Assembly (NCBI GenBank): GCA_965263035.1
Contig: OZ253580.1
Coordinates: 4,672,001-4,736,000 of the forward strand
Direction: 5' to 3'
DNA: 64,000 nucleotides
From: Acidobacteriota bacterium
GTDB taxonomy: Bacteria; Acidobacteriota; UBA6911; RPQK01; JAJDTT01
Below, piece after piece: positions 1 to 64,000 of the stretch; within the stretch, counting starts at the first letter, position 1; each line of letters opens with the position of its first letter. The position numbers were made by a program, and so were the translations under genes. The notes beneath the pieces were generated by a model. The model saw only the letters and a list, made by a program, of their open reading frames with translations. It did not search any database and was not told the origin of the DNA.

Positions 1-124
1 GGTAGAATCGGTCCATATTTCCCCGATTTCTCGGCGAATAGAACGACTATGCACCTCCAAATCGAGAAAATCCGGCCTCGATTCCCCGCTTTCTCGCTAC
101 GATTCATTTCTACCGCGCAGACTC
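1..124 (-). mobile_element. MITE copy 1 (partial, cut by window start; slightly diverged)
   Basis: Reverse complement matches the elements at 7882-8040 and 45753-45911 with about 5 differences; ends ...GCGCAGACTC followed by CTGG. Confidence 0.9.
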
Positions 125-214
125 CTGGTTTTTCAAAACGCCGGAATCACAAACCCGCGAAAGGATAACCCGGCTCCCCCGAGGCTGTCGAACGGCACCC
201 CTCTTGCAGCGGCG

Positions 215-1525
215 TCAGTTCCTCCCCGACTCCCGGCAACCCTTCTGTTCATCCACGCGCCGGAGCAACCAGAGGCCGGCGGCGAAGAAGAAGATCATGG
301 TCGACATGCCCACCCTCTGGGAGTCGAAATGGCTGGTCAACACTCCCACCAGGAAGGGTCCCAGGAACGCGGTCGCCTTGCCCGAGAAGGCGAAGAGGCC
401 GTAGAACTCGTTTTCCTTATCCCGGGGGACGAATCGGCCCAGGAGAGACCGGCTGGCGGATTGGTTGGGGCCGGCACAGATGCCGACCAGGATGCAGGCG
501 CCCCAGAACATGCCGCGGCTGGGGGTCAGGATGGCGACGACGGCGGCGATGATGAGCCCACAGAGGCTGATTTCGATGGTCCGCTTTCCGCCGATCCGGT
601 CGTCCAGGTGGCCCAGGAAGAAGGCCCCGACGCCGGCCGCCACGTTCAGGGCCAGCCCGAAGATCATCAGTTCCGAGAAGGTGAAGCCGAAGGTCCCGGT
701 GGCGTAGATGCCTCCGAAGGCGAAGATGGTCACCAAGCCGTCGTTGTACAGCAACCGGGCCAGGAGGAGCTTGGTGATTTCCCGGTAGCGGCGCACGTCG
801 CGGAGGGCGACCGCCAAATGGTGGAAGGAAGACAACAGCATTCGGGACGACAACGGGGTTCGAGGCTGGACCTCTCGAACCCAGAGCAGCAGGGGCAGGG
901 TGAAGACGGCGTACCAGGCGGCGACCACGAGGTTCGTGGCCCGAATGTGCGATCCGGCCTCCCGGCTGAAACCGAACCAGGGCGTGGCCGCATCCACGAA
1001 ACCCACGAAAGCCAAGGCCATGGCGGCGAGTCCGCCCGCATAACCCAGGGCCCACCCATACCCGGAGATGCGCCCGATGCGATTCTGGGGAGCGATTTCC
1101 GGAAGCATTGCGTTGTAGAAGACCAAGGACAGTTCGAAAGCGATGTTGGCCAGAGTGAACCAGAGCAGGGCCTGGAAGACCTGGCCCGGGAGGGGCAGGT
1201 AGAGCAGGGCCGTGAAGACGATGCAGGCGACGGTCCAGAGCAGCAGGAAGAACTTTCGGTAGCCGCCCCGATCGGCCACCACTCCCAGAATCGGTGACAG
1301 CAGAGCCACGACCAGAGCGGTTACGGTGACGGCCCGGGACCAGGCCAGGGTCCCCGAGATCGTGTCGGCGGCAATGGCCTGGGTGAAGTAGGACGCGTAG
1401 ATGAAGGTCACCACCAAGGTGGTGAAGGGGGAATTGGCGAAGTCGTAAAAGCACCAGGAAACGACGGCTCGGCGCGAAGCGGGTGCTCCAGCTGCCGGCA
1501 AGCTGCCTGTCGTCTGATCCACCAT
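215..1525 (-). CDS. MFS transporter (UMF1/Atg22-like)
   Basis: 436 aa, about 12 hydrophobic segments, N-terminal W-x-x-YDFANS motif, G-x-x-ADR-x-G MFS loop. Confidence 0.88.
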   Translation of the reverse strand: MVDQTTGSLPAAGAPASRRAVVSWCFYDFANSPFTTLVVTFIYASYFTQAIAADTISGTLAWSRAVTVTALVVALLSPILGVVADRGGYRKFFLLLWTVACIVFTALLYLPLPGQVFQALLWFTLANIAFELSLVFYNAMLPEIAPQNRIGRISGYGWALGYAGGLAAMALAFVGFVDAATPWFGFSREAGSHIRATNLVVAAWYAVFTLPLLLWVREVQPRTPLSSRMLLSSFHHLAVALRDVRRYREITKLLLARLLYNDGLVTIFAFGGIYATGTFGFTFSELMIFGLALNVAAGVGAFFLGHLDDRIGGKRTIEISLCGLIIAAVVAILTPSRGMFWGACILVGICAGPNQSASRSLLGRFVPRDKENEFYGLFAFSGKATAFLGPFLVGVLTSHFDSQRVGMSTMIFFFAAGLWLLRRVDEQKGCRESGRN

Positions 1526-1599
1526 CGGCCCCCTCCTGATTGCGACCTTGCCTCACCGGTCCGAACCCAGCCGCTATCCTACTTGAGAATTGGAACGCA

Positions 1600-1752
1600 T
1601 GGAGCGGCGACTTTCTTGTCGCCGATTCGGGGGGGGTAGGGGGGCGGTCAGCCCCCCTTCTTTTCCTCTTGCTCCTCTCCCCCCTCCTCAATCCGGAGCG
1701 GGCGACTGGAAATCGCCCCTCCCAGTGGGCGACAAGAAAGTCGCCACTCCCA
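1600..1752. repeat. REPIN-like element (GGAGCGGCGAC-loop-GTCGCCG hairpin, spacer, two inverted hairpins)
   Basis: GGAGCGGCGACTTTCTTGTCGCCG, then GGGCGACTGGAAATCGCCCCTCCCA and GGGCGACAAGAAAGTCGCCACTCCCA; same architecture at 55737-55899 and 57940-58103. Confidence 0.8.
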
Positions 1753-1846
1753 CTCGTTGCCTGGGCAACCTCTCTTGGCTAAGATGGCTCCCAGCCGTCG
1801 GCAACAGTCATTGCGGCATCCGATCCGGGGATGGCCGCGGGGGATC

Positions 1847-4800
1847 ATGCCAGAACTTCGGTCCGGGATCTGCTTTTGGGGCTGGTGTCTGGCAGTTGCC
1901 CTGCCGGGACTGGCGGCCGGGACAACCGCCCCTTCCGACATCGACTTCAACCGCGACATTCGGCCCATCTTCTCCGAGCAATGCTTCTCCTGCCATGGCC
2001 CCGACCCGGGCCAGCGCCAAGCCTCGCTTCGTCTGGATACCGCCGAAGGGATCGTCTCCGAGCGGGAAGGGAAGGGGCCGGCGGTAGTCCCCGGCAGCGC
2101 CCGGCAGAGCCCCCTCTACCGCAGGATCTCCAGCCCCGATCCCGCCTCCCGCATGCCCCCCGGCTTTCTGGGCCACGAGCCCCTCAGCGACCTCCAGATC
2201 CGCCAGGTCGAGAGCTGGATCGACCAGGGCGCCCGCTGGCAGCCGCACTGGGCCTTCCTCCCGGTCCGCAGGCCGGACACGCCTTTGGTCCGGAAGCGCG
2301 GCTGGGTCCGCAACGGACTCGACGCCTTCGTCCTGCATCGCCTGGAGGAGAACGGTCTCGCACCCTCACCCCAGGCCGCCCCGGAGACGCTGATCCGGCG
2401 GGTGACTCTGGACCTGACGGGTCTGCCGCCCTCGCCTCAGGATCTGGACCGCTTCTTGCGGGATCCTTCGCCGGACGCCTACGAGAAGCTGGTGGACCGC
2501 CTGCTGGGCTCCACCCGGTACGGGGAGCACATGGCGGTTCGCTGGCTGGAAGCGGCCCGCTACGCTGACACCAACGGCTACCAGAGTGACGGCATCCGGC
2601 AGATGTGGCGCTGGCGGGACTGGGTGATCGACGCCTTCAACCGGAACCTCGGTTTCCATCAGTTCACCATCGAGCAACTGGCGGGAGATCTTCTGGCAGG
2701 AGCGACGCGGGATCAGATCGTCGCCACGGGGTTCAACCGGAACCACCGGACCAGCGCCGAAGGGGGCTCCATCGACGAGGAGCTACGGGTCGAGTACGTG
2801 GCCGACCGGGTGGAGACCACCTCGACGGTCTGGATGGGCCTGACGGTGGGGTGCGCCCGCTGTCACGATCACAAGTACGATCCCATCAGCCAGCGGGAGT
2901 ACTACCGTTTCTACTCCTTCTTCAACAACGTCCCGGAACGCGGCTTCGTCTACAACTTCGGCAACGAAGATCCGGTGGTCAAGGCGCCCACGCCGTCGCA
3001 GGAGGCGCGTCTCGACGAGCTGGACGATCAGGTCCGCAAGGCCCGTCTCCGCCTCGAGGAGCTGGACGACGAGCGGAGCAGGGCTCAGCGAGCCTGGGAA
3101 GAGGAAGTCCGGGCACAAGGCCGGGGCGAGGACTGGACCCTGGACCGGGGCCTGTTGGTGCATTTCCCCTTGGACGGCGATTGGTCCGAGACCACGGGGA
3201 ACCTGAAGCGGGTATGGGCAGAGGAGGCCGAGAAGAAGAAGGAGAAACAGAAGGAACAGGCCAAAGAGAAGGCGGTCGAGCCGGAGGAATCGTTGCCCGA
3301 ACCTCCCTTCCTGGACGGTGGCCCGGAGCCGAAACTGGACTTCGCGCCCGGGCGCAAGGGTCAGGCGGGCCGCTTCGACGGGCGGTTCGTCAACGGCGGT
3401 CCCGTCGCCAGCTTCGACTACATGGACCCGTTCACCCTCTCGGCCTGGTTCTATCCCCGGTCCGGCCAGGGGGCCATCCTCTCCAGTGTCGTGGACCGGT
3501 TCCGGGCGCGCGGCTACGGCCTCTACCTGAGGGAAGGGAAGCTGCGCTTCAACTTCACCTACCGTTGGTCGGACCTGGGCATGCGTCTGGAGACGGAGCA
3601 GGTCCTGGAGCGGAACCGCTGGCACCACGTGGTCTTGAGCTACGACGGCAGACGCAACGCGAGCGGGTTCCGGCTCCACCTGAACGGCGTCCTGCAGGAG
3701 CCGGTGGTGCTGTTCGACTACCTGCTCCAGCCCATGGGCCCCAAACGGGATTTCCGGATCGGCGCCGGCGAGGGTCCCGACGACCGCTTCGACGGGTTCA
3801 TCGACGAGGTCCGGATCTACGACCGGGAACTCTCAAACCGGGAAGCGCGGGTGATCGGTCTTTTGGACCCGGTCTCGGAGCTCGCCGCCCTGGCCCCTTC
3901 GGACCGGAGGGTCACCCAGCAGGACAAGCTGGACCTCTGTTTCCTGGAGGGCGGCCACGCACCGGAGGCCGTACGGCAGGCCGTCCAGGAACTGCGGGAG
4001 GCGCAGAAACGGCGCCAGGACCACAACGATTCCATTCCCACCGTGATGGTGATGAAGGAGCGAACCCGTAGGCGGCAGACCTACGTGCTGGACCGCGGCG
4101 CCTACGACGCCCACACCGAACCGGTGAAGCCGGGGGTTCCGGCGGCCCTGGACTCGAAGTTCGAGGCGCCGGTTCCGGACCGCCTGGGCCTGGCGCGGTG
4201 GCTCGTGGACCGGTCCAACCCCTTGACGGCTCGGGTGACGGTGAATCGGCTCTGGCAGAAGCTGTTCGGAGCCGGTCTGGTTCGGACTCCCGAGGACTTC
4301 GGCTCCCAGGGCGATCGGCCCACCCATCCCCGGCTGCTGGACTGGTTGGCCGCGGAGTTCATGAAGAGCGGCTGGGACGTCAAGGGACTGCTCAGAACCG
4401 TGGTGACCAGCGCCACCTACCGCCAATCCTCCCGTCAGTCGCCGGAGCTGTCCGAGCGGGACCCGGAGAACCTGCTGCTGGCGCGGGCGCCCCGTTTTCG
4501 CCTCCCGGCTCAGGCGATCCGGGACCAGGCCCTGGCCGTTTCAGGGCTTCTGGTGGAGCAACTGGGAGGCCCCTCCGTCAAGCCCTACCAGCCCCCCGGT
4601 TTGTGGAAGGAACTGACTTCCCGGAAGGGCGGCTATGAAGCCGACCAGGGCGAGAGCCTCTATCGCAGGAGTCTCTACACCTTCTGGAGACGGACCATCG
4701 CGCCGCCGGCCATGGTGACTTTCGACGCGTCCACTCGAGAGGCCTGCACCGTGCGCACCGACCGGACCAACACGCCGCTTCAGGCCCTGAACCTGATGAA

Positions 4801-5119
4801 CGACGAGACCTATCTGGAGACGTCCCGCCGTCTGGCCGAGCGCATGCTCGAGGAAGGCGGCGCGACGCCCCTGGCTCGTATCGCCTACGGTTTCCGTCTG
4901 GTGACCGCCCGCTGGCCGGGACCGTCGGAGCAGACCACTCTGCTCCAAGCTCTGGAACGGTTCGAGCAGGACTTCGAGACCCGGCCCCAGGAGGCATTGG
5001 ACTACCTGGCTTCAGGGGCGTCGGCCCGGAACGAGAATCTGAACCCGCAAGAATTGGCTTCCTACGCCGGCCTGGCCAGCGTTATCCTGAACCTGGACGA
5101 GGCCATTACCAAGGAGTGA
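1847..5119 (+). CDS. Planctomycete-type cytochrome c / DUF1549 / LamG / DUF1553 (PSD1) protein
   Basis: Signal peptide; CFSCH and [11 protein letters not shown] heme motifs; RYADTNG, RRSLY and TNTPLQAL motifs; LamG-like WHHVV...IDEVRIY insert; ATG at 1847 chosen. Confidence 0.9.
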
Positions 5120-5126
5120 CGCCGAC

Positions 5127-6593
5127 ATGGATCCCTGGAAGCGATATCGACTGATGCAGACCCGGCGCCACTTCTTCGGCGCCACCGCCGCCGGAATCGG
5201 GACCGCCGCCCTGGGATCGCTGCTCCAAGAGGACCTTCAGGCTGCCCGGAGCACCGGAGACGGATCCGCTACGGCTTCTTTTCCCGGACTCGCACCCCTG
5301 CCCCACTTCGCCCCCACGGCCAAGCGGGTGATCTGGCTGTTCCAGTCGGGAGGCCCCTCCCAGATGGACCTGTTCGACTACAAGCCGGCCCTGACCCCCC
5401 GCCGCGGCGAGGAACTGCCCGAATCCATCCGCCAGGGCCAGCGCCTCACCAGCATGACCTCCGAGCAGGGCAGTTTTCCCGTGGCTCCGTCCATCTACGA
5501 GTTCGCCCAACACGGCCAGTCGGGAGCCTGGATCAGCGAACTCCTGCCCCGGACCGCCGAGATCGCCGACGACCTCTGCTTCATCCGGTCCATGCATACC
5601 GAGGCCATCAATCACGATCCGGCCGTCACCTTTCTCCTGACCGGCGCGCAGATCGCGGGGCGGCCCAGTCTGGGCTCCTGGTTGGCCTACGGTCTGGGGA
5701 ACGAGAACAGCAACCTGCCGGCGTTCGTGGTCATGGTCACCCAGGGGACCGGAGGACAGCCGCTCTACGACCGCCTCTGGGGAAGCGGCTTCCTGCCCAG
5801 CCGCTACCAGGGGGTCAAGTTCCGTTCGGTGGGGGATCCGGTCCTCTACCTCTCCGATCCCAAGGGCTTCGGACGGGAGAGCCGGCGGCATTTTCTGGAT
5901 GCCCTGAACCGCATGAACCGGATCAAGCTGGAGGAGTCCGGCGACCCGGAGATCTCGGCCCGGATCTCCCAATACGAAATGGCCTTCCGCATGCAGACCT
6001 CAGTGCCCGAGCTCACCGACCTGTCGGGAGAGCCGGAACACATCTTCCAACTCTACGGCGAGGACGCCCGAAAGCCGGGCACCTTCGCCTCCAACTGTCT
6101 GCTCGCCCGGCGCCTGGCCGAGCGGGGGGTGCGTTTCATCCAGGTCTTCCACCGGGGTTGGGATCAACACGGGAAGCTGCCCACCGCCCTCCCCCGGCAG
6201 TGCAAGGCCACCGACCAGGCCTCGGCCGCGCTGGTGCAGGACCTGAAGCAGAGGGGAATGCTGGAGGACACGCTGGTGGTCTGGGGCGGCGAGTTCGGGA
6301 GAACCGTCTACTGCCAGGGACCGCTGACCGAGTCCGACTACGGCCGCGACCATCATCCCCGGTGCTTCACCATCTGGATGACCGGCGGCGGCGTCCGTCC
6401 GGGCGTGGTCCTGGGGGAGACCGACGAGTTCTCCTACAACATCACCCGGGACCCGGTCCACGTCCACGACCTGCAGGCCACCCTCCTTCACTGCCTGGGC
6501 ATCGACCACACGCGGCTGACCTACAAGTACCAGGGCCGCCACTTCCGGCTCACCGACGTCCACGGCGAGGTGTTGGACCGAATCCTGGTCTAA
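5127..6593 (+). CDS. DUF1501 family protein (Tat-exported)
   Basis: TRRHFF Tat motif, [23 protein letters not shown] and GRDH motifs; directly downstream of the PSD1 gene. Confidence 0.9.
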
Positions 6594-6628
6594 CCAACCA
6601 CGGCCCGCCGTCCACGACAAGCTCGAAC

Positions 6629-6699
6629 TGGGAGGGGGGACTTGTAGTCCCCCTCTTCATCGCCGACCCGGAATCGGGGGTTACAAACCCCCGCTCCCA
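6629..6699. repeat. REP doublet (inverted pair of GGGAG-tailed hairpins)
   Basis: GGGAG-tailed GGGGGAC-TTGTA-GTCCCCC hairpin followed by an inverted GGGG-TTACAAA-CCCC hairpin ending GCTCCCA. Confidence 0.7.
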
Positions 6700-6807
6700 C
6701 GCTCAACCGGGAACCCAATTTCCACCTCGGTCCCGCCCAACACCGGGAGGGGCGGTGGTGCGGCGCTGCAGGAACAACTATGGAAGGCGAGCGAGTGTCA
6801 TGTGGAG

Positions 6808-6816
6808 TGTTACAAT
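6808..6816 (+). promoter_or_regulatory. Possible extended -10 promoter (TGtTACAAT) of the TIR operon
   Basis: TGnTACAAT about 30 bp upstream of the TIR1 start in an AT-rich stretch; no experimental support. Confidence 0.3.
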
Positions 6817-6844
6817 CAGGATCACACTTTAAAATCATTCGATA

Positions 6845-7258
6845 GTGATGACGTACTCTTCAGCGCCCCCCGGCGTGTTCCTTAGTTTCGCCATGGAGCA
6901 CAAGCCGCTCGTCGACCTGTTTCGAGATCAGGCGCAAAACGGCCATTTAGGTCTAGTTTTTCATGACTACTCCCTCCAGGAACCCGTGGAAGGTGCGTGG
7001 AAGATTCATGCGGAGCGTCTCATTCGAGCGTCAAGCGTGACGATCTGTCTGATCGGCGAGACTACTTGGCGTAGCGAGCCCGTGAATTGGGAGGTTCGAA
7101 GGAGTGCGGAACTTGGCAGACGTGTTCTGGCTGTCTACCTGCAGTCAAATGCCGCACGGTCTCCGGCGGCGCTTATGGAAATCGGTGTAACACCCATGCC
7201 GTGGGACATCAAGATGATAGTGGCTCACCTGTACGATGAACAACGACAAGTCAGTTGA
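6845..7258 (+). CDS. TIR-domain protein (ThsB/DUF1863-like)
   Basis: 137 aa; VFLSF betaA, DYS motif, SSVTICLIG, SEPVNWEV with the putative catalytic Glu. Confidence 0.85.
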   Translation: MMTYSSAPPGVFLSFAMEHKPLVDLFRDQAQNGHLGLVFHDYSLQEPVEGAWKIHAERLIRASSVTICLIGETTWRSEPVNWEVRRSAELGRRVLAVYLQSNAARSPAALMEIGVTPMPWDIKMIVAHLYDEQRQVS

Positions 7259-7752
7259 CGATGAGTTGTTTCGTAACGGCGAACCCGCGCCCGACGACGC
7301 GGAAGCGTTGCTGACGCAGTATCGATTGTTCGTGGAGACGTCCGAAGCGCTTTCCGCGCGGCGTCAAGGTGTAAATACTTTTTTCCTCTCCGTGAACTCT
7401 ATACGTTCTTGCAGCCGCCGGTTTGCTCCTGCGCGATGACAAATTCAGCAACTTGGAGTCCATGGCGCTGGCCTGTCTGAGTTGCGGCGGCGCTGTGCTG
7501 AGTTTCGTCTGGTGGCGATTGATTTCTTCCTTCCAACAACTGAGCCAAGGCAAGTTCGCCGTAATCCATGCGCTTGAGCGACGATTGCCTGCTCGAATAT
7601 TCGCTGCGGAGTGGGTTGCCCTCGGATCCGGAAAGGATCCAAAGAAGTACAAGCCGTTCACCACAATAGAAAAGGCTACGCCATGGGTCTTTGGTTTGCT
7701 TCACAGTCTCCTTGTCATTGCGGGTATCTACATGCTTGGTAGGTGCGATTAG
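7236..7752 (+). pseudogene. Rip1/RipA-like multi-TM membrane protein, +1 frameshift at about 7401-7404
   Basis: ORF 7236-7439 (LLTQYRLFVETSEALSARRQGVNTFFLSVNS) and ORF 7423-7752 (WWRLISSFQQL..KF.VI..LE..LP..EW..L..Y..IE..P) join into one 171-aa protein if one base of ATAC is removed. Confidence 0.75.
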
Positions 7753-7754
7753 CA

Positions 7755-8349
7755 ATGAGTACACATCGAATCCATATCTTCATCAGCCACTCGTGGGCAT
7801 ACTCGAACCACTACACTAAACTGCGTGAGTGGATCTTCGAAGAAAACTGGCGGGTTGGCCAAGCGTCACTAACTTTCCTAGGAGTCTGCGCGGTAGAAAT
7901 GATCGTAGCGAGAAAGTGGGGAATCGAGGCCAGATTTTCTCGATTGTGAGGTGCATAGTTGTTCTATTCGCCGAGAAATCGGGGAAATATGGACCGATTC
8001 TACCGCTTTCGCAGTAGATCAATTTCTGCGGCGCAGGCTCCTAGATTACTCTGTTCCCAAGGATGATCCGATCCACAATGCCCCCTCGGCTCGTGACCTC
8101 AGGGACGCAATTTACAGGAAGATCGTCCGCAGCCGCGTGGTCGTCATCCCAACCGGAATGTACGTGAACTACAGCAAGTGGATCCAAAAGGAGATCGACG
8201 GCGCGAAGCAGAAAGAGAAACCGATTCTTGGCGTAAACCCATGGGGACAACAGAGAGTCTCACGCATCGTGGCGGATGCTGCGGACAAGTTGGTCGGGTG
8301 GAGGAAGAAGAGTGTCGTTGACGGGATTTGGAATCTATACCGGAGATGA
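7755..8349 (+). pseudogene. Second TIR-domain protein (ThsB/DUF1863-like) interrupted by a MITE
   Basis: HIFISHSW N-part and DYSVPKDDP...SKWIQKEID C-part rejoin in frame (TFL|DYS, 143 aa) when the 163 bp of MITE plus duplication are removed. Confidence 0.9.
7882..8040 (+). mobile_element. MITE copy 2 (159 bp, CTAG flanking duplication at 7878-7881 and 8041-8044)
   Basis: Imperfect TIRs GAGTCTGCGCGGTAGAAATGATC / GATCAATTTCTGCGGCGCAGGCTC; one mismatch to copy 3. Confidence 0.95.
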
Positions 8350-8490
8350 ATGTCAATTGAGCGCAAACTGGACTTTCTCCATTCTTCTGGAGGCTCAGGA
8401 GAGATTTGAACGAGGATTGCGACGAGGCGGTCCAATCCCGGCGGCGCGGCCAAACAACAGCTGCTTGAGCCCATCCGCAATGGCATAGAC

Positions 8491-10287
8491 ATGGTTCGAC
8501 CGATCCCGTCCCAGACCGACGCCAGCGGACGGCCCCCCACCGGCCGGCCGGTGATCTACGCCACCCAGGGGGTCATTTCCAGCGGCCACTACCTGACCTC
8601 CATGGCCGGGATGGGCATGCTGCTGGGGGGCGGCAACGCCTTCGACGCGCTGGTGGCGGCCGGGTTCGCGGCTGCGGTGACCGAACCGGTGGCCTCCTAC
8701 TCGTTGGCGGCCGAGTCGGTCTTCATGCTCTACGACGCCGACAGCGGCGATCTCCTCTCGCTGAGCGGCCAGGGCACGGCTCCCGAACTGGCCACGGTCG
8801 ACTTCTTTCGCAGTCAAGGACTGGACGAGATCCCCACCGGTCCCGGACCCCTGGCCCATCTCTCCTTTACGGTTCCGGGCGTGGTGGACGCGTTGCTGTC
8901 TCTTCTGGAGCGATACGGAACCTTCCCCCTGTCTCAGGTTCTGGAGCCGGCTATCCACCTGGCTCAGGCCGGGTTTCCGCACTACGAGTACATGGTCGAC
9001 GCTCTGGACTCCCAGGCCACCCGGGACCAGTTCAACCAGTACCCGCCCGGCGGCAACGAGATCTTCTACCAGGACGGGAAGCTTCCCCGGCCGGGGTCGC
9101 TCCTGGTTCAACCCGGCCTGGCTCGAACGCTGCGGCGGCTGGCCGCCAATGAGGGAGGCGGTTCCCGGGATCGGCTCGAGGGCATCCGGGCGGCCCGGCG
9201 AGACTACTACCAGGGAGACTTGGCCCGCACCCTGGTGGACTGCGCCCGCCGCGCCGGAGGCATTCTGAGCGCCGAGGACCTGGCGGGGTACCGGGCCAAA
9301 TTCGAGGAACCGGCCCGCACCCGTTACCGCGGCTACGAGATCTGCTGCCAGCGGACCTGGTCCCAGGCCCCGGTCCTGCTGCAGACCTTGAACCTTCTGG
9401 AGCATTTCGACCTCCGGGCCCTGGGCCACAACTCGCCGGCGTACGTCCACACCGTGGTGGAGGCTCTGAAGTTGGCGATCACCGACCGTGAAGCCTTCTA
9501 TGGCGACCCCGATTTCGCCCGCGTTCCCCTGGACGGACTCCTCTCGAAGGAATACGCGGCGGAGCGGGTCCCGCTCATCGATCCCGGCAAGGCGCATCCC
9601 GACACACCGCCGCCCGGCAATCCTTGGAAGTACTCCCAGGAACCCCTGGAACGTCCGTCCCAGGAGGCCCCATCCCCTTCACCCCTCCAGGGACCCAGCC
9701 ACGCCGAGCAGGGGACGACCCACATCGCCGTGGTGGACCATCATGGCAACCTGGTGTGCGCGACCCCCAGCGGCGGGTCCTTCGGCAAGTCGGTCTTCTT
9801 CCCCGAGATCGGTTGCGCCCTGAGCACCCGTAGCGAGATGTTCTTCCTGAAGCCGGGCCACCCCAATTGCCTGGAGCCGGGGAAACGGCCCCGGACCACC
9901 CTGGTCGGCTACCTGGTGGTGAAGGACGGGCAACCGGTCATGACCGTCGGCTGCCCCGGCGGCGACCATCAGGCCCAGGCCAACCTCCAGCTCTTGCTCA
10001 ACGTGCTGGTCTTCGGGATGAACATCCAGGAAGCCATCGAGGCGCCCCGCTTCGGGAGCGACAGCCTCCGCAATTCCTTCTACCCGCACGTCTACTTCCC
10101 GGGACAACTCTCCCTGGAAGAGTCCTTCCCCCAATCCACCCGCCGCGAGCTGGAGCGCTTGGGCCATAAGGTCGCGCCGGCTCTCGTCTGCGGAATGGGA
10201 GCCACCCTCACCTGGCGCGATCCGTCCACCGGAATCCTGGCCACCGGCGCCGACCCCCGCCGAGCCTGCTACGCCCTGGGTTGGTAA
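8491..10287 (+). CDS. Gamma-glutamyltransferase family Ntn-hydrolase (cytoplasmic)
   Basis: GGNAFDA, VPG, DREAFYGDP, TTHIAVVD autoprocessing Thr, PGKRP, PGG and GADPRR motifs; no signal peptide. Confidence 0.92.
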   Translation: MVRPIPSQTDASGRPPTGRPVIYATQGVISSGHYLTSMAGMGMLLGGGNAFDALVAAGFAAAVTEPVASYSLAAESVFMLYDADSGDLLSLSGQGTAPELATVDFFRSQGLDEIPTGPGPLAHLSFTVPGVVDALLSLLERYGTFPLSQVLEPAIHLAQAGFPHYEYMVDALDSQATRDQFNQYPPGGNEIFYQDGKLPRPGSLLVQPGLARTLRRLAANEGGGSRDRLEGIRAARRDYYQGDLARTLVDCARRAGGILSAEDLAGYRAKFEEPARTRYRGYEICCQRTWSQAPVLLQTLNLLEHFDLRALGHNSPAYVHTVVEALKLAITDREAFYGDPDFARVPLDGLLSKEYAAERVPLIDPGKAHPDTPPPGNPWKYSQEPLERPSQEAPSPSPLQGPSHAEQGTTHIAVVDHHGNLVCATPSGGSFGKSVFFPEIGCALSTRSEMFFLKPGHPNCLEPGKRPRTTLVGYLVVKDGQPVMTVGCPGGDHQAQANLQLLLNVLVFGMNIQEAIEAPRFGSDSLRNSFYPHVYFPGQLSLEESFPQSTRRELERLGHKVAPALVCGMGATLTWRDPSTGILATGADPRRACYALGW

Positions 10288-10300
10288 CGGGAGCGCCGAA

Positions 10301-10356
10301 TGGGAGCGGCGGCTTTCTTGCCGCCGAATGGGAACGGCGGCTTTCTTGCCGCCGAC
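10301..10356. repeat. Tandem REP doublet
   Basis: TGGGAGCGGCGGCTTTCTTGCCGCCGAATGGGAACGGCGGCTTTCTTGCCGCCGA; repeated at 10506-10559. Confidence 0.85.
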
Positions 10357-10387
10357 TCTTACGATCACCGACGACCGGCACCCCCCC

Positions 10388-10642
10388 CTCTCCCTCGCCG
10401 TCGTTTTTGCTATGGATAGCAAATCTTTTACTATCCATAGTAAAACTCGGATCCTTTTCCGCTATTCATAGCGAAAAATACTCTCTTCTGGGTGAGTCCG
10501 GGAACGGGAGCGGCGGCTTTCTTGCCGCCGAATGGGAACGGCGACTTTCCAGTCGCCGACTCTTACAAACCCGAGCGACCAGAACGTCCTCCAACTCAGG
10601 TCGTACCGGCCTTCCGTCCAAACCGAAACAACACGGCCAGCA
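10388..10642. repeat. Left direct repeat of island: AT-rich palindrome + REP doublet + relic 3' end of the NRAMP-like gene
   Basis: Colinear with 15069-15262; identical 25-mer CCAACTCAGGTCGTACCGGCCTTCC at 10591 and 15211; minus strand reads ALLAVLFRFGRKAGTT*. Confidence 0.88.
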
Positions 10643-11188
10643 ATGCCTGCGCGCGATACTGTTGGTGTACGAGTCGCGACGAAATGGCACAAACCACGCT
10701 TTAGGCACTCTGGCCCAGTTCTTCAGATCCGGTATCAGCCTGACGACTGTGTGTCCTATCTCAAAGACAGATCTCGGTTCGACGGCTGCAAGCGTCTCGA
10801 TGCTGTTGAGGTGCTGCAGGTACGGTTCCAAATAGTCCTCCAGTGTCACGCCGCGATCCGGGTTCCTCCAATACTGTGTAACCTGCCGAAGGACATGGAA
10901 CAGTTTTATTTGCCCCAGCAATTAGGCCGGTGCGATCGTGATCGCCAGTACCAGTGGACATAGTCCAATCCGCGTGACTCTCATTGTGTTCTCCCCCCTG
11001 TTTAGAATGAATCCATCGGATCGTTGATCTCGAGTGCACGACCGGCGGGACGCGACGCGCGACGTGCAAACCCTTACTGGAGTTGATGGCTTACGGCTGA
11101 CAAAGGTTCGGGGAGACTCATTATCACCGGCGTGGAGGGGGGCGCACTACGGGCGAGAGCCTCTCCACATTTCCATCAAAGCCAACGG

Positions 11189-11662
11189 CTAGGCGCTCAC
11201 CCTAACCCGTCGCGCCAAGATCCAGTGCGGAAGGAAGACCAGAACGTCGATCAACATCACGATGGCCACCAGCGCCAGACTTTGGCTAGCTTGTCTGCGT
11301 TCGGCTCGGAGCACGCTACGGTAGCTATCCTTCCGCTTTCGGGTGGTCTCGTCCTCGGTAATTCCCGGTCCTCCTCGCGGCTCCGTTGAAGCTCCTCTGT
11401 GAGTGAACTTATAGGTCTTTTCATCGCCCGGCCCTTTCCCACGGGAAGGTGGAGCCGACCATTGAACGTAGGACACAGATCGAGGTGAATTGCGGAATGA
11501 GTCATTGGACTGGTGCCGTTCGTACTCGTAAGCGCTCAGGGTGAACTCGGGGTAGGTGATCTGAAGTAGGTCATAGATACCGACGCCCAGGGCGATGATG
11601 ATGCAGAGCAGGGTAACGAAGCAGACGGCCAACCCATAGATCTCGACAGAGGACTTTTTCAC
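11189..11662 (-). CDS. Hypothetical 2-TM membrane protein
   Basis: 157 aa, N- and C-terminal hydrophobic helices around a soluble loop; GTG start. Confidence 0.7.
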   Translation of the reverse strand: MKKSSVEIYGLAVCFVTLLCIIIALGVGIYDLLQITYPEFTLSAYEYERHQSNDSFRNSPRSVSYVQWSAPPSRGKGPGDEKTYKFTHRGASTEPRGGPGITEDETTRKRKDSYRSVLRAERRQASQSLALVAIVMLIDVLVFLPHWILARRVRVSA

Positions 11663-11773
11663 GGTTCGGACACTCCGAAGGCTTCATCATAATTCACACT
11701 GCACCCCCTGCTCGCCTTTCTCTCAGGGGGGTGCCCCCCTGTGGCTGCCCCGGGGAGCCTTCGACCGGCTCCG

Positions 11774-12164
11774 TTACGGACGTTGAAGCGGGGCCACCGT
11801 TCCGCCAGGAACAAGGCCTAGGGGTCGGGACCGGTCGCGTTCGGGCCTTACAAGCCCGTACACTTGCCGGATCGCCTCCGCTTTCCTGCGGAGTAGCAGT
11901 ACTTTTCCCAGGTGTTTTTCTGCAGCGACATGGTCCCCACTGTACAGGGCCTTTTGGGACAGGGAGCAGCGAATGGCATCCAGCAGCCACATCGTCCCCC
12001 AACACACACCTGTCATGAAAAGAGAGGTTCCCTGTAAGACAACAAGTCTCTGGCCATAATTGTGGAACGCATAGAAGCCCAACGCCGCTCCGCCGACCGA
12101 CCCGCAGACCATGGACACGCCAATAACAATTAGGGTTTTCTTACGGATACGGCTCCAACTTCAT
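11774..12164 (-). pseudogene. Small 2-TM hypothetical protein, apparently frameshifted just after the ATG
   Basis: Frame SWSRIRKKTLIVIGVSMVCG... is one base out of phase with the upstream ATG at 12164; two hydrophobic segments. Confidence 0.4.
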
Positions 12165-12314
12165 CTTAGACCTCAATAGTACTCTGCCGTCTGGAATTTG
12201 GCCCGTCCACCGCCCACCGCCGGCTCGGGAGAAGCCACTCCCCTCCTAATGGAGCGCTCGCACACCCTATCTTCAGGGGAGGTTCTGGCCTCGGTCTCCT
12301 GCCGCACTCCTCAG

Positions 12315-13424
12315 TCAGTAACTGAGATTTGCTCGAAAATCGGGTATCCTGCCCGCCGCCGCGAGAACTCCCCATTCGTCCAACCGGCCACGGTGCATCT
12401 TCCAGAACCTTGAACAGAGCTCGAAGTACTTAAGCACGACATCTCGTTCGCCGATCTCAAGGAGAGCTTTGGCGAGCAGCATATTCGGCCCGAATGAATT
12501 GAGTTGGGGGGAGCCCGGAGTGTTGCCAGCGGCAATCAGACGCGATTTCGCCTCCTCGATGTTGCCCTCGCGCAAGGCGATTCGACCCAGCACGAGGTGG
12601 CCGTGGTGGACTCGGTTTCCGTAATTCCAACCCGCTTCAGTGTTTTGCAGCATGAGTTCCGCATACTGACGAGCCTTGTCAAGCTGATCCGCAGCGAATG
12701 CCGCCTTCGCGAGATCTTCCAGAAGGGAGTCTCTGCGCGATTCACCTGCAAGTGCATAGGCTTTTTCAAGTTCTTCCAACTCCCTCTCGGAGATCTTCTG
12801 GTGGATCACTCCGGACCCCTGATCGGCTGCCAAGCCATAAGTGTTCCCCAGTTTCTCCGGCCATTTGGGATTGGACGGATCGAGAGATTGGGCTCGCTTG
12901 AGCAATTCGATCGAGGTCCTGCGGTCGCCGAACAGGAAGAAATGTGCCGCGTTCCCCAACAGCGTCGCGCTTTCAGGTTTGCCTTCGAGCTGCTCCATCC
13001 AGGCCTTCTTGGCCTCCGAATAACCCTCCGAATCAAGAATGTGATCAATCCTTGCCTGGGGATGTTCCAAGACTTCGGATTCGGCTGAGTTCCGGATCAG
13101 CCACAGTACGTGCCGGCGTTTTTCGAACTTGGCCGAGTCGTCGCGTAACACTCGGCGGCCCCAGTAATAGCCGAGAAGCTGCGTCCGTGATGTCATGTCA
13201 TTCGGATCGCTCACCAGTTTCTCTTCGAGCGAAGCAACCTGTTCCGAGCTGAGCCCGCGACCGGTCTTCAGGTCTTCGTAGACACTCTTTTCGCTGGATG
13301 AACCCTCAGGATTTCCTCCAGGTGTTTCAACGGATGGAGCGCCAAGACCCACCGGGCAGAGGACAATGGCCAAAATGGTGACCATGGACACAGTCTGAAG
13401 CGCCAAGAACCTTTCCTTTCGCAT
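12315..13424 (-). CDS. Secreted TPR-like alpha-helical repeat protein
   Basis: Signal-like N-terminus; TPR-like LKRAQSLDPSNP and LGRIALREGNIEEAK segments. Confidence 0.8.
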   Translation of the reverse strand: MRKERFLALQTVSMVTILAIVLCPVGLGAPSVETPGGNPEGSSSEKSVYEDLKTGRGLSSEQVASLEEKLVSDPNDMTSRTQLLGYYWGRRVLRDDSAKFEKRRHVLWLIRNSAESEVLEHPQARIDHILDSEGYSEAKKAWMEQLEGKPESATLLGNAAHFFLFGDRRTSIELLKRAQSLDPSNPKWPEKLGNTYGLAADQGSGVIHQKISERELEELEKAYALAGESRRDSLLEDLAKAAFAADQLDKARQYAELMLQNTEAGWNYGNRVHHGHLVLGRIALREGNIEEAKSRLIAAGNTPGSPQLNSFGPNMLLAKALLEIGERDVVLKYFELCSRFWKMHRGRLDEWGVLAAAGRIPDFRANLSY

Positions 13425-13503
13425 TTTCTCTCCTTTCCTTCCCTGAAATCTCGGGATCGTACCCATTCACCCGTTCAGCTGACCGCTCTCAATGACTAGA
13501 TGG

Positions 13504-14045
13504 TCATGGCGCCGGGTCCGGCCCTTCTATTATGAGATTTCCTCTTGAGGTGGCCAGCAAAGACCTGCCCACCCGCGTTCCGTCAGGGGCGATCCCGTAG
13601 AGAATCGTGTCGGCTCGACTGTCTGAGTCGAACGTGATCTGGCCGTTCTCCAGGCGGTATATGTAGCTGGTGTCGGAGGATGACCCATAGTTACACTCGC
13701 CGCCACCCGGCGGGCAAATCTCATCGGCGGGCAACATGCTCACGTAAACAGTCCCATTTTTCACGAAGGCGCCAGTAACCATCCCGATCTCTCCGGAGTC
13801 CACCACCTGATTGAAGTTGTAGGTGCGTTGCAGTTCCCCTGTGAAGGAATACTCATGGATGGCATCGCCCGGCCGTTCTGGAGTCAGAAAGATGCCAGTG
13901 TCCGTGCTGAGCACGTTTTTTGCCTCCGGTTCAGGGTCCCCATGAAAGGATTGGAGGTATTGCCCATCACTTGAGAAGCGATGGATTCCTACCTTTAGAT
14001 CGGGACCGGCACCGAGAATGAAGAAGTCCCCGTAGGGAGTGCGGA
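13504..14045 (-). pseudogene. 5'-truncated beta-propeller (NHL/6-blade-like) fragment
   Basis: Open frame extends upstream of the 13914 ORF (GDFFILG...IHRFSSDGQYLQSF, IHEYSFTGELQRTY) and stops near 14050-14085 with no proper start. Confidence 0.5.
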
Positions 14046-14079
14046 ACCTGTCCCAATTGGGGACTGTCCCCAGTGCTGG

Positions 14080-14379
14080 TCATTATGGATCACGACGATC
14101 GTGGCCGAGATCGTAATCGGGATTCTGGCCAGTATCATCGTCACGTGGTTTAGTCGGCAAAGGGAATTCCGCGCCGACAAAGGCGCCTCGCGTCTGGCGG
14201 GCCGTGAGAACATGATCGCGGCCCTGGAGGCGTTGCGTCGATCGGTGGAGCAGCCCCATCTTTCCGACCAGCTCTCCGAATTTGGCGTTTCGGGTAGGGG
14301 TTGCGGTGGAATTCTGCGCCTGTTCATGACCCACTCCCCACTGGAGGAGCGAATCGCCGCCTTGCGCTCCGGTCGGTGA
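14080..14379 (+). pseudogene. htpX: C-terminal fragment of HtpX protease
   Basis: GILASIIVTWFSRQREFRAD...MIAAL...LFMTHSPLEERIAAL matches the HtpX C-terminus; N-terminal two-thirds including HExxH absent. Confidence 0.85.
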
Positions 14380-14581
14380 TGCTTCGCAGTCGCGAGCTTG
14401 AGAATTAGTCTGGCAGTCTCCCTCAACATTCCCGTTCGCAAAGGAGTGCCGAGAGGTAGCGATGGTCCTCCGCCCACCGCAGATCTTCAGGATGATATGC
14501 GAGGAAATGACGCCGTATCTTCCACAGTGGGGGGGGCTTCTTGCCTTCTCGCAGAGGAGCGCGGATTGTCCCTGACGAGGG

Positions 14582-14812
14582 TCAACTGAAGAAGGCCAAC
14601 TTCCCCAAAAGGGCTAGAGCCGCATACGCGGCCCACTCCAAACGAGCTACGCGCTTGTCCAACCCTGCCAGGTTCGCTTTCACGTCATCAACGTCGGCCC
14701 TGGTGGCGAGCTGTTCCGGGATCGGAACGGCCGCAGCAGCAGCCTTAGCCTTGTCGTCAGGTGCGCCAGCGGCGAGGAGTGCTTCGTAGAGTTCGCTTAC
14801 GATGTAGCTCAT
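14582..14812 (-). CDS. Small coiled-coil protein with C-terminal TM (DUF1640/CCDC90-like)
   Basis: 76 aa: ELYEALLAAGAPDDKAKAAA...LATRADV, coiled coil, hydrophobic tail. Confidence 0.7.
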   Translation of the reverse strand: MSYIVSELYEALLAAGAPDDKAKAAAAAVPIPEQLATRADVDDVKANLAGLDKRVARLEWAAYAALALLGKLAFFS

Positions 14813-14834
14813 GTCCAGTCTTCTTCTAGGAGAA

Positions 14835-15020
14835 TCACCGTGGACCGCGCGATTCACCGCTTCCGATCTCACGTTCAAGCTCCATTATACGGACTTCGAT
14901 CAAGTGCCGTAGCTCAGAGACCGTCTGGCGACTGGTAGCGAAACACGCCGTCTTAAAGCGCCGATGTACAGGGGCTGGCACATCGATGCTGAGCCGTTTC
15001 GCTGGCTCGTTTCCAGTCAT
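14835..15020 (-). CDS. Ribbon-helix-helix protein (ParG-like)
   Basis: 61 aa; KRLSIDVPAPVHRRFKTAC pattern. Confidence 0.6.
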   Translation of the reverse strand: MTGNEPAKRLSIDVPAPVHRRFKTACFATSRQTVSELRHLIEVRIMELEREIGSGESRGPR

Positions 15021-15068
15021 CTGTGAAGGCGCGCCTGTGCGGACCGGAGCGTGGCCGAGGCCAGTCAG

Positions 15069-15262
15069 CTCTCCCTTGCAGTCGTTTTCGCCATGAATAG
15101 CAAATATTTTGCTATTCATGGCGAAAATTGGTCTCCTTTGGGTGAGTTTGGGAGCGGGAGCGGCGTTTTCCAACCGCCGATTCTTACGAGCACGGACGAC
15201 CCGAAAGCCCCCAACTCAGGTCGTACCGGCCTTCCCCCGAAACCGGAACAACACCGCCAGCA
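15069..15262. repeat. Right direct repeat of island (includes the functional 3' end of the NRAMP-like gene)
   Basis: Homologous to 10388-10642; contains a perfect 20-bp-arm palindrome at 15085-15127 and one REP. Confidence 0.88.
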
Positions 15263-16898
15263 GCACGAATCCCCCGGCAGCGACCAATCCCGGAACCCCG
15301 ATCCGCGACCAGATGCTGTAGGCGCAGCCCAACGTGGCGAACCCCGTGGCCAGGGCCATCATCACGTTCCAGACCACTCGCTTTCCTCCCCGGGGCAGGT
15401 TCTCGCCCAACAGCTTCCGCTGGTTCATGAGCAGGAAGAAGGAGATGTACGCAATGGGCAGTAGCGCCATCCCGAAGATCGACGTGGGGACCGCCAGCCA
15501 GAACTGGGCATCCTTCCAGAAGAAGGGCCCCAGCACCCCCACCACGGCGGCCAGTGAGCCCAGCCGATAGGCCCGCCCCTTGGGCTCCAGTCCCAGCATC
15601 TCGCAGACCACGAACCCCGAGATCAGCATGAGGATGGCGATGCTGGAGAGGGCCATTCCCACCACGCCGATTCCGAACACCACCCGGGCGAACAGGCTGC
15701 CGGTGAGAGGCTCCAGCGACTCCGCCAGATTGAAGGCGTCCCGTTTCACCAGCATGGCGGCTATTTCCTTCTCCGCCTGCGGCAACTCCTCGGCCGCCCG
15801 GCTTCTCGCTTCCGCGGACAGCCCCGGACTGGTGGCTGCAATCCGCTCCCTCAACAGGCCCTGGTAGCCGGCCACCAATTTGGGAGGAGGCGCCGGCCTC
15901 TCCGCCTCCGAGACCAGGCCGGCCGCGGGACGGGTGTGAAACTGGCTGGCCGAGGCGATGACCACGCAACTGGTGGCGAGCAGGAAGGGGATGAGCATCC
16001 CGGTGGACAGGTCGAAGATGGCCAGACCGCGAAATTCCCGGTTCCAGCCTCGGGAGAGGAGGGAGTAGCCCAGCAGGAAGGTCATGTTGATCCCCACCGC
16101 CGTGGCGCTGGCGCTGATCATGACGTCGCGCTGCATCCCCAGGATCTTGCCGCTCCAGAACTCGCGCGAGGTCTCGCCGACCGCCTCCAGGAAGGGGGTG
16201 TAGGTAGCGGTCGGATGCATCAGGACGCTCAGGTCGGGGACGAACCCGGAGAGAACGGCTCCCCAGTTCAGGGCGCCCGGGGAGAGGGCCATCTTCACGA
16301 CCACGCCGAAGAAGCAGAGGACGATCAGTGCCACCACCACCTTCAGGGTCCCCTCGTACACCTTCACCCCCCAGCCGCCCTCGCCGTAGAGCCAGGTGAT
16401 GGAGATGGTGACCGCGAGGATGACGGCGCAGATGATCACCTTGCCGCCCAGGTCGCCGGTGACGCCGTCCGCTCCCAAGAGATCCGGCAGCAGGTTCTGC
16501 TGGACCGCGCTGGTAGCCAGGCTGTACTGGGGCAGGGACCAGACCATGTTGGCCATGAGGCTGGCGATGGCCCAGGCCCATCCCAGGAGGGGGCTCACGT
16601 GCCGGTTGATGGCCTGAAAGGGACGCTCGCCCGTGGAGAGGGTGACGTAGCTGATGGCGCCCAGCATGACGATGCCCAGGATCATGGCCACCGGTTGGAG
16701 CCAGAGGAGGGCGAAACCGGAGAGGGTTCCCAGGTAGAGGCCGCTGGCCAGGGAACCGCCTCCAAGGGTCAGGGCGCTCTGAAGCCAGCCCGGACCCGAG
16801 AGCCGGAAATAGGTCTTCAGCAGGGCGCCCCGGCCTTGGGCGCGGGCTTCCCGCAGCAGCAGCCGGTCGCCTTGGACATCCGATCTCTTCTCGGGCAT
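15216..16898 (-). CDS. NRAMP-like divalent metal cation transporter
   Basis: GPGWLQSALTLGGGSL motif, about 11 TM segments; ATG at 16898 chosen. Confidence 0.8.
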   Translation of the reverse strand: MPEKRSDVQGDRLLLREARAQGRGALLKTYFRLSGPGWLQSALTLGGGSLASGLYLGTLSGFALLWLQPVAMILGIVMLGAISYVTLSTGERPFQAINRHVSPLLGWAWAIASLMANMVWSLPQYSLATSAVQQNLLPDLLGADGVTGDLGGKVIICAVILAVTISITWLYGEGGWGVKVYEGTLKVVVALIVLCFFGVVVKMALSPGALNWGAVLSGFVPDLSVLMHPTATYTPFLEAVGETSREFWSGKILGMQRDVMISASATAVGINMTFLLGYSLLSRGWNREFRGLAIFDLSTGMLIPFLLATSCVVIASASQFHTRPAAGLVSEAERPAPPPKLVAGYQGLLRERIAATSPGLSAEARSRAAEELPQAEKEIAAMLVKRDAFNLAESLEPLTGSLFARVVFGIGVVGMALSSIAILMLISGFVVCEMLGLEPKGRAYRLGSLAAVVGVLGPFFWKDAQFWLAVPTSIFGMALLPIAYISFFLLMNQRKLLGENLPRGGKRVVWNVMMALATGFATLGCAYSIWSRIGVPGLVAAGGFVLLAVLFRFRGKAGTT

Positions 16899-16998
16899 GA
16901 TTGCGTCCCGGTCGGTTGGACCATCCCGCACGGCGTTGACGGGTCATTCTGGCTGGGGCGTCCCCCGATTGCAAATCCAGCGGCGACAGGCGGTTCTG

Positions 16999-17931
16999 GT
17001 GGAATCTTTCTCAATTCTGGAGGATCGGATCGAGCTGGCGCAGGGGGCCTGGGCGGCGTCTCACCGTCTCGGAGTCCGCTGGCGCGGAAGGCGCATCCTG
17101 TCGCTGAGCCAGGGGCCGTACCGGCCCTACCTCTACCCGGTGTTCACTCCGGCCGGCTTCGCCGTCACTTCCGAGAGTCCAGCGGATCACCCCCACCACA
17201 GCTCCATCTGGGTGGCCCTGGACCGGGTCCGGTGCCTATTCCCTTATTCATCGGATGAAACCGAAGAAGGGACCTACAACTTCTATGTGAACGGGACCTT
17301 TCAGGGCCGGGCGCCGGGACGGATCCTGACCACCGGAGTCGAGTCCGAAGAGCTGGCTCCGGACCACCTGAGAATCCAGTTGAACCTCCAGTGGCGGGGT
17401 CCGGAGGAATGGGCCGCATCGGAAGGACGAGTCCTCCTGACCGAGACCCGGACGCTGGACATCCGTCCGGGGGAGCGGGCGAACCGGATCGACGTCCGCT
17501 CCCGCCTCCAGGCCGGCCAGTGGGATATCGAGCTGGGGCCGACTCGCCATGGACTTTTCGGGGTGCGACTGATCGAGACCCTGACCGTGACCCATGGCGG
17601 AAGGCTTCTGGACTCGGAGGGGCGTGAGGGGGGACGGGACATCAGTCGTGAGAGCGCCGATTGGGTGGACGGTTCCGGGACCTTGGGAAGGGGGGTCCGT
17701 GCGGGCGTGGCCCTGTTTCCCCATTCCTCGACGGCCGGTCATCCCTGGTACGTGACCGATTGGGGGACCCTGACCATCAACCCCATGGCCAGCCGCGTCT
17801 GGTCGCTGGAACCGGGACAGAACGTGGAGTTCGGGCTTCGAGTCGCGGTCCACGACGGCGACGCCCGCGAGGCGCAGGTCGGAGAGGTTTACCGGGAGTT
17901 TCAGGAAGAAATCGAAAGGGGAAGCCGATGA
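16999..17931 (+). CDS. DUF6807 (PmoA-annotated) family protein
   Basis: RPYLYPVFTPAG...DHPHH.SIW motif; start uncertain. Confidence 0.8.
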   Translation: MESFSILEDRIELAQGAWAASHRLGVRWRGRRILSLSQGPYRPYLYPVFTPAGFAVTSESPADHPHHSSIWVALDRVRCLFPYSSDETEEGTYNFYVNGTFQGRAPGRILTTGVESEELAPDHLRIQLNLQWRGPEEWAASEGRVLLTETRTLDIRPGERANRIDVRSRLQAGQWDIELGPTRHGLFGVRLIETLTVTHGGRLLDSEGREGGRDISRESADWVDGSGTLGRGVRAGVALFPHSSTAGHPWYVTDWGTLTINPMASRVWSLEPGQNVEFGLRVAVHDGDAREAQVGEVYREFQEEIERGSR

Positions 17932-18719
17932 AGATCGTTCGATATCGGGAAGGGGACCGGATCCACTACGGGATCCTGGAAGAGGGGGGACTGATCCGGC
18001 GCCTGGAAGGGACGCCCTTCGAGAGCCTGACTCCGGACGGGACCACCACGCGATTGGAGTCCGTGCGGATCCTCCCGCCCGTGCCTGCGCCCAGGATCTT
18101 CGGGCTGGGCCTCAACTATGCCGACCACGCGGCCGAGGGGGGAAAGGAGCATCCGCCGCAGCCCATGCTCTTCATGAAGCCCTCCACGGCCGCCATCGGA
18201 CCCGGGGAATCCATCGTCTATCCGGCCGAAGAGGGGAATCTGGAAGTCCACTTCGAGGCCGAGCTGGTGGCGGTCATCGGGAGGAGAGCGCGGAGGGTCG
18301 GCAGCAGCGAGGCCCTGGACTACGTCCTGGGATACACTTGCGGCAACGACGTGAGCGAGCGCGTCATCCAGAGGGCCGAGATGAAGGAGGGATGTCTTCT
18401 CATGGGCAAGGGGTACGACACCTTCTGCCCCCTGGGGCCCGCCGTCGTCACCGGGCTGGATCCCACCGACCTGCTGCTGCTGGCCCGCGTCAACGGCCGG
18501 GAGCGGCAACGCACCAATACTTCGGACCTCATCTATCCCGTGGCCGAGATCGTCTCCTACATGAGCCAGGCCATCACCCTGCTTCCGGGGGACGTGATCC
18601 TGACCGGGACGCCCTCGGGCGTGGGACCCATCTATCCCGGAGACCGGGTGGAGATCGAGGTGCCTCAGGTGGGCGTCCTGTCCAATCCGGTGGTGGCCGA
18701 GAAAGAGAACGGATCATGA
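17928..18719 (+). CDS. Fumarylacetoacetate hydrolase family protein
   Basis: GLNYADH, FMKP, HFEAELVAVIG, NDVSER, GKGYDTFCPLGP and GDVILTGTP motifs; ATG overlaps the upstream stop. Confidence 0.93.
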   Translation: MKIVRYREGDRIHYGILEEGGLIRRLEGTPFESLTPDGTTTRLESVRILPPVPAPRIFGLGLNYADHAAEGGKEHPPQPMLFMKPSTAAIGPGESIVYPAEEGNLEVHFEAELVAVIGRRARRVGSSEALDYVLGYTCGNDVSERVIQRAEMKEGCLLMGKGYDTFCPLGPAVVTGLDPTDLLLLARVNGRERQRTNTSDLIYPVAEIVSYMSQAITLLPGDVILTGTPSGVGPIYPGDRVEIEVPQVGVLSNPVVAEKENGS

Positions 18720-20329
18720 ATGCCAAGAGCGGGCTGCGTGGAGCCGGGTGCCTTCTGGCCGTGGCCGCGGCGGCGTGCGGCCCGGGCAGCGGAACCTTGA
18801 TTCTGGAGTCGGAGAAGCAGTGGAGAGACGCCACCGGAGCCATGGCCGGCGCCGTCATCGGCCCCAACGGCCTGGAGCTGGAAGCGGGCGGCGAAGGCCA
18901 CTGGACCGGGGCCTGGCGGGAAGGGCCGGGAGAGGCCGGTTCGGTCCGGGTTACGTTCCGGTCCCGCTTGGAACTTTTCCGGGACAAGACCATCGAGGTC
19001 GTGGTGGACGGCTCCGAAGAACCTTACACCGGCAGCGACGGGGTTCCGCACGACTGGTACGGGCGCTCCATGATCGCCATTCTGGACCAGAACCGGTGGG
19101 TCATGGCGCTTCGCTCCGGACTGAATCACATCGACTGGAAGGGCCAGGATGCCATCCACATTCTGACCTCCTCGGACGAGGGACGGACCTGGGGCGAGTT
19201 GGACCGCTGGTTCGACGGTTCCCCCATTTCGGGGATGCCCTTTGACGACGGCTACACCCACAGCGAGCCGGGCCTCTACCGCATGCCCAGCGGCGACCTC
19301 ATCCTCCAGTTCTGGCGGACCGCCTACAGCACCGGAACACGACAGCTCCGCTCCCACGACGGCGGGAAGACCTGGGTCTCGGACCACGATCGAATTCACG
19401 TGCAGGGGGTCACCGGGGCGCCCGGGGACCTGGCCATCGGCACCGAAGACTGGTTCGTGGATCCCGAGAATCCAACCCATGTCTACATGGCGTTCCAGTA
19501 TTTCCACCACGAGGCCCAGGCGGGAACCCTGTTGGCCCGCTCCACCGACGACGGCCGGAGCTATGAATTCCTGAGCTGGATCGGTCCCCCGGCCAGCGAG
19601 AAGGACCCGGACGGAGGAGCGACCTTCGAGCCGGCCATCGAGTACGTGGGCAACCGCACCATCGTGGCCGTCCTGCGGGACGCGGCGGGCAATCGGCACA
19701 CCTGGCAGACGGTGAGCACCGACATGGGCGCCACCTTCGCCCCCCTGGAGGAGATATCCCCCAAGGTGGACGGCGGCGTCGAAGGGGGCCTCTGGCAGCG
19801 GGCCCGGATCTACAAGGAGAGCAATCCCAGGTTCCAGCATGGGAACGTGCTGGACTACGCCGCTGGCGAGGGCCGTCTCTGGGGCATGGGCCTCCACAGC
19901 ATCGGCGGCGGATACACTCGCAAGCCGGTGGTCTACTGGTCCGACGACGACGGCGCCACCTGGCAGGGCCCCGAGCTGCTGCACGGCCCCATGCTTCCGG
20001 GAACCGACACCGGTTACGGAGACCTGAAGCGGCGGGTGGACGGGGCCTTCGTGGCCGTGGCCTACTATGCAACCCGGGACTCCACAGTGTCGGACCTGGA
20101 GCAGTACACGTTCGGCGGACGGCGGGCCCGGTTCCGGTTGGAAGAGGACGCCGACGGTGACGGTGAAGCGGACGGAGGATCGAGCTGGCGGGAGCTCCAC
20201 GGCGGCGTCGAGAACTACACGGTCCCGATGACGGGAGCCCGCTGGAGGCTGAATCTCCGCCTCTCCCGCACCGGAGAAGGCCCGGGACCCGGAATCGAGT
20301 CGATCCGGATCGAGCCGTCGCAGGAATGA
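18716..20329 (+). CDS. Lipoprotein with sialidase-like BNR/Asp-box propeller
   Basis: Lipobox AAAAC; five Asp-boxes (SSDEGRTW, SHDGGKTW, STDDGRSY, STDMGATF, SDDDGATW). Confidence 0.85.
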   Translation: MNAKSGLRGAGCLLAVAAAACGPGSGTLILESEKQWRDATGAMAGAVIGPNGLELEAGGEGHWTGAWREGPGEAGSVRVTFRSRLELFRDKTIEVVVDGSEEPYTGSDGVPHDWYGRSMIAILDQNRWVMALRSGLNHIDWKGQDAIHILTSSDEGRTWGELDRWFDGSPISGMPFDDGYTHSEPGLYRMPSGDLILQFWRTAYSTGTRQLRSHDGGKTWVSDHDRIHVQGVTGAPGDLAIGTEDWFVDPENPTHVYMAFQYFHHEAQAGTLLARSTDDGRSYEFLSWIGPPASEKDPDGGATFEPAIEYVGNRTIVAVLRDAAGNRHTWQTVSTDMGATFAPLEEISPKVDGGVEGGLWQRARIYKESNPRFQHGNVLDYAAGEGRLWGMGLHSIGGGYTRKPVVYWSDDDGATWQGPELLHGPMLPGTDTGYGDLKRRVDGAFVAVAYYATRDSTVSDLEQYTFGGRRARFRLEEDADGDGEADGGSSWRELHGGVENYTVPMTGARWRLNLRLSRTGEGPGPGIESIRIEPSQE

Positions 20330-20446
20330 TGCCAACCCTGCGGCTGGTTCGGAGAAGGATGGCCAGAATAAAATTCAGTCCGGCCGGAGTCGCCGGCCCA
20401 ACCGCGACTTCCTCGTCGCGGATTCAGGACGGGAAAGGGTGACCTG

Positions 20447-22069
20447 ATGCAACTTCACTTCGCCGATCACGTGGTGCTGGGCGTCTATCTGGCGGCCATG
20501 ATGTTCCTGGGTTGGAGGCTCGCCAGGGGTCAGCAGACCGAAGAAGAATATTTTCTGGGCGGGCGGCGCCTCCCCTGGTTTGCCGTCGGAGTCAGCATCA
20601 TCGCCTCGCTCCTGTCCAGCATCACCTATCTGGCGAGTCCCGGCATCGTCTGGCGTTTCGGCTTCGGCGGTTTCGTCAGCTCCCTGTTCGCCATTCCCCT
20701 CGACATGATTCTGATTCTGCTCCTGGCCATTCCCTTCTTCGTCCGTTTCAAGTTCACCACGGCCTACGAATACCTGGAACACCGGTACGACCTCTCGGTG
20801 CGGCTGTTGGGCGCCACCATGTTTCTCCTGTTCGTCACCGTGCTCATGGGAGTGATCGTGCTGGTCTCGTCCCGCGCTCTGGCCGTGGCCACGGGTCTGC
20901 CTCTGGTGGTGATCATCGGCGTGATCGGAGTCGTCGCCACCGTGTACACCATGATGGGAGGGATTCGGGCCGTGGTCTGGACGGATGTGATTCAGGCGGC
21001 TCTCCTGGTGGGCGGAGGGCTGTTCACCGTCGGCTACGTGGCCTGGGTCACGGGTTCGGGACCGCTGGACTGGTTCCACGTCGTGATCGCCAGGGACAAC
21101 GAGAGTTTTGCCTTCTTCTCCCCCGACCCCACCGTGGCCGCCACGGTGGTGACCATGACCCTCTCGGGTGTGATCTGGACTCTGACGGCCCATTGCGCCA
21201 ACCAGATGACCCTGCAACGTTACTTCAGCACCGTGGACGTCCGGGCCGCCAAGCGCAGCTTCGTCACCAGTATCGTGGTCAGCGCGATGATCGCGCTCCT
21301 GCTGGCCATCATCGGCGCCTCCCTGGTCTACTACTACACTCACGGTCCGGAAGCCCTCCCCGAGCACATCAACTTGGCGAGCGGCAAGGATCGGGATTCC
21401 ATCTTCCCCTTCTTCGTGGCCTCCAGGATTCCGCCGGGACTGGCCGGAGCCATCTTCGCCGCCCTCCTGGCGGCGGCCATGTCCACCATCGACTCGGGCG
21501 TCAATTCCTGGGCCACCGTGGCCACGGTGGACTTCGGCCGGCTCCGCAAGAAGCCGTCCAGCGGGAACCGCGTCTTCCAGGCCCGGATCATCACCCTGAT
21601 CGTGGGGTTGGTGGTGACCGTGTCGGCCGTCTACCTGGACGGGCTCACCGGAATGGACGATATCCTCACCATACTGCCCAAGACCTTCAACTCCCTGGTG
21701 GGTTCGATGGGAGCTCTGTTCCTGGCGGGGATGCTGTTCCCCAGGGTCGGCACTCGCGCCGTCTGGCCGGCGGCGTTCATCGGCTTGGCCGTGGCTCTGG
21801 GAGTGGCCTATTCGCGCGACCTGCTGCAGCTCATGGACCCCTCCACCCACCAGGCCATGGCAGGTGTCTTCGGTGCGGACTTCACTCAGCGCCTGGTGGA
21901 AAAGGGGATGGGATTCACCTGGATCATCCTCTCGTCGGCCGTTGCCGCGCTGGGTTCCGCATGGCTGCTGAGCTTTGTGTTTCCCAATAAGGATCTGGAA
22001 AGGATCAAGGGCCTGACCTGGGCCACTCGCCACGAGCCCTCGCCGTTTACCCGGAAGGAGCTGGTCTGA
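20447..22069 (+). CDS. Sodium:solute symporter (SSS/SLC5, sialic acid/sugar-type)
   Basis: YFLGGRRLPW, TAYEYLE.RY, GGIRAVVWTDVIQ, QRY and AAAMSTIDS motifs. Confidence 0.92.
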   Translation: MQLHFADHVVLGVYLAAMMFLGWRLARGQQTEEEYFLGGRRLPWFAVGVSIIASLLSSITYLASPGIVWRFGFGGFVSSLFAIPLDMILILLLAIPFFVRFKFTTAYEYLEHRYDLSVRLLGATMFLLFVTVLMGVIVLVSSRALAVATGLPLVVIIGVIGVVATVYTMMGGIRAVVWTDVIQAALLVGGGLFTVGYVAWVTGSGPLDWFHVVIARDNESFAFFSPDPTVAATVVTMTLSGVIWTLTAHCANQMTLQRYFSTVDVRAAKRSFVTSIVVSAMIALLLAIIGASLVYYYTHGPEALPEHINLASGKDRDSIFPFFVASRIPPGLAGAIFAALLAAAMSTIDSGVNSWATVATVDFGRLRKKPSSGNRVFQARIITLIVGLVVTVSAVYLDGLTGMDDILTILPKTFNSLVGSMGALFLAGMLFPRVGTRAVWPAAFIGLAVALGVAYSRDLLQLMDPSTHQAMAGVFGADFTQRLVEKGMGFTWIILSSAVAALGSAWLLSFVFPNKDLERIKGLTWATRHEPSPFTRKELV

Positions 22070-22098
22070 GAAAGGAAAGAGAAGAGAGAAAAGAGTGA
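22066..22098. repeat. Purine-rich inverted repeat, left arm (right arm at 22541-22578)
   Basis: CTGAGAAAGGAAAGAGAAGAGAGAAAAGAGTGA versus reverse complement of the right arm CTGAGAAACAGAGGAAAAGAGAAAAGAGGAAAGAGTGA. Confidence 0.6.
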
Positions 22099-22241
22099 TG
22101 AAAGGTGAGTCGTTTACGCGCGGGGGGACGCAGACCAGGAGGTGGTCTCGTCAATGAGGTTTGAGCCAGATCGACTCGATGCCTTGTTTCTTTCCGGATT
22201 TCGCCGGACCCTGGCTGGTTCGGTGCGAGGGACACGTCCGA

Positions 22242-22481
22242 TCACGAATTCTCAAATTTCCCGAATATCCGTTCCACCTCCGCTCTCTCCGCGAAACGGC
22301 CTTGATCGGCTGCCTCTATTCCCACCCGGATACGTTCCTCCCGCCAGGCGTGCAGTTCAAGGAAATTTTCGATCGCTTCGTTCACGATGTCGTTGCGTGA
22401 CCGGTCCTGCAGCTTGGCAAGCGTGTCCAGTTGCCGAACGATCCCGCTGTCCGCACGAATGCTAAAGGCCTCAGGAGCCAT
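22242..22481 (-). CDS. CopG/RHH antitoxin-like protein (orphan)
   Basis: 79 aa; FSIR..LDTLA..DRSRN.IV.EAI..L...W..RI..GI.AAD.G.F pattern of ParD/RelB-type antitoxins. Confidence 0.85.
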   Translation of the reverse strand: MAPEAFSIRADSGIVRQLDTLAKLQDRSRNDIVNEAIENFLELHAWREERIRVGIEAADQGRFAERAEVERIFGKFENS

Positions 22482-22574
22482 GTGAATACCTCATCTAAAT
22501 TCGTTGCGGTTTTGTCACCGGTACATTCTCGCGAATGTCTTCACTCTTTCCTCTTTTCTCTTTTCCTCTGTTTC

Positions 22575-24212
22575 TCAGAAGATCTTGGAGAGCTTTCGAG
22601 TCTCCGCAGTGATCACGTCCACCACGGCCGGCTGTCCGTCTCTCGTAGCCTGAATCGCCCGTTTCAGGGCCGGCTGCAGCCCTTGGACTGTCTCCACCTT
22701 CTCTGCATGGCAGCCCAAGGCGCGCGCCACGTTGGCGTAGTCCCCGGTCTGGGTCGAGATCTTGTAGCGTTCGACGGCCACGGGGATGTGCCGATCGTAG
22801 CCGCTGAAGATGGAGTCGTGCTTGATCACGGTGAGGATGGGGATGTTCTCCCGGACCGCCGTCTCCCAATCCATTCCGGTCATCCCCACGGAGGCGTCCC
22901 CCATGACGTTGACCACCAGCTTGTCGGGATGGGCGATCTTGGCTCCCATGGCCAGGCCCAGGGAAAAGCCCAACTGGGAGGACTGGCCCCATCCCAGATA
23001 GCTCCGTGGTGTGTTGGCCTGGTAGAAGACGCTCTGGATGTCCCGCGAGGCGCCCGATTCGTGGGTCACGATGGAGGTGTCCGGATCGATGGCCGACCAT
23101 AGCTCCCGGAACATCCGGTAACCGTTGACGGGTCGGGAATCGTCGCTGAACAGAGACTCGAACTCCTCCAACCAGGCGGTCCGCAGCCGTGAGAGGGTCT
23201 CGACCGTCTCCTGACGATGGGCTTCCCGGTCTTTTCCCACCTTGGATTTCAGGACCTCGGCCAGTTGCCGCAGGAACAGTTTGGCGTCGGCCACGACCGG
23301 GAGCACCGCCGGATATTCCTTGTTGATGTCGGACGGGTCCACGGTGGCGTGGATGATGGCTTTTCCAGGCGGGACCGGTGGTGTGAAGGGAGCCACGGTA
23401 AGGCTGGAGCCGACGGCCAGGATCAGGTCGGTGTCGGTCAGGTAATGCCGCGCCATGTGGGTGATGGAGTAGGCGCCGACGCCGGCCGAAAGCTCATGGC
23501 GTTCGGGGAAGCCGCTCTTTCCCTGAAGCGTGGTCATGACGGGGATTCCCAGGAGTTCGGCCACTGCCACCAGCTCCCGGCTCGCCTCGGCGTAGAGGAT
23601 GCCCTGGCCGGCCCAGATCATGGGACGCCGGGCGCGCAGCAGGCGGTCGGCGGCCTCTTCCACGGATCCCGGATCGGCGGCCACCCGCATCCGGGGGATC
23701 GGCGTGTATTCCAGGTCGCCGACGAACTCCGCGTTGCAGGCGTCGTCCAACAGCTCCAGCATCACCGGGCCCGGCCTCCCCGAGCGCAGGGCCGTGAAGG
23801 CGTGCCGGAGCCGGCTGGGCGCCAACTCGGGCGAGATCACCTTGTTGGCCATCTTGGTGGTGGCCCGGTAGTTGTCGACGCAGTCGAAGGAAGGATGGGT
23901 CCCGATCTGGTCCAGGCCAGCGTGTCCCGGCAGGAAGAGGACCGGAGTCGAATCGGTGAAGGAGTGGGCCACCCCCGCGAACGCGTTCTCGGCGCCGGCT
24001 CGGGACTGGACCGTGAAGACCCCGATCTGACGTCCGTTGGTGGACCGGGAGACGCCGTCGGCCATGTTGCCGGCGACCCGCTCCTGCCGGGCGCTCAGGA
24101 TTCGGACACCGGCGCGGGCCAGGGCGTCCAACAGGTTGGTCAAGGGGTAGCAGAACACCTGCCGGATCCCTTCCATTTGCAAGATCTTGACGATGGCATC
24201 GGCGCCGGTCAT
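22575..24212 (-). CDS. Thiamine diphosphate-dependent enzyme (acetolactate synthase-like)
   Basis: RQER..GNMADG, SGRPGPV and GDAS ThDP-binding motifs. Confidence 0.9.
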   Translation of the reverse strand: MTGADAIVKILQMEGIRQVFCYPLTNLLDALARAGVRILSARQERVAGNMADGVSRSTNGRQIGVFTVQSRAGAENAFAGVAHSFTDSTPVLFLPGHAGLDQIGTHPSFDCVDNYRATTKMANKVISPELAPSRLRHAFTALRSGRPGPVMLELLDDACNAEFVGDLEYTPIPRMRVAADPGSVEEAADRLLRARRPMIWAGQGILYAEASRELVAVAELLGIPVMTTLQGKSGFPERHELSAGVGAYSITHMARHYLTDTDLILAVGSSLTVAPFTPPVPPGKAIIHATVDPSDINKEYPAVLPVVADAKLFLRQLAEVLKSKVGKDREAHRQETVETLSRLRTAWLEEFESLFSDDSRPVNGYRMFRELWSAIDPDTSIVTHESGASRDIQSVFYQANTPRSYLGWGQSSQLGFSLGLAMGAKIAHPDKLVVNVMGDASVGMTGMDWETAVRENIPILTVIKHDSIFSGYDRHIPVAVERYKISTQTGDYANVARALGCHAEKVETVQGLQPALKRAIQATRDGQPAVVDVITAETRKLSKIF

Positions 24213-24323
24213 GGGACTCTTCTCCTTGTTCGTTTCTGGTCGTTTCGGAGGGCCCGGGTATCCTAACATCCGGGTAGGGGCCGATCCACGGTGCTTCTCC
24301 CGTCGAGGTGTGCGGATCCTCGC

Positions 24324-24803
24324 TCAGGACCTCCCGGGAACCTCGATGACGACGTAGTCTTCCTCCACGGCCACCGGGTAGGTCTCCAATCTGTAGGGAC
24401 CGGGGCAGAGGCCGCTCATCTCGGGATCGGACACCGGGCCGCGGTTCTCCACCGCCAGAGAAGCACCGCTCTCGACCCGGGCCGGGTAGGTGGCCACCCG
24501 CAACCGGGCCGGGTCGAACCAGGACTGGCCGGTCTTGACGTCGAACTCCCACCCGTGCCAGGGACAGCGCAGGATCTCGCCATTCCGCAGGTACTCGAAC
24601 TCGCCCGGAGTCGGCGATGTGGCGAATCCCGTGAGGTGCCCCAGGCAGACCGGGCCACCCTGATGGGGACAACTGTTGCGAAGCGCGTAAAAACGGCCGC
24701 CCACGTTGAAGACGCCGATGGACCGGGCCCCGATCTTCACCAGCTTGCGGGACCCGGGCGGCAGGGAGTCGATGCTGCAGATCAGGTGTCGCTGGAGGGG
24801 CAT
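24324..24803 (-). CDS. Rieske [2Fe-2S] ferredoxin
   Basis: CPHQG...CPWHGWEFD. Confidence 0.93.
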   Translation of the reverse strand: MPLQRHLICSIDSLPPGSRKLVKIGARSIGVFNVGGRFYALRNSCPHQGGPVCLGHLTGFATSPTPGEFEYLRNGEILRCPWHGWEFDVKTGQSWFDPARLRVATYPARVESGASLAVENRGPVSDPEMSGLCPGPYRLETYPVAVEEDYVVIEVPGRS

Positions 24804-24821
24804 TTGCTTGTTTTACGTCCT

Positions 24822-24915
24822 GGAGGGGCGATTTCTAATCGCCCCTCCCACGTCCGCTCACTCCGCTGTTCTCCGTCGCACATTGGGAGTTCGGCGACTG
24901 GAAGTCGCCGCTCCC
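24822..24915. repeat. REP doublet inside operon
   Basis: GGAGGGGCGATTTCTAATCGCCCCTCC ... CGGCGACTGGAAGTCGCCGCTCCC. Confidence 0.8.
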
Positions 24916-24924
24916 GGGGTGCCC

Positions 24925-26037
24925 CTACGCCTCTCCGAAATCGTAAAGGCTCCGCGCGTTCTCGGACATGACGCCTCGCCTGAACTCCCGGGGAAGACTC
25001 GGCGGGAGGGCCTGCGCCGGAGAGTCGAAGTCCCAGTGGGGGTAGTCGGTGGCGAACAGAAGGCGGTCGTCCATGTCCAGCTGCTCCAGCAGTTGCACGA
25101 GATACTCGTGCCGGGGCGGTTCCTCCATGGGTTGGGTGGTAGACCAGAAGTGGCGGCGGATGGTCTCCGACGGTAGCCGCCGCAGGTCGGGAACCTCTTC
25201 CTTGAGTCTCCGCCAGGAGCGGTCCAGGCGCCACATCAGGGGAGGCAGCCAGCCGAACCCGCCCTCGATCAGCACCACCTGCAATCCGGGGAACCGTTCG
25301 AACACCCCTTCCGTCACCAGGCTGATCACCTGGGACTGAAAGGCCTGGGGCATGCCGGCGTGATCCTCGTAGTAGTGGTTGGGCCACCCTCCACCGGTCA
25401 GGGGCTGGCCCGAGTTTCCCCCGAAGTGGAGGCCGAAGGGGAGGCCGTGGCGCTCGCAGGCCTCGTACATCTTCCAGTATTTGCGCCGGCCCAGGGGCTG
25501 TTGGGTGCGGACCGCCGCCAGCACCTGGACGAAGCCGGGATGGTCTCCCACGCGGTCGATCTCGGCCGCCGACAGCTCCCCGTCTTCGTAGGGCACCACG
25601 ATGGAGGCCCGCAGCCGTGGCTCGGGTTCCAGCCAGGCCTCGATCTGCCAGTCGTTGAGACCGCGCGCGAAGGCGGCGCCGAACTCCAGGTTCTGCTGCC
25701 GGCCCGCGCCGACGAGACAGTTCAGGAGGCCATATTCGATATCCCACTCGTCCAGCAACTGCTCCCGCAGGAAGTCCAGGTCCGAGCCGGCGGGCAGGCC
25801 GGAAGGGGGCCAGGAATCGTGCCGGGCGGCGTTGGGACTGGCTCGGGGGTACTCGCAGCCGTCGTGTCCCCGGAGTCCGATCAAGCGGTGATGATTCCGC
25901 CAGCGTTGGGGAAGGTACTTGCGGATCGCCTCGTTGGAGGGCAGAGCGTTGTGGATGTCGCAGTCGATGACGGCGGTCTTGGACCGGCGCCTTCTGCGGA
26001 TCACCGCTCGAGTCTTGGGTTCAACGGCGATGGCCAT
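24925..26037 (-). CDS. Amidohydrolase_2 family protein (probable dinuclear oxygenase subunit)
   Basis: IDCDIH, LHFGG, IEGG, TTQPMEEP and FATDYPHWD motifs. Confidence 0.9.
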   Translation of the reverse strand: MAIAVEPKTRAVIRRRRRSKTAVIDCDIHNALPSNEAIRKYLPQRWRNHHRLIGLRGHDGCEYPRASPNAARHDSWPPSGLPAGSDLDFLREQLLDEWDIEYGLLNCLVGAGRQQNLEFGAAFARGLNDWQIEAWLEPEPRLRASIVVPYEDGELSAAEIDRVGDHPGFVQVLAAVRTQQPLGRRKYWKMYEACERHGLPFGLHFGGNSGQPLTGGGWPNHYYEDHAGMPQAFQSQVISLVTEGVFERFPGLQVVLIEGGFGWLPPLMWRLDRSWRRLKEEVPDLRRLPSETIRRHFWSTTQPMEEPPRHEYLVQLLEQLDMDDRLLFATDYPHWDFDSPAQALPPSLPREFRRGVMSENARSLYDFGEA

Positions 26038-26047
26038 GTTTTCCTCC

Positions 26048-27085
26048 TCAAAGCCGATAGAACTCACGGGCGTTTTCAGATCCGATCCGGTCCCGCAGCG
26101 AGTCGGGAAGCTGGACCGGGAGCACTTCCTCCGGGGCGCCGTCGTGGCAGTGCGGATAGTCGGAGGAGAACATCAGGAGGTCCTGTCCGTCCATCTGCTC
26201 CAGGACCTCCAGCAACTGCCGGGTCCGGGGCGGAGCGTCCACCGGCTGCAGGGTCAGGCGGATGTGTTCCCGGATGTATTCCGACGGGGGCCGCTTGACC
26301 CAGGGGATGTCCCGGCGCAGTCCTCTCCATTCCTTGTCGAGCCGCCACATGAGGGAGGGCATCCAGGTGAAGCCGCCCTCGATCAGAGCCACCCGCAGTT
26401 GGGGATAGCGGTCGAAGGTCCCTTCGGCAATCAGGCTCAGGATCTGGGACTGGAAGACCTGGGACATGCCGGCGTACTCCTCCAGATAGGTGGAAGGCCA
26501 CCCGCAGGGGGTGGGGGGATTGCCGGAGGAGCCGCCGAAATGGATTCCGACGGCCAGGTCGTGGCGGAGGACCGCCTCGTAGAGGGGATCGAAGCGGCGG
26601 TTTCCATAGGGGGTCCAAGACCGGACCGGCAGGATCACCTGCACGAAGCCGGGATGGTCCCCCAGACGATCGATCTCCTGGGCAGCCAGGACCGGGTTCT
26701 GGCTCGGCACCACCAGGGAGGCGCGCAGGCGGGAGTCCGCCGTCAACCAGTGCTCCACCTGCCAGGTGTTGATGGCGGTGGCCAGCGCCGACGCCAGGTA
26801 TTCGTTGTGGACGCTCTGGACCCAGTAGTTGCAGTTCAGGATTCCCAGCTCCAGGTTCCAGGCGTCCAGGGTCTGGGCGCAGAGGAACTCGGGGTCCGAA
26901 CCGGGCGGCCCCCCGGACGGAGGTGTGGTGCCCGGACGCGCCGGAATGGGTGTCCCCTCGGGATAGTCGTTCACGTCGGGGCCCACGAACGCCGACTCGC
27001 GAAGGTACGCCCGCCAGTGCTCCTCCAGGTAGGGCACCAACGTCTCCAGGGAGGGAAGCTGATTGTGGATGTCGCAATCAATCAT
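26048..27085 (-). CDS. Amidohydrolase_2 family protein (paralogous partner subunit)
   Basis: MIDCDIH, IHFGG, IEGG and FSSDYPH motifs. Confidence 0.9.
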   Translation of the reverse strand: MIDCDIHNQLPSLETLVPYLEEHWRAYLRESAFVGPDVNDYPEGTPIPARPGTTPPSGGPPGSDPEFLCAQTLDAWNLELGILNCNYWVQSVHNEYLASALATAINTWQVEHWLTADSRLRASLVVPSQNPVLAAQEIDRLGDHPGFVQVILPVRSWTPYGNRRFDPLYEAVLRHDLAVGIHFGGSSGNPPTPCGWPSTYLEEYAGMSQVFQSQILSLIAEGTFDRYPQLRVALIEGGFTWMPSLMWRLDKEWRGLRRDIPWVKRPPSEYIREHIRLTLQPVDAPPRTRQLLEVLEQMDGQDLLMFSSDYPHCHDGAPEEVLPVQLPDSLRDRIGSENAREFYRL

Positions 27086-27103
27086 CTCGACTCTCCGGCC
27101 GCT

Positions 27104-28093
27104 TCAGCCGGTCTCCAGGGATTCGGGTTGCCCCGTCTTCAAAGATCGTATCAGAGCGTCCACTCCCAGAGTTCCCTGGAGGGCGTCCTGGGGCGGGCTG
27201 CTCACCGGATGACGCCCCTCCAGAGCGTCCAGAAAGTGATCCCGCTGGGCCCGCATGACGTCGTCCCGGTCCACGGTGATTTTCTCCAGGGGCCGCTGTC
27301 CGGTTTCCCGGTCGCCGTGCTCCACTTGATTGCGGCTCAAATCCACCCGAACGTAGCCCAGCTCTCCCTGGAAGGTATACGTGCAGCGGTCCGGATAGGC
27401 GACGTAGTCGATGTGCAGCTCGGCCACGCGCTCCGACTCGTATTCGATCACGGCGCTGAGGAGGTTGGGGCGGCTGGTGAAGGGAAGTCCCTCGACCTGG
27501 ATGCCCCGGGCGTAGACCGAAACCGGCCGCTCCTCCATGAGCCACCAGAAGGTGTCGAACCCGTAGACGTAGTCCAAGGCCGCCGAGCCGAAGACGTCCC
27601 GTTGGTGCCGGGAGCGGGAGTTCGCGAGCGTATTCAAGGTGGCGACGGAGAACCGGGCGTAGCAGACTCGTCCGATGCGGCCCTGCCGGATGAGTTTTTG
27701 GGCGCGCAGCATCTCGGGCATGAACCTCTGGATGAACCCCACGTTCAGAATCCGATCCGTCCGTTGTTGATCCCGGATCATGCTCCTGGCCCCCACGGCG
27801 GAATCGGAGATCGGTTTTTCGCAGAAGACGTGGGCGCCCGATTCCAGGGCAATCCGGCTCAGGGCGGCGTGGGATGCGGGAGGCGTGCAGACGAAGACCA
27901 CGTCGGGCCGGGCGGCAGCGGCCCGTTGGAAATCGCTCCATTGGCGGGCGCCGGGAACGGCGAGTCCCGCTTCGGACAACCCTTCGGGCCGACTGTCGCA
28001 GACCTCGACCGCAAGATCCTCGACCTCGGCCAGGAGCCGCAGATGCCGCAGGCCGATGGAGCCTGCACCCACCACCAGAACCCGTCTCTTCAC
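27104..28093 (-). CDS. Gfo/Idh/MocA oxidoreductase
   Basis: VVGAGSIG and HVFCEKP motifs; GTG at 28093 chosen. Confidence 0.9.
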   Translation of the reverse strand: MKRRVLVVGAGSIGLRHLRLLAEVEDLAVEVCDSRPEGLSEAGLAVPGARQWSDFQRAAAARPDVVFVCTPPASHAALSRIALESGAHVFCEKPISDSAVGARSMIRDQQRTDRILNVGFIQRFMPEMLRAQKLIRQGRIGRVCYARFSVATLNTLANSRSRHQRDVFGSAALDYVYGFDTFWWLMEERPVSVYARGIQVEGLPFTSRPNLLSAVIEYESERVAELHIDYVAYPDRCTYTFQGELGYVRVDLSRNQVEHGDRETGQRPLEKITVDRDDVMRAQRDHFLDALEGRHPVSSPPQDALQGTLGVDALIRSLKTGQPESLETG

Positions 28094-28208
28094 GCCGTGT
28101 GTTGCCTCCGTGGCAGCTGACCGGGCCAGATTCCTACGGGAGGGGACGAAATGCAAGCCCGAGAAGAGCCCGCCGGTGCGGTTCCACGGAACACCGGAGA
28201 CGGCCGGC

Positions 28209-29204
28209 TCAAATGTCGTAGAGAGAACGTTGCAGGGGCTTCTTCGTGGCTGGGTCGGCGACTTCGTTCAACTCCATGGGATAGGGATTGAACAAGGTCT
28301 GATTCCTCAGGTCCCTGGGACCGTGGCGCAGGACCCAGGACCGCAGCAGGCTCACCGGTCCGCTGGCGGGAATCTTGCCGTTCCGGAAACGTTCGAGACG
28401 ATCCAGAAAGAGGGCCTTGTCCCGGTCGGTCAACTGCTTGGAAATCGGCCCCAAGGCGTAGATCAGGACGCCGATGAGGGATGTGTATCGGGGATTCCGT
28501 GAAAGGGCATTCGATAAACGCCTCTTGTACTCCTTGGCGAGGACGGCCGCGTCCGGCTCGCCGTCGTCCGACAACAGTTTGTCCAGCCGATCCAGCTCCT
28601 TCCGGTTGTAGGCCATGAGCAGAAGGCGGTTCTTGGCATGGAACCGGTTCAAGGCTTCCCGGTTCGGTCTTCGGGCGATCCGGCGGAGTCCAGCCAGCGC
28701 ATAGAGCCGGGTCAGGAATTGTTCCCGCCGGACTCGATTCCGGAGGCGCTTCTCGTCCTCGACGGCCGCGTCGGGAAAGTGCTCCAGGACGGCCGCGGCG
28801 AAGATCCCGGCACCGCGTTCCAGCACCGTCTCCTGATCGGCGTCGTGGATCTTGGTGTCCCGGATGCCGCAACTGGGGGACCGGCTCTTGAGGATGAATC
28901 CGTCCACTTCTTTCAGTGTTCCCAAAAACGACTGGCTAAAGGTGGTCATCCGTTGGGTCAGGTCGCGTCCGGTCGCCGGTTGAACCAGGGTCCGGCCGCC
29001 GTCGCCGGCGAGGATCCGGATGGGTTCCCGAGGAACGCCCAGGCCGATCTCCAGTTCGGGGCAGACCGGCCGGATTTTGACGTAGGAGGAGAGATGGTGG
29101 ATGAAGTCTTCCCGGATCATCTTGCCGTTGTAGCGGCAGGCTTCGACGCCGAGGCAACGGCTCAGGACAACGACGGGGGTCGGGGTCCGGCTATTGGACT
29201 TCAA
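28209..29204 (-). CDS. DUF523 + DUF1722 protein (YbgA / thiouracil desulfurase-like)
   Basis: SRCLG..CRYNG, CPE..IGLGVPRE and KSRSPSCG motifs; C-terminal FHAKN.LLLMA and PYP. Confidence 0.9.
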   Translation of the reverse strand: MKSNSRTPTPVVVLSRCLGVEACRYNGKMIREDFIHHLSSYVKIRPVCPELEIGLGVPREPIRILAGDGGRTLVQPATGRDLTQRMTTFSQSFLGTLKEVDGFILKSRSPSCGIRDTKIHDADQETVLERGAGIFAAAVLEHFPDAAVEDEKRLRNRVRREQFLTRLYALAGLRRIARRPNREALNRFHAKNRLLLMAYNRKELDRLDKLLSDDGEPDAAVLAKEYKRRLSNALSRNPRYTSLIGVLIYALGPISKQLTDRDKALFLDRLERFRNGKIPASGPVSLLRSWVLRHGPRDLRNQTLFNPYPMELNEVADPATKKPLQRSLYDI

Positions 29205-29285
29205 AGGTCGCGTACTCCCGGCCAAGCTTCCTGGGCATGCAGGAGCGTCAACGGTCCCGCCCTGACGGGGGACCTTCTCAACGGA

Positions 29286-30275
29286 TCAGACTTCTCCCCA
29301 CGAGGACATTTCGGCCTTCAACTCCGGATCCAGGTTCATCCGAAACGATTCCAGAGCATTGTCGATGTGGTCGTACTTGCGTGCGCCCGCCAGGACCGCC
29401 GTCACGTCCGGGTTGCTCATGGCCCACGCCATGGCCAGCCGCACCATGGAGAACCCCGTCTCCTCGGACTTGGCTCGAAGCTGTTCCACAATCCTGAAGA
29501 ACCGGTCGTGGAAGTAGATGTCCCCGTGTCCGGGGACGATGTCGAAGCGGGTTCCCGAGGGCAGGTTTTCCATTTCGGCCGTGTACTTGCCCGCGAAAAA
29601 GCCGGCTCCCAGAGGACTGTAGGTGGTGACGGCGATCTGTTCGCGGCTGCATAGGGGGAAGAGGTCCCTCTCGTATTCCCTGATGGCAAGGTTGTACGGG
29701 GGCTGGGTGATCTCGAAAGGGCGATATCCCCGCTTGCGGCTGATCTCCAGCGACTCGCGCATCATGTCCGCGGTGAAGTTGCTGCAGCCCAGGGCCACGA
29801 TGCGTCCCGCCTCCGCTTCCTGGTTGAGGGCGTCCAGACTCTCTTCGATGGGGACGTTGGGGTCGGGGGAGTGGATCTTGTAGGCGTCGACCGAATCGGT
29901 CCGGAGCCGTTCCAGGCTCGCCGCCAGAGCCTTGTGGATATTCTCGGGACTGGCGCCGGTGCTGACCTTGGTGCAGACCGTCACCTCGTTCCGGCAGCCC
30001 CGCGCCTCCATCCAGCGGCCGATGGTGTTCTCCGATGAGCTCATCTCCAGGGTGACCTCGCGCCTGTCTTCGACTCCATACTCCTTGATGCGGTACTGCT
30101 GAGAATTGCCTCCGCCGTAGGACTCGGCCGTGTCCAGGAAGGTGATGCCCTTCTCCACGGCGTAGTCCAGCACCCGCCACGAGGTCTCCTCATCGATCTC
30201 CCGGCCAAAGGTGGCGCAACCCAATCCGATGGGACTCATCATGCGTCCCGTTTTTCCCAACGGCCTCAGCTTCAT
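29286..30275 (-). CDS. Aldo/keto reductase
   Basis: GLGCATFG, DTAESY, SLERLRTD, GCSN, QPPYNL and YSPL motifs. Confidence 0.92.
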   Translation of the reverse strand: MKLRPLGKTGRMMSPIGLGCATFGREIDEETSWRVLDYAVEKGITFLDTAESYGGGNSQQYRIKEYGVEDRREVTLEMSSSENTIGRWMEARGCRNEVTVCTKVSTGASPENIHKALAASLERLRTDSVDAYKIHSPDPNVPIEESLDALNQEAEAGRIVALGCSNFTADMMRESLEISRKRGYRPFEITQPPYNLAIREYERDLFPLCSREQIAVTTYSPLGAGFFAGKYTAEMENLPSGTRFDIVPGHGDIYFHDRFFRIVEQLRAKSEETGFSMVRLAMAWAMSNPDVTAVLAGARKYDHIDNALESFRMNLDPELKAEMSSWGEV

Positions 30276-30376
30276 TCGGATTCCCCTTTCAACGAGTATG
30301 GTGGAAGCGGCGGTCCCGGTGGCCTCGGCAGCCCCCGCGCGGCTGTAAAGCTTACCAGTTTCCCCGCGTGGTAGTC

Positions 30377-30403
30377 TTGACCTCCTCTTGACGGTTCGTT
30401 GAC
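30377..30403. promoter_or_regulatory. Three TTGAC direct repeats with 11-bp period in a divergent promoter region
   Basis: TTGAC at 30377, 30388 and 30399. Confidence 0.35.
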
Positions 30404-30441
30404 GTTGGTGAGTGCACGACCGGTTCGGAAGGAGTGTTCAC

Positions 30442-31518
30442 ATGCGAAAAATCAACGCGGTCTTGCTGGGTCTGGACAACCCCCATTCGATCGCCCATCT
30501 GAGAACCCTCGATCAGCTTCCCGAGGTGGATCGGGTCCAGGTCTGGGCTGAAAGCGAGAAATTCGTTCCGGACGTCGAGGAAGCCGGGAGCGCGAAGGTG
30601 GAGCGGGTATCGACCGATCTGCCGTCGATCCTTGCGGCGGGCGCGCACCTGGCCGTGGCCAGCCCGCGGACCGACCGGAGTCCCGGCATCTGCATCCAGG
30701 CGCTGGAGGCAGGGCATCACGTCCTGGCCGAGAAGCCCATCGCTCCCACGGTGGAGGAGATCGGCCGGGTCGTCCAGTCGGCGCGGGACAACGGCCGGAA
30801 GCTGGGGGTCTTCTACGGGCGGCGGTACCATCCCCTGGTCCGCCAGGCGCGGGAGATCATCGCACAGGGCCTGCTGGGAACGCTCATGTCGATGGAGTTC
30901 CGGATGCTCACCACCCAGGTCCGCTTCCGGGACCCCGACTACTGGCTCTTCAAGAAACGGCTCTCGGGCGGCGGCATGCTCTCCTGGCTGGGCTGCCATT
31001 ACGTCGACAAGATCCGGTTCGTCACCGGTGAGGAGATCGTTTCGGTTTCGGCCGAGGTGGCCACCCGGAGCGGCGAGGACATCGACGTGGAAGACGTGGC
31101 CGTGCTCTCCTTCCGTCTCGCCTCCGGGACCGTGGGCACTCTTCACGTCGGATTCGTCATGGCCCTGAGCGGCAGCGGCTACCACAACGTGGGGGGGTAC
31201 GATAACTATGTGGGAATCAATGGCAGGCGGGGCCGATTGTACTTCTCGTCCGCCGGAACCCCCGACCGTCTCCAGGTGGAGACGGACCATCCCGACTGGT
31301 CCGACGCCCCCTGGCGGGAGTTCGAATATACCTTGGCTTCGTCACCGGCCTATGGCGGGGTTCCCGGAGAGCGTTTCGTCCGGGACTTTCTCAAGGCGAC
31401 CTGGGGTGAGGGGACCGTCCCGGCTTCAGGAGAGGACGCCCTGCAGGTGGCGCGCATCGTGGAAGCGGCCTACGAGTCCAGCGAAACCGGACGCCGGGTC
31501 CAGGTGCCGTCCGATTGA
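30442..31518 (+). CDS. Gfo/Idh/MocA oxidoreductase
   Basis: HVLAEKP, SGGGML..LGCHYVD and VED motifs. Confidence 0.9.
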   Translation: MRKINAVLLGLDNPHSIAHLRTLDQLPEVDRVQVWAESEKFVPDVEEAGSAKVERVSTDLPSILAAGAHLAVASPRTDRSPGICIQALEAGHHVLAEKPIAPTVEEIGRVVQSARDNGRKLGVFYGRRYHPLVRQAREIIAQGLLGTLMSMEFRMLTTQVRFRDPDYWLFKKRLSGGGMLSWLGCHYVDKIRFVTGEEIVSVSAEVATRSGEDIDVEDVAVLSFRLASGTVGTLHVGFVMALSGSGYHNVGGYDNYVGINGRRGRLYFSSAGTPDRLQVETDHPDWSDAPWREFEYTLASSPAYGGVPGERFVRDFLKATWGEGTVPASGEDALQVARIVEAAYESSETGRRVQVPSD

Positions 31519-31613
31519 CCTCCTCGCGGCTTGAAATCGAATCTTGTCCCGCTCCCCGTACTCATGTTAGACCACTGGGAAAACTGGACCGACAAGCTGG
31601 GGAATTTTGATCC

Positions 31614-34496
31614 ATGAAGAAAAGGCAGAGTGCCTCCGTCTCGTTGGTTCTGATCTTGGTCCTGTCGGGATGCGGGTCCCAGGAATCGGCCATGGACTCG
31701 AAGGTCGAGACGGTTCCCGTCTCCGACATCCGATTCCCCGACTCGGTGTTTCGGGTCACCCTGGGCCTCACCGATTCGGAGCCCCGGGACTGGTCGGGGA
31801 ATCTCCGCCTCCAGCCGGGCCAGAAAGCGGAGCTGGTCCCCGAGCACTTCCGCGCCGGCGTGTACCGCCACGACTTCGGCGCCGGCTGGCGCACCATTGT
31901 CGACCCGAAGATCCCCAACGACCGGCTCACGGGGCCCGACAGCTGGCTGGCGCACACCACCCTTGACTGGGTTCGCTATAAGGATCGAGCCCGGATCCGT
32001 CATCCCAGCCTCTTCGTCCGGCTCTGGGACAATCCGGACCAAGCGCCGTTCCAGGTCCGGGCCGGAGGACAGGACTTCTCCGTGGGACCGGCGGATCTGC
32101 CGTTGTTCCATCCCGGGTCCCGGCTCGGAGATCGAGTGCGCGTGGAGCGGGTGCCTCCGGCGGCTCAGGTGGCTCGGGAGCGGACCGGCCAGCAGGACTA
32201 TCCGGCCCTCATGGCCACCCCTTCGGGAGACCTCTGGGCCGCATGGCAGGAGTATGACGAGCGCCATCACGATTCGGTCTGCGTCCGGCGCAAGCAGGGG
32301 GATGCCTGGGGACCGGTCTGGGTCCTGGCCCGGGAGGCGGACGTGTTTCGCACCGCTCTGGCGTACGACTCAGACGGCGGGGTCTGGGCTATCTGGTCCA
32401 TGCAGGTGGAGGGGAACTGGGATCTGTACGCCCGCCGCCATGACGGCGGGGGCTGGTCCGGTCTTCACCGGCTGACCAGGGAGGCGGGTCCCGACATCTA
32501 TCACCGGGCCGTCACCGACCAGTCGGGGAACCTCTGGCTGATCTGGCAGAAGGTCATCGAGGGACGGAGCCAGATCGTGGCCCGGAGCTACGACGGCTCC
32601 GGGTGGAGTGACACGGTCCAGCTCAGTGAGGGTGTTTCCGCCGAAGGGAACAACTGGACCCCGTCGGTGGCTGCCGGCGAATCGGGGTCGGTGGCCGTGG
32701 CCTGGGACGGGTATGCGGCAGGGAACTACGACGTTTACCTGAGGCGATACTCTGCCGGCGAGTGGCAGCCGGTCCAGGTGGTGGCGGGGACCGAGCGCTT
32801 CGAGGCGGCCCCGACGGTTGCCGTGGACCCGCAGGACCGCATCTGGGTGGCCTGGCACGAGTCGGGCACCGAGTGGGGCAAGGACACGGGCCGTTTGGTT
32901 CAACGCAAGGGGACGGAGCTGAGGGAGTCCCGTTGGTTGGGCCTGGCCTGCGTGGACGGCGAGCGACTGCTCACCACGGCGCATCCCCTGGGCGATCGCC
33001 TGGATGCGGCCCGCGAGTGGGAGCTTCCCCATCTCCAGATCGACTCGGACGGTCACCCCTGGCTGCTGGTCCGCAACGTCACCAAGCGGGGTCCTGCCGG
33101 GAGGCCTCGGTACTTCCCCATGTGGGAAGTCCACGTCACCCGCTACGACGGTTCCCGGTGGAGTGATCTGGTCCGGGTGCGGCAGAGCAGCGGGCGGAAC
33201 GACATGTCGCCGGCCACGGCTCTCGATGCGGACGGACGCGTCTGGGGCATCTGGGCCACCGACACGCGGAGCGCCAAGTCGGCATTGCCGCAGTATGGGC
33301 GAGTGATGGTCTCCCCCCTGGGATCGAGCCCGGGTCGGAAGACCCTGGCCCTGCAGCCCTGGACGCCGGCCGCGGTCGGTTCGGTGGAGCGGATCCATCC
33401 CGACGAGGCCGAGCAGGTGGAGCGGATCCGCTCCTATCGGGTGGAGGCCGGCGGGAAGACCTACTTCATCTACCGGGGCGACACCCACCGGCACACGGAC
33501 ATCTCTCTGGACGGGGGCGGCGACGGCGGTCTGCTGGACGCCTACCGGTACGCGCGGGACGCCGCCGCCATGGACTTTCTGGGAACCTCGGACCACAATC
33601 ACGAAGTGGCCGAGCCGTACGCTTGGTGGCGGACCCAGAAGTTCGCCGATCTGTTCCAGCTCGAAGACAATTTCACCGCGTTCTATGCCTACGAGCGCTC
33701 GGTGCAGTTTCCCAACGGTCACCGGAACGTCCTCTTCACCCAGCGCGGAAACAATATCCTGGAAGTGCTCACGGCGGAACGCATGGGTCTGGACGGGGCC
33801 GAGCGCCTCTTCGGTTACCTGCGTCGGACCGGGGGCACCTCCATCCCCCACACCATCGCCACCGGGGCCGGAACCGACTGGCGGGACTCCGATCCCGAGG
33901 TGGAGACGCTGCTGGAGATCTACCAGGGCATGCGCGACACCTACGAGCATCCGGGGTCCCCTCGTCCCAAGACGCTGGAGCCCACGCCGACGCTCCAGGA
34001 AAACAATTCGCCTTCCCGCCGCGACGGCACCGCGTGGAGCGCTCTGGAGAAGGGTCTCAAGCTGGGTTTCATCGCCTCTTCGGATCACCTTTCGACCCAC
34101 ATCAGCTATGCCTGTCTCATCGCGGAGCGCCTGACCCGGGAGGGTCTGATGGAGGCCATACGCGCCCGCCGGGCCTATGGCGCCACCGACAACATCGTGC
34201 TGGACGTTCGGTTCGTGGGGTCCGGCGGAGAGCATCTGATGGGGGAGATCTTCACCAGTTCTCAGCCGGTGAGAATCCAGGCGACCATACTGGGAACCGG
34301 GATTATCAAGCGGGTGGACCTGATCAAGGACAACCGGGTCCTCTACTCGGTGGAACCCGGTCAGACCACGTTCCGTCTGGACTTCGCGGACGGCGACGCG
34401 GCCGACTCGGGTGAGAGCTACTACTACATTCGGGTCCTGCAGGAGGACGGCGAGATCGCCTGGGGCTCTCCGGCCTGGGTGACCTACGAAATGTAG
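31614..34496 (+). CDS. Lipoprotein: beta-propeller plus PHP-type (DUF3604/CehA-like) metallohydrolase
   Basis: Lipobox LSGC; repeated propeller blades; GDTHRHT, SDH, GHRNV, IPH and GFIASSDH metal ligands. Confidence 0.8.
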   Translation: MKKRQSASVSLVLILVLSGCGSQESAMDSKVETVPVSDIRFPDSVFRVTLGLTDSEPRDWSGNLRLQPGQKAELVPEHFRAGVYRHDFGAGWRTIVDPKIPNDRLTGPDSWLAHTTLDWVRYKDRARIRHPSLFVRLWDNPDQAPFQVRAGGQDFSVGPADLPLFHPGSRLGDRVRVERVPPAAQVARERTGQQDYPALMATPSGDLWAAWQEYDERHHDSVCVRRKQGDAWGPVWVLAREADVFRTALAYDSDGGVWAIWSMQVEGNWDLYARRHDGGGWSGLHRLTREAGPDIYHRAVTDQSGNLWLIWQKVIEGRSQIVARSYDGSGWSDTVQLSEGVSAEGNNWTPSVAAGESGSVAVAWDGYAAGNYDVYLRRYSAGEWQPVQVVAGTERFEAAPTVAVDPQDRIWVAWHESGTEWGKDTGRLVQRKGTELRESRWLGLACVDGERLLTTAHPLGDRLDAAREWELPHLQIDSDGHPWLLVRNVTKRGPAGRPRYFPMWEVHVTRYDGSRWSDLVRVRQSSGRNDMSPATALDADGRVWGIWATDTRSAKSALPQYGRVMVSPLGSSPGRKTLALQPWTPAAVGSVERIHPDEAEQVERIRSYRVEAGGKTYFIYRGDTHRHTDISLDGGGDGGLLDAYRYARDAAAMDFLGTSDHNHEVAEPYAWWRTQKFADLFQLEDNFTAFYAYERSVQFPNGHRNVLFTQRGNNILEVLTAERMGLDGAERLFGYLRRTGGTSIPHTIATGAGTDWRDSDPEVETLLEIYQGMRDTYEHPGSPRPKTLEPTPTLQENNSPSRRDGTAWSALEKGLKLGFIASSDHLSTHISYACLIAERLTREGLMEAIRARRAYGATDNIVLDVRFVGSGGEHLMGEIFTSSQPVRIQATILGTGIIKRVDLIKDNRVLYSVEPGQTTFRLDFADGDAADSGESYYYIRVLQEDGEIAWGSPAWVTYEM

Positions 34497-34531
34497 CCTC
34501 TTCCGCGCGACAGACTTCCAAGGAAATTCCC

Positions 34532-35635
34532 ATGCTGGAAATCGTGGACCGAGGCATCCTCTCTCATGTCCCCGGGCGCGGCGCCTACTTTCCCTGCGTG
34601 AGGCCGCTTCAGGACGGATCCCTGCTGGCGGCGCAGCACGTGGGGAGCGGCTTGTGCTCTCCGGACAATCACATCGAGGTGTTGCGCTCCACCGCTGGGG
34701 GCCGCAGCTGGACCAATGAAGGCAGCATCCACGGCGGTCTCCCGGCGGATGGATGGTGCTACCGGGCGCCCATTATCGCTCCCTTGGAGGATGGCAACCT
34801 GTTGATGGCGGCCGCCCGTTATCTCCTGGACAACGACGAGATGTACAATCCGGCCACCGAGGGATTGAAGCCGACTCAGATGGTCCTTTTCCGCTCTTCC
34901 GATCAGGGCCGATCCTGGTCGGGTCCCGAGGTGGTGCCCAACCCGCTGCCTCCCGAGAAATACGTGAGCAGCCTTTCGGGTCAGCTTCTGATTCTCGCGC
35001 CCGACCGCTGGATGTTTCCGTTCGAGACCTGGAAGCCGGATGGCTACGAGGGGCCGGTGGACCAGAAGGCGGGGGCCGTTTTCTCACCGGATCAGGGACA
35101 GACCTGGGAAGAGTGGTCAGTGGTGGCCGACGACGTGGAGGAACGCCTCCACTACGGTGACCAGATGCAGACTGTGTTGCCGGATGGACGGGTCTACACC
35201 ACCCTCTGGACCCGGACCTGGGGCGTGGGACAGGGAGAGGACGTCAACGATCACTGGGTCGTTTCCGAGGACGCCGGCCGGACCTGGAGCGAACCTCGTC
35301 CCACCAACTTGCAGGGACAGCTCTGTGCCCCCATCGCGCTTCCCGACGGCCGGGTGGCGGCCATCTACAATTTTCGCCGCGAACCCCAGGGGATCCACGT
35401 CGCGATCACCGAAGATCTGGAGAATTACGACGTCGAAAACCAGGCCGTGGTGTTTCGGGCCGGCGAGGAAACCATGACGGCGAAAGCGGTGGACGAGTTC
35501 ATCGACGCCCACCAGAAGATCGCCTTCGGCCGGCCCTGGGGGATCCTCTTGCCGGATGGCGACCTGCTGGTCTACTTCTGGTGCACCGTCGAATCCGTCA
35601 CCCACAACCGCTGGGTCCGGCTCAGGATCTCGTGA
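34532..35635 (+). CDS. Sialidase-like BNR/Asp-box protein
   Basis: YFP motif; Asp-boxes STAGGRSW, SSDQGRSW, SPDQGQTW, SEDAGRTW. Confidence 0.85.
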   Translation: MLEIVDRGILSHVPGRGAYFPCVRPLQDGSLLAAQHVGSGLCSPDNHIEVLRSTAGGRSWTNEGSIHGGLPADGWCYRAPIIAPLEDGNLLMAAARYLLDNDEMYNPATEGLKPTQMVLFRSSDQGRSWSGPEVVPNPLPPEKYVSSLSGQLLILAPDRWMFPFETWKPDGYEGPVDQKAGAVFSPDQGQTWEEWSVVADDVEERLHYGDQMQTVLPDGRVYTTLWTRTWGVGQGEDVNDHWVVSEDAGRTWSEPRPTNLQGQLCAPIALPDGRVAAIYNFRREPQGIHVAITEDLENYDVENQAVVFRAGEETMTAKAVDEFIDAHQKIAFGRPWGILLPDGDLLVYFWCTVESVTHNRWVRLRIS

Positions 35636-35746
35636 CGTGCGAATAGATCTCACATGCCAGCCGGTGGGGGAATTCCCACCCGGATTCACATCTTCCAGGA
35701 TTGGGTGCGATCGGTCTCGCGGTCGTCCGTTCCCCGTATTCCGGTT

Positions 35747-35965
35747 TCAGGCGCGCTCACCGGGCTGACGGTCGTCAACGGCTGCCGGAGGCGGGACGGT
35801 GAACCTTTTTCCTTGTTCCTCGGCGGCCATGCGCGCGCGGTTCCAGGATTCCCAGCGCTTGCGCTCTCTGACACGCCCCTCGGCATGCCCCTCGGCATGC
35901 CCCTCAGTACGTCCCTTGGCGAGCCCCTTGGCGTAACGTCGATTGAGATACCATTCCGAAAACAT
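35747..35965 (-). CDS. 72-aa stand-alone copy of the C-terminal module of the adjacent membrane protein
   Basis: Near-identical to 36067-36273 starting at the ATG; one extra 12-bp EGHA unit. Confidence 0.65.
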   Translation of the reverse strand: MFSEWYLNRRYAKGLAKGRTEGHAEGHAEGRVRERKRWESWNRARMAAEEQGKRFTVPPPAAVDDRQPGERA

Positions 35966-36066
35966 TTTTCCCGCCCTTAAGAAATTCCAAGCGGAAGCCT
36001 GGATACTGTCGGCCGCCTATACTCCTCTGTCGGAGATTAGGGTCCGGTTGGAATCTGAAGAATCTT

Positions 36067-36516
36067 TCACGCGCGCTCACCGGTCTGATGATCGTCAGCG
36101 GCTGCAGGAGGTAGCTTGGTGAAACTTTTTCCTTGTTCCTCGGCGGCCATGCGCGCGCGGTTCCAGGATTCCCAGCGCTTGCGCTCTCTGACACGCCCCT
36201 CGGCATGCCCCTCAGTACGTCCCTTGGCGAGCCCCTTGGCGTAACGTCGATTCAGATACCATTCCGAAAACATCCTACCCACCTCCACGGAAACCACGCT
36301 CCAGGCGGCGACCACGACGACCACGGGAGACAGCCCTCGCGCGATGGCGAGGAACGTTTCCATGTTGCCGTCCTTCGTCCCACTGGCTACCTCATGCCAG
36401 ACGACCAGAGTCGTGGTCACGATAACAAGTGCCACAAAGAGTTTGAAGTAGGTGTCCCGCCATGTCGCCGGGACGCTCCAAATCGACTCTCTGTACCTCA
36501 CCGATTCCTTCTCCAT
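36067..36516 (-). CDS. 2-TM membrane protein with G-x-x-x helical C-tail and internal RBS
   Basis: RESIWSV, two hydrophobic helices, then GGAGGT-N7-ATG (36273) and KGLAKGRTEGHAEGRVRE. Confidence 0.75.
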   Translation of the reverse strand: MEKESVRYRESIWSVPATWRDTYFKLFVALVIVTTTLVVWHEVASGTKDGNMETFLAIARGLSPVVVVVAAWSVVSVEVGRMFSEWYLNRRYAKGLAKGRTEGHAEGRVRERKRWESWNRARMAAEEQGKSFTKLPPAAADDHQTGERA

Positions 36517-36761
36517 CCCGTGACCGAGGCGCTTCAAGCCTTCTCCGAAGGCCGATTTGGAGTCGCGGATCTTCGATCTCGGTATTCGTTCCTACTCCCG
36601 GCAGGAGTCCCGTCAAATCTTGCCTACAATCCAGATAACGAATGAATTTAAGAATCTGCAACCGATTCTCCGGTTATCCAATCGGAACCAGTGATTTGCT
36701 CGGACCTGCGATCTATTCTACCGGATGGCGCGTGGTGAAGGTTCTCGCGGAATCGGGACCC

Positions 36762-37508
36762 TCAGCCGGAGGCGGTTCCCAAGAGGGAGGCGGATTCCCG
36801 GTCCAGATAGAGATGGCAATCGGCGTGGGTCCTCAGTATGGATGAGGGGTGCAGCGGAGTGACTTCGCCTTGCACGCAGTTGCGGACCGCCTCGGCCTTG
36901 CGGATGCCGGGAACCGTGCAGACGATGGACCTGGCCTTCAGGATCTGGCGGATGGACATGGAGACCGCCTGGGCCGGCACCTTGTCGATGCTGGCGAACC
37001 ACCCCTCGGAGACCTGCTGCTGCCGGCAGGGGGCGTCGAGGGTGACCAGGATATAGGGCTCCTCGGTCTCGAAATCGGCGGGCGGATCGTTGAAGGCCAG
37101 GTGGCCGTTCTCTCCGATGCCGATGAAGGCGACGTCGATCGGGCCCTCTTGGATGAGATCTGAGATCCGATGGCATTCGGCCTGAGGGTCGGGCGCCTCG
37201 CCCCGGATGAAGTGGACCTCTCCCGGATGCACCCGATTCACCAGGCGTTTCCGGAGATAGCGGCGGAAGCTGGCGGGGTGGGTTTCGGAGATCCCGGTGT
37301 ACTCGTCCAAGTGAAACATGGTCGTGCGGGACCAGTCGATCGATCGATCCGCGGTGAGTGCCGCCATGAAGTCGAACTGCGAGCTGCCCGTGGCCACGCA
37401 GAATCTGGCGGTCCCCTGCCGGTCGATGGCCTCCCGCAGTTTGGCTGAGGCCCTGGCGGCGGCGGCTTGGCTGGTGGTGGCCTTGTCCTTCTGTCGAACG
37501 ATCTCCAT
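36762..37508 (-). CDS. nagB: Glucosamine-6-phosphate deaminase
   Basis: ATGSS, HLDEY, GIGENGHLAFNDP and CRQQQ motifs. Confidence 0.88.
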   Translation of the reverse strand: MEIVRQKDKATTSQAAAARASAKLREAIDRQGTARFCVATGSSQFDFMAALTADRSIDWSRTTMFHLDEYTGISETHPASFRRYLRKRLVNRVHPGEVHFIRGEAPDPQAECHRISDLIQEGPIDVAFIGIGENGHLAFNDPPADFETEEPYILVTLDAPCRQQQVSEGWFASIDKVPAQAVSMSIRQILKARSIVCTVPGIRKAEAVRNCVQGEVTPLHPSSILRTHADCHLYLDRESASLLGTASG

Positions 37509-37693
37509 GGGACTCCCCCCGTTGCACCCAGTTGCGATGCGTGCCCCCCCGAGGGACCGAATCCCTCACGCCCAGTCTACTACTCGGGGCCGCTCGCGGC
37601 ACTTCCAACAACCCGGTTCATCTGTGATGATATGAACTCGGCCCCGCTATCGGCAGCGGACCCGGAACCGAAGGGCGCGAAAGGAAACAGGAC

Positions 37694-38428
37694 ATGAACC
37701 GATCTGAAATGCTGAAAGAACTCAAGAATTTCGACACCCCCTCCATCACCAACGTGGTGGCCACGTATCCCGACCATCCCTTGTGCCTGGGGCTCTACAA
37801 TCCCTGGTCCACGAACTGGTACACGGACCAGTCGATTCGCTGCATGTATCCCGAATTGGGCCGGACCGTGGGTTACGCTGTCACCTGCATCTTCGGGCTC
37901 CCCGATCCCAACTACAAGCAACTGACCTTCATCGACGTGCTGGAGGCCATGGAGGCGTCCGAGCAGCCCACGGTCCTGATCTTCCAGCAGAATTTCCCGC
38001 CCGAAATTGCCGGCAAGGTGGGCCTGTCGGGAGGCAACATGACTTCCGCCCTCAAGGCCATCGGCTGCGTGGCGGCCATCTCCAACGGTCCGTCCCGAGA
38101 TCTGGACGAGATCCGTCCCATGAAATTCCAGTATCTGCTCAGCGGGGCCACTCCCGGCCACGGCCCCACGGCCCTCCACGCCGTCAACGTGCCGGTGACG
38201 GTGGCGGGCATGGACGTTTCGCCCGGCGAGATCATCCACATGGACGAAAACGGCGCCTGCAAGTTCCCCGCGGACAAGCTTGATGCGGTGCTGATGAACG
38301 TCCGGGCCATGCAGCAGGAAGAGGAGTCGCGAATGGCACGGTTGCAGGCAGCGGGCAGCGCCGCCGAGATCCGTGAGATCTTCAGCCGCCACGTCTACGG
38401 GGAGAAGCAGGAAGACGGCGGCGAATGA
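37694..38428 (+). CDS. RraA/HMG-aldolase family protein
   Basis: DTPSITN, GYAVT, SRDLDE and VSPGEIIHMDENG motifs. Confidence 0.85.
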   Translation: MNRSEMLKELKNFDTPSITNVVATYPDHPLCLGLYNPWSTNWYTDQSIRCMYPELGRTVGYAVTCIFGLPDPNYKQLTFIDVLEAMEASEQPTVLIFQQNFPPEIAGKVGLSGGNMTSALKAIGCVAAISNGPSRDLDEIRPMKFQYLLSGATPGHGPTALHAVNVPVTVAGMDVSPGEIIHMDENGACKFPADKLDAVLMNVRAMQQEEESRMARLQAAGSAAEIREIFSRHVYGEKQEDGGE

Positions 38429-39171
38429 ATTCGGGGCCTGACCGAAACGGCGATTGGACCAACCGGCTCCGCTGTTCGATTCTGACGTTTCTGAGCGTCG
38501 GCCTCCTGTGCGGATGCGGCGGTCCGACCTCCAGCGAGGAGCCCGGTTTCGTGTCCATCTTCGACGGCGAGAGTCTCGAGGGTTGGCGCGCCGCCGGGGG
38601 CGGGACGAGCCGGGACTGGTCCGTTCAGGATGGTCGACTGGTCGGAATCTGCCTGGGGAGGTCTTCTTACCTGCTCTGGAAGGACCAGGAACTGCGCGAC
38701 TTCGAGCTTGAGCTGAGCTACCGGCTGCTGACCGAGGCCAACACCGGGATCGACATCCGGTCCCGGGTCGACGTGACCGGGAAGCGCCCGTTCGAGAGCT
38801 ACCACGCCGACCTGGGTCACGTAGGCATTGGAAAGAACATACTGGGCTCCTGGGATTTCCACTTCGGCTCCCGCCCCGAACCCGACAATCCCCGCGGGAC
38901 CCGGCTGGTCATCGGGGCCGACGAGACCCCGCAGTTGACCGCTATCGAAGATCCGCTGACACTGGATCATGTGAACCGCCGCCCCGAATGGAATCGGGTC
39001 CACGTCATCGCCCGCGGCAACCACTGCCGGTTTTTCATCAACGGCAAGCTGTCGTCCGAATTCACCGACAACGCCGAGTCCGGACGTCTGGAGGAGGGCG
39101 GCATTGCATTGCAACTTCACGACCCGGGAGTCCACGTGGAGTTCAAGGACATCCGGCTCAAGAGATTGTGA
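38425..39171 (+). CDS. DUF1080 (3-keto-disaccharide hydrolase-like) lipoprotein
   Basis: FDGESLEGW, DFELEL, WN.V and GGIALQLH...VEFKDIRLK motifs; LCGC lipobox. Confidence 0.88.
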   Translation: MNSGPDRNGDWTNRLRCSILTFLSVGLLCGCGGPTSSEEPGFVSIFDGESLEGWRAAGGGTSRDWSVQDGRLVGICLGRSSYLLWKDQELRDFELELSYRLLTEANTGIDIRSRVDVTGKRPFESYHADLGHVGIGKNILGSWDFHFGSRPEPDNPRGTRLVIGADETPQLTAIEDPLTLDHVNRRPEWNRVHVIARGNHCRFFINGKLSSEFTDNAESGRLEEGGIALQLHDPGVHVEFKDIRLKRL

Positions 39172-39197
39172 CCGGGAGTCGCCAGGAGGAAAGAATT

Positions 39198-40211
39198 ATG
39201 AACAGAAGGTATTTCATGGTGCAGGCCGTTGCCCTGGGGAGCATTTTGGGCCTCTCCTGGTGGTTGACCGAATCCGGCGGAACCATCTCGGGGAGTGCTG
39301 CTGCACCGGATAAGGTGAACTTGGCCGTTGGTTATCAGGTCGACCCGGAATGGCCCCGTAAGCCCGCCGGTCTCGAATGGGGACAGATGCCCGGTCTGTA
39401 CGTCGATGCCAAGGACCAGGTCTGGATCTTCCATCGGGGTAAGGATCCCGTCCAGGTCTACGGGCAGGACGGGTCCCTGGTCCGATCCTGGGAAGACAAG
39501 GGCTTCAAGAGTGCCCACCATATGAAGATCGGGCCTGAGGGAAACGTCTGGCTGGCGGACGCCGGCGCCCACGCGGTCTACAAGTTCACGCCCGAGGGTA
39601 AGCTGCTCATGACCCTGGGCACTCCGGGCGAGGCGGGAGAGGACGGCCGCCACTTCAACCGTCCCACCGATATGGCCATCACGCCCGCCGGGGACATTTT
39701 CGTCACCGACGGCTACGGAAACAGCCGGGTCGTCCACTTCGACGCCGACGGCCGTTTCGTCAGGACTTGGGGAAAGTTGGGAACGGCTCCGGGCGAATTC
39801 GACACGCCCCACGGCATCGTCGTGGACTCCAAGGGCCGTCTCTATGTTGCGGACCGCAGCAACGCCCGGGTCCAGGTCTTCGAGTCCGACGGCCGCTTCC
39901 TGGCCGAGTGGCGGAACCTCCTGGTGCCCTGGGGGCTCTGGGTGACCAAGACCGACGAAATCTACGCCTGCGGGTCCTCGCCCATGCGGTGGGGAAGCGG
40001 TGGCCGCTTGGGCGCCCCGCCCAAGGACCAGATCCTCATGAAGTTCAACACGGAAGGCCGGGTCCTAGAGCACTGGACCTTTCCCCTGAGCGCGATGGGG
40101 AAGCCGGGCTCGTTGAACTGGGTCCATGCCGTCGCCGTCGACTCCAAGGGGGACGTCTACCTGGGCGACATCCAAGGCAGCCGGGTCCAGCGGATGGTGC
40201 GCCTGAACTAG
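39198..40211 (+). CDS. NHL-repeat protein (peptidyl-alpha-hydroxyglycine lyase-like)
   Basis: FNRPTDMA, DGYGNSRV and FDTPHGIVVD..LYVADRSNARVQVF motifs. Confidence 0.9.
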   Translation: MNRRYFMVQAVALGSILGLSWWLTESGGTISGSAAAPDKVNLAVGYQVDPEWPRKPAGLEWGQMPGLYVDAKDQVWIFHRGKDPVQVYGQDGSLVRSWEDKGFKSAHHMKIGPEGNVWLADAGAHAVYKFTPEGKLLMTLGTPGEAGEDGRHFNRPTDMAITPAGDIFVTDGYGNSRVVHFDADGRFVRTWGKLGTAPGEFDTPHGIVVDSKGRLYVADRSNARVQVFESDGRFLAEWRNLLVPWGLWVTKTDEIYACGSSPMRWGSGGRLGAPPKDQILMKFNTEGRVLEHWTFPLSAMGKPGSLNWVHAVAVDSKGDVYLGDIQGSRVQRMVRLN

Positions 40212-40219
40212 GAGGGGGT

Positions 40220-40343
40220 TGGAGGGGCGATTTCCAGTCGCCCGTTTCCCCATGTTTCGTCGGGAGTTCGGCGGTTGGAAACCGCCGCTCCCATCGGCGA
40301 CTAGGAAATCGCCGCTCCTGTCGGCGGTTGGGAAATCGCCGTT
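40220..40343. repeat. REP cluster (1 forward + 3 reverse hairpins) between convergent genes
   Basis: GGAGGGGCGATTTCCAGTCGCCC; CGGCGGTTGGAAACCGCCGCTCCCA; CGGCGACTAGGAAATCGCCGCTCC; CGGCGGTTGGGAAATCGCCG. Confidence 0.85.
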
Positions 40344-40344
40344 T

Positions 40345-41943
40345 CTAAGCCGGACCCGCCTGCCGAATGCTGGCCGAGGTCCCCTGCTCGAATTTCCTGA
40401 AGTTGGCCTTGAAGAGTCCGGCCAGCTCCCGAGCCTTGCTGCGGTAGGCCCCACGGTCCGGCCAGGTCCGCTCCGGCACCATCAGCTCGTGGGGAACACC
40501 CGGACATTCGGTGATCATGTCGAAGCCGAAGTGGCTGTCCCGTACTGCCGGCGCCTGGTCCAGACTGCCGTCGTGGATCCCGTCGATAATGGCCCGCGTG
40601 TGGGGCAGCGAGAATCGGCTTCCGACACCGTAGGGACCTCCCGACCAACCGGTGTTCACCAGCCAGACCCGGGCCTGGTGGCGCTGGATCTTCTCACCCA
40701 TCAGTTCGGCATACCGGCTTGGGTGCAACGCCAGAAACGCCGCTCCGAAGCAGGCCGAGAAGGTGGCACTGGGTTCGGTGACCCCCACTTCGGTCCCCGC
40801 CACCTTGGCGGTGTAGCCGCTGATGAAATGGTACATGGCCTGGTCCGGATTCAGGCGGCTGACGGGAGGAAGTACGCCGAAGGCGTCGCAGGTCAGGAAG
40901 ATGACGTTTCTCGGATGCCCGACTTGGCACGGGATCACCGCGTTGGGAATGAAATCGATGGGATAGGCCGCGCGCGTGTTCTCCGTGACGGAGTTGTCGT
41001 CGTAGTCGACCTGACGCCGGTCCGGATCGTAGACCACGTTTTCCAGGACCGTGCCGTAGCGGATGGCCCGGTAGATCTCGGGCTCGTTCTCCTCGGTGAG
41101 GCCGATGCACTTGGCGTAGCAGCCTCCCTCGATGTTGAAGACGCCCCGGTCGCTCCAGACGTGCTCGTCGTCTCCCACGAGCCGGCGGCGCGGGTCGGCC
41201 GAAAGCGTGGTCTTGCCGGTTCCGGAGAGCCCGAAGAAGAGGGCGACGTTGTCCAGTTCGGCGGAGGTGTTGGCCGAACAGTGCATCGAGAGCTGCCCCG
41301 CCATGGGCATCAGGTAGTGCATCACGGTGAAGACGCCCTTTTTCATCTCTCCGGCGTACTCGGTTCCCAGGATCACCATCTCCCGGCGTTCGAAGCTCAG
41401 GTCGATACTGGTCTTGGAGGTCATTTCCTCGGTGTGGAGGTTGGCCGGGAAGTGGCCGGCGTTGTAGATCATGAAGTCCGGTTCGCCGAACTCTTCCAGC
41501 TCCTTCTCCGAGGGCCGGATCATCATGTTGTACATGAACAGGGCGTGGTAGGCGCGAGTGCAGATGACCCGGATCTTGAGGCGGTAACGAGGATCCCAAC
41601 CGGCGTAACCGTCGGTGACGTACAGCCGCTCGCGGGTGTTGAGGTAGTCGACGGCCCGCTCCAGGTTGATCAGGAAGTTGTTCTCCTGGAGCGGAACGTT
41701 GACGGAACCCCACCAGATCCGGTCTCTCGAATCAGGATGAACGGCGACTCGCTTGTCGCCCGGGCTGCGTCCCGTCTTGGCGCCCGAGGAGATGATCAAG
41801 GCCCCGGAATCGGCGATCGCCGAACCCCGGTCGTAATTCAGGGCCTCCTCGTAGAGCTGAGCCGGCGCGATGTTGCGCAGGACTCTTCGAACTTGGATGT
41901 CGTGATCAGTCAGATCGACGTGGTGGTCCAATGGCGGTTTCAT
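40345..41943 (-). CDS. pckA: Phosphoenolpyruvate carboxykinase (ATP)
   Basis: TGRSP.DK, YAGEMKKG, MHCSAN, FFGLSGTGKTTLS, GDDEH and NIEGGCYAK motifs. Confidence 0.98.
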   Translation of the reverse strand: MKPPLDHHVDLTDHDIQVRRVLRNIAPAQLYEEALNYDRGSAIADSGALIISSGAKTGRSPGDKRVAVHPDSRDRIWWGSVNVPLQENNFLINLERAVDYLNTRERLYVTDGYAGWDPRYRLKIRVICTRAYHALFMYNMMIRPSEKELEEFGEPDFMIYNAGHFPANLHTEEMTSKTSIDLSFERREMVILGTEYAGEMKKGVFTVMHYLMPMAGQLSMHCSANTSAELDNVALFFGLSGTGKTTLSADPRRRLVGDDEHVWSDRGVFNIEGGCYAKCIGLTEENEPEIYRAIRYGTVLENVVYDPDRRQVDYDDNSVTENTRAAYPIDFIPNAVIPCQVGHPRNVIFLTCDAFGVLPPVSRLNPDQAMYHFISGYTAKVAGTEVGVTEPSATFSACFGAAFLALHPSRYAELMGEKIQRHQARVWLVNTGWSGGPYGVGSRFSLPHTRAIIDGIHDGSLDQAPAVRDSHFGFDMITECPGVPHELMVPERTWPDRGAYRSKARELAGLFKANFRKFEQGTSASIRQAGPA

Positions 41944-42158
41944 CTGAACTTCTCCAAATTTGCCTGCTGCCGGTTTACGGTTTCGCCAAATTCAGAATAA
42001 CGAAGAATGGCGTTGAGTGCCCGGCGTGGCAGGTTCGTGTCTGACTTGTCGGGGCTACCGTGTCTCCATACAATTCCCTCTCGAACCAGATTACCGACCG
42101 GCCTCCGGTCGAGCACCGGGGCCAATGTCCGATCTGAAACCAGGAGGCGCAACCGATC

Positions 42159-43733
42159 ATGATCCAGACGTGGACCTGCTGTCTGATTCTCCTTACATTT
42201 CTCTTTCCGGGCGGCGAGCTCCGGGGGGAAGAGAAGATTCGCGTTCTTCTGCTCGACGGACAGAACAATCACAACTGGGTGGAGACCAGCGAGTCGCTGC
42301 GCGGCGCCCTGGAGCGCGCCGGTCTGTTCCAGGTTGTCACTGCCACCAGTCCGCCCAAGGAAGCCGAACCCGGCGCCTGGCGCCGCTGGTGGCCTGATTT
42401 CCGGGCATTCGACGTCGTCGTCAGCAACTACAACGGTCAGCCCTGGCCCAGAGCGGTGCAGGAGGCGTTGGAGGAGTACGTCCACTCCGGAGGGGGTCTG
42501 GCGATCGTCCACGCCGCCAACAACGCTTTTCCCGAATGGACCGAGTACAACCGGATGATCGGCCTGGGATGGCGGGACCGGGACTACGGCGACGCCATCG
42601 CCGTCGACGACGCCAGCGGCCGCCTCTTGCGCATCTTCCGAGGCACCGGCATCGGTGCCGGACATGGGCGGCGGCATTCCTACGTGGTCCGGATCCGGAA
42701 GCCGGAGCATCCCATCATGAAGGGGATTCCGGTCCGCTGGATGCACGCCACCGACGAGCTGTATCACGGCCAGCGGGGACCCGCCTTGGACATGACCGTT
42801 CTGGCGTCCGCTTATTCGGAGCCGAAGCAAGCCGGGTCGGGGCAGCATGAGCCCTTGGTCTGGGTGATTCCCTACGGTCGAGGTCGAGTCGTCACCAATC
42901 TGATGGGGCATCACTGGCCCGGTCAGGAGCACCGGAACTCACTGCACTGCGTCGGCTTCCAGACCATTTTCACCCGTAGCGTCGAGTGGTTGGCCAGGGA
43001 TCGGGTCACGCTTCCCGTGCCCGATCGTTTCCCCACCACGACCGAGGTGGTGATGGTCGATTTGACCCCGGCGCCGGGGCCGGAAGTGCCGTCCGGGCAC
43101 CGCCTACTCTACAATCAGACCATGGGTAAAAAGGAGGCGCTCCGGGACTTCGTCTTCTCCGACGCGGGGGCCTGGCGCTACTCCGACCGAAGCCAGGGGG
43201 AACCGGCGTTGGAGCATTTCCGGCAGAGCCGGTACGAGCCTCCGCACCGTTCCCCCTTGAACATCGCGCTGGTCGATCGCCAGCAATTCGGCAGTTTCGT
43301 CGTGGACCTGCGGGTCCGGCAGACGGGCCGGGAATACGGTCACCGGGATCTCTGTTTCTTCTTCGGTTTCCAGGACCCGGCGCACTTCTACTACGCGCAT
43401 ATCTCGTCCCAGACCGACGACCACGCCCACAACATCTTTCTGGTCAATGGCCAGGCGCGGGTGAAGATCTCCACGAAGACGACCTCCGGCCACGACTGGG
43501 GCGAGAGGGATTGGCACCAGGTCCGGATCCGGCGCGATCTGGAGAGCGGCTCCATACAGGTTTTCGTCAACGACATGTCCAAGCCCATCATGAGCGCCCA
43601 AGACAAGACGTTCGCTGAGGGTTGGATCGGCGTGGGCTCGTTCGACGACACCGGCAAGGTGTCCCGGATTCGCATTTGGTCGCCGGAACTCGTGCGGAAG
43701 AACATCGACTTCTTTTCCGGTCCCGGCGATTGA
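42159..43733 (+). CDS. Secreted ThuA-like domain + DUF1080-like domain protein
   Basis: DGQNNHNW, GGGL..VHAA, DELY and YGRGRV..MGH (ThuA); C-terminal WHQVRI..GWIGVGSFDD. Confidence 0.85.
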   Translation: MIQTWTCCLILLTFLFPGGELRGEEKIRVLLLDGQNNHNWVETSESLRGALERAGLFQVVTATSPPKEAEPGAWRRWWPDFRAFDVVVSNYNGQPWPRAVQEALEEYVHSGGGLAIVHAANNAFPEWTEYNRMIGLGWRDRDYGDAIAVDDASGRLLRIFRGTGIGAGHGRRHSYVVRIRKPEHPIMKGIPVRWMHATDELYHGQRGPALDMTVLASAYSEPKQAGSGQHEPLVWVIPYGRGRVVTNLMGHHWPGQEHRNSLHCVGFQTIFTRSVEWLARDRVTLPVPDRFPTTTEVVMVDLTPAPGPEVPSGHRLLYNQTMGKKEALRDFVFSDAGAWRYSDRSQGEPALEHFRQSRYEPPHRSPLNIALVDRQQFGSFVVDLRVRQTGREYGHRDLCFFFGFQDPAHFYYAHISSQTDDHAHNIFLVNGQARVKISTKTTSGHDWGERDWHQVRIRRDLESGSIQVFVNDMSKPIMSAQDKTFAEGWIGVGSFDDTGKVSRIRIWSPELVRKNIDFFSGPGD

Positions 43734-43781
43734 CCCGGAATCATCCTTTCCCGTTCCAACGGCCGGACGCGACGATTTCGG

Positions 43782-45695
43782 ATGGATGAAATGGTGGACA
43801 TGGGGAATCAGGAGAGCTTCATGGACTCTGTGCTGGACGACCTTCGAGCCCTTCGTCAGATGCTCGAGCAGGGCAGGATCGGGTCGGGTCCACCGCGGAT
43901 CGGCATCGAGCAGGAACTCTTCCTGGTGGACGACTCTTGGCAGCCGGCTCCGGTGGGTCCGCAGATTCTGGAAGACAACCGGAATCCCCGCGTCACCCCC
44001 GAGTTGGGGCGATTCAATCTGGAGATCAACTTCGACCCTCTGGAGTTCCGGGGCGGCTGTTTGGAAGAGTTGGAGCGCCAGCTCAACGAATCGATCGAGG
44101 AGCTGGCCGTACTGGCCCGCGCTCACGGGGCGCGGATCCTGCTCGCGGGCATCCTGCCCACCCTGACCCTGTCGCAGCTCACGACTCGGAACATGAGCCC
44201 GCAGCAGCGCTACCGCACGCTCTCGGAGGCGGTCACCAATCTGCGCGGCGAGACCCATACGCTCCGCATCCGGGGGATCGACGAACTGATGGTCAAGGTA
44301 AAAACCATCATGTTGGAGGCCTGCAACACCAGCTTCCAGGTGCACCTCCAAGTGCCTCCGGACCAGTTTCCCCAGTACTACAACATCGCCCAGTTGGCGA
44401 CGGCCCCGGTGCTGGCGGCCGCCGTCAACTCTCCCCTCCTGCTGAGCAAGAGACTGTGGAAGGAAACCCGAATCGCCCTCTTCCAACTCTCCGTCGACAC
44501 GCGGAGGCCCTCCGCCTATCCCCGGAGTTCAAGACCCCGCGTCGGATTCGGGGACCGCTGGGTTCGCGGCTCGGTGTTGGACATCTTCCGCGAGGACGTG
44601 ACCCGTTTCCGGGCTCTGATGAAGGTCGAGGGCACCGAGGACCCGTTCGAGGCGCTTTCCCGCAACCGGTTGCCCAGGCTCAAGGCGCTCAGCCTGTTCA
44701 ACGGCACCGTCTACCGTTGGAATCGTCCCTGCTACGGAGTTCACCAGGGCCGGGCCCATTTGCGAATCGAGAACCGGGTCCTTCCATCCGGTCCCTCGGT
44801 GCTGGATGAGGTGGCCAACGCCGCTTTCTTCTGCGGACTGGTCACCGGCTTGGCACAGGAGCACGGGGACGTCACCCCCCGGATCTCCTTCGCCGAGGTC
44901 AAGTCCAACTTCCTGTCGGCCGCCCGATCGGGTCTGAACGCGCAGTTGAACTGGCTGGACGGAGGATCCATGTCCGCTCCCGAACTGATTCGAGAGAGGC
45001 TCCTGCCCGTGGCCAGGGAGGGTCTCCGGCACCGCGGCATCCGCGGCGAGGACATCAAGCGGTATCTGGGCGTCATCGAGAAGCGGGTGGAGAACGGGCA
45101 GACGGGAGCGGATTGGCTGCTGCGATCGTATTCCCGGATGGGAGGCGATCGGCGCCGGGGAGAGATTCTGGTGGCTCTGACGGCGGCGACCTACCATCGC
45201 CAGACGCAAGGAAGGCCTGTCCATTCATGGCCGTTGGCCCAGGCGGACGAGGGCGGGGACTGGCGGGCCCACTACAAGCGGATCGAGCAGTACATGACCA
45301 CGGAGGTCTTCACCGTCCAGCCGGAGGACCCCATCGACCTGGCGGCCAGCATCATGGATTGGGAGCGGGTCCGGCACATTCCAGTGGAGGATGAACAGAA
45401 CCGCCTGGTCGGTCTGGTCTCCTATCGGGCCATCTTCAGTTTTTTCATCCGCCAGGGCGGCGCACAACGCAAGATGGAGCCGGTTCGCCGGATCATGAAG
45501 CCGGATCCCATCACCGTGACTCCGGAGACGTTGACGGTGGAAGCCATCGCCATCATGCGGCGCGAGAAAATCGGGTGCCTGCCGGTGGTTCAGGACGGTC
45601 GACTGGTGGGCATCGTCACCTACCGGGACTTCATGGAGATCGCAGGCAAGTTGCTGGAGCAGCAGTTGAGAGCGGGAGATCAAGGCCAGGATTGA
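43782..45695 (+). CDS. Glutamate-cysteine ligase (GCS2)-like domain fused to a CBS pair
   Basis: GIEQE, PELGRFNLE, NTSFQVHLQV, ETRI.LF and HLRIENR motifs; C-terminal RHIPV..LVGLV and IGCLPVV..LVGIVT. Confidence 0.88.
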   Translation: MDEMVDMGNQESFMDSVLDDLRALRQMLEQGRIGSGPPRIGIEQELFLVDDSWQPAPVGPQILEDNRNPRVTPELGRFNLEINFDPLEFRGGCLEELERQLNESIEELAVLARAHGARILLAGILPTLTLSQLTTRNMSPQQRYRTLSEAVTNLRGETHTLRIRGIDELMVKVKTIMLEACNTSFQVHLQVPPDQFPQYYNIAQLATAPVLAAAVNSPLLLSKRLWKETRIALFQLSVDTRRPSAYPRSSRPRVGFGDRWVRGSVLDIFREDVTRFRALMKVEGTEDPFEALSRNRLPRLKALSLFNGTVYRWNRPCYGVHQGRAHLRIENRVLPSGPSVLDEVANAAFFCGLVTGLAQEHGDVTPRISFAEVKSNFLSAARSGLNAQLNWLDGGSMSAPELIRERLLPVAREGLRHRGIRGEDIKRYLGVIEKRVENGQTGADWLLRSYSRMGGDRRRGEILVALTAATYHRQTQGRPVHSWPLAQADEGGDWRAHYKRIEQYMTTEVFTVQPEDPIDLAASIMDWERVRHIPVEDEQNRLVGLVSYRAIFSFFIRQGGAQRKMEPVRRIMKPDPITVTPETLTVEAIAIMRREKIGCLPVVQDGRLVGIVTYRDFMEIAGKLLEQQLRAGDQGQD

Positions 45696-45752
45696 GAGGA
45701 ACCGAGGTCCGGATCGCCTCCTGCCAGTGGGATGGTCTCCTACCTGTCCTAG

Positions 45753-45911
45753 GAGTCTGCGCGGTAGAAATGATCGTAGCGAGAAAGTGGGGAATCGAGG
45801 CCAGATTTTCTCGATTTTGAGGTGCATAGTTGTTCTATTCGCCGAGAAATCGGGGAAATATGGACCGATTCTACCGCTTTCGCAGTAGATCAATTTCTGC
45901 GGCGCAGGCTC
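45753..45911 (+). mobile_element. MITE copy 3 (159 bp, CTAG flanking duplication at 45749-45752 and 45912-45915)
   Basis: One mismatch to copy 2; supplies the stop codon of the adjacent MFS gene. Confidence 0.95.
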
Positions 45912-47200
45912 CTAGTTCCCAAACTACTCCGTCCGGTCCGGCGCCCGTAACCATGGTGCAGGATGGCGGCGGCCGCGAGCCCCACGGTCGCCAGGCCCGA
46001 GAGCAGGAGGAAGTAGTGCTGATGCCCGCCGATGCCGGGTGTCGCGTCCAAAAGCCGACCGGCGATCATGTTGTAGAAGATGTCCGGCGTATAGCCCACC
46101 AGGGAGATCACGCCGACGGCGGTCCCGGTCAGCGTATGCGGAACATGAGTCTGCTCCAAGAGGGCGAAGTAGAGGCCACGTAGCGCGTACACACCGAAAA
46201 TCGTAACGATCAGGTTCGCGTACAGGATCACCACGAGTTCCGGACTCGTTCCCAGGAAAGCGAGTACGGCCCAGCTGGCGGCAAGGGACGTGAACAGCAC
46301 CGTGGTCGTCCAGGCGATCCCGAATCGGTCTCCCACGAATCCGGCGAGTATGGCGCCGCCGGGACGGAGGTAGCCCGTCGTGGCAGCGAAACCGGCGGCA
46401 TCGGTTTCGTTCATCCCCAGCACTTCGTAGTAGTAGAGGGAATAGTTGTCGAGCCCCTTGTAGCCGCAGTAGGCGCAGATCACGATGACGGCCTGCAGCC
46501 ATACCGCACGGATGCCAAGAACCTTCCTGACCTTCGACCAGGTCTGCCGCCGACGTTTTCGCGTGACGGCGGGCGTCTCCGGGATGAGCCACCACACCGC
46601 GGCGGCCGCCGCCAAGGTGGCGACGGTGTAAAAGAGGATGACCGTCTGCAGGGCGGCCGCGCGTTCGGCCGGGTCGGCGAGCGTCGGATCGGCTCCGATT
46701 CGGAGGCTGAACAGAATGACGCCGACGCTCGCGAACAGTGCCGCGATCAGACCGCGGCCACCGTCCAGGAGGCCGAATCCCCGGCCTTGAGAGAGTTGTC
46801 CCCCCCACTCCCGGGTCGCGCGGATCAGGGCGCACCAGAAAAGAAGAACACTCGTCACCCCCCAGAAGGCGTAGAGGACAGACATGCCCAGAATGCCGGG
46901 CAGGGTCATGAGATAGAGACCGCCCGCGGCCGTGACCACAAGCGAAATGCTCATCAGCTTACGGGCCGAGAAGCGGTCGGCGAGGATCCCACCCGGGAAA
47001 TAACAGAGCATCGCGGTAATGCCGTAGGGCGCGAAGATGTCACCCAGGTCGGAATTGGAAAAGTCGAAGACTTCGAGCACGGTCGGGCGGAAGAAGCGCA
47101 GCACGTTAAACGGCAGGCTGTACATCATCTCCCCGGCGAACACCAGGACGAACATGGTGAGAATACGCGAGCGCGTTTCAATCGAAATGGGATTTCGCAT
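45890..47200 (-). CDS. MFS transporter
   Basis: About 12 TM segments; GG.LADRFSARK and GFVGDRFG motifs; last codons derive from the MITE. Confidence 0.9.
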   Translation of the reverse strand: MRNPISIETRSRILTMFVLVFAGEMMYSLPFNVLRFFRPTVLEVFDFSNSDLGDIFAPYGITAMLCYFPGGILADRFSARKLMSISLVVTAAGGLYLMTLPGILGMSVLYAFWGVTSVLLFWCALIRATREWGGQLSQGRGFGLLDGGRGLIAALFASVGVILFSLRIGADPTLADPAERAAALQTVILFYTVATLAAAAAVWWLIPETPAVTRKRRRQTWSKVRKVLGIRAVWLQAVIVICAYCGYKGLDNYSLYYYEVLGMNETDAAGFAATTGYLRPGGAILAGFVGDRFGIAWTTTVLFTSLAASWAVLAFLGTSPELVVILYANLIVTIFGVYALRGLYFALLEQTHVPHTLTGTAVGVISLVGYTPDIFYNMIAGRLLDATPGIGGHQHYFLLLSGLATVGLAAAAILHHGYGRRTGRSSLGTRSLRRRN

Positions 47201-47236
47201 CACACCGGCATCCGGACGGGACGCGGCTCCGCGGAA

Positions 47237-49990
47237 TTACCTGAAGGAGAAGCTGTAGAGCTGGGCGTGACCCTCCAAACGGAATCGCAGACGGAGCGGC
47301 TCCCCGCCGTTGGGAAGACTGAGCTGTCTTTCCCCGTAGGGCCAAGAGACCGGGACCGCGAGGCCGTCTCCGGTCACGGCATTGCTCCGAGCCGCGGTCC
47401 GGTCCCCCTGCAACAGCTCCACGAGAATCCGGCCTCGGCCTCGATCGAGTCCGGTTGCATTCAGTTCCAATTCCAGGGGCGCACCCGCCGGTTTCAGCGG
47501 GATGGTGGTCCAGGAGCCGGATTCGGACCCTTCCGCCACCTCCAGGCTGACGAAGCCGTCTCTCCGGATGGTGGCCAGACCGGTGTACATGGGAGTGATG
47601 ATCCAATCGTGGAACCACCCGATGGTGGTGGCGCTGCCGGAATAGTAGAACCAGAGTTCGCCCTCGACTTCCAAGGGAACGTTCACGGGAGAGACCCAGC
47701 CGGCGTCCCATTCGCCGTTCCGTCCCAACTCGATCACGGGCCGGCCGTCGAAGACATGGACGAAATTGACTCCGTCCCGGCTGACGATCAACTGTTGGGG
47801 CATCCGGTGATCGGGTCCCCAGATGTCGAACATGCCCGGATACATGCCGGCGTCCGGCCAGACCGAGGTCAGATGCTGCTCCGCCTCCAGGCCGGCCCGG
47901 GGGACCAGGTTGGGGTTCCTGGGATCGCTGGTCCACTCCAGAAGGTCGGGGCTCCAGTAGACGCAGGTCATTCGGACCCAGCGGTAAGTCTCCTTCGCGC
48001 AGTGGGAGAAGACCTTCCAGCGCCGCTCCGGTTTCGGCTCCAGGAAGTCGTAGAAAAGGTTCCGCCGGTCGCCGAACGACATCTGGACGCGGCCACCCCG
48101 GGTCCAGTGAATGCCGTCGGGAGAATAGAGGAGTGGATTGCCCCGTGTGGCCACGATCGCCTTGTAGCGCCGGTTGGGATCCGGCTCCCGTTCGTCCTTG
48201 ACCACCATGGGCATGTAGGCGCTCCCTCCATCGCCGCTCATGTCCATGATGTTGTTGGCCTTGGACCCCTTGTATTCCACCTGGTTCAGATTGGGCTTGA
48301 CCCAGTTCACCCCGTCCCGGCTCTCCGCGTAGCCCACGTAATGGGGAGAGCGCTGGTTCGTCGCGTAGTCCTGGGAGAGGCCCGAGTACCACATCCGGAA
48401 ACGCCCCTCGTCGTAGAGAATCTCGCCGTAGGCGTGAGCGCGGAGACCGTCGAAGCTGCCCAGGGGACCGGTTCTCAGCACCGGGTTGGCCGGATGCTTC
48501 TTCATGGGATGGAAGCTCTCGACCAGTCCGTCGGTCGCGCTCACCTCCAGCATGTCCAGGAAGAGCACCTTGCGGCCCGCCTCCACCTTCAGGTCCGGGA
48601 CCGCCATCCGGTCGAAAAAGACCCCGCCGCCGGTTGAGTCGGTGGCGGCCACGGTCATTCCCAAGCTCCCGGAGCCCGGCGACATCTGCTTCTGGACCGT
48701 GTGGAAGTCGCTCAGGGCGGGTCCCGCCGACAGTTCGTTGGGAAGAATGTTCGTGGCCTCTTTGTGAAGCAGAGGGTCGCCGGCCAGAGTGCGGCTCTCG
48801 TAGGGAGCGCTGAACCCGTTTCCCAGCCAGCGCGAGTAGAAGGTATGGCCGCGGGTCGAATTGGACCAGAAGACCCAGGCGACGCCGTGTTCGTCGCGGG
48901 CCAGTTGGGGACGGTGGAACTTGTCCCGGCCGTAGTGCAGCGGTTTTCGGGTCCAGTTCCGGCCGTCGAAATAGGCGTAGAGAATGACGTGCTCCGATTT
49001 CTCGAAGACCACCAGCGCCCGTTCGCCCCAGCCGACCACGCTGTAGTTGACGAAGCCGGTTCCACTCCAGGGGCCGTGAGGCAGGATCCGGGTCAGGTCC
49101 TCGTCCCCGGCGAAGGATTTGGCCAAGTCAGGGATCTGGAGATAGTAGAGGAGCCAGGAATCGTCCCGGCTGAAGACCAGGTGGAGAGTGCCGCTGGGGT
49201 CCAGATCCATCACCGGTGCTCGAAAGGCTCCCGGAAGGGTCAGGACCTTGCGGGTCCAGCCCCGGTCCGACGGGGTGGCCATCCAGATCTCGTCCGACTC
49301 CTGGCGTCCATTGTGGCGGTTGTACACGACTCCGCCGTCCTGGAGGCGCGAGTGGCCTTCAGCCGTGGACGATGCCTGACTGTAGGCAATCCAGAGCCGG
49401 CCCGCTCCATCGACGGCCAGATCCCCCATTCGAGGGTCCTTCGCCGAGTCGTCGACTCGTTGGGCCGGCGCCCAGTTGCCGGCATCGCGGATCCTGGCGG
49501 CCGCCTCCGCTCCGGCCACCTCGCACCGGCTGTACCAGATGGCGTCGGGATCGGAGCTTTGCCAGATCAGGTGCAGCACGTCGTCGCCGTCGAGGACGAA
49601 GCTGACCGCACTGGCGTCGTTTTCGGCCCCTGCGATGCGATTCTCGGTGGACCCTCCGGCGAGGAGCACGGGCGGGTGAAAGTCGCCGGCGAACTCAGGA
49701 TCGCCGCTCTTGGAGACGGCCAGAAAGGCGGTCCTGCCGCCCGAGGACTTGCCGTCGTAGGCGACGAACCAGAGCCCGTCCTGGTTCCTTCCGATCTGCC
49801 GCCCGTTGGAGTGGGGGAAGGGAACGACACCACCGCCGCTACCGACTTTCAGGGTCACGACCGCCGGCAGGGACTCCGCCAGCAGGAGGACCGTAAACGC
49901 TGAGGCGAAAAGCCGGCTCAGGAGAGGCAGGCTTCCCGTTTCGCGTCTCCCAAGCCCAGTCGTAAGAAGATGGGAATCGGTAAGCACCAT
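47237..49990 (-). CDS. Large secreted multi-propeller protein, C-terminal GH32/GH43-like 5-blade domain
   Basis: KHPANPVL, FRMWY, YAESRDGVNW.KPNL, SPDGIHW and GLAT.RRDGFVS motifs. Confidence 0.75.
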   Translation of the reverse strand: MVLTDSHLLTTGLGRRETGSLPLLSRLFASAFTVLLLAESLPAVVTLKVGSGGGVVPFPHSNGRQIGRNQDGLWFVAYDGKSSGGRTAFLAVSKSGDPEFAGDFHPPVLLAGGSTENRIAGAENDASAVSFVLDGDDVLHLIWQSSDPDAIWYSRCEVAGAEAAARIRDAGNWAPAQRVDDSAKDPRMGDLAVDGAGRLWIAYSQASSTAEGHSRLQDGGVVYNRHNGRQESDEIWMATPSDRGWTRKVLTLPGAFRAPVMDLDPSGTLHLVFSRDDSWLLYYLQIPDLAKSFAGDEDLTRILPHGPWSGTGFVNYSVVGWGERALVVFEKSEHVILYAYFDGRNWTRKPLHYGRDKFHRPQLARDEHGVAWVFWSNSTRGHTFYSRWLGNGFSAPYESRTLAGDPLLHKEATNILPNELSAGPALSDFHTVQKQMSPGSGSLGMTVAATDSTGGGVFFDRMAVPDLKVEAGRKVLFLDMLEVSATDGLVESFHPMKKHPANPVLRTGPLGSFDGLRAHAYGEILYDEGRFRMWYSGLSQDYATNQRSPHYVGYAESRDGVNWVKPNLNQVEYKGSKANNIMDMSGDGGSAYMPMVVKDEREPDPNRRYKAIVATRGNPLLYSPDGIHWTRGGRVQMSFGDRRNLFYDFLEPKPERRWKVFSHCAKETYRWVRMTCVYWSPDLLEWTSDPRNPNLVPRAGLEAEQHLTSVWPDAGMYPGMFDIWGPDHRMPQQLIVSRDGVNFVHVFDGRPVIELGRNGEWDAGWVSPVNVPLEVEGELWFYYSGSATTIGWFHDWIITPMYTGLATIRRDGFVSLEVAEGSESGSWTTIPLKPAGAPLELELNATGLDRGRGRILVELLQGDRTAARSNAVTGDGLAVPVSWPYGERQLSLPNGGEPLRLRFRLEGHAQLYSFSFR

Positions 49991-50183
49991 CTTTCAGCTC
50001 TCCTGAGTTGTTGTGATTTGCCGTCCCGCGCCGGAAGGATCGTACCAGAGTCCGTTCGGGGAGGGGATTCGGCCGACGTCATCCCCGGTGAATGAAGGAG
50101 ATGCCGTCCCGTTCCGTCCGCTGCGGCTCGGCCGCCGGCTTTTCCTGGGTCCGGGACTTGGGTTATATTTCCAGGAGATTCCC

Positions 50184-52541
50184 ATGAGTCGCCCTCTACT
50201 TTCTCTTTTCCTGTCGTTGGTTCTCGTCCTCCAGGGAGTCGCACCGCTGGAGGCGGCGACACGGGCCAAAGCCGGAGACGACCATGCCTTTCAGGACTCT
50301 GTCCTGCCTTTCCTGAACCGGAACTGCGTCAGTTGCCATAACCGCCAACTGAAGACGGGGGGACTGGAGTTGGACGCCTTTTCCGAGTCTGGTCCCGGTC
50401 CGGGAGAGCTGGCCCTTTGGAAGCAGGTTCAAGAGAAGCTGGTCCGTGGAGAGATGCCGCCTCCCGGCCAAACTCGGCCCGAGCCCAAGGCCATCGAGGC
50501 GGTGCTGGCCTGGATCCGGAATCTGGCCGGGGCCTCAGTCGAAACGGCAGGTGCGAGCCGGCCCGACCCGGGTCGCGTCACGGCCCGCCGCCTGAACCGG
50601 GCGGAATACAACAACACCATCCGTGATCTGTTGGGTATCGATCTGAAACCCGCGGCCGACTTTCCGGCGGACGACTCGGGTTACGGTTTCGACAACATCG
50701 GAGACGTGCTCTCGTTGCCCCCGATCCTGATGGAGAAATACATGGCGGCGGCGGAGCGGATCGCCAATGCGGCCATCGTCGCCCGGCCTCCGGTGGAGGC
50801 GACCCTGGTGAAGTACCTGGCGACCCGAGAGGCGGAACACGAGGGGTTCTTTCCTGCCGGGGACTACCGGGTCGATCACGAATTCCCGACCGCGGGCGAG
50901 TACGAGCTCCGGATCCGGGTCGTGGATCGCCGGTACCGGCCCAAGAAGGATGAACCGCCTCCGCCCATGCCGGCCAACGGCATCATGGCCATTTCCTTCG
51001 ACGGGAACCGGATGAAGACCTTCGAGGTGGAACCGAACGTCTACGAGCGGGGGACCTTCGACGTCACCCTGGACGCCGACGGGCGAAAGCTGGAACTGTA
51101 TGCCCACTTCCTCTCCGACGGCATGGAGAACATCCCGCAGGTCGAGGATCCCAAGAGTTCGTACAAGGGAGAGCGGAAACTGTTCGTGGACAATTTCCTG
51201 CTCCTGGGCCCGTTGAAGGCACGGCCCCTTCCCGTGACCGAAAGCCACCGCAGGCTCATGATCTGCGGCGACCCCGCCGGCGATTACCAGCCCGATTGCG
51301 CCCGCCGGATTCTGAACCGGTTGTTGCGCCGGGCGTATCGGCGCCCGGTTTGGGAAAGGGAAGTCGAATCGGTCCTGCGGCTGGTGGAGATGGCCTGCAA
51401 GGAGGGGGATTCCTTCGCCCAGGCGATGCGGGTGGCAGTTCAAGCAGTCCTGGTCTCCCCCCACTTCCTGTTTCGGATCGAGCGGGACCCCGATCCCACC
51501 GACCCTCACCTGGTCCACGAGATCGACTCCCACGAATTGGCGGCCCGGCTTTCCTATTTCCTTTGGAGCAGCATGCCCGACGACGAGCTGTTTGGTTTGG
51601 CCGAGAGCTCGGACCTGACCGATCCCGCGGTACTGGAGGCGCAGGCTCGGCGCATGCTGGCCGATCCCAAGGCGCGGGCCCTGGCCGAAAATTTCGCGGG
51701 ACAATGGCTCGAGCTCCGAAACCTGGAGGAGATCCGCCCCGATCCGGACCTTTTCCCCGATTTCGACGCCCGGCTCCGCGCTTCCATGAGGCGGGAGACG
51801 GAGCTCTTCTTCGAAACGGTCCTGAGCGAGAACCTGAGCATTCTGGACTTCCTGGACGCCAAGTTCAGCTTTATGAACCAGCGCCTGGCGCGTCATTACG
51901 GGATCGAGGGCATCGAGGGCGACCACTTCCAGCGGGTCGAGCTCGACGGACTCCAGCGTTCCGGCATCCTGACCCAGGCGAGCATTCTCACCCTCTCTTC
52001 CTACCCCACCCGGACCTCGCCGGTGCTCCGCGGGAAGTGGCTGCTGGAGAACATTCTCGGGACACCGCCGCCGGATCCTCCTCCCGGGATTCCCGAGCTG
52101 GAAGAAGGGAAGGTGGGGTTCGAGGCGACGTTGCGGGAACAGTTGGAACAGCACCGCTCCGACCCGGGCTGTGCCTCCTGCCACATCAAGATGGACGCTC
52201 TGGGTTTCGGACTGGAGAACTACGACCCGGTGGGCGCCTGGCGAACCCGCCAAGGAAAATTCCCCATCGACTCCGCCGGGACCCTCCCGGGGGGGCGATC
52301 CTTCACCAACCCGGCCGAGTTGCGGGCCATCCTGGTGCAGGACCGGAAGGACTTCGCTCGCTGCCTGACTGACAAGATGCTAACCTATGCCCTAGGACGG
52401 GGATTGGAAGACTACGACAAGCCCGCCGTCGACAAGATCCTCCTGGGATTGGAGCAGGACTACTACCGTTTGTCCCGCTTGGTGTTGGAGATCGCCAACA
52501 GCATGCCGTTTCGGATGAGGCGGGGGGAGGAAGAGAGATGA
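50184..52541 (+). CDS. DUF1592/DUF1588/DUF1587 planctomycete cytochrome c protein
   Basis: CVSCH, RRLNRAEYNNTIRDL, LAARLSYFLWSSMPD, TSPVLRGKW and CASCH motifs. Confidence 0.9.
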   Translation: MSRPLLSLFLSLVLVLQGVAPLEAATRAKAGDDHAFQDSVLPFLNRNCVSCHNRQLKTGGLELDAFSESGPGPGELALWKQVQEKLVRGEMPPPGQTRPEPKAIEAVLAWIRNLAGASVETAGASRPDPGRVTARRLNRAEYNNTIRDLLGIDLKPAADFPADDSGYGFDNIGDVLSLPPILMEKYMAAAERIANAAIVARPPVEATLVKYLATREAEHEGFFPAGDYRVDHEFPTAGEYELRIRVVDRRYRPKKDEPPPPMPANGIMAISFDGNRMKTFEVEPNVYERGTFDVTLDADGRKLELYAHFLSDGMENIPQVEDPKSSYKGERKLFVDNFLLLGPLKARPLPVTESHRRLMICGDPAGDYQPDCARRILNRLLRRAYRRPVWEREVESVLRLVEMACKEGDSFAQAMRVAVQAVLVSPHFLFRIERDPDPTDPHLVHEIDSHELAARLSYFLWSSMPDDELFGLAESSDLTDPAVLEAQARRMLADPKARALAENFAGQWLELRNLEEIRPDPDLFPDFDARLRASMRRETELFFETVLSENLSILDFLDAKFSFMNQRLARHYGIEGIEGDHFQRVELDGLQRSGILTQASILTLSSYPTRTSPVLRGKWLLENILGTPPPDPPPGIPELEEGKVGFEATLREQLEQHRSDPGCASCHIKMDALGFGLENYDPVGAWRTRQGKFPIDSAGTLPGGRSFTNPAELRAILVQDRKDFARCLTDKMLTYALGRGLEDYDKPAVDKILLGLEQDYYRLSRLVLEIANSMPFRMRRGEEER

Positions 52542-53890
52542 TCACCGGAAAACATCTGCATCGAAGGACCTTTCTGCGCGGATTGGGAACCGCCGTCGCT
52601 CTGCCCATGCTCGATGCCATGGCGCCGGCGTTCGCCAGCCGGGGCCGTGATCTGGTGGCTGCCCCCTGCCGCCTCAGCTTCGCCTACGTGCCCAACGGCA
52701 TCATCATGGAAGGATGGACGCCGGCGGCCGACGGCGCCCGGTTCGAGATTCCAAAGATCCTGGAACCGCTGGCCTCGTCCCGCCAGGACTGGATGCTGCT
52801 CTCGGGTCTGACCCAGAACAACGGCCGGGCCCTGGGCGACGGACCCGGCGACCATGCTCGGGCGGCGGCCTCCTATCTGACGGGAGTCCACCCCAAGAAG
52901 ACCAAGGGAGCGGACATCAAGAACGGCATCTCCGTCGACCAGGTGGCGGCTGAAGCCATCGGCGACCGGACCCGCTTCCCGTCTTTGGAACTGGGGGTCG
53001 ATCATGGCCGTATGGCCGGGAACTGCGACAGCGGCTACAGTTGCGCCTACAGCAACAGCGTCGCCTGGCGCGGTGAGACCAGCCCCCTGCCACCCGAGGT
53101 GAATCCGCGGCTGGTCTTCGAACGACTCTTTGGCGCCGCGGACCGGAACACGGATCCCGCCTACCAGGCCAAGCAGCGGCGCTACCGCAGGAGCATCCTG
53201 GATTTCGTGCGGGAGGACACGCAGCAGCTGAAGAGCCACCTGGGGCCCACGGATCGGAGAAAGCTGGACGAGTACCTGCACGCCGTCCGTGAGATCGAAA
53301 AGAGGATCGACCGGGCCGAGAACGAGGTTCAGGCGGCCCCGCCCAGTCTGGACCGTCCGGCCGGAATCCCCATCGACTTTGCCGAGCACGTGCGCTTGAT
53401 GTACGACCTGCAGGTCCTTGCCTTCCAGACCGACATGACCCGCGTCATCACCTTCATGTACGGCATGGAGGGGAGCAATCGAACCTACCGTGAGATCGGG
53501 GTCTCCGGCGCCCACCACGGTTTGACCCACCACCAGGGGAACGAGGACAAGATCCGGAACATCACCAAGATCAACCGGTATCACATCGAGCAGTTCGCCT
53601 ACTTCCTGGATCGTCTCCGTTCCACGCCGGACGGCGACGGCTCATTGCTGGATCACTCCATCATCGTCTATGGCAGCGGGCTGGCCGACGGCAACAAGCA
53701 CACGCATCACGATCTGCCGGTGCTTGTGGCCGGCCGCGGAAACGGCAGGCTGCATCCGGGCCGCCACCTTCGTTACCCCGACGAGACTCCCATGACCAAC
53801 CTCTACCTCTCCATATTGGAACGGGTCGGGCTGCAACCCGAGTCTCTGGGAGACAGCAATGGAAGGTTGGGGGAGCTGACGGAACTCTGA
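52538..53890 (+). CDS. DUF1552 family protein (Tat-exported)
   Basis: RRTFLRG Tat motif, SVDQ..A, HHGLTHH and GSLLD motifs. Confidence 0.9.
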   Translation: MITGKHLHRRTFLRGLGTAVALPMLDAMAPAFASRGRDLVAAPCRLSFAYVPNGIIMEGWTPAADGARFEIPKILEPLASSRQDWMLLSGLTQNNGRALGDGPGDHARAAASYLTGVHPKKTKGADIKNGISVDQVAAEAIGDRTRFPSLELGVDHGRMAGNCDSGYSCAYSNSVAWRGETSPLPPEVNPRLVFERLFGAADRNTDPAYQAKQRRYRRSILDFVREDTQQLKSHLGPTDRRKLDEYLHAVREIEKRIDRAENEVQAAPPSLDRPAGIPIDFAEHVRLMYDLQVLAFQTDMTRVITFMYGMEGSNRTYREIGVSGAHHGLTHHQGNEDKIRNITKINRYHIEQFAYFLDRLRSTPDGDGSLLDHSIIVYGSGLADGNKHTHHDLPVLVAGRGNGRLHPGRHLRYPDETPMTNLYLSILERVGLQPESLGDSNGRLGELTEL

Positions 53891-53914
53891 CGGCTCTGAC
53901 GTGCCGATCCGGAC

Positions 53915-54760
53915 TCAGTTGGCGGGATCGATCCGGACGCCCCATTTCTGCAGAGCGGTGAGTTGCTGGTCTTTGGCCATGTCGCTCAGAGGATTCCCCT
54001 TGAGGTAAAGGCGCAGGAAGGGGGCGAAGCTCTTCTCACCCTCGGCGTCTTCCCGAATCATCTCCACCAGATGACCGAGGTCGGCGATCTTGTTGTCCTC
54101 CAGGAAGAGCATGCTCAGCTCCTTCAGGCCCTTGAGCGGGGAGACGTCGCTGATGCCGCACTCTCGCAGATCCAGGGTCGAGACCCAGCGCAACCCGCCC
54201 AGGACACTCATGTTCTGGAGAGGATTGCCGCCCAGATAGAGGGACCAGACCTTCTGGAGGTCCTTCAGAGGCGTGATGTCGGTGATCTGGTTGCCGGCCA
54301 GGTAGAGGGCGTTGAGATTGACCAGCTTGGCCAGATGCGTCACGTCGGAGATCCGGTTCTGGGACAATCCCAGGTATTGAAGCTTGGTGAGTTCGGCAAG
54401 CGGGGAGAGGTCGGTGATCTGGTTGCCTGAGAGATCCAGGGATTGCAGGTTCTCCAGCGCCTTGACGGGCCCGATGTCGGCGATCTGGTTGTCGGAGAGG
54501 TCCACCTCGCCCAGCGAGGTGCAGTACTCGAGGCCGGTGAGATCCTTGATCTCCTTGCCCTTGGCTTTCAGGACGTAGACCTTGGTGGCGTCCTCCTTGT
54601 TCAGAGGCTCTTCGGTATTCCGTTTCTCGAACACCTGGGTCCGGACCGCCGCCTCGAGGTTCTTGTCCGGGAACACGCTGTCCTGCGCCGCACCAGGCGA
54701 CAATGCCGAGAGGCCAACCAGCAACGCGGCGCCCAGGCTGACAAAAATGTGACGTCCCAT
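53915..54760 (-). CDS. Internalin-like leucine-rich repeat protein, secreted
   Basis: FPDKNLEAAVR cap; 22-aa LRRs (LQSLDLSGNQITDLSPLAELTK). Confidence 0.92.
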   Translation of the reverse strand: MGRHIFVSLGAALLVGLSALSPGAAQDSVFPDKNLEAAVRTQVFEKRNTEEPLNKEDATKVYVLKAKGKEIKDLTGLEYCTSLGEVDLSDNQIADIGPVKALENLQSLDLSGNQITDLSPLAELTKLQYLGLSQNRISDVTHLAKLVNLNALYLAGNQITDITPLKDLQKVWSLYLGGNPLQNMSVLGGLRWVSTLDLRECGISDVSPLKGLKELSMLFLEDNKIADLGHLVEMIREDAEGEKSFAPFLRLYLKGNPLSDMAKDQQLTALQKWGVRIDPAN

Positions 54761-54916
54761 CGCCAAAGCCCTCCTTTCAGGCCTCTTCCCCTCGTTCGAA
54801 TGGGGACTGCCTGTCTGGGAGGGGATTGTAGCAGACCTTCAGAAGGGCTTCGTCACCAGTTTCGAATCCGGCCCGCCTTACGCCGGAATCAAGGTTGAAT
54901 CCGTTCCTGCAACGGG

Positions 54917-55711
54917 TTGGCCGCGTCTGGTATAACGAGACCCTCTCCGGAGGCACTCTTGGCTGGAAAGCAGATCACACTGGTCGACGACCGGGACTGG
55001 CCGCAGGCGGGGTTCGGCTTCGAGCTCCCGATCCGTCCCGAGTCGTGCGCACTGGGTGTGATCGACGTTCAGCACTACGCCCTGGACAGCGAAGGCCATC
55101 TGGCCCACACCGTGAAGTCCAGCGGCAGCCCGGTCTTCAACGATTTCTCGCTTCAAGCAGAGCGAATGGTGACCAACATCCAGCAACTTCTCGCCGCGTT
55201 TCGGGAGCGTGAACGGCCGGTGGTCTATACCCGCCACGGTGCGTTCCTGCCGGGCGGCTCCGATCTGATCGTCCGGCGGCGGGGACGGGAGGAGGTGGCG
55301 GCCTCCTCCGGCGACGGCTCATCGGGCCACATGGCGGTACGCGGAGATCCGGGGCACGAGATCCTGGATCAGGTGGCGCCCTGCGGGGGAGATCTGGTCC
55401 TGGACAAGAACACCAGCAGCGCCTTCCACAGCTCCCCCATGGATCTCCTCCTGCGCAACATGAAGGTGGAGACCCTGGTCTTGACCGGTCTGGCGACGGA
55501 TCAGTGCGTCTTGGCCACGGCCATCGACGCCGCGGACCGCGGATTCCACGTCATCATGGCCGCCGACGCCTGCGCCGGTTTCGACGCCGGCAGCGCCGAG
55601 GCCGTGCAGATCCTCTTCGGCCGGGTCTGGGGCTACGTGATGCAGACGGAGGACATCATCCACTGGCTGCGAACCGGCGAGAAACCGGCCCGCACGCGCT
55701 TGCCGGCGTGA
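54917..55711 (+). CDS. Isochorismatase-family cysteine hydrolase
   Basis: VIDVQ, DKNTSSAF and TDQCV catalytic D-K-C; start uncertain. Confidence 0.88.
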   Translation: MAASGITRPSPEALLAGKQITLVDDRDWPQAGFGFELPIRPESCALGVIDVQHYALDSEGHLAHTVKSSGSPVFNDFSLQAERMVTNIQQLLAAFRERERPVVYTRHGAFLPGGSDLIVRRRGREEVAASSGDGSSGHMAVRGDPGHEILDQVAPCGGDLVLDKNTSSAFHSSPMDLLLRNMKVETLVLTGLATDQCVLATAIDAADRGFHVIMAADACAGFDAGSAEAVQILFGRVWGYVMQTEDIIHWLRTGEKPARTRLPA

Positions 55712-55736
55712 CTTCCCGCACCGCATTGACGCCGTA

Positions 55737-55899
55737 GGCGGCTTTCTTGCCGCCGAATGGGAGTGGCGACTTTCTTGCCGCCTGCTCTTCTGTCGTTACT
55801 GAAAATTCGGCGGCCGGAAGGTGTAGAGGGGGAAAGTGTACAGTGGGGACTCCGTCCCCCCTGCCCCCCTTCTCGGCGACAAGAAAGTCGCCGCTCCTG
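55737..55899. repeat. REPIN-like element downstream of dehydrogenase copy A
   Basis: Two forward REP hairpins, spacer, one reverse REP; duplicated at 57970-58103. Confidence 0.85.
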
Positions 55900-57030
55900 T
55901 CAGCCCAGATCCTGGGTGCGGCCGGTCTCGGCAGACCGGTAGCCGGCGAAGATCACCCGCATCAGATGCAGGCACTCCTGGGCGGTCATGGGAGGCGGGG
56001 CCTGCCCCCGGGTGAAGTCCACGGCGGCCTGGATCAGGGTTCCGTACAGGTCGGGGTCGTCCTGGTAGTAGAAGAGTTGGACTCCCCGGGGAGCGTCCGG
56101 GTGGGTCGAGTACCACTTCAAGGGTTCACCCGAGGGCAGGTCCACGTGCATCCAGCCCTTGGAACCCCAGAGCCGGATCTGGTTCTGGTAGAAGCGGTCC
56201 AGGTAGTAGCCGGCGTTGAGCGTGCCCACCAAACCTCCCCGCATGCGAAACGTGACGACGGCGGCGTCCTCCACTTCGATGGGTTGACCTCCCACGTTCT
56301 CGCAGAGGGCCGAGATCCGGTCGATTCTGTCTTCGATCAGATACTGCAGGACGTCCAGGTAGTGGATTCCGTGGTAGATGAGCTTCCCGCCCCCCGCCTT
56401 GGCCTTGGAAGCCACCCACAAGCCATGGTATTCGGGGCGGGTCAGCCGGGTCTGGTCCGCGATCCAGTCCATGGTGGCCGAGTAGGGCTTTCCCAGGTAG
56501 CCCTTTCGGATCAGCTCCCGGGCCTTCTGTATCGCCTGACTCACCCGCGTCGACATGGCCAGCATCAGCTCCTTTTTTTGCGACTGGGCCAGCGGCACGA
56601 GCGGCTCGAAGTCTTCCAGGCGGGCGCACCCCGGCTTCTCGGTGATGACGTGACTGCCGGCCTCCAGCGCCATTCGGATGGCGGGAGGCGAGTGATGGCC
56701 TTCCAGCGTCACCACCACCAACTCGGGCCGGGCCTTCTGCAACATTTCCCGGTGGCTCCGATAAAGACCCTCCAACCGATCGCCCAGGATGGACTTGGCC
56801 TGGTCGAACTTCTTCCCGGTCGGGTCCGAGACCGCGACACGGCCCACGCCGCGGGCGCTCGCGAACCCTTGCAGATAACTGCGGAGGTGGCCGCCCGTCG
56901 CCTCGGTCAGCACTCCCGCCGAGATGGACTCTTCCGATCCAGCCCAAACCCGGTTGGCGTTGCCGGGAACGGCGGCCAGCGCCGCCAGTCCGCTGAGAGC
57001 TCTTCGTCTGGAGATTTGTTGGCGTTTCAT
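55900..57030 (-). CDS. Tat-exported Gfo/Idh/MocA oxidoreductase, copy A
   Basis: SRRRAL Tat motif, HVITEKP and GGGKL..GIHYLD motifs. Confidence 0.92.
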   Translation of the reverse strand: MKRQQISRRRALSGLAALAAVPGNANRVWAGSEESISAGVLTEATGGHLRSYLQGFASARGVGRVAVSDPTGKKFDQAKSILGDRLEGLYRSHREMLQKARPELVVVTLEGHHSPPAIRMALEAGSHVITEKPGCARLEDFEPLVPLAQSQKKELMLAMSTRVSQAIQKARELIRKGYLGKPYSATMDWIADQTRLTRPEYHGLWVASKAKAGGGKLIYHGIHYLDVLQYLIEDRIDRISALCENVGGQPIEVEDAAVVTFRMRGGLVGTLNAGYYLDRFYQNQIRLWGSKGWMHVDLPSGEPLKWYSTHPDAPRGVQLFYYQDDPDLYGTLIQAAVDFTRGQAPPPMTAQECLHLMRVIFAGYRSAETGRTQDLG

Positions 57031-57116
57031 GGAGCCAGCATATCAAGGCCGCAGTGGTGCTGGCCGTCACTGCCAGCGTCGTCGCGTGGACAGAGTCCGT
57101 ACGCTTCAACCTGTGC

Positions 57117-57509
57117 TTACCGCAGCAACGCCCGTCCGAAACTGGGCGGACCCCCAACGACCCAGACAACCTCGTGCGTCAGCACCCGGGCAAAACGGCC
57201 TCCCCGCCGTTGCAACCGGTCCCATTCCTCGACGGTATAGACCAGAAGGTCGGCGGGAACCGGCAAGCACTCGTAAGGCCAGTCCCTTGCCCGTTCGAGG
57301 TACGAAGCCTCGCTGTGCTCAACGATTGCGATGAGATCGATGTCGCTTCCGAACGCTGCCTCGTTTCGCGCGTAGGAACCGAAGTAGCCAAGAGCAGCAA
57401 GGCCGGGGCGGGCTTCGGCCTGGGCATCGGCCCACTCCTTTAGTGAACTCAGCACGGTCTCAGCCACTGGCCAGCGTTTTATGTACGAAGTCGAGGACGT
57501 TACGGGCAT
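57117..57509 (-). CDS. Minimal nucleotidyltransferase (MNT) antitoxin
   Basis: YFGSYAR....GSDIDL motif; ATG at 57509 overlaps the HEPN 3' end. Confidence 0.88.
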   Translation of the reverse strand: MPVTSSTSYIKRWPVAETVLSSLKEWADAQAEARPGLAALGYFGSYARNEAAFGSDIDLIAIVEHSEASYLERARDWPYECLPVPADLLVYTVEEWDRLQRRGGRFARVLTHEVVWVVGGPPSFGRALLR

Positions 57510-57849
57510 TTGATACTGCCTGAGAGCTTTGAAGTGATCCGTAATGTTCAAAGGCCGGACCTTCCACGTGTCCGTTCGGATACCGCGCCGGAACGTAGTA
57601 GTTGTCCAGAGTCCGCGCTCGATCGATCAGATCGGCCGGCGGAGGAGGGGAAAGTTGGCTCAAGAGCCTCGAAATGACGTGACCCCAAGCTTCCTGGCTC
57701 TGCGCCAAGTGGAGCGCCTTAACCGCCTTCTCACCGGCTTGGTGCGCCGCAAAACACGCCCAGTCGTGTCGGCCGTCGCGTTGCGAGGCAAGGGCCTGTT
57801 CAAAATCGTGTTCCGCCTGCAAGAGCCAATCTCTCCATCGTTGAGTCAT
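57460..57849 (-). CDS. HEPN domain protein
   Basis: W..QA..D, WACFAAHQAGEKAVKA, WGH and LD.YY.PARYP motifs (last 129 aa of ORF 57460-58623). Confidence 0.9.
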   Translation of the reverse strand: MTQRWRDWLLQAEHDFEQALASQRDGRHDWACFAAHQAGEKAVKALHLAQSQEAWGHVISRLLSQLSPPPPADLIDRARTLDNYYVPARYPNGHVEGPAFEHYGSLQSSQAVSNARNVLDFVHKTLASG

Positions 57850-57939
57850 GCTCGGCTCCAGTGGGGACGCTCCGGCGGAAACCGCGGAATCGTCGATCGG
57901 CCAACCCAATCTCTGCATTGTAACGTGGGCCGCCCTGAA

Positions 57940-58103
57940 GGGGCGACTTTCTTGTCGCCCACTGGGACAGGCGGCTTTCTTGCCGCCTGCTCTTCTGTCG
58001 TTACTGAAAATTCGGTGGCCGGAAGGTGTCGAGGGGGAAAGTGTACAGTGGGGACTCCGTCCCCCCTGTCCCCCTAATCGGCGACAAGAAAGTCGCCGCT
58101 CCT
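57940..58103. repeat. REPIN-like element downstream of dehydrogenase copy B
   Basis: Near-identical to 55737-55899. Confidence 0.85.
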
Positions 58104-59234
58104 GCCCAGATCCTGGGTGCGGCCGGTCTCGGCGGACCGGTAGCCGGCGAAGATCACCCGCATCAGGTGCAAGCACTCCTCGGCGGTCATGGGCGGCGGG
58201 GCCTGGCCCCGCGTGAAGTCCACGGCGGCCTGGATCAGGGTTCCGTACCGCCGATTGGGGTTGTCTTGATAGTAGAACAGTTGGACTCCCCGGGGAGCGT
58301 CCGGGTGGGTCGAATACCACTTCAACGGCTCGCCTGAGGTCAGTTCCAGGTGCATCCAGCCCTTGGAACCCCAGAGCCGGATCTGGTTCTGTTTGGAGCG
58401 GTCCAGGTAGTAGCCGGCGTTGAGCGTCCCCACCAATCCTCCGCGCATGCGAAACGCAACGACGGCGGCGTCCTCCACTTCGATGGGCTGTCCGCCGACG
58501 TTCTCGCAGAGGGCCGAGATCCGGTCGATCCTGTCTTCGATCAGGTACTGTAAAACGTCCAAATAGTGGATGCCGTGGTAGATGAGCTTGCCGCCTCCCG
58601 CCTTGGCCTTGGAAGCCACCCACAAGCCGTGGAATTCGGGGCGAGTCAGCCGGGTCTGGTCCGCGATCCAGTCCATGGTGGCCGAGTACGGCTTTCCCAG
58701 GTAGCCCTTACGGATGAGGTCCCGAGCTTTCTGTATCGCCTGACTCGCCCGTGTCTGCATGCCCAGCATCAGTTCCCTTTTTTGCGACTGGGCCAACGGC
58801 ACCAGCGGCTCAAAGTCTTCCAACCGGGCGCAGCCCGGCTTCTCGGTGATGACGTGGCTGCCGGCCTCCAGCGCCATTCGGATGGCGTGAGGGGAGTGAT
58901 GGCCTTCCAAAGTCACCACCACCAGCTTGGGCCGAGCCTTCTGAAGCATCTCCTGAGGGCTCCGGTAGAGCCCTGCCAGACGATCGCCCAGGATGGCCTT
59001 GGCCTGGTCGAACTTCTTCCCGGTGGGGTCGGAGACCGCGACAGTTTTCACGCCACGGGCACTCGCGAACCCTTGCAAGTAGCTGCGGAGATGGCCGCCG
59101 GTCGCCTCGGTCAGCACGCCCGCCGAGATGGGCTCTTCGGATCCGGCCCAGACCCGGTTGGCGTTGGCGGGAACAGCGGCCAGCGTCGCCAGTCCGCTGA
59201 GAGCTTGTCGTCGGGAAATCTGTTGGCGTTTCAT
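58074..59234 (-). CDS. Tat-exported Gfo/Idh/MocA oxidoreductase, copy B
   Basis: Highly similar paralog of 55900-57030; stop lost, reads 9 codons into the REP. Confidence 0.92.
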   Translation of the reverse strand: MKRQQISRRQALSGLATLAAVPANANRVWAGSEEPISAGVLTEATGGHLRSYLQGFASARGVKTVAVSDPTGKKFDQAKAILGDRLAGLYRSPQEMLQKARPKLVVVTLEGHHSPHAIRMALEAGSHVITEKPGCARLEDFEPLVPLAQSQKRELMLGMQTRASQAIQKARDLIRKGYLGKPYSATMDWIADQTRLTRPEFHGLWVASKAKAGGGKLIYHGIHYLDVLQYLIEDRIDRISALCENVGGQPIEVEDAAVVAFRMRGGLVGTLNAGYYLDRSKQNQIRLWGSKGWMHLELTSGEPLKWYSTHPDAPRGVQLFYYQDNPNRRYGTLIQAAVDFTRGQAPPPMTAEECLHLMRVIFAGYRSAETGRTQDLGRSGDFLVAD

Positions 59235-59396
59235 GGCGCCAACCTATATCAGGCGGCTCAACCGGGCAAATGTGCCGATCTCAGGGATTTGCAGCGTTCG
59301 CGGGACAATACTTGACCGCAGGAAAAGATCATCGGATGGTCTTGTTAGACCCGGTCCGGGTCAGGAGACGATCTGAGTCCAAAAGGAGGGGAACGG

Positions 59397-61046
59397 ATGA
59401 AAATCGAGGCTTCACGACCGGCCGCGAGCCAAAGGCGGGGGGCGAACTACAGAATCGGCTGGCTCCTGGCCGGCCTGCTCTGGTCGCTTTTCTTCCCGGA
59501 ACTGGTGGCTTCCAACTCGGCGGTCCTGGAGATCGGAAACCGGAAACAATTGTTTGTGGACCGCCACGTGGTGGAGAGTCTGACCCACGCCAAACGGGTG
59601 CTCAACCCGGCCGCCAAGCATCCGGCCAACCCCCTGGTCAAGCCGGACCGGCCCTGGGAAGGGCATTATCTCGGGCTGGGTCAGGTCCTGTATGACCAGG
59701 ACCGCAAGGTCTTCAGGATGTGGTACGGGACCACCGGACGTTTCGTGCCCAAAAAAGGAGGCGATCGGATCCGTCCCTACCGCTGGGACTGGTCGGTGGA
59801 GGATGGCCGGGCCGTCCGCCGGAAGGTGGAGGAGATCTACGGCTACAGCGAATACGCTGGCCGCAACGATTGGATCGGGCTCTACGCCGAATCTCCGGAC
59901 GGCATCCACTGGACGAAACCGAATCTGGGACTGGTGGAGTTCCAGGGTTCACGCGACAACAATATTCTGCCCGCCGGAGAATACGTTCCCGCCCATTACG
60001 ATCCCTACGAGCCGGACCCGGACAAACGCTACAAGAAGGTGGTCCGGCGCAAATCCAGCCGAGACCCGAAGAACGATCCGGGCCTCTACGCCTGGGACGG
60101 CGTGCAGGTCGACTTCTTCCATTCCCCCGACGGCATCAACTGGACTCCCTACCCGGACAATCCTCGAACCGTGGGTGAGGGTGATCCCTGGTGGCTGCGG
60201 CGCTGGGGCGGATTCGTCGGCAACTGGGACCCCATCGGGAAGCACTACGTCAAGTACCAGGAAAACTGCCTGCACCGTTACTGTCCCCTGGGAATCCGGG
60301 TCATCGGCCGGGCTCAGAGTCCCGACATGGTCCGGTGGACCGAGATGGAGACGATCCTGATACCGGACCGGGACGACTTTCCCGACACCGAGTTCTACGG
60401 CATGCCGGTCTTTTATTACGAGGGGCTCCGGATCGGGCTGGTGTGGATCTTCCGGACCACCAACACCCTGCACTATCCTCAGTTGGCCGTCAGCCGGAAC
60501 GGAGTCCGGTTCGAGCGTGAGTTCCGCGAGCCCCTGGTGAGGGTGGGGGACAACGGCGACTTCGACGAGAGCACGGTCTACGTCAGGGCTCCCCTGGTTC
60601 ATGACGGTCAGATCCGGATCTACTACTACGGGGGCAACTGGAGAGGCCCGGAGGCTCTCTACGAACAGGGAGATCGGGCCGTCTTCGCCGTGGGCCTGGC
60701 GACGCTCCCCGAAGACGGATTCGTCTCGGTGGACTCGGGAAAGATCCGCCCCGGCGAGCTGGTAACCCGGCCTCTCAGGTTCCAGGGTCAGACGTTGGTG
60801 GTGAACATGGCGGCCGCCAAGCACAATCATGGTTCCGGCCGGCCCCAGGTTCGCGTGGAGTTGCTGGGAGTCTCCCACGAACCCATCGAGGGGTTCCTGC
60901 TCCGTGAGTCCGATCCGGTCACGGCCACCGGCCGGCACGTCGTGAGTTGGCAGGGAAGAAACGACGTCGGCCGTTTGGCCGGCCAAGCCGTGCGGCTCCG
61001 GTTCTCCATGAAGAACGCCAAGCTTTACTCCTTCCAATTCCGGTAG
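59397..61046 (+). CDS. Secreted GH32/GH43-like five-bladed propeller protein
   Basis: KQLFVD, KHPANPLV, FRMWY, AESPDGIHW.KPNLG and GLATL..DGFVS motifs; similar to the C-half of 47237-49990. Confidence 0.78.
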   Translation: MKIEASRPAASQRRGANYRIGWLLAGLLWSLFFPELVASNSAVLEIGNRKQLFVDRHVVESLTHAKRVLNPAAKHPANPLVKPDRPWEGHYLGLGQVLYDQDRKVFRMWYGTTGRFVPKKGGDRIRPYRWDWSVEDGRAVRRKVEEIYGYSEYAGRNDWIGLYAESPDGIHWTKPNLGLVEFQGSRDNNILPAGEYVPAHYDPYEPDPDKRYKKVVRRKSSRDPKNDPGLYAWDGVQVDFFHSPDGINWTPYPDNPRTVGEGDPWWLRRWGGFVGNWDPIGKHYVKYQENCLHRYCPLGIRVIGRAQSPDMVRWTEMETILIPDRDDFPDTEFYGMPVFYYEGLRIGLVWIFRTTNTLHYPQLAVSRNGVRFEREFREPLVRVGDNGDFDESTVYVRAPLVHDGQIRIYYYGGNWRGPEALYEQGDRAVFAVGLATLPEDGFVSVDSGKIRPGELVTRPLRFQGQTLVVNMAAAKHNHGSGRPQVRVELLGVSHEPIEGFLLRESDPVTATGRHVVSWQGRNDVGRLAGQAVRLRFSMKNAKLYSFQFR

Positions 61047-61097
61047 TTGGGAGAAATTGCCATGGGAACCCGGTGCAAAAGCGGGTAACCTGAACAG

Positions 61098-61580
61098 ATG
61101 ATCTCGTTCAAGCGCCAAGAGGCTCTGCGATTGCTGGAGGAAGCGAACCGGCGGCACCAGCGAGGCGACATCGAAGGCGCCAAGGAGAAGTACAAGGAGT
61201 CGATCCAAGTGCATCCCACCGCCGACGCCCACACCTTCCTGGGTTGGATGTATGGAATACAGGGGCGTCTCCGGCTGGCCATCCGGCATTGCAAGATCGC
61301 CATCGATCTGGATCCCGATTTCGGCAACCCCTACAACGACATCGGCGTCTATCTGATGCAGCAGAACCGGCTTGACGAGGCGGTGCCGTGGCTGCAGCGG
61401 GCCATGCAGGCCGAGCGCTACGAGCCGCGCCAGTTCCCTCACCTCAACATGGGCCGGATTCATCTGGCCCGGAAGGAGTACGGAAAGGCTCTCGAGGAGT
61501 TTCGCCGCGCGCTTCGCCACGCGCCCGAAGACCGGACCGCCGCGGCCGCTTTCCGGGACTTGGTAGGAAAGCTCAATTGA
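61098..61580 (+). CDS. TPR protein
   Basis: AHTFLGW, AIDLDPDFGNPYNDIG and PHLNMGRI TPR units. Confidence 0.9.
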   Translation: MISFKRQEALRLLEEANRRHQRGDIEGAKEKYKESIQVHPTADAHTFLGWMYGIQGRLRLAIRHCKIAIDLDPDFGNPYNDIGVYLMQQNRLDEAVPWLQRAMQAERYEPRQFPHLNMGRIHLARKEYGKALEEFRRALRHAPEDRTAAAAFRDLVGKLN

Positions 61581-61656
61581 CCGCCGGCCCCGGCGAATTA
61601 TGGCTTCGCCCGGTGACGCTGAGAGCCCGGGCTGAAGAGACGAACGGAGAAACCAA

Positions 61657-62916
61657 ATGACCGCAGGCGGATCCGTCTGGTACAAGCAGCTTCACTGGCA
61701 GATCGCCATCGCCATGGTGCTCGGCATTCTGGCCGGCCTGGCCGGAGGCGAGTACTTGGCGGACAAGGTGGGATGGATAGGGCAGCTCTTCATCAAGCTG
61801 CTCAAGATGGTGATCGTTCCCCTGGTTCTGACCTCCATCATTTCAGGCGTGGCCTCGGTGGGCGGAGCGGGATTGGGCCGGATGTTCGGAAAGACTCTCG
61901 GCTACTACGTGTTCACCAGCTTTTTTGCCGTCCTCACCGGATTGGTGCTGGTCAACCTCATCCAACCGGGTGTCGGGGCCGACTTGGTGGACGCGGCGAC
62001 CAAGGAGATGCCCGATGTCACCGTCGTGAGCTCTCCGGTGGATCTGATCCTGGACATCGTTCCGGAGAACATCGTCGCCGCCGGCTCCGAGACCAAGATG
62101 CTCTCGATCATCCTTTTCGCGATTCTGCTGGGCGTGAGCATCGCCAGTTTGCCCCGGCGCCACCGGGAACCCCTGGTGGGTTTCGTCGGAGCGGCCTTCC
62201 AAGCGATGATGCGTCTGACCTCGGGCATCATCCACTGGGTGGCTCCCATCGGTGTCTTCTCTCTGATCCTCACCCTGGTCGGAACCACCGGCCTGGGTTC
62301 CTTCAAGGCATTGGGACTCTACGCCTTGGTCCTGATTCTCGGGCTGTCGTTCCATCTGTTCTTCACGCTTCCGTTGACTTTGAAGCTGGTGGGCGGCATC
62401 AATCCCATCATTCATTTCAAGAACATGGTGGAACCCATGTTCATGGCCTTTTCCACCAGTTCGTCGGGCGCGACGCTCCCCGTGACCATCAACTCCGTGC
62501 ACAAGAAGGTCGGCGTCTCCAACCGGGTCACTTCCTTCGTGTTGCCCATGGGCGCCACCATCAACATGGACGGCACGGCCCTGTACGAATGCGCCGGGGT
62601 CCTGTTCATCGCCCAGGTGATGGGAGTCACCATGGGGTTCGAACAACAGGTCCTGATCGTGGTGACGGCGTTGCTGGCCTCCATCGGCGCAGCGGCCGTG
62701 CCCTCGGCCGGTCTGGTGGTGATCTTCATCGTCCTGGAGGCCGTCAATCTGACCGGACCGCAAGTGGCCTTGATCGTGGGCGCCATGCTGGCCATCGATC
62801 GTCCGCTGGACATGTACCGTACGGTGGTCAATGTCTACAGCGACTCCTGCGGCGCGGCCATCATCGCGCGCTCCGAGGGCGAGTCGGAGGTGGATACGGT
62901 GGTGGTGCGGAACTGA
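61657..62916 (+). CDS. Dicarboxylate/amino acid:cation symporter (DAACS/GltP family)
   Basis: LLKMVIVPLV, AFSTSSSGATLP, GATINMDGTALY and DMYRTVVNVYSD motifs. Confidence 0.95.
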   Translation: MTAGGSVWYKQLHWQIAIAMVLGILAGLAGGEYLADKVGWIGQLFIKLLKMVIVPLVLTSIISGVASVGGAGLGRMFGKTLGYYVFTSFFAVLTGLVLVNLIQPGVGADLVDAATKEMPDVTVVSSPVDLILDIVPENIVAAGSETKMLSIILFAILLGVSIASLPRRHREPLVGFVGAAFQAMMRLTSGIIHWVAPIGVFSLILTLVGTTGLGSFKALGLYALVLILGLSFHLFFTLPLTLKLVGGINPIIHFKNMVEPMFMAFSTSSSGATLPVTINSVHKKVGVSNRVTSFVLPMGATINMDGTALYECAGVLFIAQVMGVTMGFEQQVLIVVTALLASIGAAAVPSAGLVVIFIVLEAVNLTGPQVALIVGAMLAIDRPLDMYRTVVNVYSDSCGAAIIARSEGESEVDTVVVRN

Positions 62917-62998
62917 GGGAATTGCGGCTGAGACAGAGAAGCGGGGAAGCATTCCCAATGGTCGCGGGTAGGCAAAGAGACAACGCGGGGAGCGCCGC

Positions 62999-64000
62999 GT
63001 GAGTCTCGGACCGTCACGGCCGACTCGTCGAGAGTTCCTGCAGACTGCGGCGGTCGGGGCAACGGCCGGCTTCGGCCTGGCCGGGTGCGGCAGTGGCCAG
63101 CCCCCGGCGCCCGGAAAAACGGTCTCCCTGACCGTGGTGAAGCGATCGGCGGTGACCGCCGGAGCAGCCCTGCACCGTGCCTTCCCGAGTCTGACCCGCC
63201 TTCGCGACGGGACGCTCCTGGTCGTCTACCGCGAGGGGAGCGATCACTGGAGGACCGACGACTCCGTCCTCAGGGCGACCCGATCCTCCGACAACGGGAC
63301 GACCTGGTCCGAGCCGGAAACCATATTCCAAGAGCCGGGTTGGGCGGCCGGAGCCCACCATGGTCCCCTTCAGCTCGCCGACAGCAGAATTCTGGTTCCG
63401 GCGCAGTGTATCCGGCACGTGGAGAAGGGCCAGCTCCGGAACCTCGAATTCCGCGTCTTCAATCTGCGCAGCGACGACGGAGGACGGACCTGGAAGAGGA
63501 GGGAGATCGGACCGCAGACCGGTTGGTCGTGGCAGAATCAATACGGGCGCCTGAAGGAGATCGACGGCAAGCTCTGGCAGGGGGGCGGCGGCCAAAGGGA
63601 AGGGGAAGACTACTGGCGCACCGGTTATTTCGTCTCCTACGATGACGGAGAATCTTGGCCCGAGTGGCACACTATCGCGACCCATCTGCAGGACGAACGG
63701 GACATCCTGGAACTGGGCGACGGCCGGTTGCTGAGCATGATCCGCAGCGGCAACGAAACCTACCGGAGCTATTCCGCGGACCGCGGGAAAAGCTGGAGCC
63801 CGGCGGAAAAGCTCGACCTCTTCGGCCAGTGCCCCAGCTTGTTGACGTTGCCTTCGGGTCACATTCTCTTCGCCTACCGCCAAGTGCGGCCGGGGGCTCC
63901 GGTGGGGGTGGGAGCAGCCGTGTCGGGTGACGGCGGAGCAACCTGGACCGAGACCGACCCGATATACGTCTCCCCGGACAACTCCCGGGACTGCGCCTAT
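62999..64000 (+). CDS. Tat-lipoprotein with sialidase-like BNR propeller (3' end beyond window)
   Basis: GTG start; TRREFL Tat motif, LAGC lipobox, AFP motif; Asp-boxes SSDNGTTW, SDDGGRTW, SYDDGESW, SADRGKSW; absent from the ORF track because it has no stop. Confidence 0.85.
   Translation, partial: MSLGPSRPTRREFLQTAAVGATAGFGLAGCGSGQPPAPGKTVSLTVVKRSAVTAGAALHRAFPSLTRLRDGTLLVVYREGSDHWRTDDSVLRATRSSDNGTTWSEPETIFQEPGWAAGAHHGPLQLADSRILVPAQCIRHVEKGQLRNLEFRVFNLRSDDGGRTWKRREIGPQTGWSWQNQYGRLKEIDGKLWQGGGGQREGEDYWRTGYFVSYDDGESWPEWHTIATHLQDERDILELGDGRLLSMIRSGNETYRSYSADRGKSWSPAEKLDLFGQCPSLLTLPSGHILFAYRQVRPGAPVGVGAAVSGDGGATWTETDPIYVSPDNSRDCAY

Follow-up and report, generated by a model that had tools for sequence, protein, structure and literature searches.

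A gene for a small protein with two transmembrane (TM) helices, in the window (the whole stretch of 64,000 nucleotides of Acidobacteriota DNA that was analysed), contains a conserved candidate internal start, with its own Shine-Dalgarno (SD) sequence, at the exit of the second TM helix, and the C-terminal helical module that would be produced from this start is also encoded as a free-standing gene just downstream. Outside the Rpn nucleases, no family is documented to unite a start within the gene, a helix of hypervariable four-residue repeats and satellite genes downstream. The interpretation that we prefer, although we hold it at slightly less than even confidence, is a long/short proteoform system with a single helical module at its core, in which the forms would pair by way of a glycine-repeat helix. 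The features of the locus are listed in Table 1.

Table 1. Features of the long gene, its internal start signal and the free-standing short gene (positions in the window).
Feature	Position	Strand	Description
Promoter-like block CTTCACC..CCATCCGGTAGAAT..TCGCAGG	36705..36740	(-)	~190 nt before the start of the long gene
Long gene	36067..36516	(-)	149 aa; ORF and conserved MEKES ATG
Long protein layout, N to C			Cytoplasmic N-tail with ESIWSVP motif, two TM helices, C-terminal helical module
TM1	36382..36456	(-)	Residues 21-45; Kyte-Doolittle segment 21-45, AF2 helix 17-45
TM2	36274..36363	(-)	Residues 52-81; Kyte-Doolittle segment 52-83; ends in the near-invariant Glu of V-E-V-G-R
Internal Shine-Dalgarno GGAGGT	36281..36286	(-)	Within codons V-E-V; identical in 9/9 long genes
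Candidate internal start (iTIS)	36271..36273	(-)	ATG, in frame, at TM2 exit; 7-nt spacer after GGAGGT
C-module within long gene	36067..36273	(-)	68 aa; part of predicted helix 51-127
C-module order			Head MFSEWYLNRRY, four A-x-G-x units, W..WN.R..A motif, F-T-x-x-P-P, acidic tail
Long-gene repeat array	36193..36240	(-)	4 units of 12 bp: AKGL AKGR TEGH AEGR
Spacer between long and short genes	35966..36066	(-)	101 nt, conserved among loci
Terminator-like hairpin in spacer	36003-35986		Hairpin scan: 1 site vs 1.2 expected, within chance
SD-like AAGGGCGGG in spacer	35978-35970	(-)	Upstream of the short gene
Free-standing short gene	35747..35965	(-)	72 aa; C-module paralogue, five A-x-G-x units, own tail type DDRQPGERA
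Short-gene repeat array	35873..35932	(-)	5 units of 12 bp; two are identical copies of GAGGGGCATGCC

The upstream limit of the long open reading frame is a TTG at 36537 in the ORF list, and the ATG of the conserved MEKES sequence gives the 149-residue protein; across loci this start is ATG in 8/9 and GTG in 1/9. The description of the gene as two-TM in the first-pass annotation agrees with the two hydrophobic segments that we found on the minus strand (residues 21-45 and 52-83). The AF2 model of the long protein (pLDDT 91.9) has helices at residues 17-45 and 51-127, such that TM2 and the C-module are predicted to form a single unbroken helix. A Foldseek search of this model against the PDB gave 0 matches at E<=0.001, the sequence profiles of the module had no meaningful match in the PDB, and the membrane domain matched no family in PADLOC, PHROGs, Pfam or NCBIfam. 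Matches to Pfam Anthrone_oxy (E 0.002, below the cut-off), to Srg and to SecE were taken as chance matches of hydrophobic helices. Plus-strand antisense ORFs (e.g. 36133-36645) were rejected as true genes because homology and purifying selection sit in the minus-strand frames, and Rfam had no match over 35500-36900.

It had been claimed that a GGAGGT lies 7 nt before an in-frame ATG at 36273 and that this internal start would yield a 68-aa product from the long gene, and all of these coordinates hold. Conservation across homologues, which had been proposed as a check, was found: GGAGGTGGG-N4-ATG is present in 9/9 orthologous long genes of the Acidobacteriota loci, with GTG as the start in one of them, and the S-V-E-V codons around the internal SD are invariant across the 9 genes. 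Val replaces the internal Met in two cases, and both codons are GTG. The predicted anti-SD pairing of the internal start is -13.8 kcal/mol, whereas the strongest value among the 223 internal in-frame ATGs of the window's large ORFs is -10.8 kcal/mol and that among the 32 first starts of these ORFs is -12.4 kcal/mol, all computed with a consensus anti-SD in place of this organism's own 16S end. The long gene's own start is almost without an SD (-2.9 to +0.4 kcal/mol). In a window as GC-rich as this one, the pattern GGAGGT-N7-ATG alone is within chance (1 found vs 0.55 expected; at least 1 in 43 of 100 shuffles). A synonymous-site test was weak: invariance is common among the comparable codons (26 of 59), and p is ~0.04-0.09 for 3-4 such codons in a row. 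Upstream of the free copies, SD-like GAGGT or AAGGG sequences are retained in a non-coding context. Because the pairing is the strongest, the signal is conserved in 9/9 long genes and an SD-like sequence is kept where it is non-coding, the internal SD-start, judged by these comparisons, exceeds chance. We infer that the start is used for translation.

The separate copy that had been placed about 100 bp downstream was confirmed: its start is 101 nt downstream of the long gene's stop. Further upstream of this start, there is an in-frame stop at 17 codons and no homology to the TM region. It had also been stated that homology between the two genes begins exactly at the internal ATG; this is true of the near-identity (99% over 105 non-repeat nt), but a weaker homology reaches ~30 nt further upstream, SD included, and the last 57 nt, which encode the tail, are only 79% identical. 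The satellite-forming duplication starts ~30 nt before the ATG, SD included. Among the 9 Acidobacteriota loci, the number of satellites downstream of the long gene is 0, 1 or 2, and 8/8 free copies have an intact ORF, a start codon and an SD-like site; when the window and the loci were scanned with a profile in all six frames, no additional family members came up. The core of the promoter-like block is invariant in 9 aligned sequences, including that of an unlinked locus, L009, which is a natural short-only derivative with the block joined straight to GGAGGTGGGAAGA-GTG and the module. No sigma-70 consensus site was found in a promoter scan of the locus. Among the short copies dN/dS is 0.13 for the head and middle and 0.20 for all non-repeat positions (at pS ~0.4), values equal to those of the module inside long genes (0.11-0.24), and the tail after PPP evolves fast (0.33-0.56). 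The short-type lineage is maintained across genomes. By these measures of substitution, the satellites are genes under purifying selection.

The repeats begin at residue 12 after the internal Met. The free copy has one 12-bp GAGGGGCATGCC (EGHA) unit more than the long-gene module, as the first-pass annotation had observed, and TRF reports a period of 12 at 35875-35905 (2.6 copies, 100% matches). The 17 copies in 9 genomes have between 3 and 7 A-x-G-x units each, and the copies within one genome never have equal numbers (permutation p = 0.045, with relatedness uncorrected). Database proteins of the Acidobacteriota clade are 60, 64, 68 or 72 aa long. The long genes of two loci, L002 and L004, bear short-type modules, and the sequences indicate deletion-fusion or recombination between copies.

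The family of the long form has no name and comprises 459 clusters at 50% identity. In the protein atlas, the matches were confined to nameless 'hypothetical protein' clusters, commonest in Chloroflexota; a search among the named atlas clusters gave no usable match. The column of the conserved TM2 Glu is E in 136/148 representatives, and the internal-start column is Met in 70/148. A Met lies 2-8 residues after this Glu in 112/140 members (80%) vs 12% in control windows. Short proteins start exactly at the internal-Met column in 66/135 cases, a count that carries a selection bias from the short queries used, and many database proteins of 52-90 aa begin at the Met after the TM2 Glu. Some short proteins of other phyla, known from protein sequence alone, may reflect the choice of the internal start by a gene caller and not a gene of their own. 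When shorter homologues were sought with the family alignment (30-64 aa, 71 candidates), only the same clade was returned, a result with no bearing on other clades. The most conserved columns of the family are in the terminal motif and not in the repeats, with W118, A125, F132, E134, P135 and P137 nearly invariant.

The system to which this locus had been likened is Rpn, for which Zhong et al. (2023, PMC10400941) describe an L/S gene with an internal SD-start, 4-residue repeats, downstream satellite copies and deletion-fusion. In Rpn, according to that paper, the repeats begin 8-20 residues after the internal Met and vary among close relatives, and S counteracts L only with matched 4-residue repeat numbers. 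The present locus resembles RpnL/RpnS (PMC10400941) in having a C-terminal module with its own internal start signal (here by sequence signature), 4-residue repeats in a long helix (here from residue 12 and in variable number among close relatives), and extra downstream copies that are gained through local duplication and disappear again through deletion or fusion. The architectural parallel is real, satellites and deletion-fusion included, and goes further than the first-pass annotation had been able to tell. The module has no homology to RpnS. Unlike Rpn, the long protein has a two-TM N-terminal domain and no PD-(D/E)XK nuclease, and its module is one continuous predicted helix, in contrast to the RpnAS three-helix bundle (PMC10400941). 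The Transposase_31 (PF04754) nuclease domain was matched neither in the long gene nor in 100 family members, in a search in which the control, E. coli RpnA, matched at 1.6e-91; DUF4351 was found in 0/67 short forms at E<=0.1; and hhalign of the short-form profile vs E. coli RpnA gave a probability of 0.18%. Because there is no nuclease domain and no DUF4351, and the tail is predicted to be a continuous helix, the two-TM family is, by homology searching, no relative of Rpn. Full-text literature searches for a membrane protein of Rpn-like design brought up nothing beyond the Rpn paper, a commentary on it and citing papers. That commentary, by Koonin (PMC10400984), asks whether other systems share the antitoxin-within-toxin design.

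Variable glycine repeats are also found elsewhere. In Trost and Moore (2009, PMC2674601), the unit number of the FliH/YscL glycine repeats, AxxxG(xxxG)mxxxA, is described as varying widely between relatives, and the module shares with these proteins a helical G-x-x-x run of variable number, on which weak NCBIfam FliH matches fall exactly. These matches cover the repeats only and score at most 36 bits vs cut-offs of 180-293. Here there is no FliH C-terminal domain and no flagellar context, and FliH is without a TM anchor or internal start. The deca-GX3 motif of Yae1-Lto1, (G-x-x-x)n, is likewise shared with the module; in Paul et al. (2015, PMC4523923) it is reported to be required for the complex of the two proteins bearing it. 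These proteins, unlike the module, are adaptors in eukaryotic Fe-S assembly, and their unit number is fixed at ten. Pfam Yae1_N (PF09811) matches the repeat, and only the repeat, in 36/67 short forms (best E 2.7e-7), and, within the E-value limits applied, it matches 8/100 long family members; both proteins of the window itself fall below every Yae1_N threshold. The dual-start genes of holins and antiholins also give two products of one gene with opposing roles. Their two starts are separated by just a few N-terminal codons, so both products remain in the membrane. The long protein is like holins in its small size, its membrane location and its charged cytoplasmic C-tail, but the putative short product is wholly without a membrane domain. 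No holin family was matched in PHROGs or Pfam, no phage record matched, and the neighbouring genes are metabolic.

In the proteoform interpretation, the long protein would have an N-in/C-in two-TM topology, with TM2 running unbroken into a cytoplasmic helix of ~45-60 residues that would carry the variable A-x-G-x (GX3) run and, at its end, the conserved W..WN.R..A...G..F.EPPP motif. The soluble module could arise by two routes: from the internal ATG with its strong SD, where TM2 ends, with a repeat number that would always equal that of the long form, and from the 0-2 satellite genes just downstream, which would supply different repeat numbers. The short forms would then bind to the long-form tail and to one another helix-to-helix through the glycine-repeat face, with the repeat number deciding the pairing partners, and this pairing might determine, or else poison, the state of the long form (its oligomerisation or its activity), a dominant-negative regulation of the activity that the membrane domain would have. 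The GX3 motifs of Yae1-Lto1 and the matched repeats of Rpn provide a precedent for such helix pairing. If Rpn-type matching applied, the free copy would not be the cognate neutraliser of its long gene, because its repeat number always differs from that of the long gene; of the two roles that had been suggested for it, 'alternative specificity' fits better and 'extra antitoxin' fits less. It is conceivable, though we consider it improbable, that the locus represents a second, evolutionarily independent and widespread Rpn-type design, in which membrane effectors of Chloroflexota and Acidobacteriota are restrained by an internal tail fragment, with the unit number as a pairing code and the satellites as orthogonal partners or decoys. 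If this were true, the antitoxin-within-toxin principle would be general, and the question of the Koonin commentary (PMC10400984) would be answered.

An interpretation closer to Rpn itself, and one that we regard as unlikely, is a toxin-antitoxin phage defence, in which a toxic membrane effector (e.g. a pore) would be neutralised by a matched short form and freed on infection, with the satellites as other specificities. It would account for the presence of three Rpn hallmarks (internal start signal, 4-residue repeats and downstream small homologues) and for the hypervariability of the repeats, the short form, having a strong SD where the long form has none, would be in excess as inhibitor, and the question of other systems of the same design has been raised (PMC10400984). 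However, this pore-like toxin, antitoxin and antiphage role, which the first-pass annotation had advanced, obtained no direct support: PADLOC and PHROGs, like Pfam and NCBIfam, had no match, and a search of 72,556 plasmids and 50,697 phage records with three different queries yielded no relatives. Unlike Rpn, the locus is chromosomal, syntenic and vertically inherited, at a fixed position among sugar-metabolism genes in 8 genomes, where it is flanked by nagB-like and BNR genes, and the neighbours of L009 are likewise housekeeping genes; such a conserved neighbourhood speaks against a defence island that moves between genomes. FliH illustrates that housekeeping proteins, too, can have variable GxxxG runs (PMC2674601). 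About as doubtful, in our estimation, is a tether and decoy arrangement without any helix pairing, in which the W..WN.R..A...G..F.EPPP motif would bind a cytoplasmic partner, the long form would hold this partner at the membrane with the repeat helix as a ruler, and the short forms would compete for it. This agrees with the position of the family's top conserved columns in the terminal motif rather than the repeats, with the interchangeability of modules seen in the L002 and L004 long genes and with a repeat number that is free to vary, but no partner is encoded nearby in conserved linkage, the within-genome inequality of repeat numbers is left unexplained and the tail after PPP evolves fast.

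The remaining alternatives concern the start and the free copy themselves. The Met and GGAGG could be by-products of protein constraint at the membrane boundary, with no internal initiation and with the satellites as ordinary small paralogues from partial tandem duplication. The SD Glu is nearly invariant as a residue, by which GAG-G is partly forced, and both the weakness of the synonymous test and the chance frequency of GGAGGT-N7-ATG alone are compatible with this explanation. Against it are the duplications that start just upstream of the SD and retain it, the union of promoter-like block, SD and module in L009, the use of GTG in both Val replacements of the start, the Met enrichment over control windows, and an SD that is the strongest in the window in a gene whose long start has none; we consider this explanation to have a low probability. 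It is highly improbable that the free copy is merely left over from a duplication and untranscribed. The lack of a recognisable sigma-70 promoter of its own and the terminator-like hairpin upstream would suit a relic, but the intact ORFs with start and SD-like site in every free copy, the low dN/dS at pS ~0.4 and the retention of the short-type lineage across genomes would not.

The occurrence of three Rpn-like features on an apparently unrelated and nameless two-TM family points to a convergent regulatory design and not to a quirk of one family. With proteins of only 149 and 72 aa, the system is suited in its small size to questions about a repeat pairing code and about dominant-negative internal fragments. 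Gene callers split the family into long, truncated and short calls, and the internal start would be a source of this inconsistency in annotation. One naturally occurring protein, P0123, has two tandem modules; folded without an alignment as a weak proxy for helix pairing, it gave an uninformative model with a pLDDT of 62 and a pTM of 0.30.

We found that the second of the two hydrophobic segments of the long protein (residues 21–45 and 52–83) is closed by the codons GTG GAG GTG GGT AGG ATG (V-E-V-G-R-M), which place a GGAGGT Shine-Dalgarno (SD) sequence ahead of an in-frame ATG, translation from which would yield 68 aa. The first-pass annotation had described this gene with its two transmembrane (TM) segments, the internal SD and start, the 68-aa product and a downstream copy with one more EGHA unit, accurately and with matching coordinates. 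The conserved start of the long gene is the MEKES codon, for which eight of the nine related loci use ATG and one uses GTG; the TTG at 36537 is an upstream extension in a mechanical ORF list.

Positions of the features in the window and, where named, in related loci of other Acidobacteriota genomes (L004, L006, L009)
Feature	Position	Strand	Description
Long gene	36516 to 36067	minus	149 aa, MEKESVRYRESIWSVP...
Internal GGAGGT (SD)	36286–36281	minus	7-nt spacer, then ATG
Internal ATG	36273	minus	in frame with the long gene
Short gene	35965–35747	minus	72 aa, begins 101 nt past the long-gene stop
Hairpin	35986–36003	minus	TCCAGGC-TTCC-GCTTGGA, then ATTTCTT
Upstream intergenic region	36517–36761	minus	about 245 nt
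L009 equivalent of this region	5885–6003
L004 region ahead of the long gene	5711–5757
L006 region with the early end of the long gene	5669–5882
Neighbour block	31614–35635 and 36762–40211		79–99% identical across eight genomes

The window contains a single GGAGGT-N7-ATG where 0.55 would be expected, and 43 of 100 shuffles contain one or more; by itself, this pattern is therefore no proof of an internal start. The window holds 300 GGAGG, slightly fewer than dinucleotide-preserving shuffles (331 ± 18; at least 300 in 99 of 100), which is compatible with a mild avoidance of SD-like sequences within genes and makes a perfect internal SD more conspicuous. The case for an internal start beyond chance is carried by pairing energy, conservation and the SD kept at free copies. 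For the internal SD, pairing with a consensus anti-SD, not the organism's own, was predicted at −13.8 kcal/mol. None of the 223 in-frame ATGs inside the window ORFs of at least 250 aa (best −10.8) and none of the 32 first starts of these ORFs (best −12.4) was predicted to pair as strongly, and the long gene's own start reached only −2.9 kcal/mol. Among nine long genes (the window and loci L001–L008), the internal GGAGGTGGG-N4-start was kept in 9 of 9, as ATG in 8 and GTG in L004, which is the conservation across homologues that the first-pass annotation had looked to; by the same consensus, the internal SD was predicted to pair at −13.8 in all nine and their own starts at +0.4 to −2.9. The free copies retain GAGGT or AAGGG 5–9 nt ahead of their ATG, in what is now non-coding sequence.

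The short gene starts at the first start codon downstream of an in-frame stop lying 17 codons upstream. Relative to the module of the long gene (its C-terminal part from the internal Met onward), identity is 99% across 105 non-repeat nt after the ATG and only 79% in the final 57 nt, and the two differ in length by a single 12-bp unit (EGHA). Homology had been said to begin exactly at the ATG; this holds for the 99% identity, but weaker homology reaches about 30 nt further upstream and includes an SD-like AAGGGCGGG. The 99%/79% split indicates a putative recent conversion tract. Among eight free copies, dN/dS was 0.13 when head and middle were taken together and 0.20 over the whole set of non-repeat codons (pS about 0.4), and the corresponding values for the module within long genes were 0.11 and 0.24. 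The purifying selection among the free copies speaks against a duplication relic, an outcome that the first-pass annotation had allowed for, and these satellites are, judging by such ratios, real genes.

In a tree of the modules (17 rows, 162 columns, support mostly weak), two types were separated by both branching and tails, a long type (DDHQTG.RA) and a short type (DDRQP...). The first satellite of L007 is almost the same as the module of the L007 long gene (97–98% identity). The long genes of L002 and L004 carry short-type modules followed by the flank usual after the last copy, and were placed with two satellites (SH-aLRT 96) and with another satellite (SH-aLRT 92), respectively; they look like deletion-fusions. 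The same copy behaviour, fusion or deletion, is described for rpnSs genes in the Rpn paper (PMC10400941). In P0025 (68 aa), a database variant of the short protein, the sequence after ...AAEEK continues in a different reading frame of that DNA (VSPSYLRQPLTIIRPVSARERF...), through either a frameshift in the allele or a sequencing error.

The repeat unit is 12 bp long and encodes A-x-G-x. Unit counts (long/short) were 4/5 in the window, 6/5 in L001, 5/4 in L003, 4/3 in L005, 6/4 in L006 (with 3 at L009 in the same genome) and 7/3/4 in L007, which has two satellites; the single-copy loci L002, L004 and L008 have 4, 4 and 3. Unit sequences vary by genome, with EGHA in the window, EGRI in L001 and, in L007, a double unit of 24 bp (EGRTQGRA), which indicates that slippage was local and recent. 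Copies sharing one genome were never equal in unit count (label permutation p = 0.045, kinship uncorrected), which is only suggestive of inequality beyond chance. A search with the short gene gave 26 database proteins of the clade, including proteins of 72 aa (4), 68 aa (8), 64 aa (5) and 60 aa (5).

When the long protein was used as the query, without a profile, in an exhaustive search, E ≤ 0.001 gave 459 representatives (50%-identity clusters), 97 of which reached E ≤ 1e-10; most are 120–175 aa and aligned end to end. Common to them are an (R/E)ESIWSVP motif at the N-terminus, a pair of TM helices, a nearly invariant Glu closing TM2 (136/148), a module head (M)(L/F)(A/S)E(R/K)YL.RRY, and a stretch of 4-residue units that contain EG and vary in number, followed by W..WN.RR..AE..GE.F.EPPP. 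The boundary Met occupies its aligned column in 70/148, and a Met lies 2–8 residues past the Glu, a range that allows for alignment shifts, in 112/140 full-length-like members compared to 12% of control windows (7 residues, within the preceding 45); it is a family feature. With P0166 (69 aa, a different clade) as the query, we found 109 proteins, many of 52–90 aa, starting with MLAERYL..., MVLAKLY... or similar and varying in 4-residue units within sub-clades; some sit on megabase-size contigs. The family-profile Met column was the exact start in 66/135 short proteins retrieved with short queries and known from protein records alone. Some of these may be internal-start calls of gene finders and not separate genes; in either case, this Met is treated as a start. 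Natural proteins P0120 and P0123 are tandem double modules lacking the membrane domain and in P0084 a long form is followed, within one chain, by a second module that has no repeats; therefore, module duplication and fusion recur in other clades. Pfam, NCBIfam, PADLOC and PHROGs held no family covering these proteins, and a language-model atlas gave solely unnamed clusters, most commonly from Chloroflexota.

The first-pass annotation had likened the locus to Rpn, in which, according to PMC10400941, a PD-(D/E)XK N-domain is joined to an internally initiated C-terminal small protein; 4-residue repeats begin 8–20 residues past the Met, a one-unit mismatch in repeat number abolishes neutralisation, and rpnSs copies lie downstream, with enrichment in defence islands. 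The likeness in design stood, with the sequence signature of an internal start, repeats that begin at residue 12 and satellites lost by fusion, whereas homology did not: the family has no nuclease domain, DUF4351, reported there for RpnS of some species, matched 0/67 short forms, and an hhalign comparison of E. coli RpnA with the module profile gave 0.18% probability. RpnS is described there as a three-helix bundle that dimerises via its long first helix, whereas AF2 of the long protein (100 family sequences; pLDDT 91.9, pTM 0.63) predicted helices at 17–45 and 51–127, with TM2 unbroken through the entire module up to an F-T-x-x-P-P turn. The model had no PDB structural neighbours at E ≤ 0.001, and no PDB sequence neighbours of the module were found. 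The Yae1_N (deca-GX3) model matched 36/67 short and 8/100 long family members, and FliH models matched the module repeats far below their cut-offs. Mutation of the glycines weakens Yae1-Lto1 complex formation (PMC4523923), and FliH repeat number differs among bacteria (PMC2674601); these resemblances are a precedent for helix pairing via repeats, not evidence of membership. In a literature search of open-access papers, we found neither this family nor any membrane-protein counterpart of the Rpn long/short pair described.

The locus scan, in which each species was represented by one genome, gave nine loci, every one of them in an Acidobacteriota MAG. Eight share the synteny of the window (nagB-like gene, long gene, 0–2 short genes, BNR-repeat gene), and the ninth, L009, is unlinked. 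The neighbour block encodes a 960-aa secreted protein and BNR/sialidase-like, glucosamine-6-phosphate isomerase-like, RraA-like aldolase and 3-keto-disaccharide hydrolase-like proteins, together with a further protein (the ORF reaching 40211) that is kept in 7 loci; these are probably glycan or amino-sugar metabolism genes. The flanking genes (nagB-like, RraA-like, 3-keto-disaccharide hydrolase-like, BNR) are the same in eight genomes, L009 has housekeeping neighbours (Fur-rubrerythrin, Macro, oligopeptidase F), and three queries gave no relatives on plasmids or phages; such a context speaks against a mobile defence element. Therefore, a narrower mechanism is preferred, which we put forward tentatively: the membrane-anchored long form and the soluble short forms would share the GX3 helix and pair through it, with the internal product, strongly initiated and always matched in repeat number, as the main partner, and mismatched satellites as orthogonal or competing partners.

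The toxin-antitoxin or antiphage system of the first-pass annotation is unlikely given the same fixed housekeeping context and lack of plasmid or phage relatives, and a tether-and-decoy arrangement built around the conserved F.EPPP end likewise has little probability. That there is no internal initiation seems quite improbable: the bare pattern is within chance, and since 26 of the 59 codon columns in which a degenerate amino acid is conserved are invariant anyway, the lack of variation at the four SD codons (S-V-E-V) yields only p of about 0.04–0.09, a weak test, but the pairing energy, the signal in every long gene and the SD-like sites at non-coding positions of free copies stand against it.

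Ahead of the long gene, the intergenic region shows good conservation across the window and its L001–L008 equivalents, and it had no Rfam or sigma-70 consensus match. An invariant block with TAGAAT lies about 190 nt before the long-gene start, which implies a putative long leader. At L009, the promoter-like block (CCATCC.GTAGAATGG.TCACAGG) is fused directly to the SD of the lone short gene (GGAGGTGGGAAGA-GTG), and this locus looks like a natural derivative that kept promoter, SD and module and lost leader and membrane domain. At L004, leader and block are absent, the nagB-like gene ending only about 45 nt from the long gene; this locus unites several rearrangements (GTG internal start, no satellite, short-type module). 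Between the window genes, just ahead of the short-gene SD, lies a terminator-like hairpin (1 site in a scan versus 1.2 expected) that could attenuate read-through into the satellite; a TTCCA...TGGAA stem is found in most loci and absent from the second short gene of L007. The L006 long gene ends early at ...TVADGH (module of 70 aa, 6 units), so the acidic tail beyond the PPP motif seems dispensable, in agreement with its higher dN/dS of 0.33–0.56.
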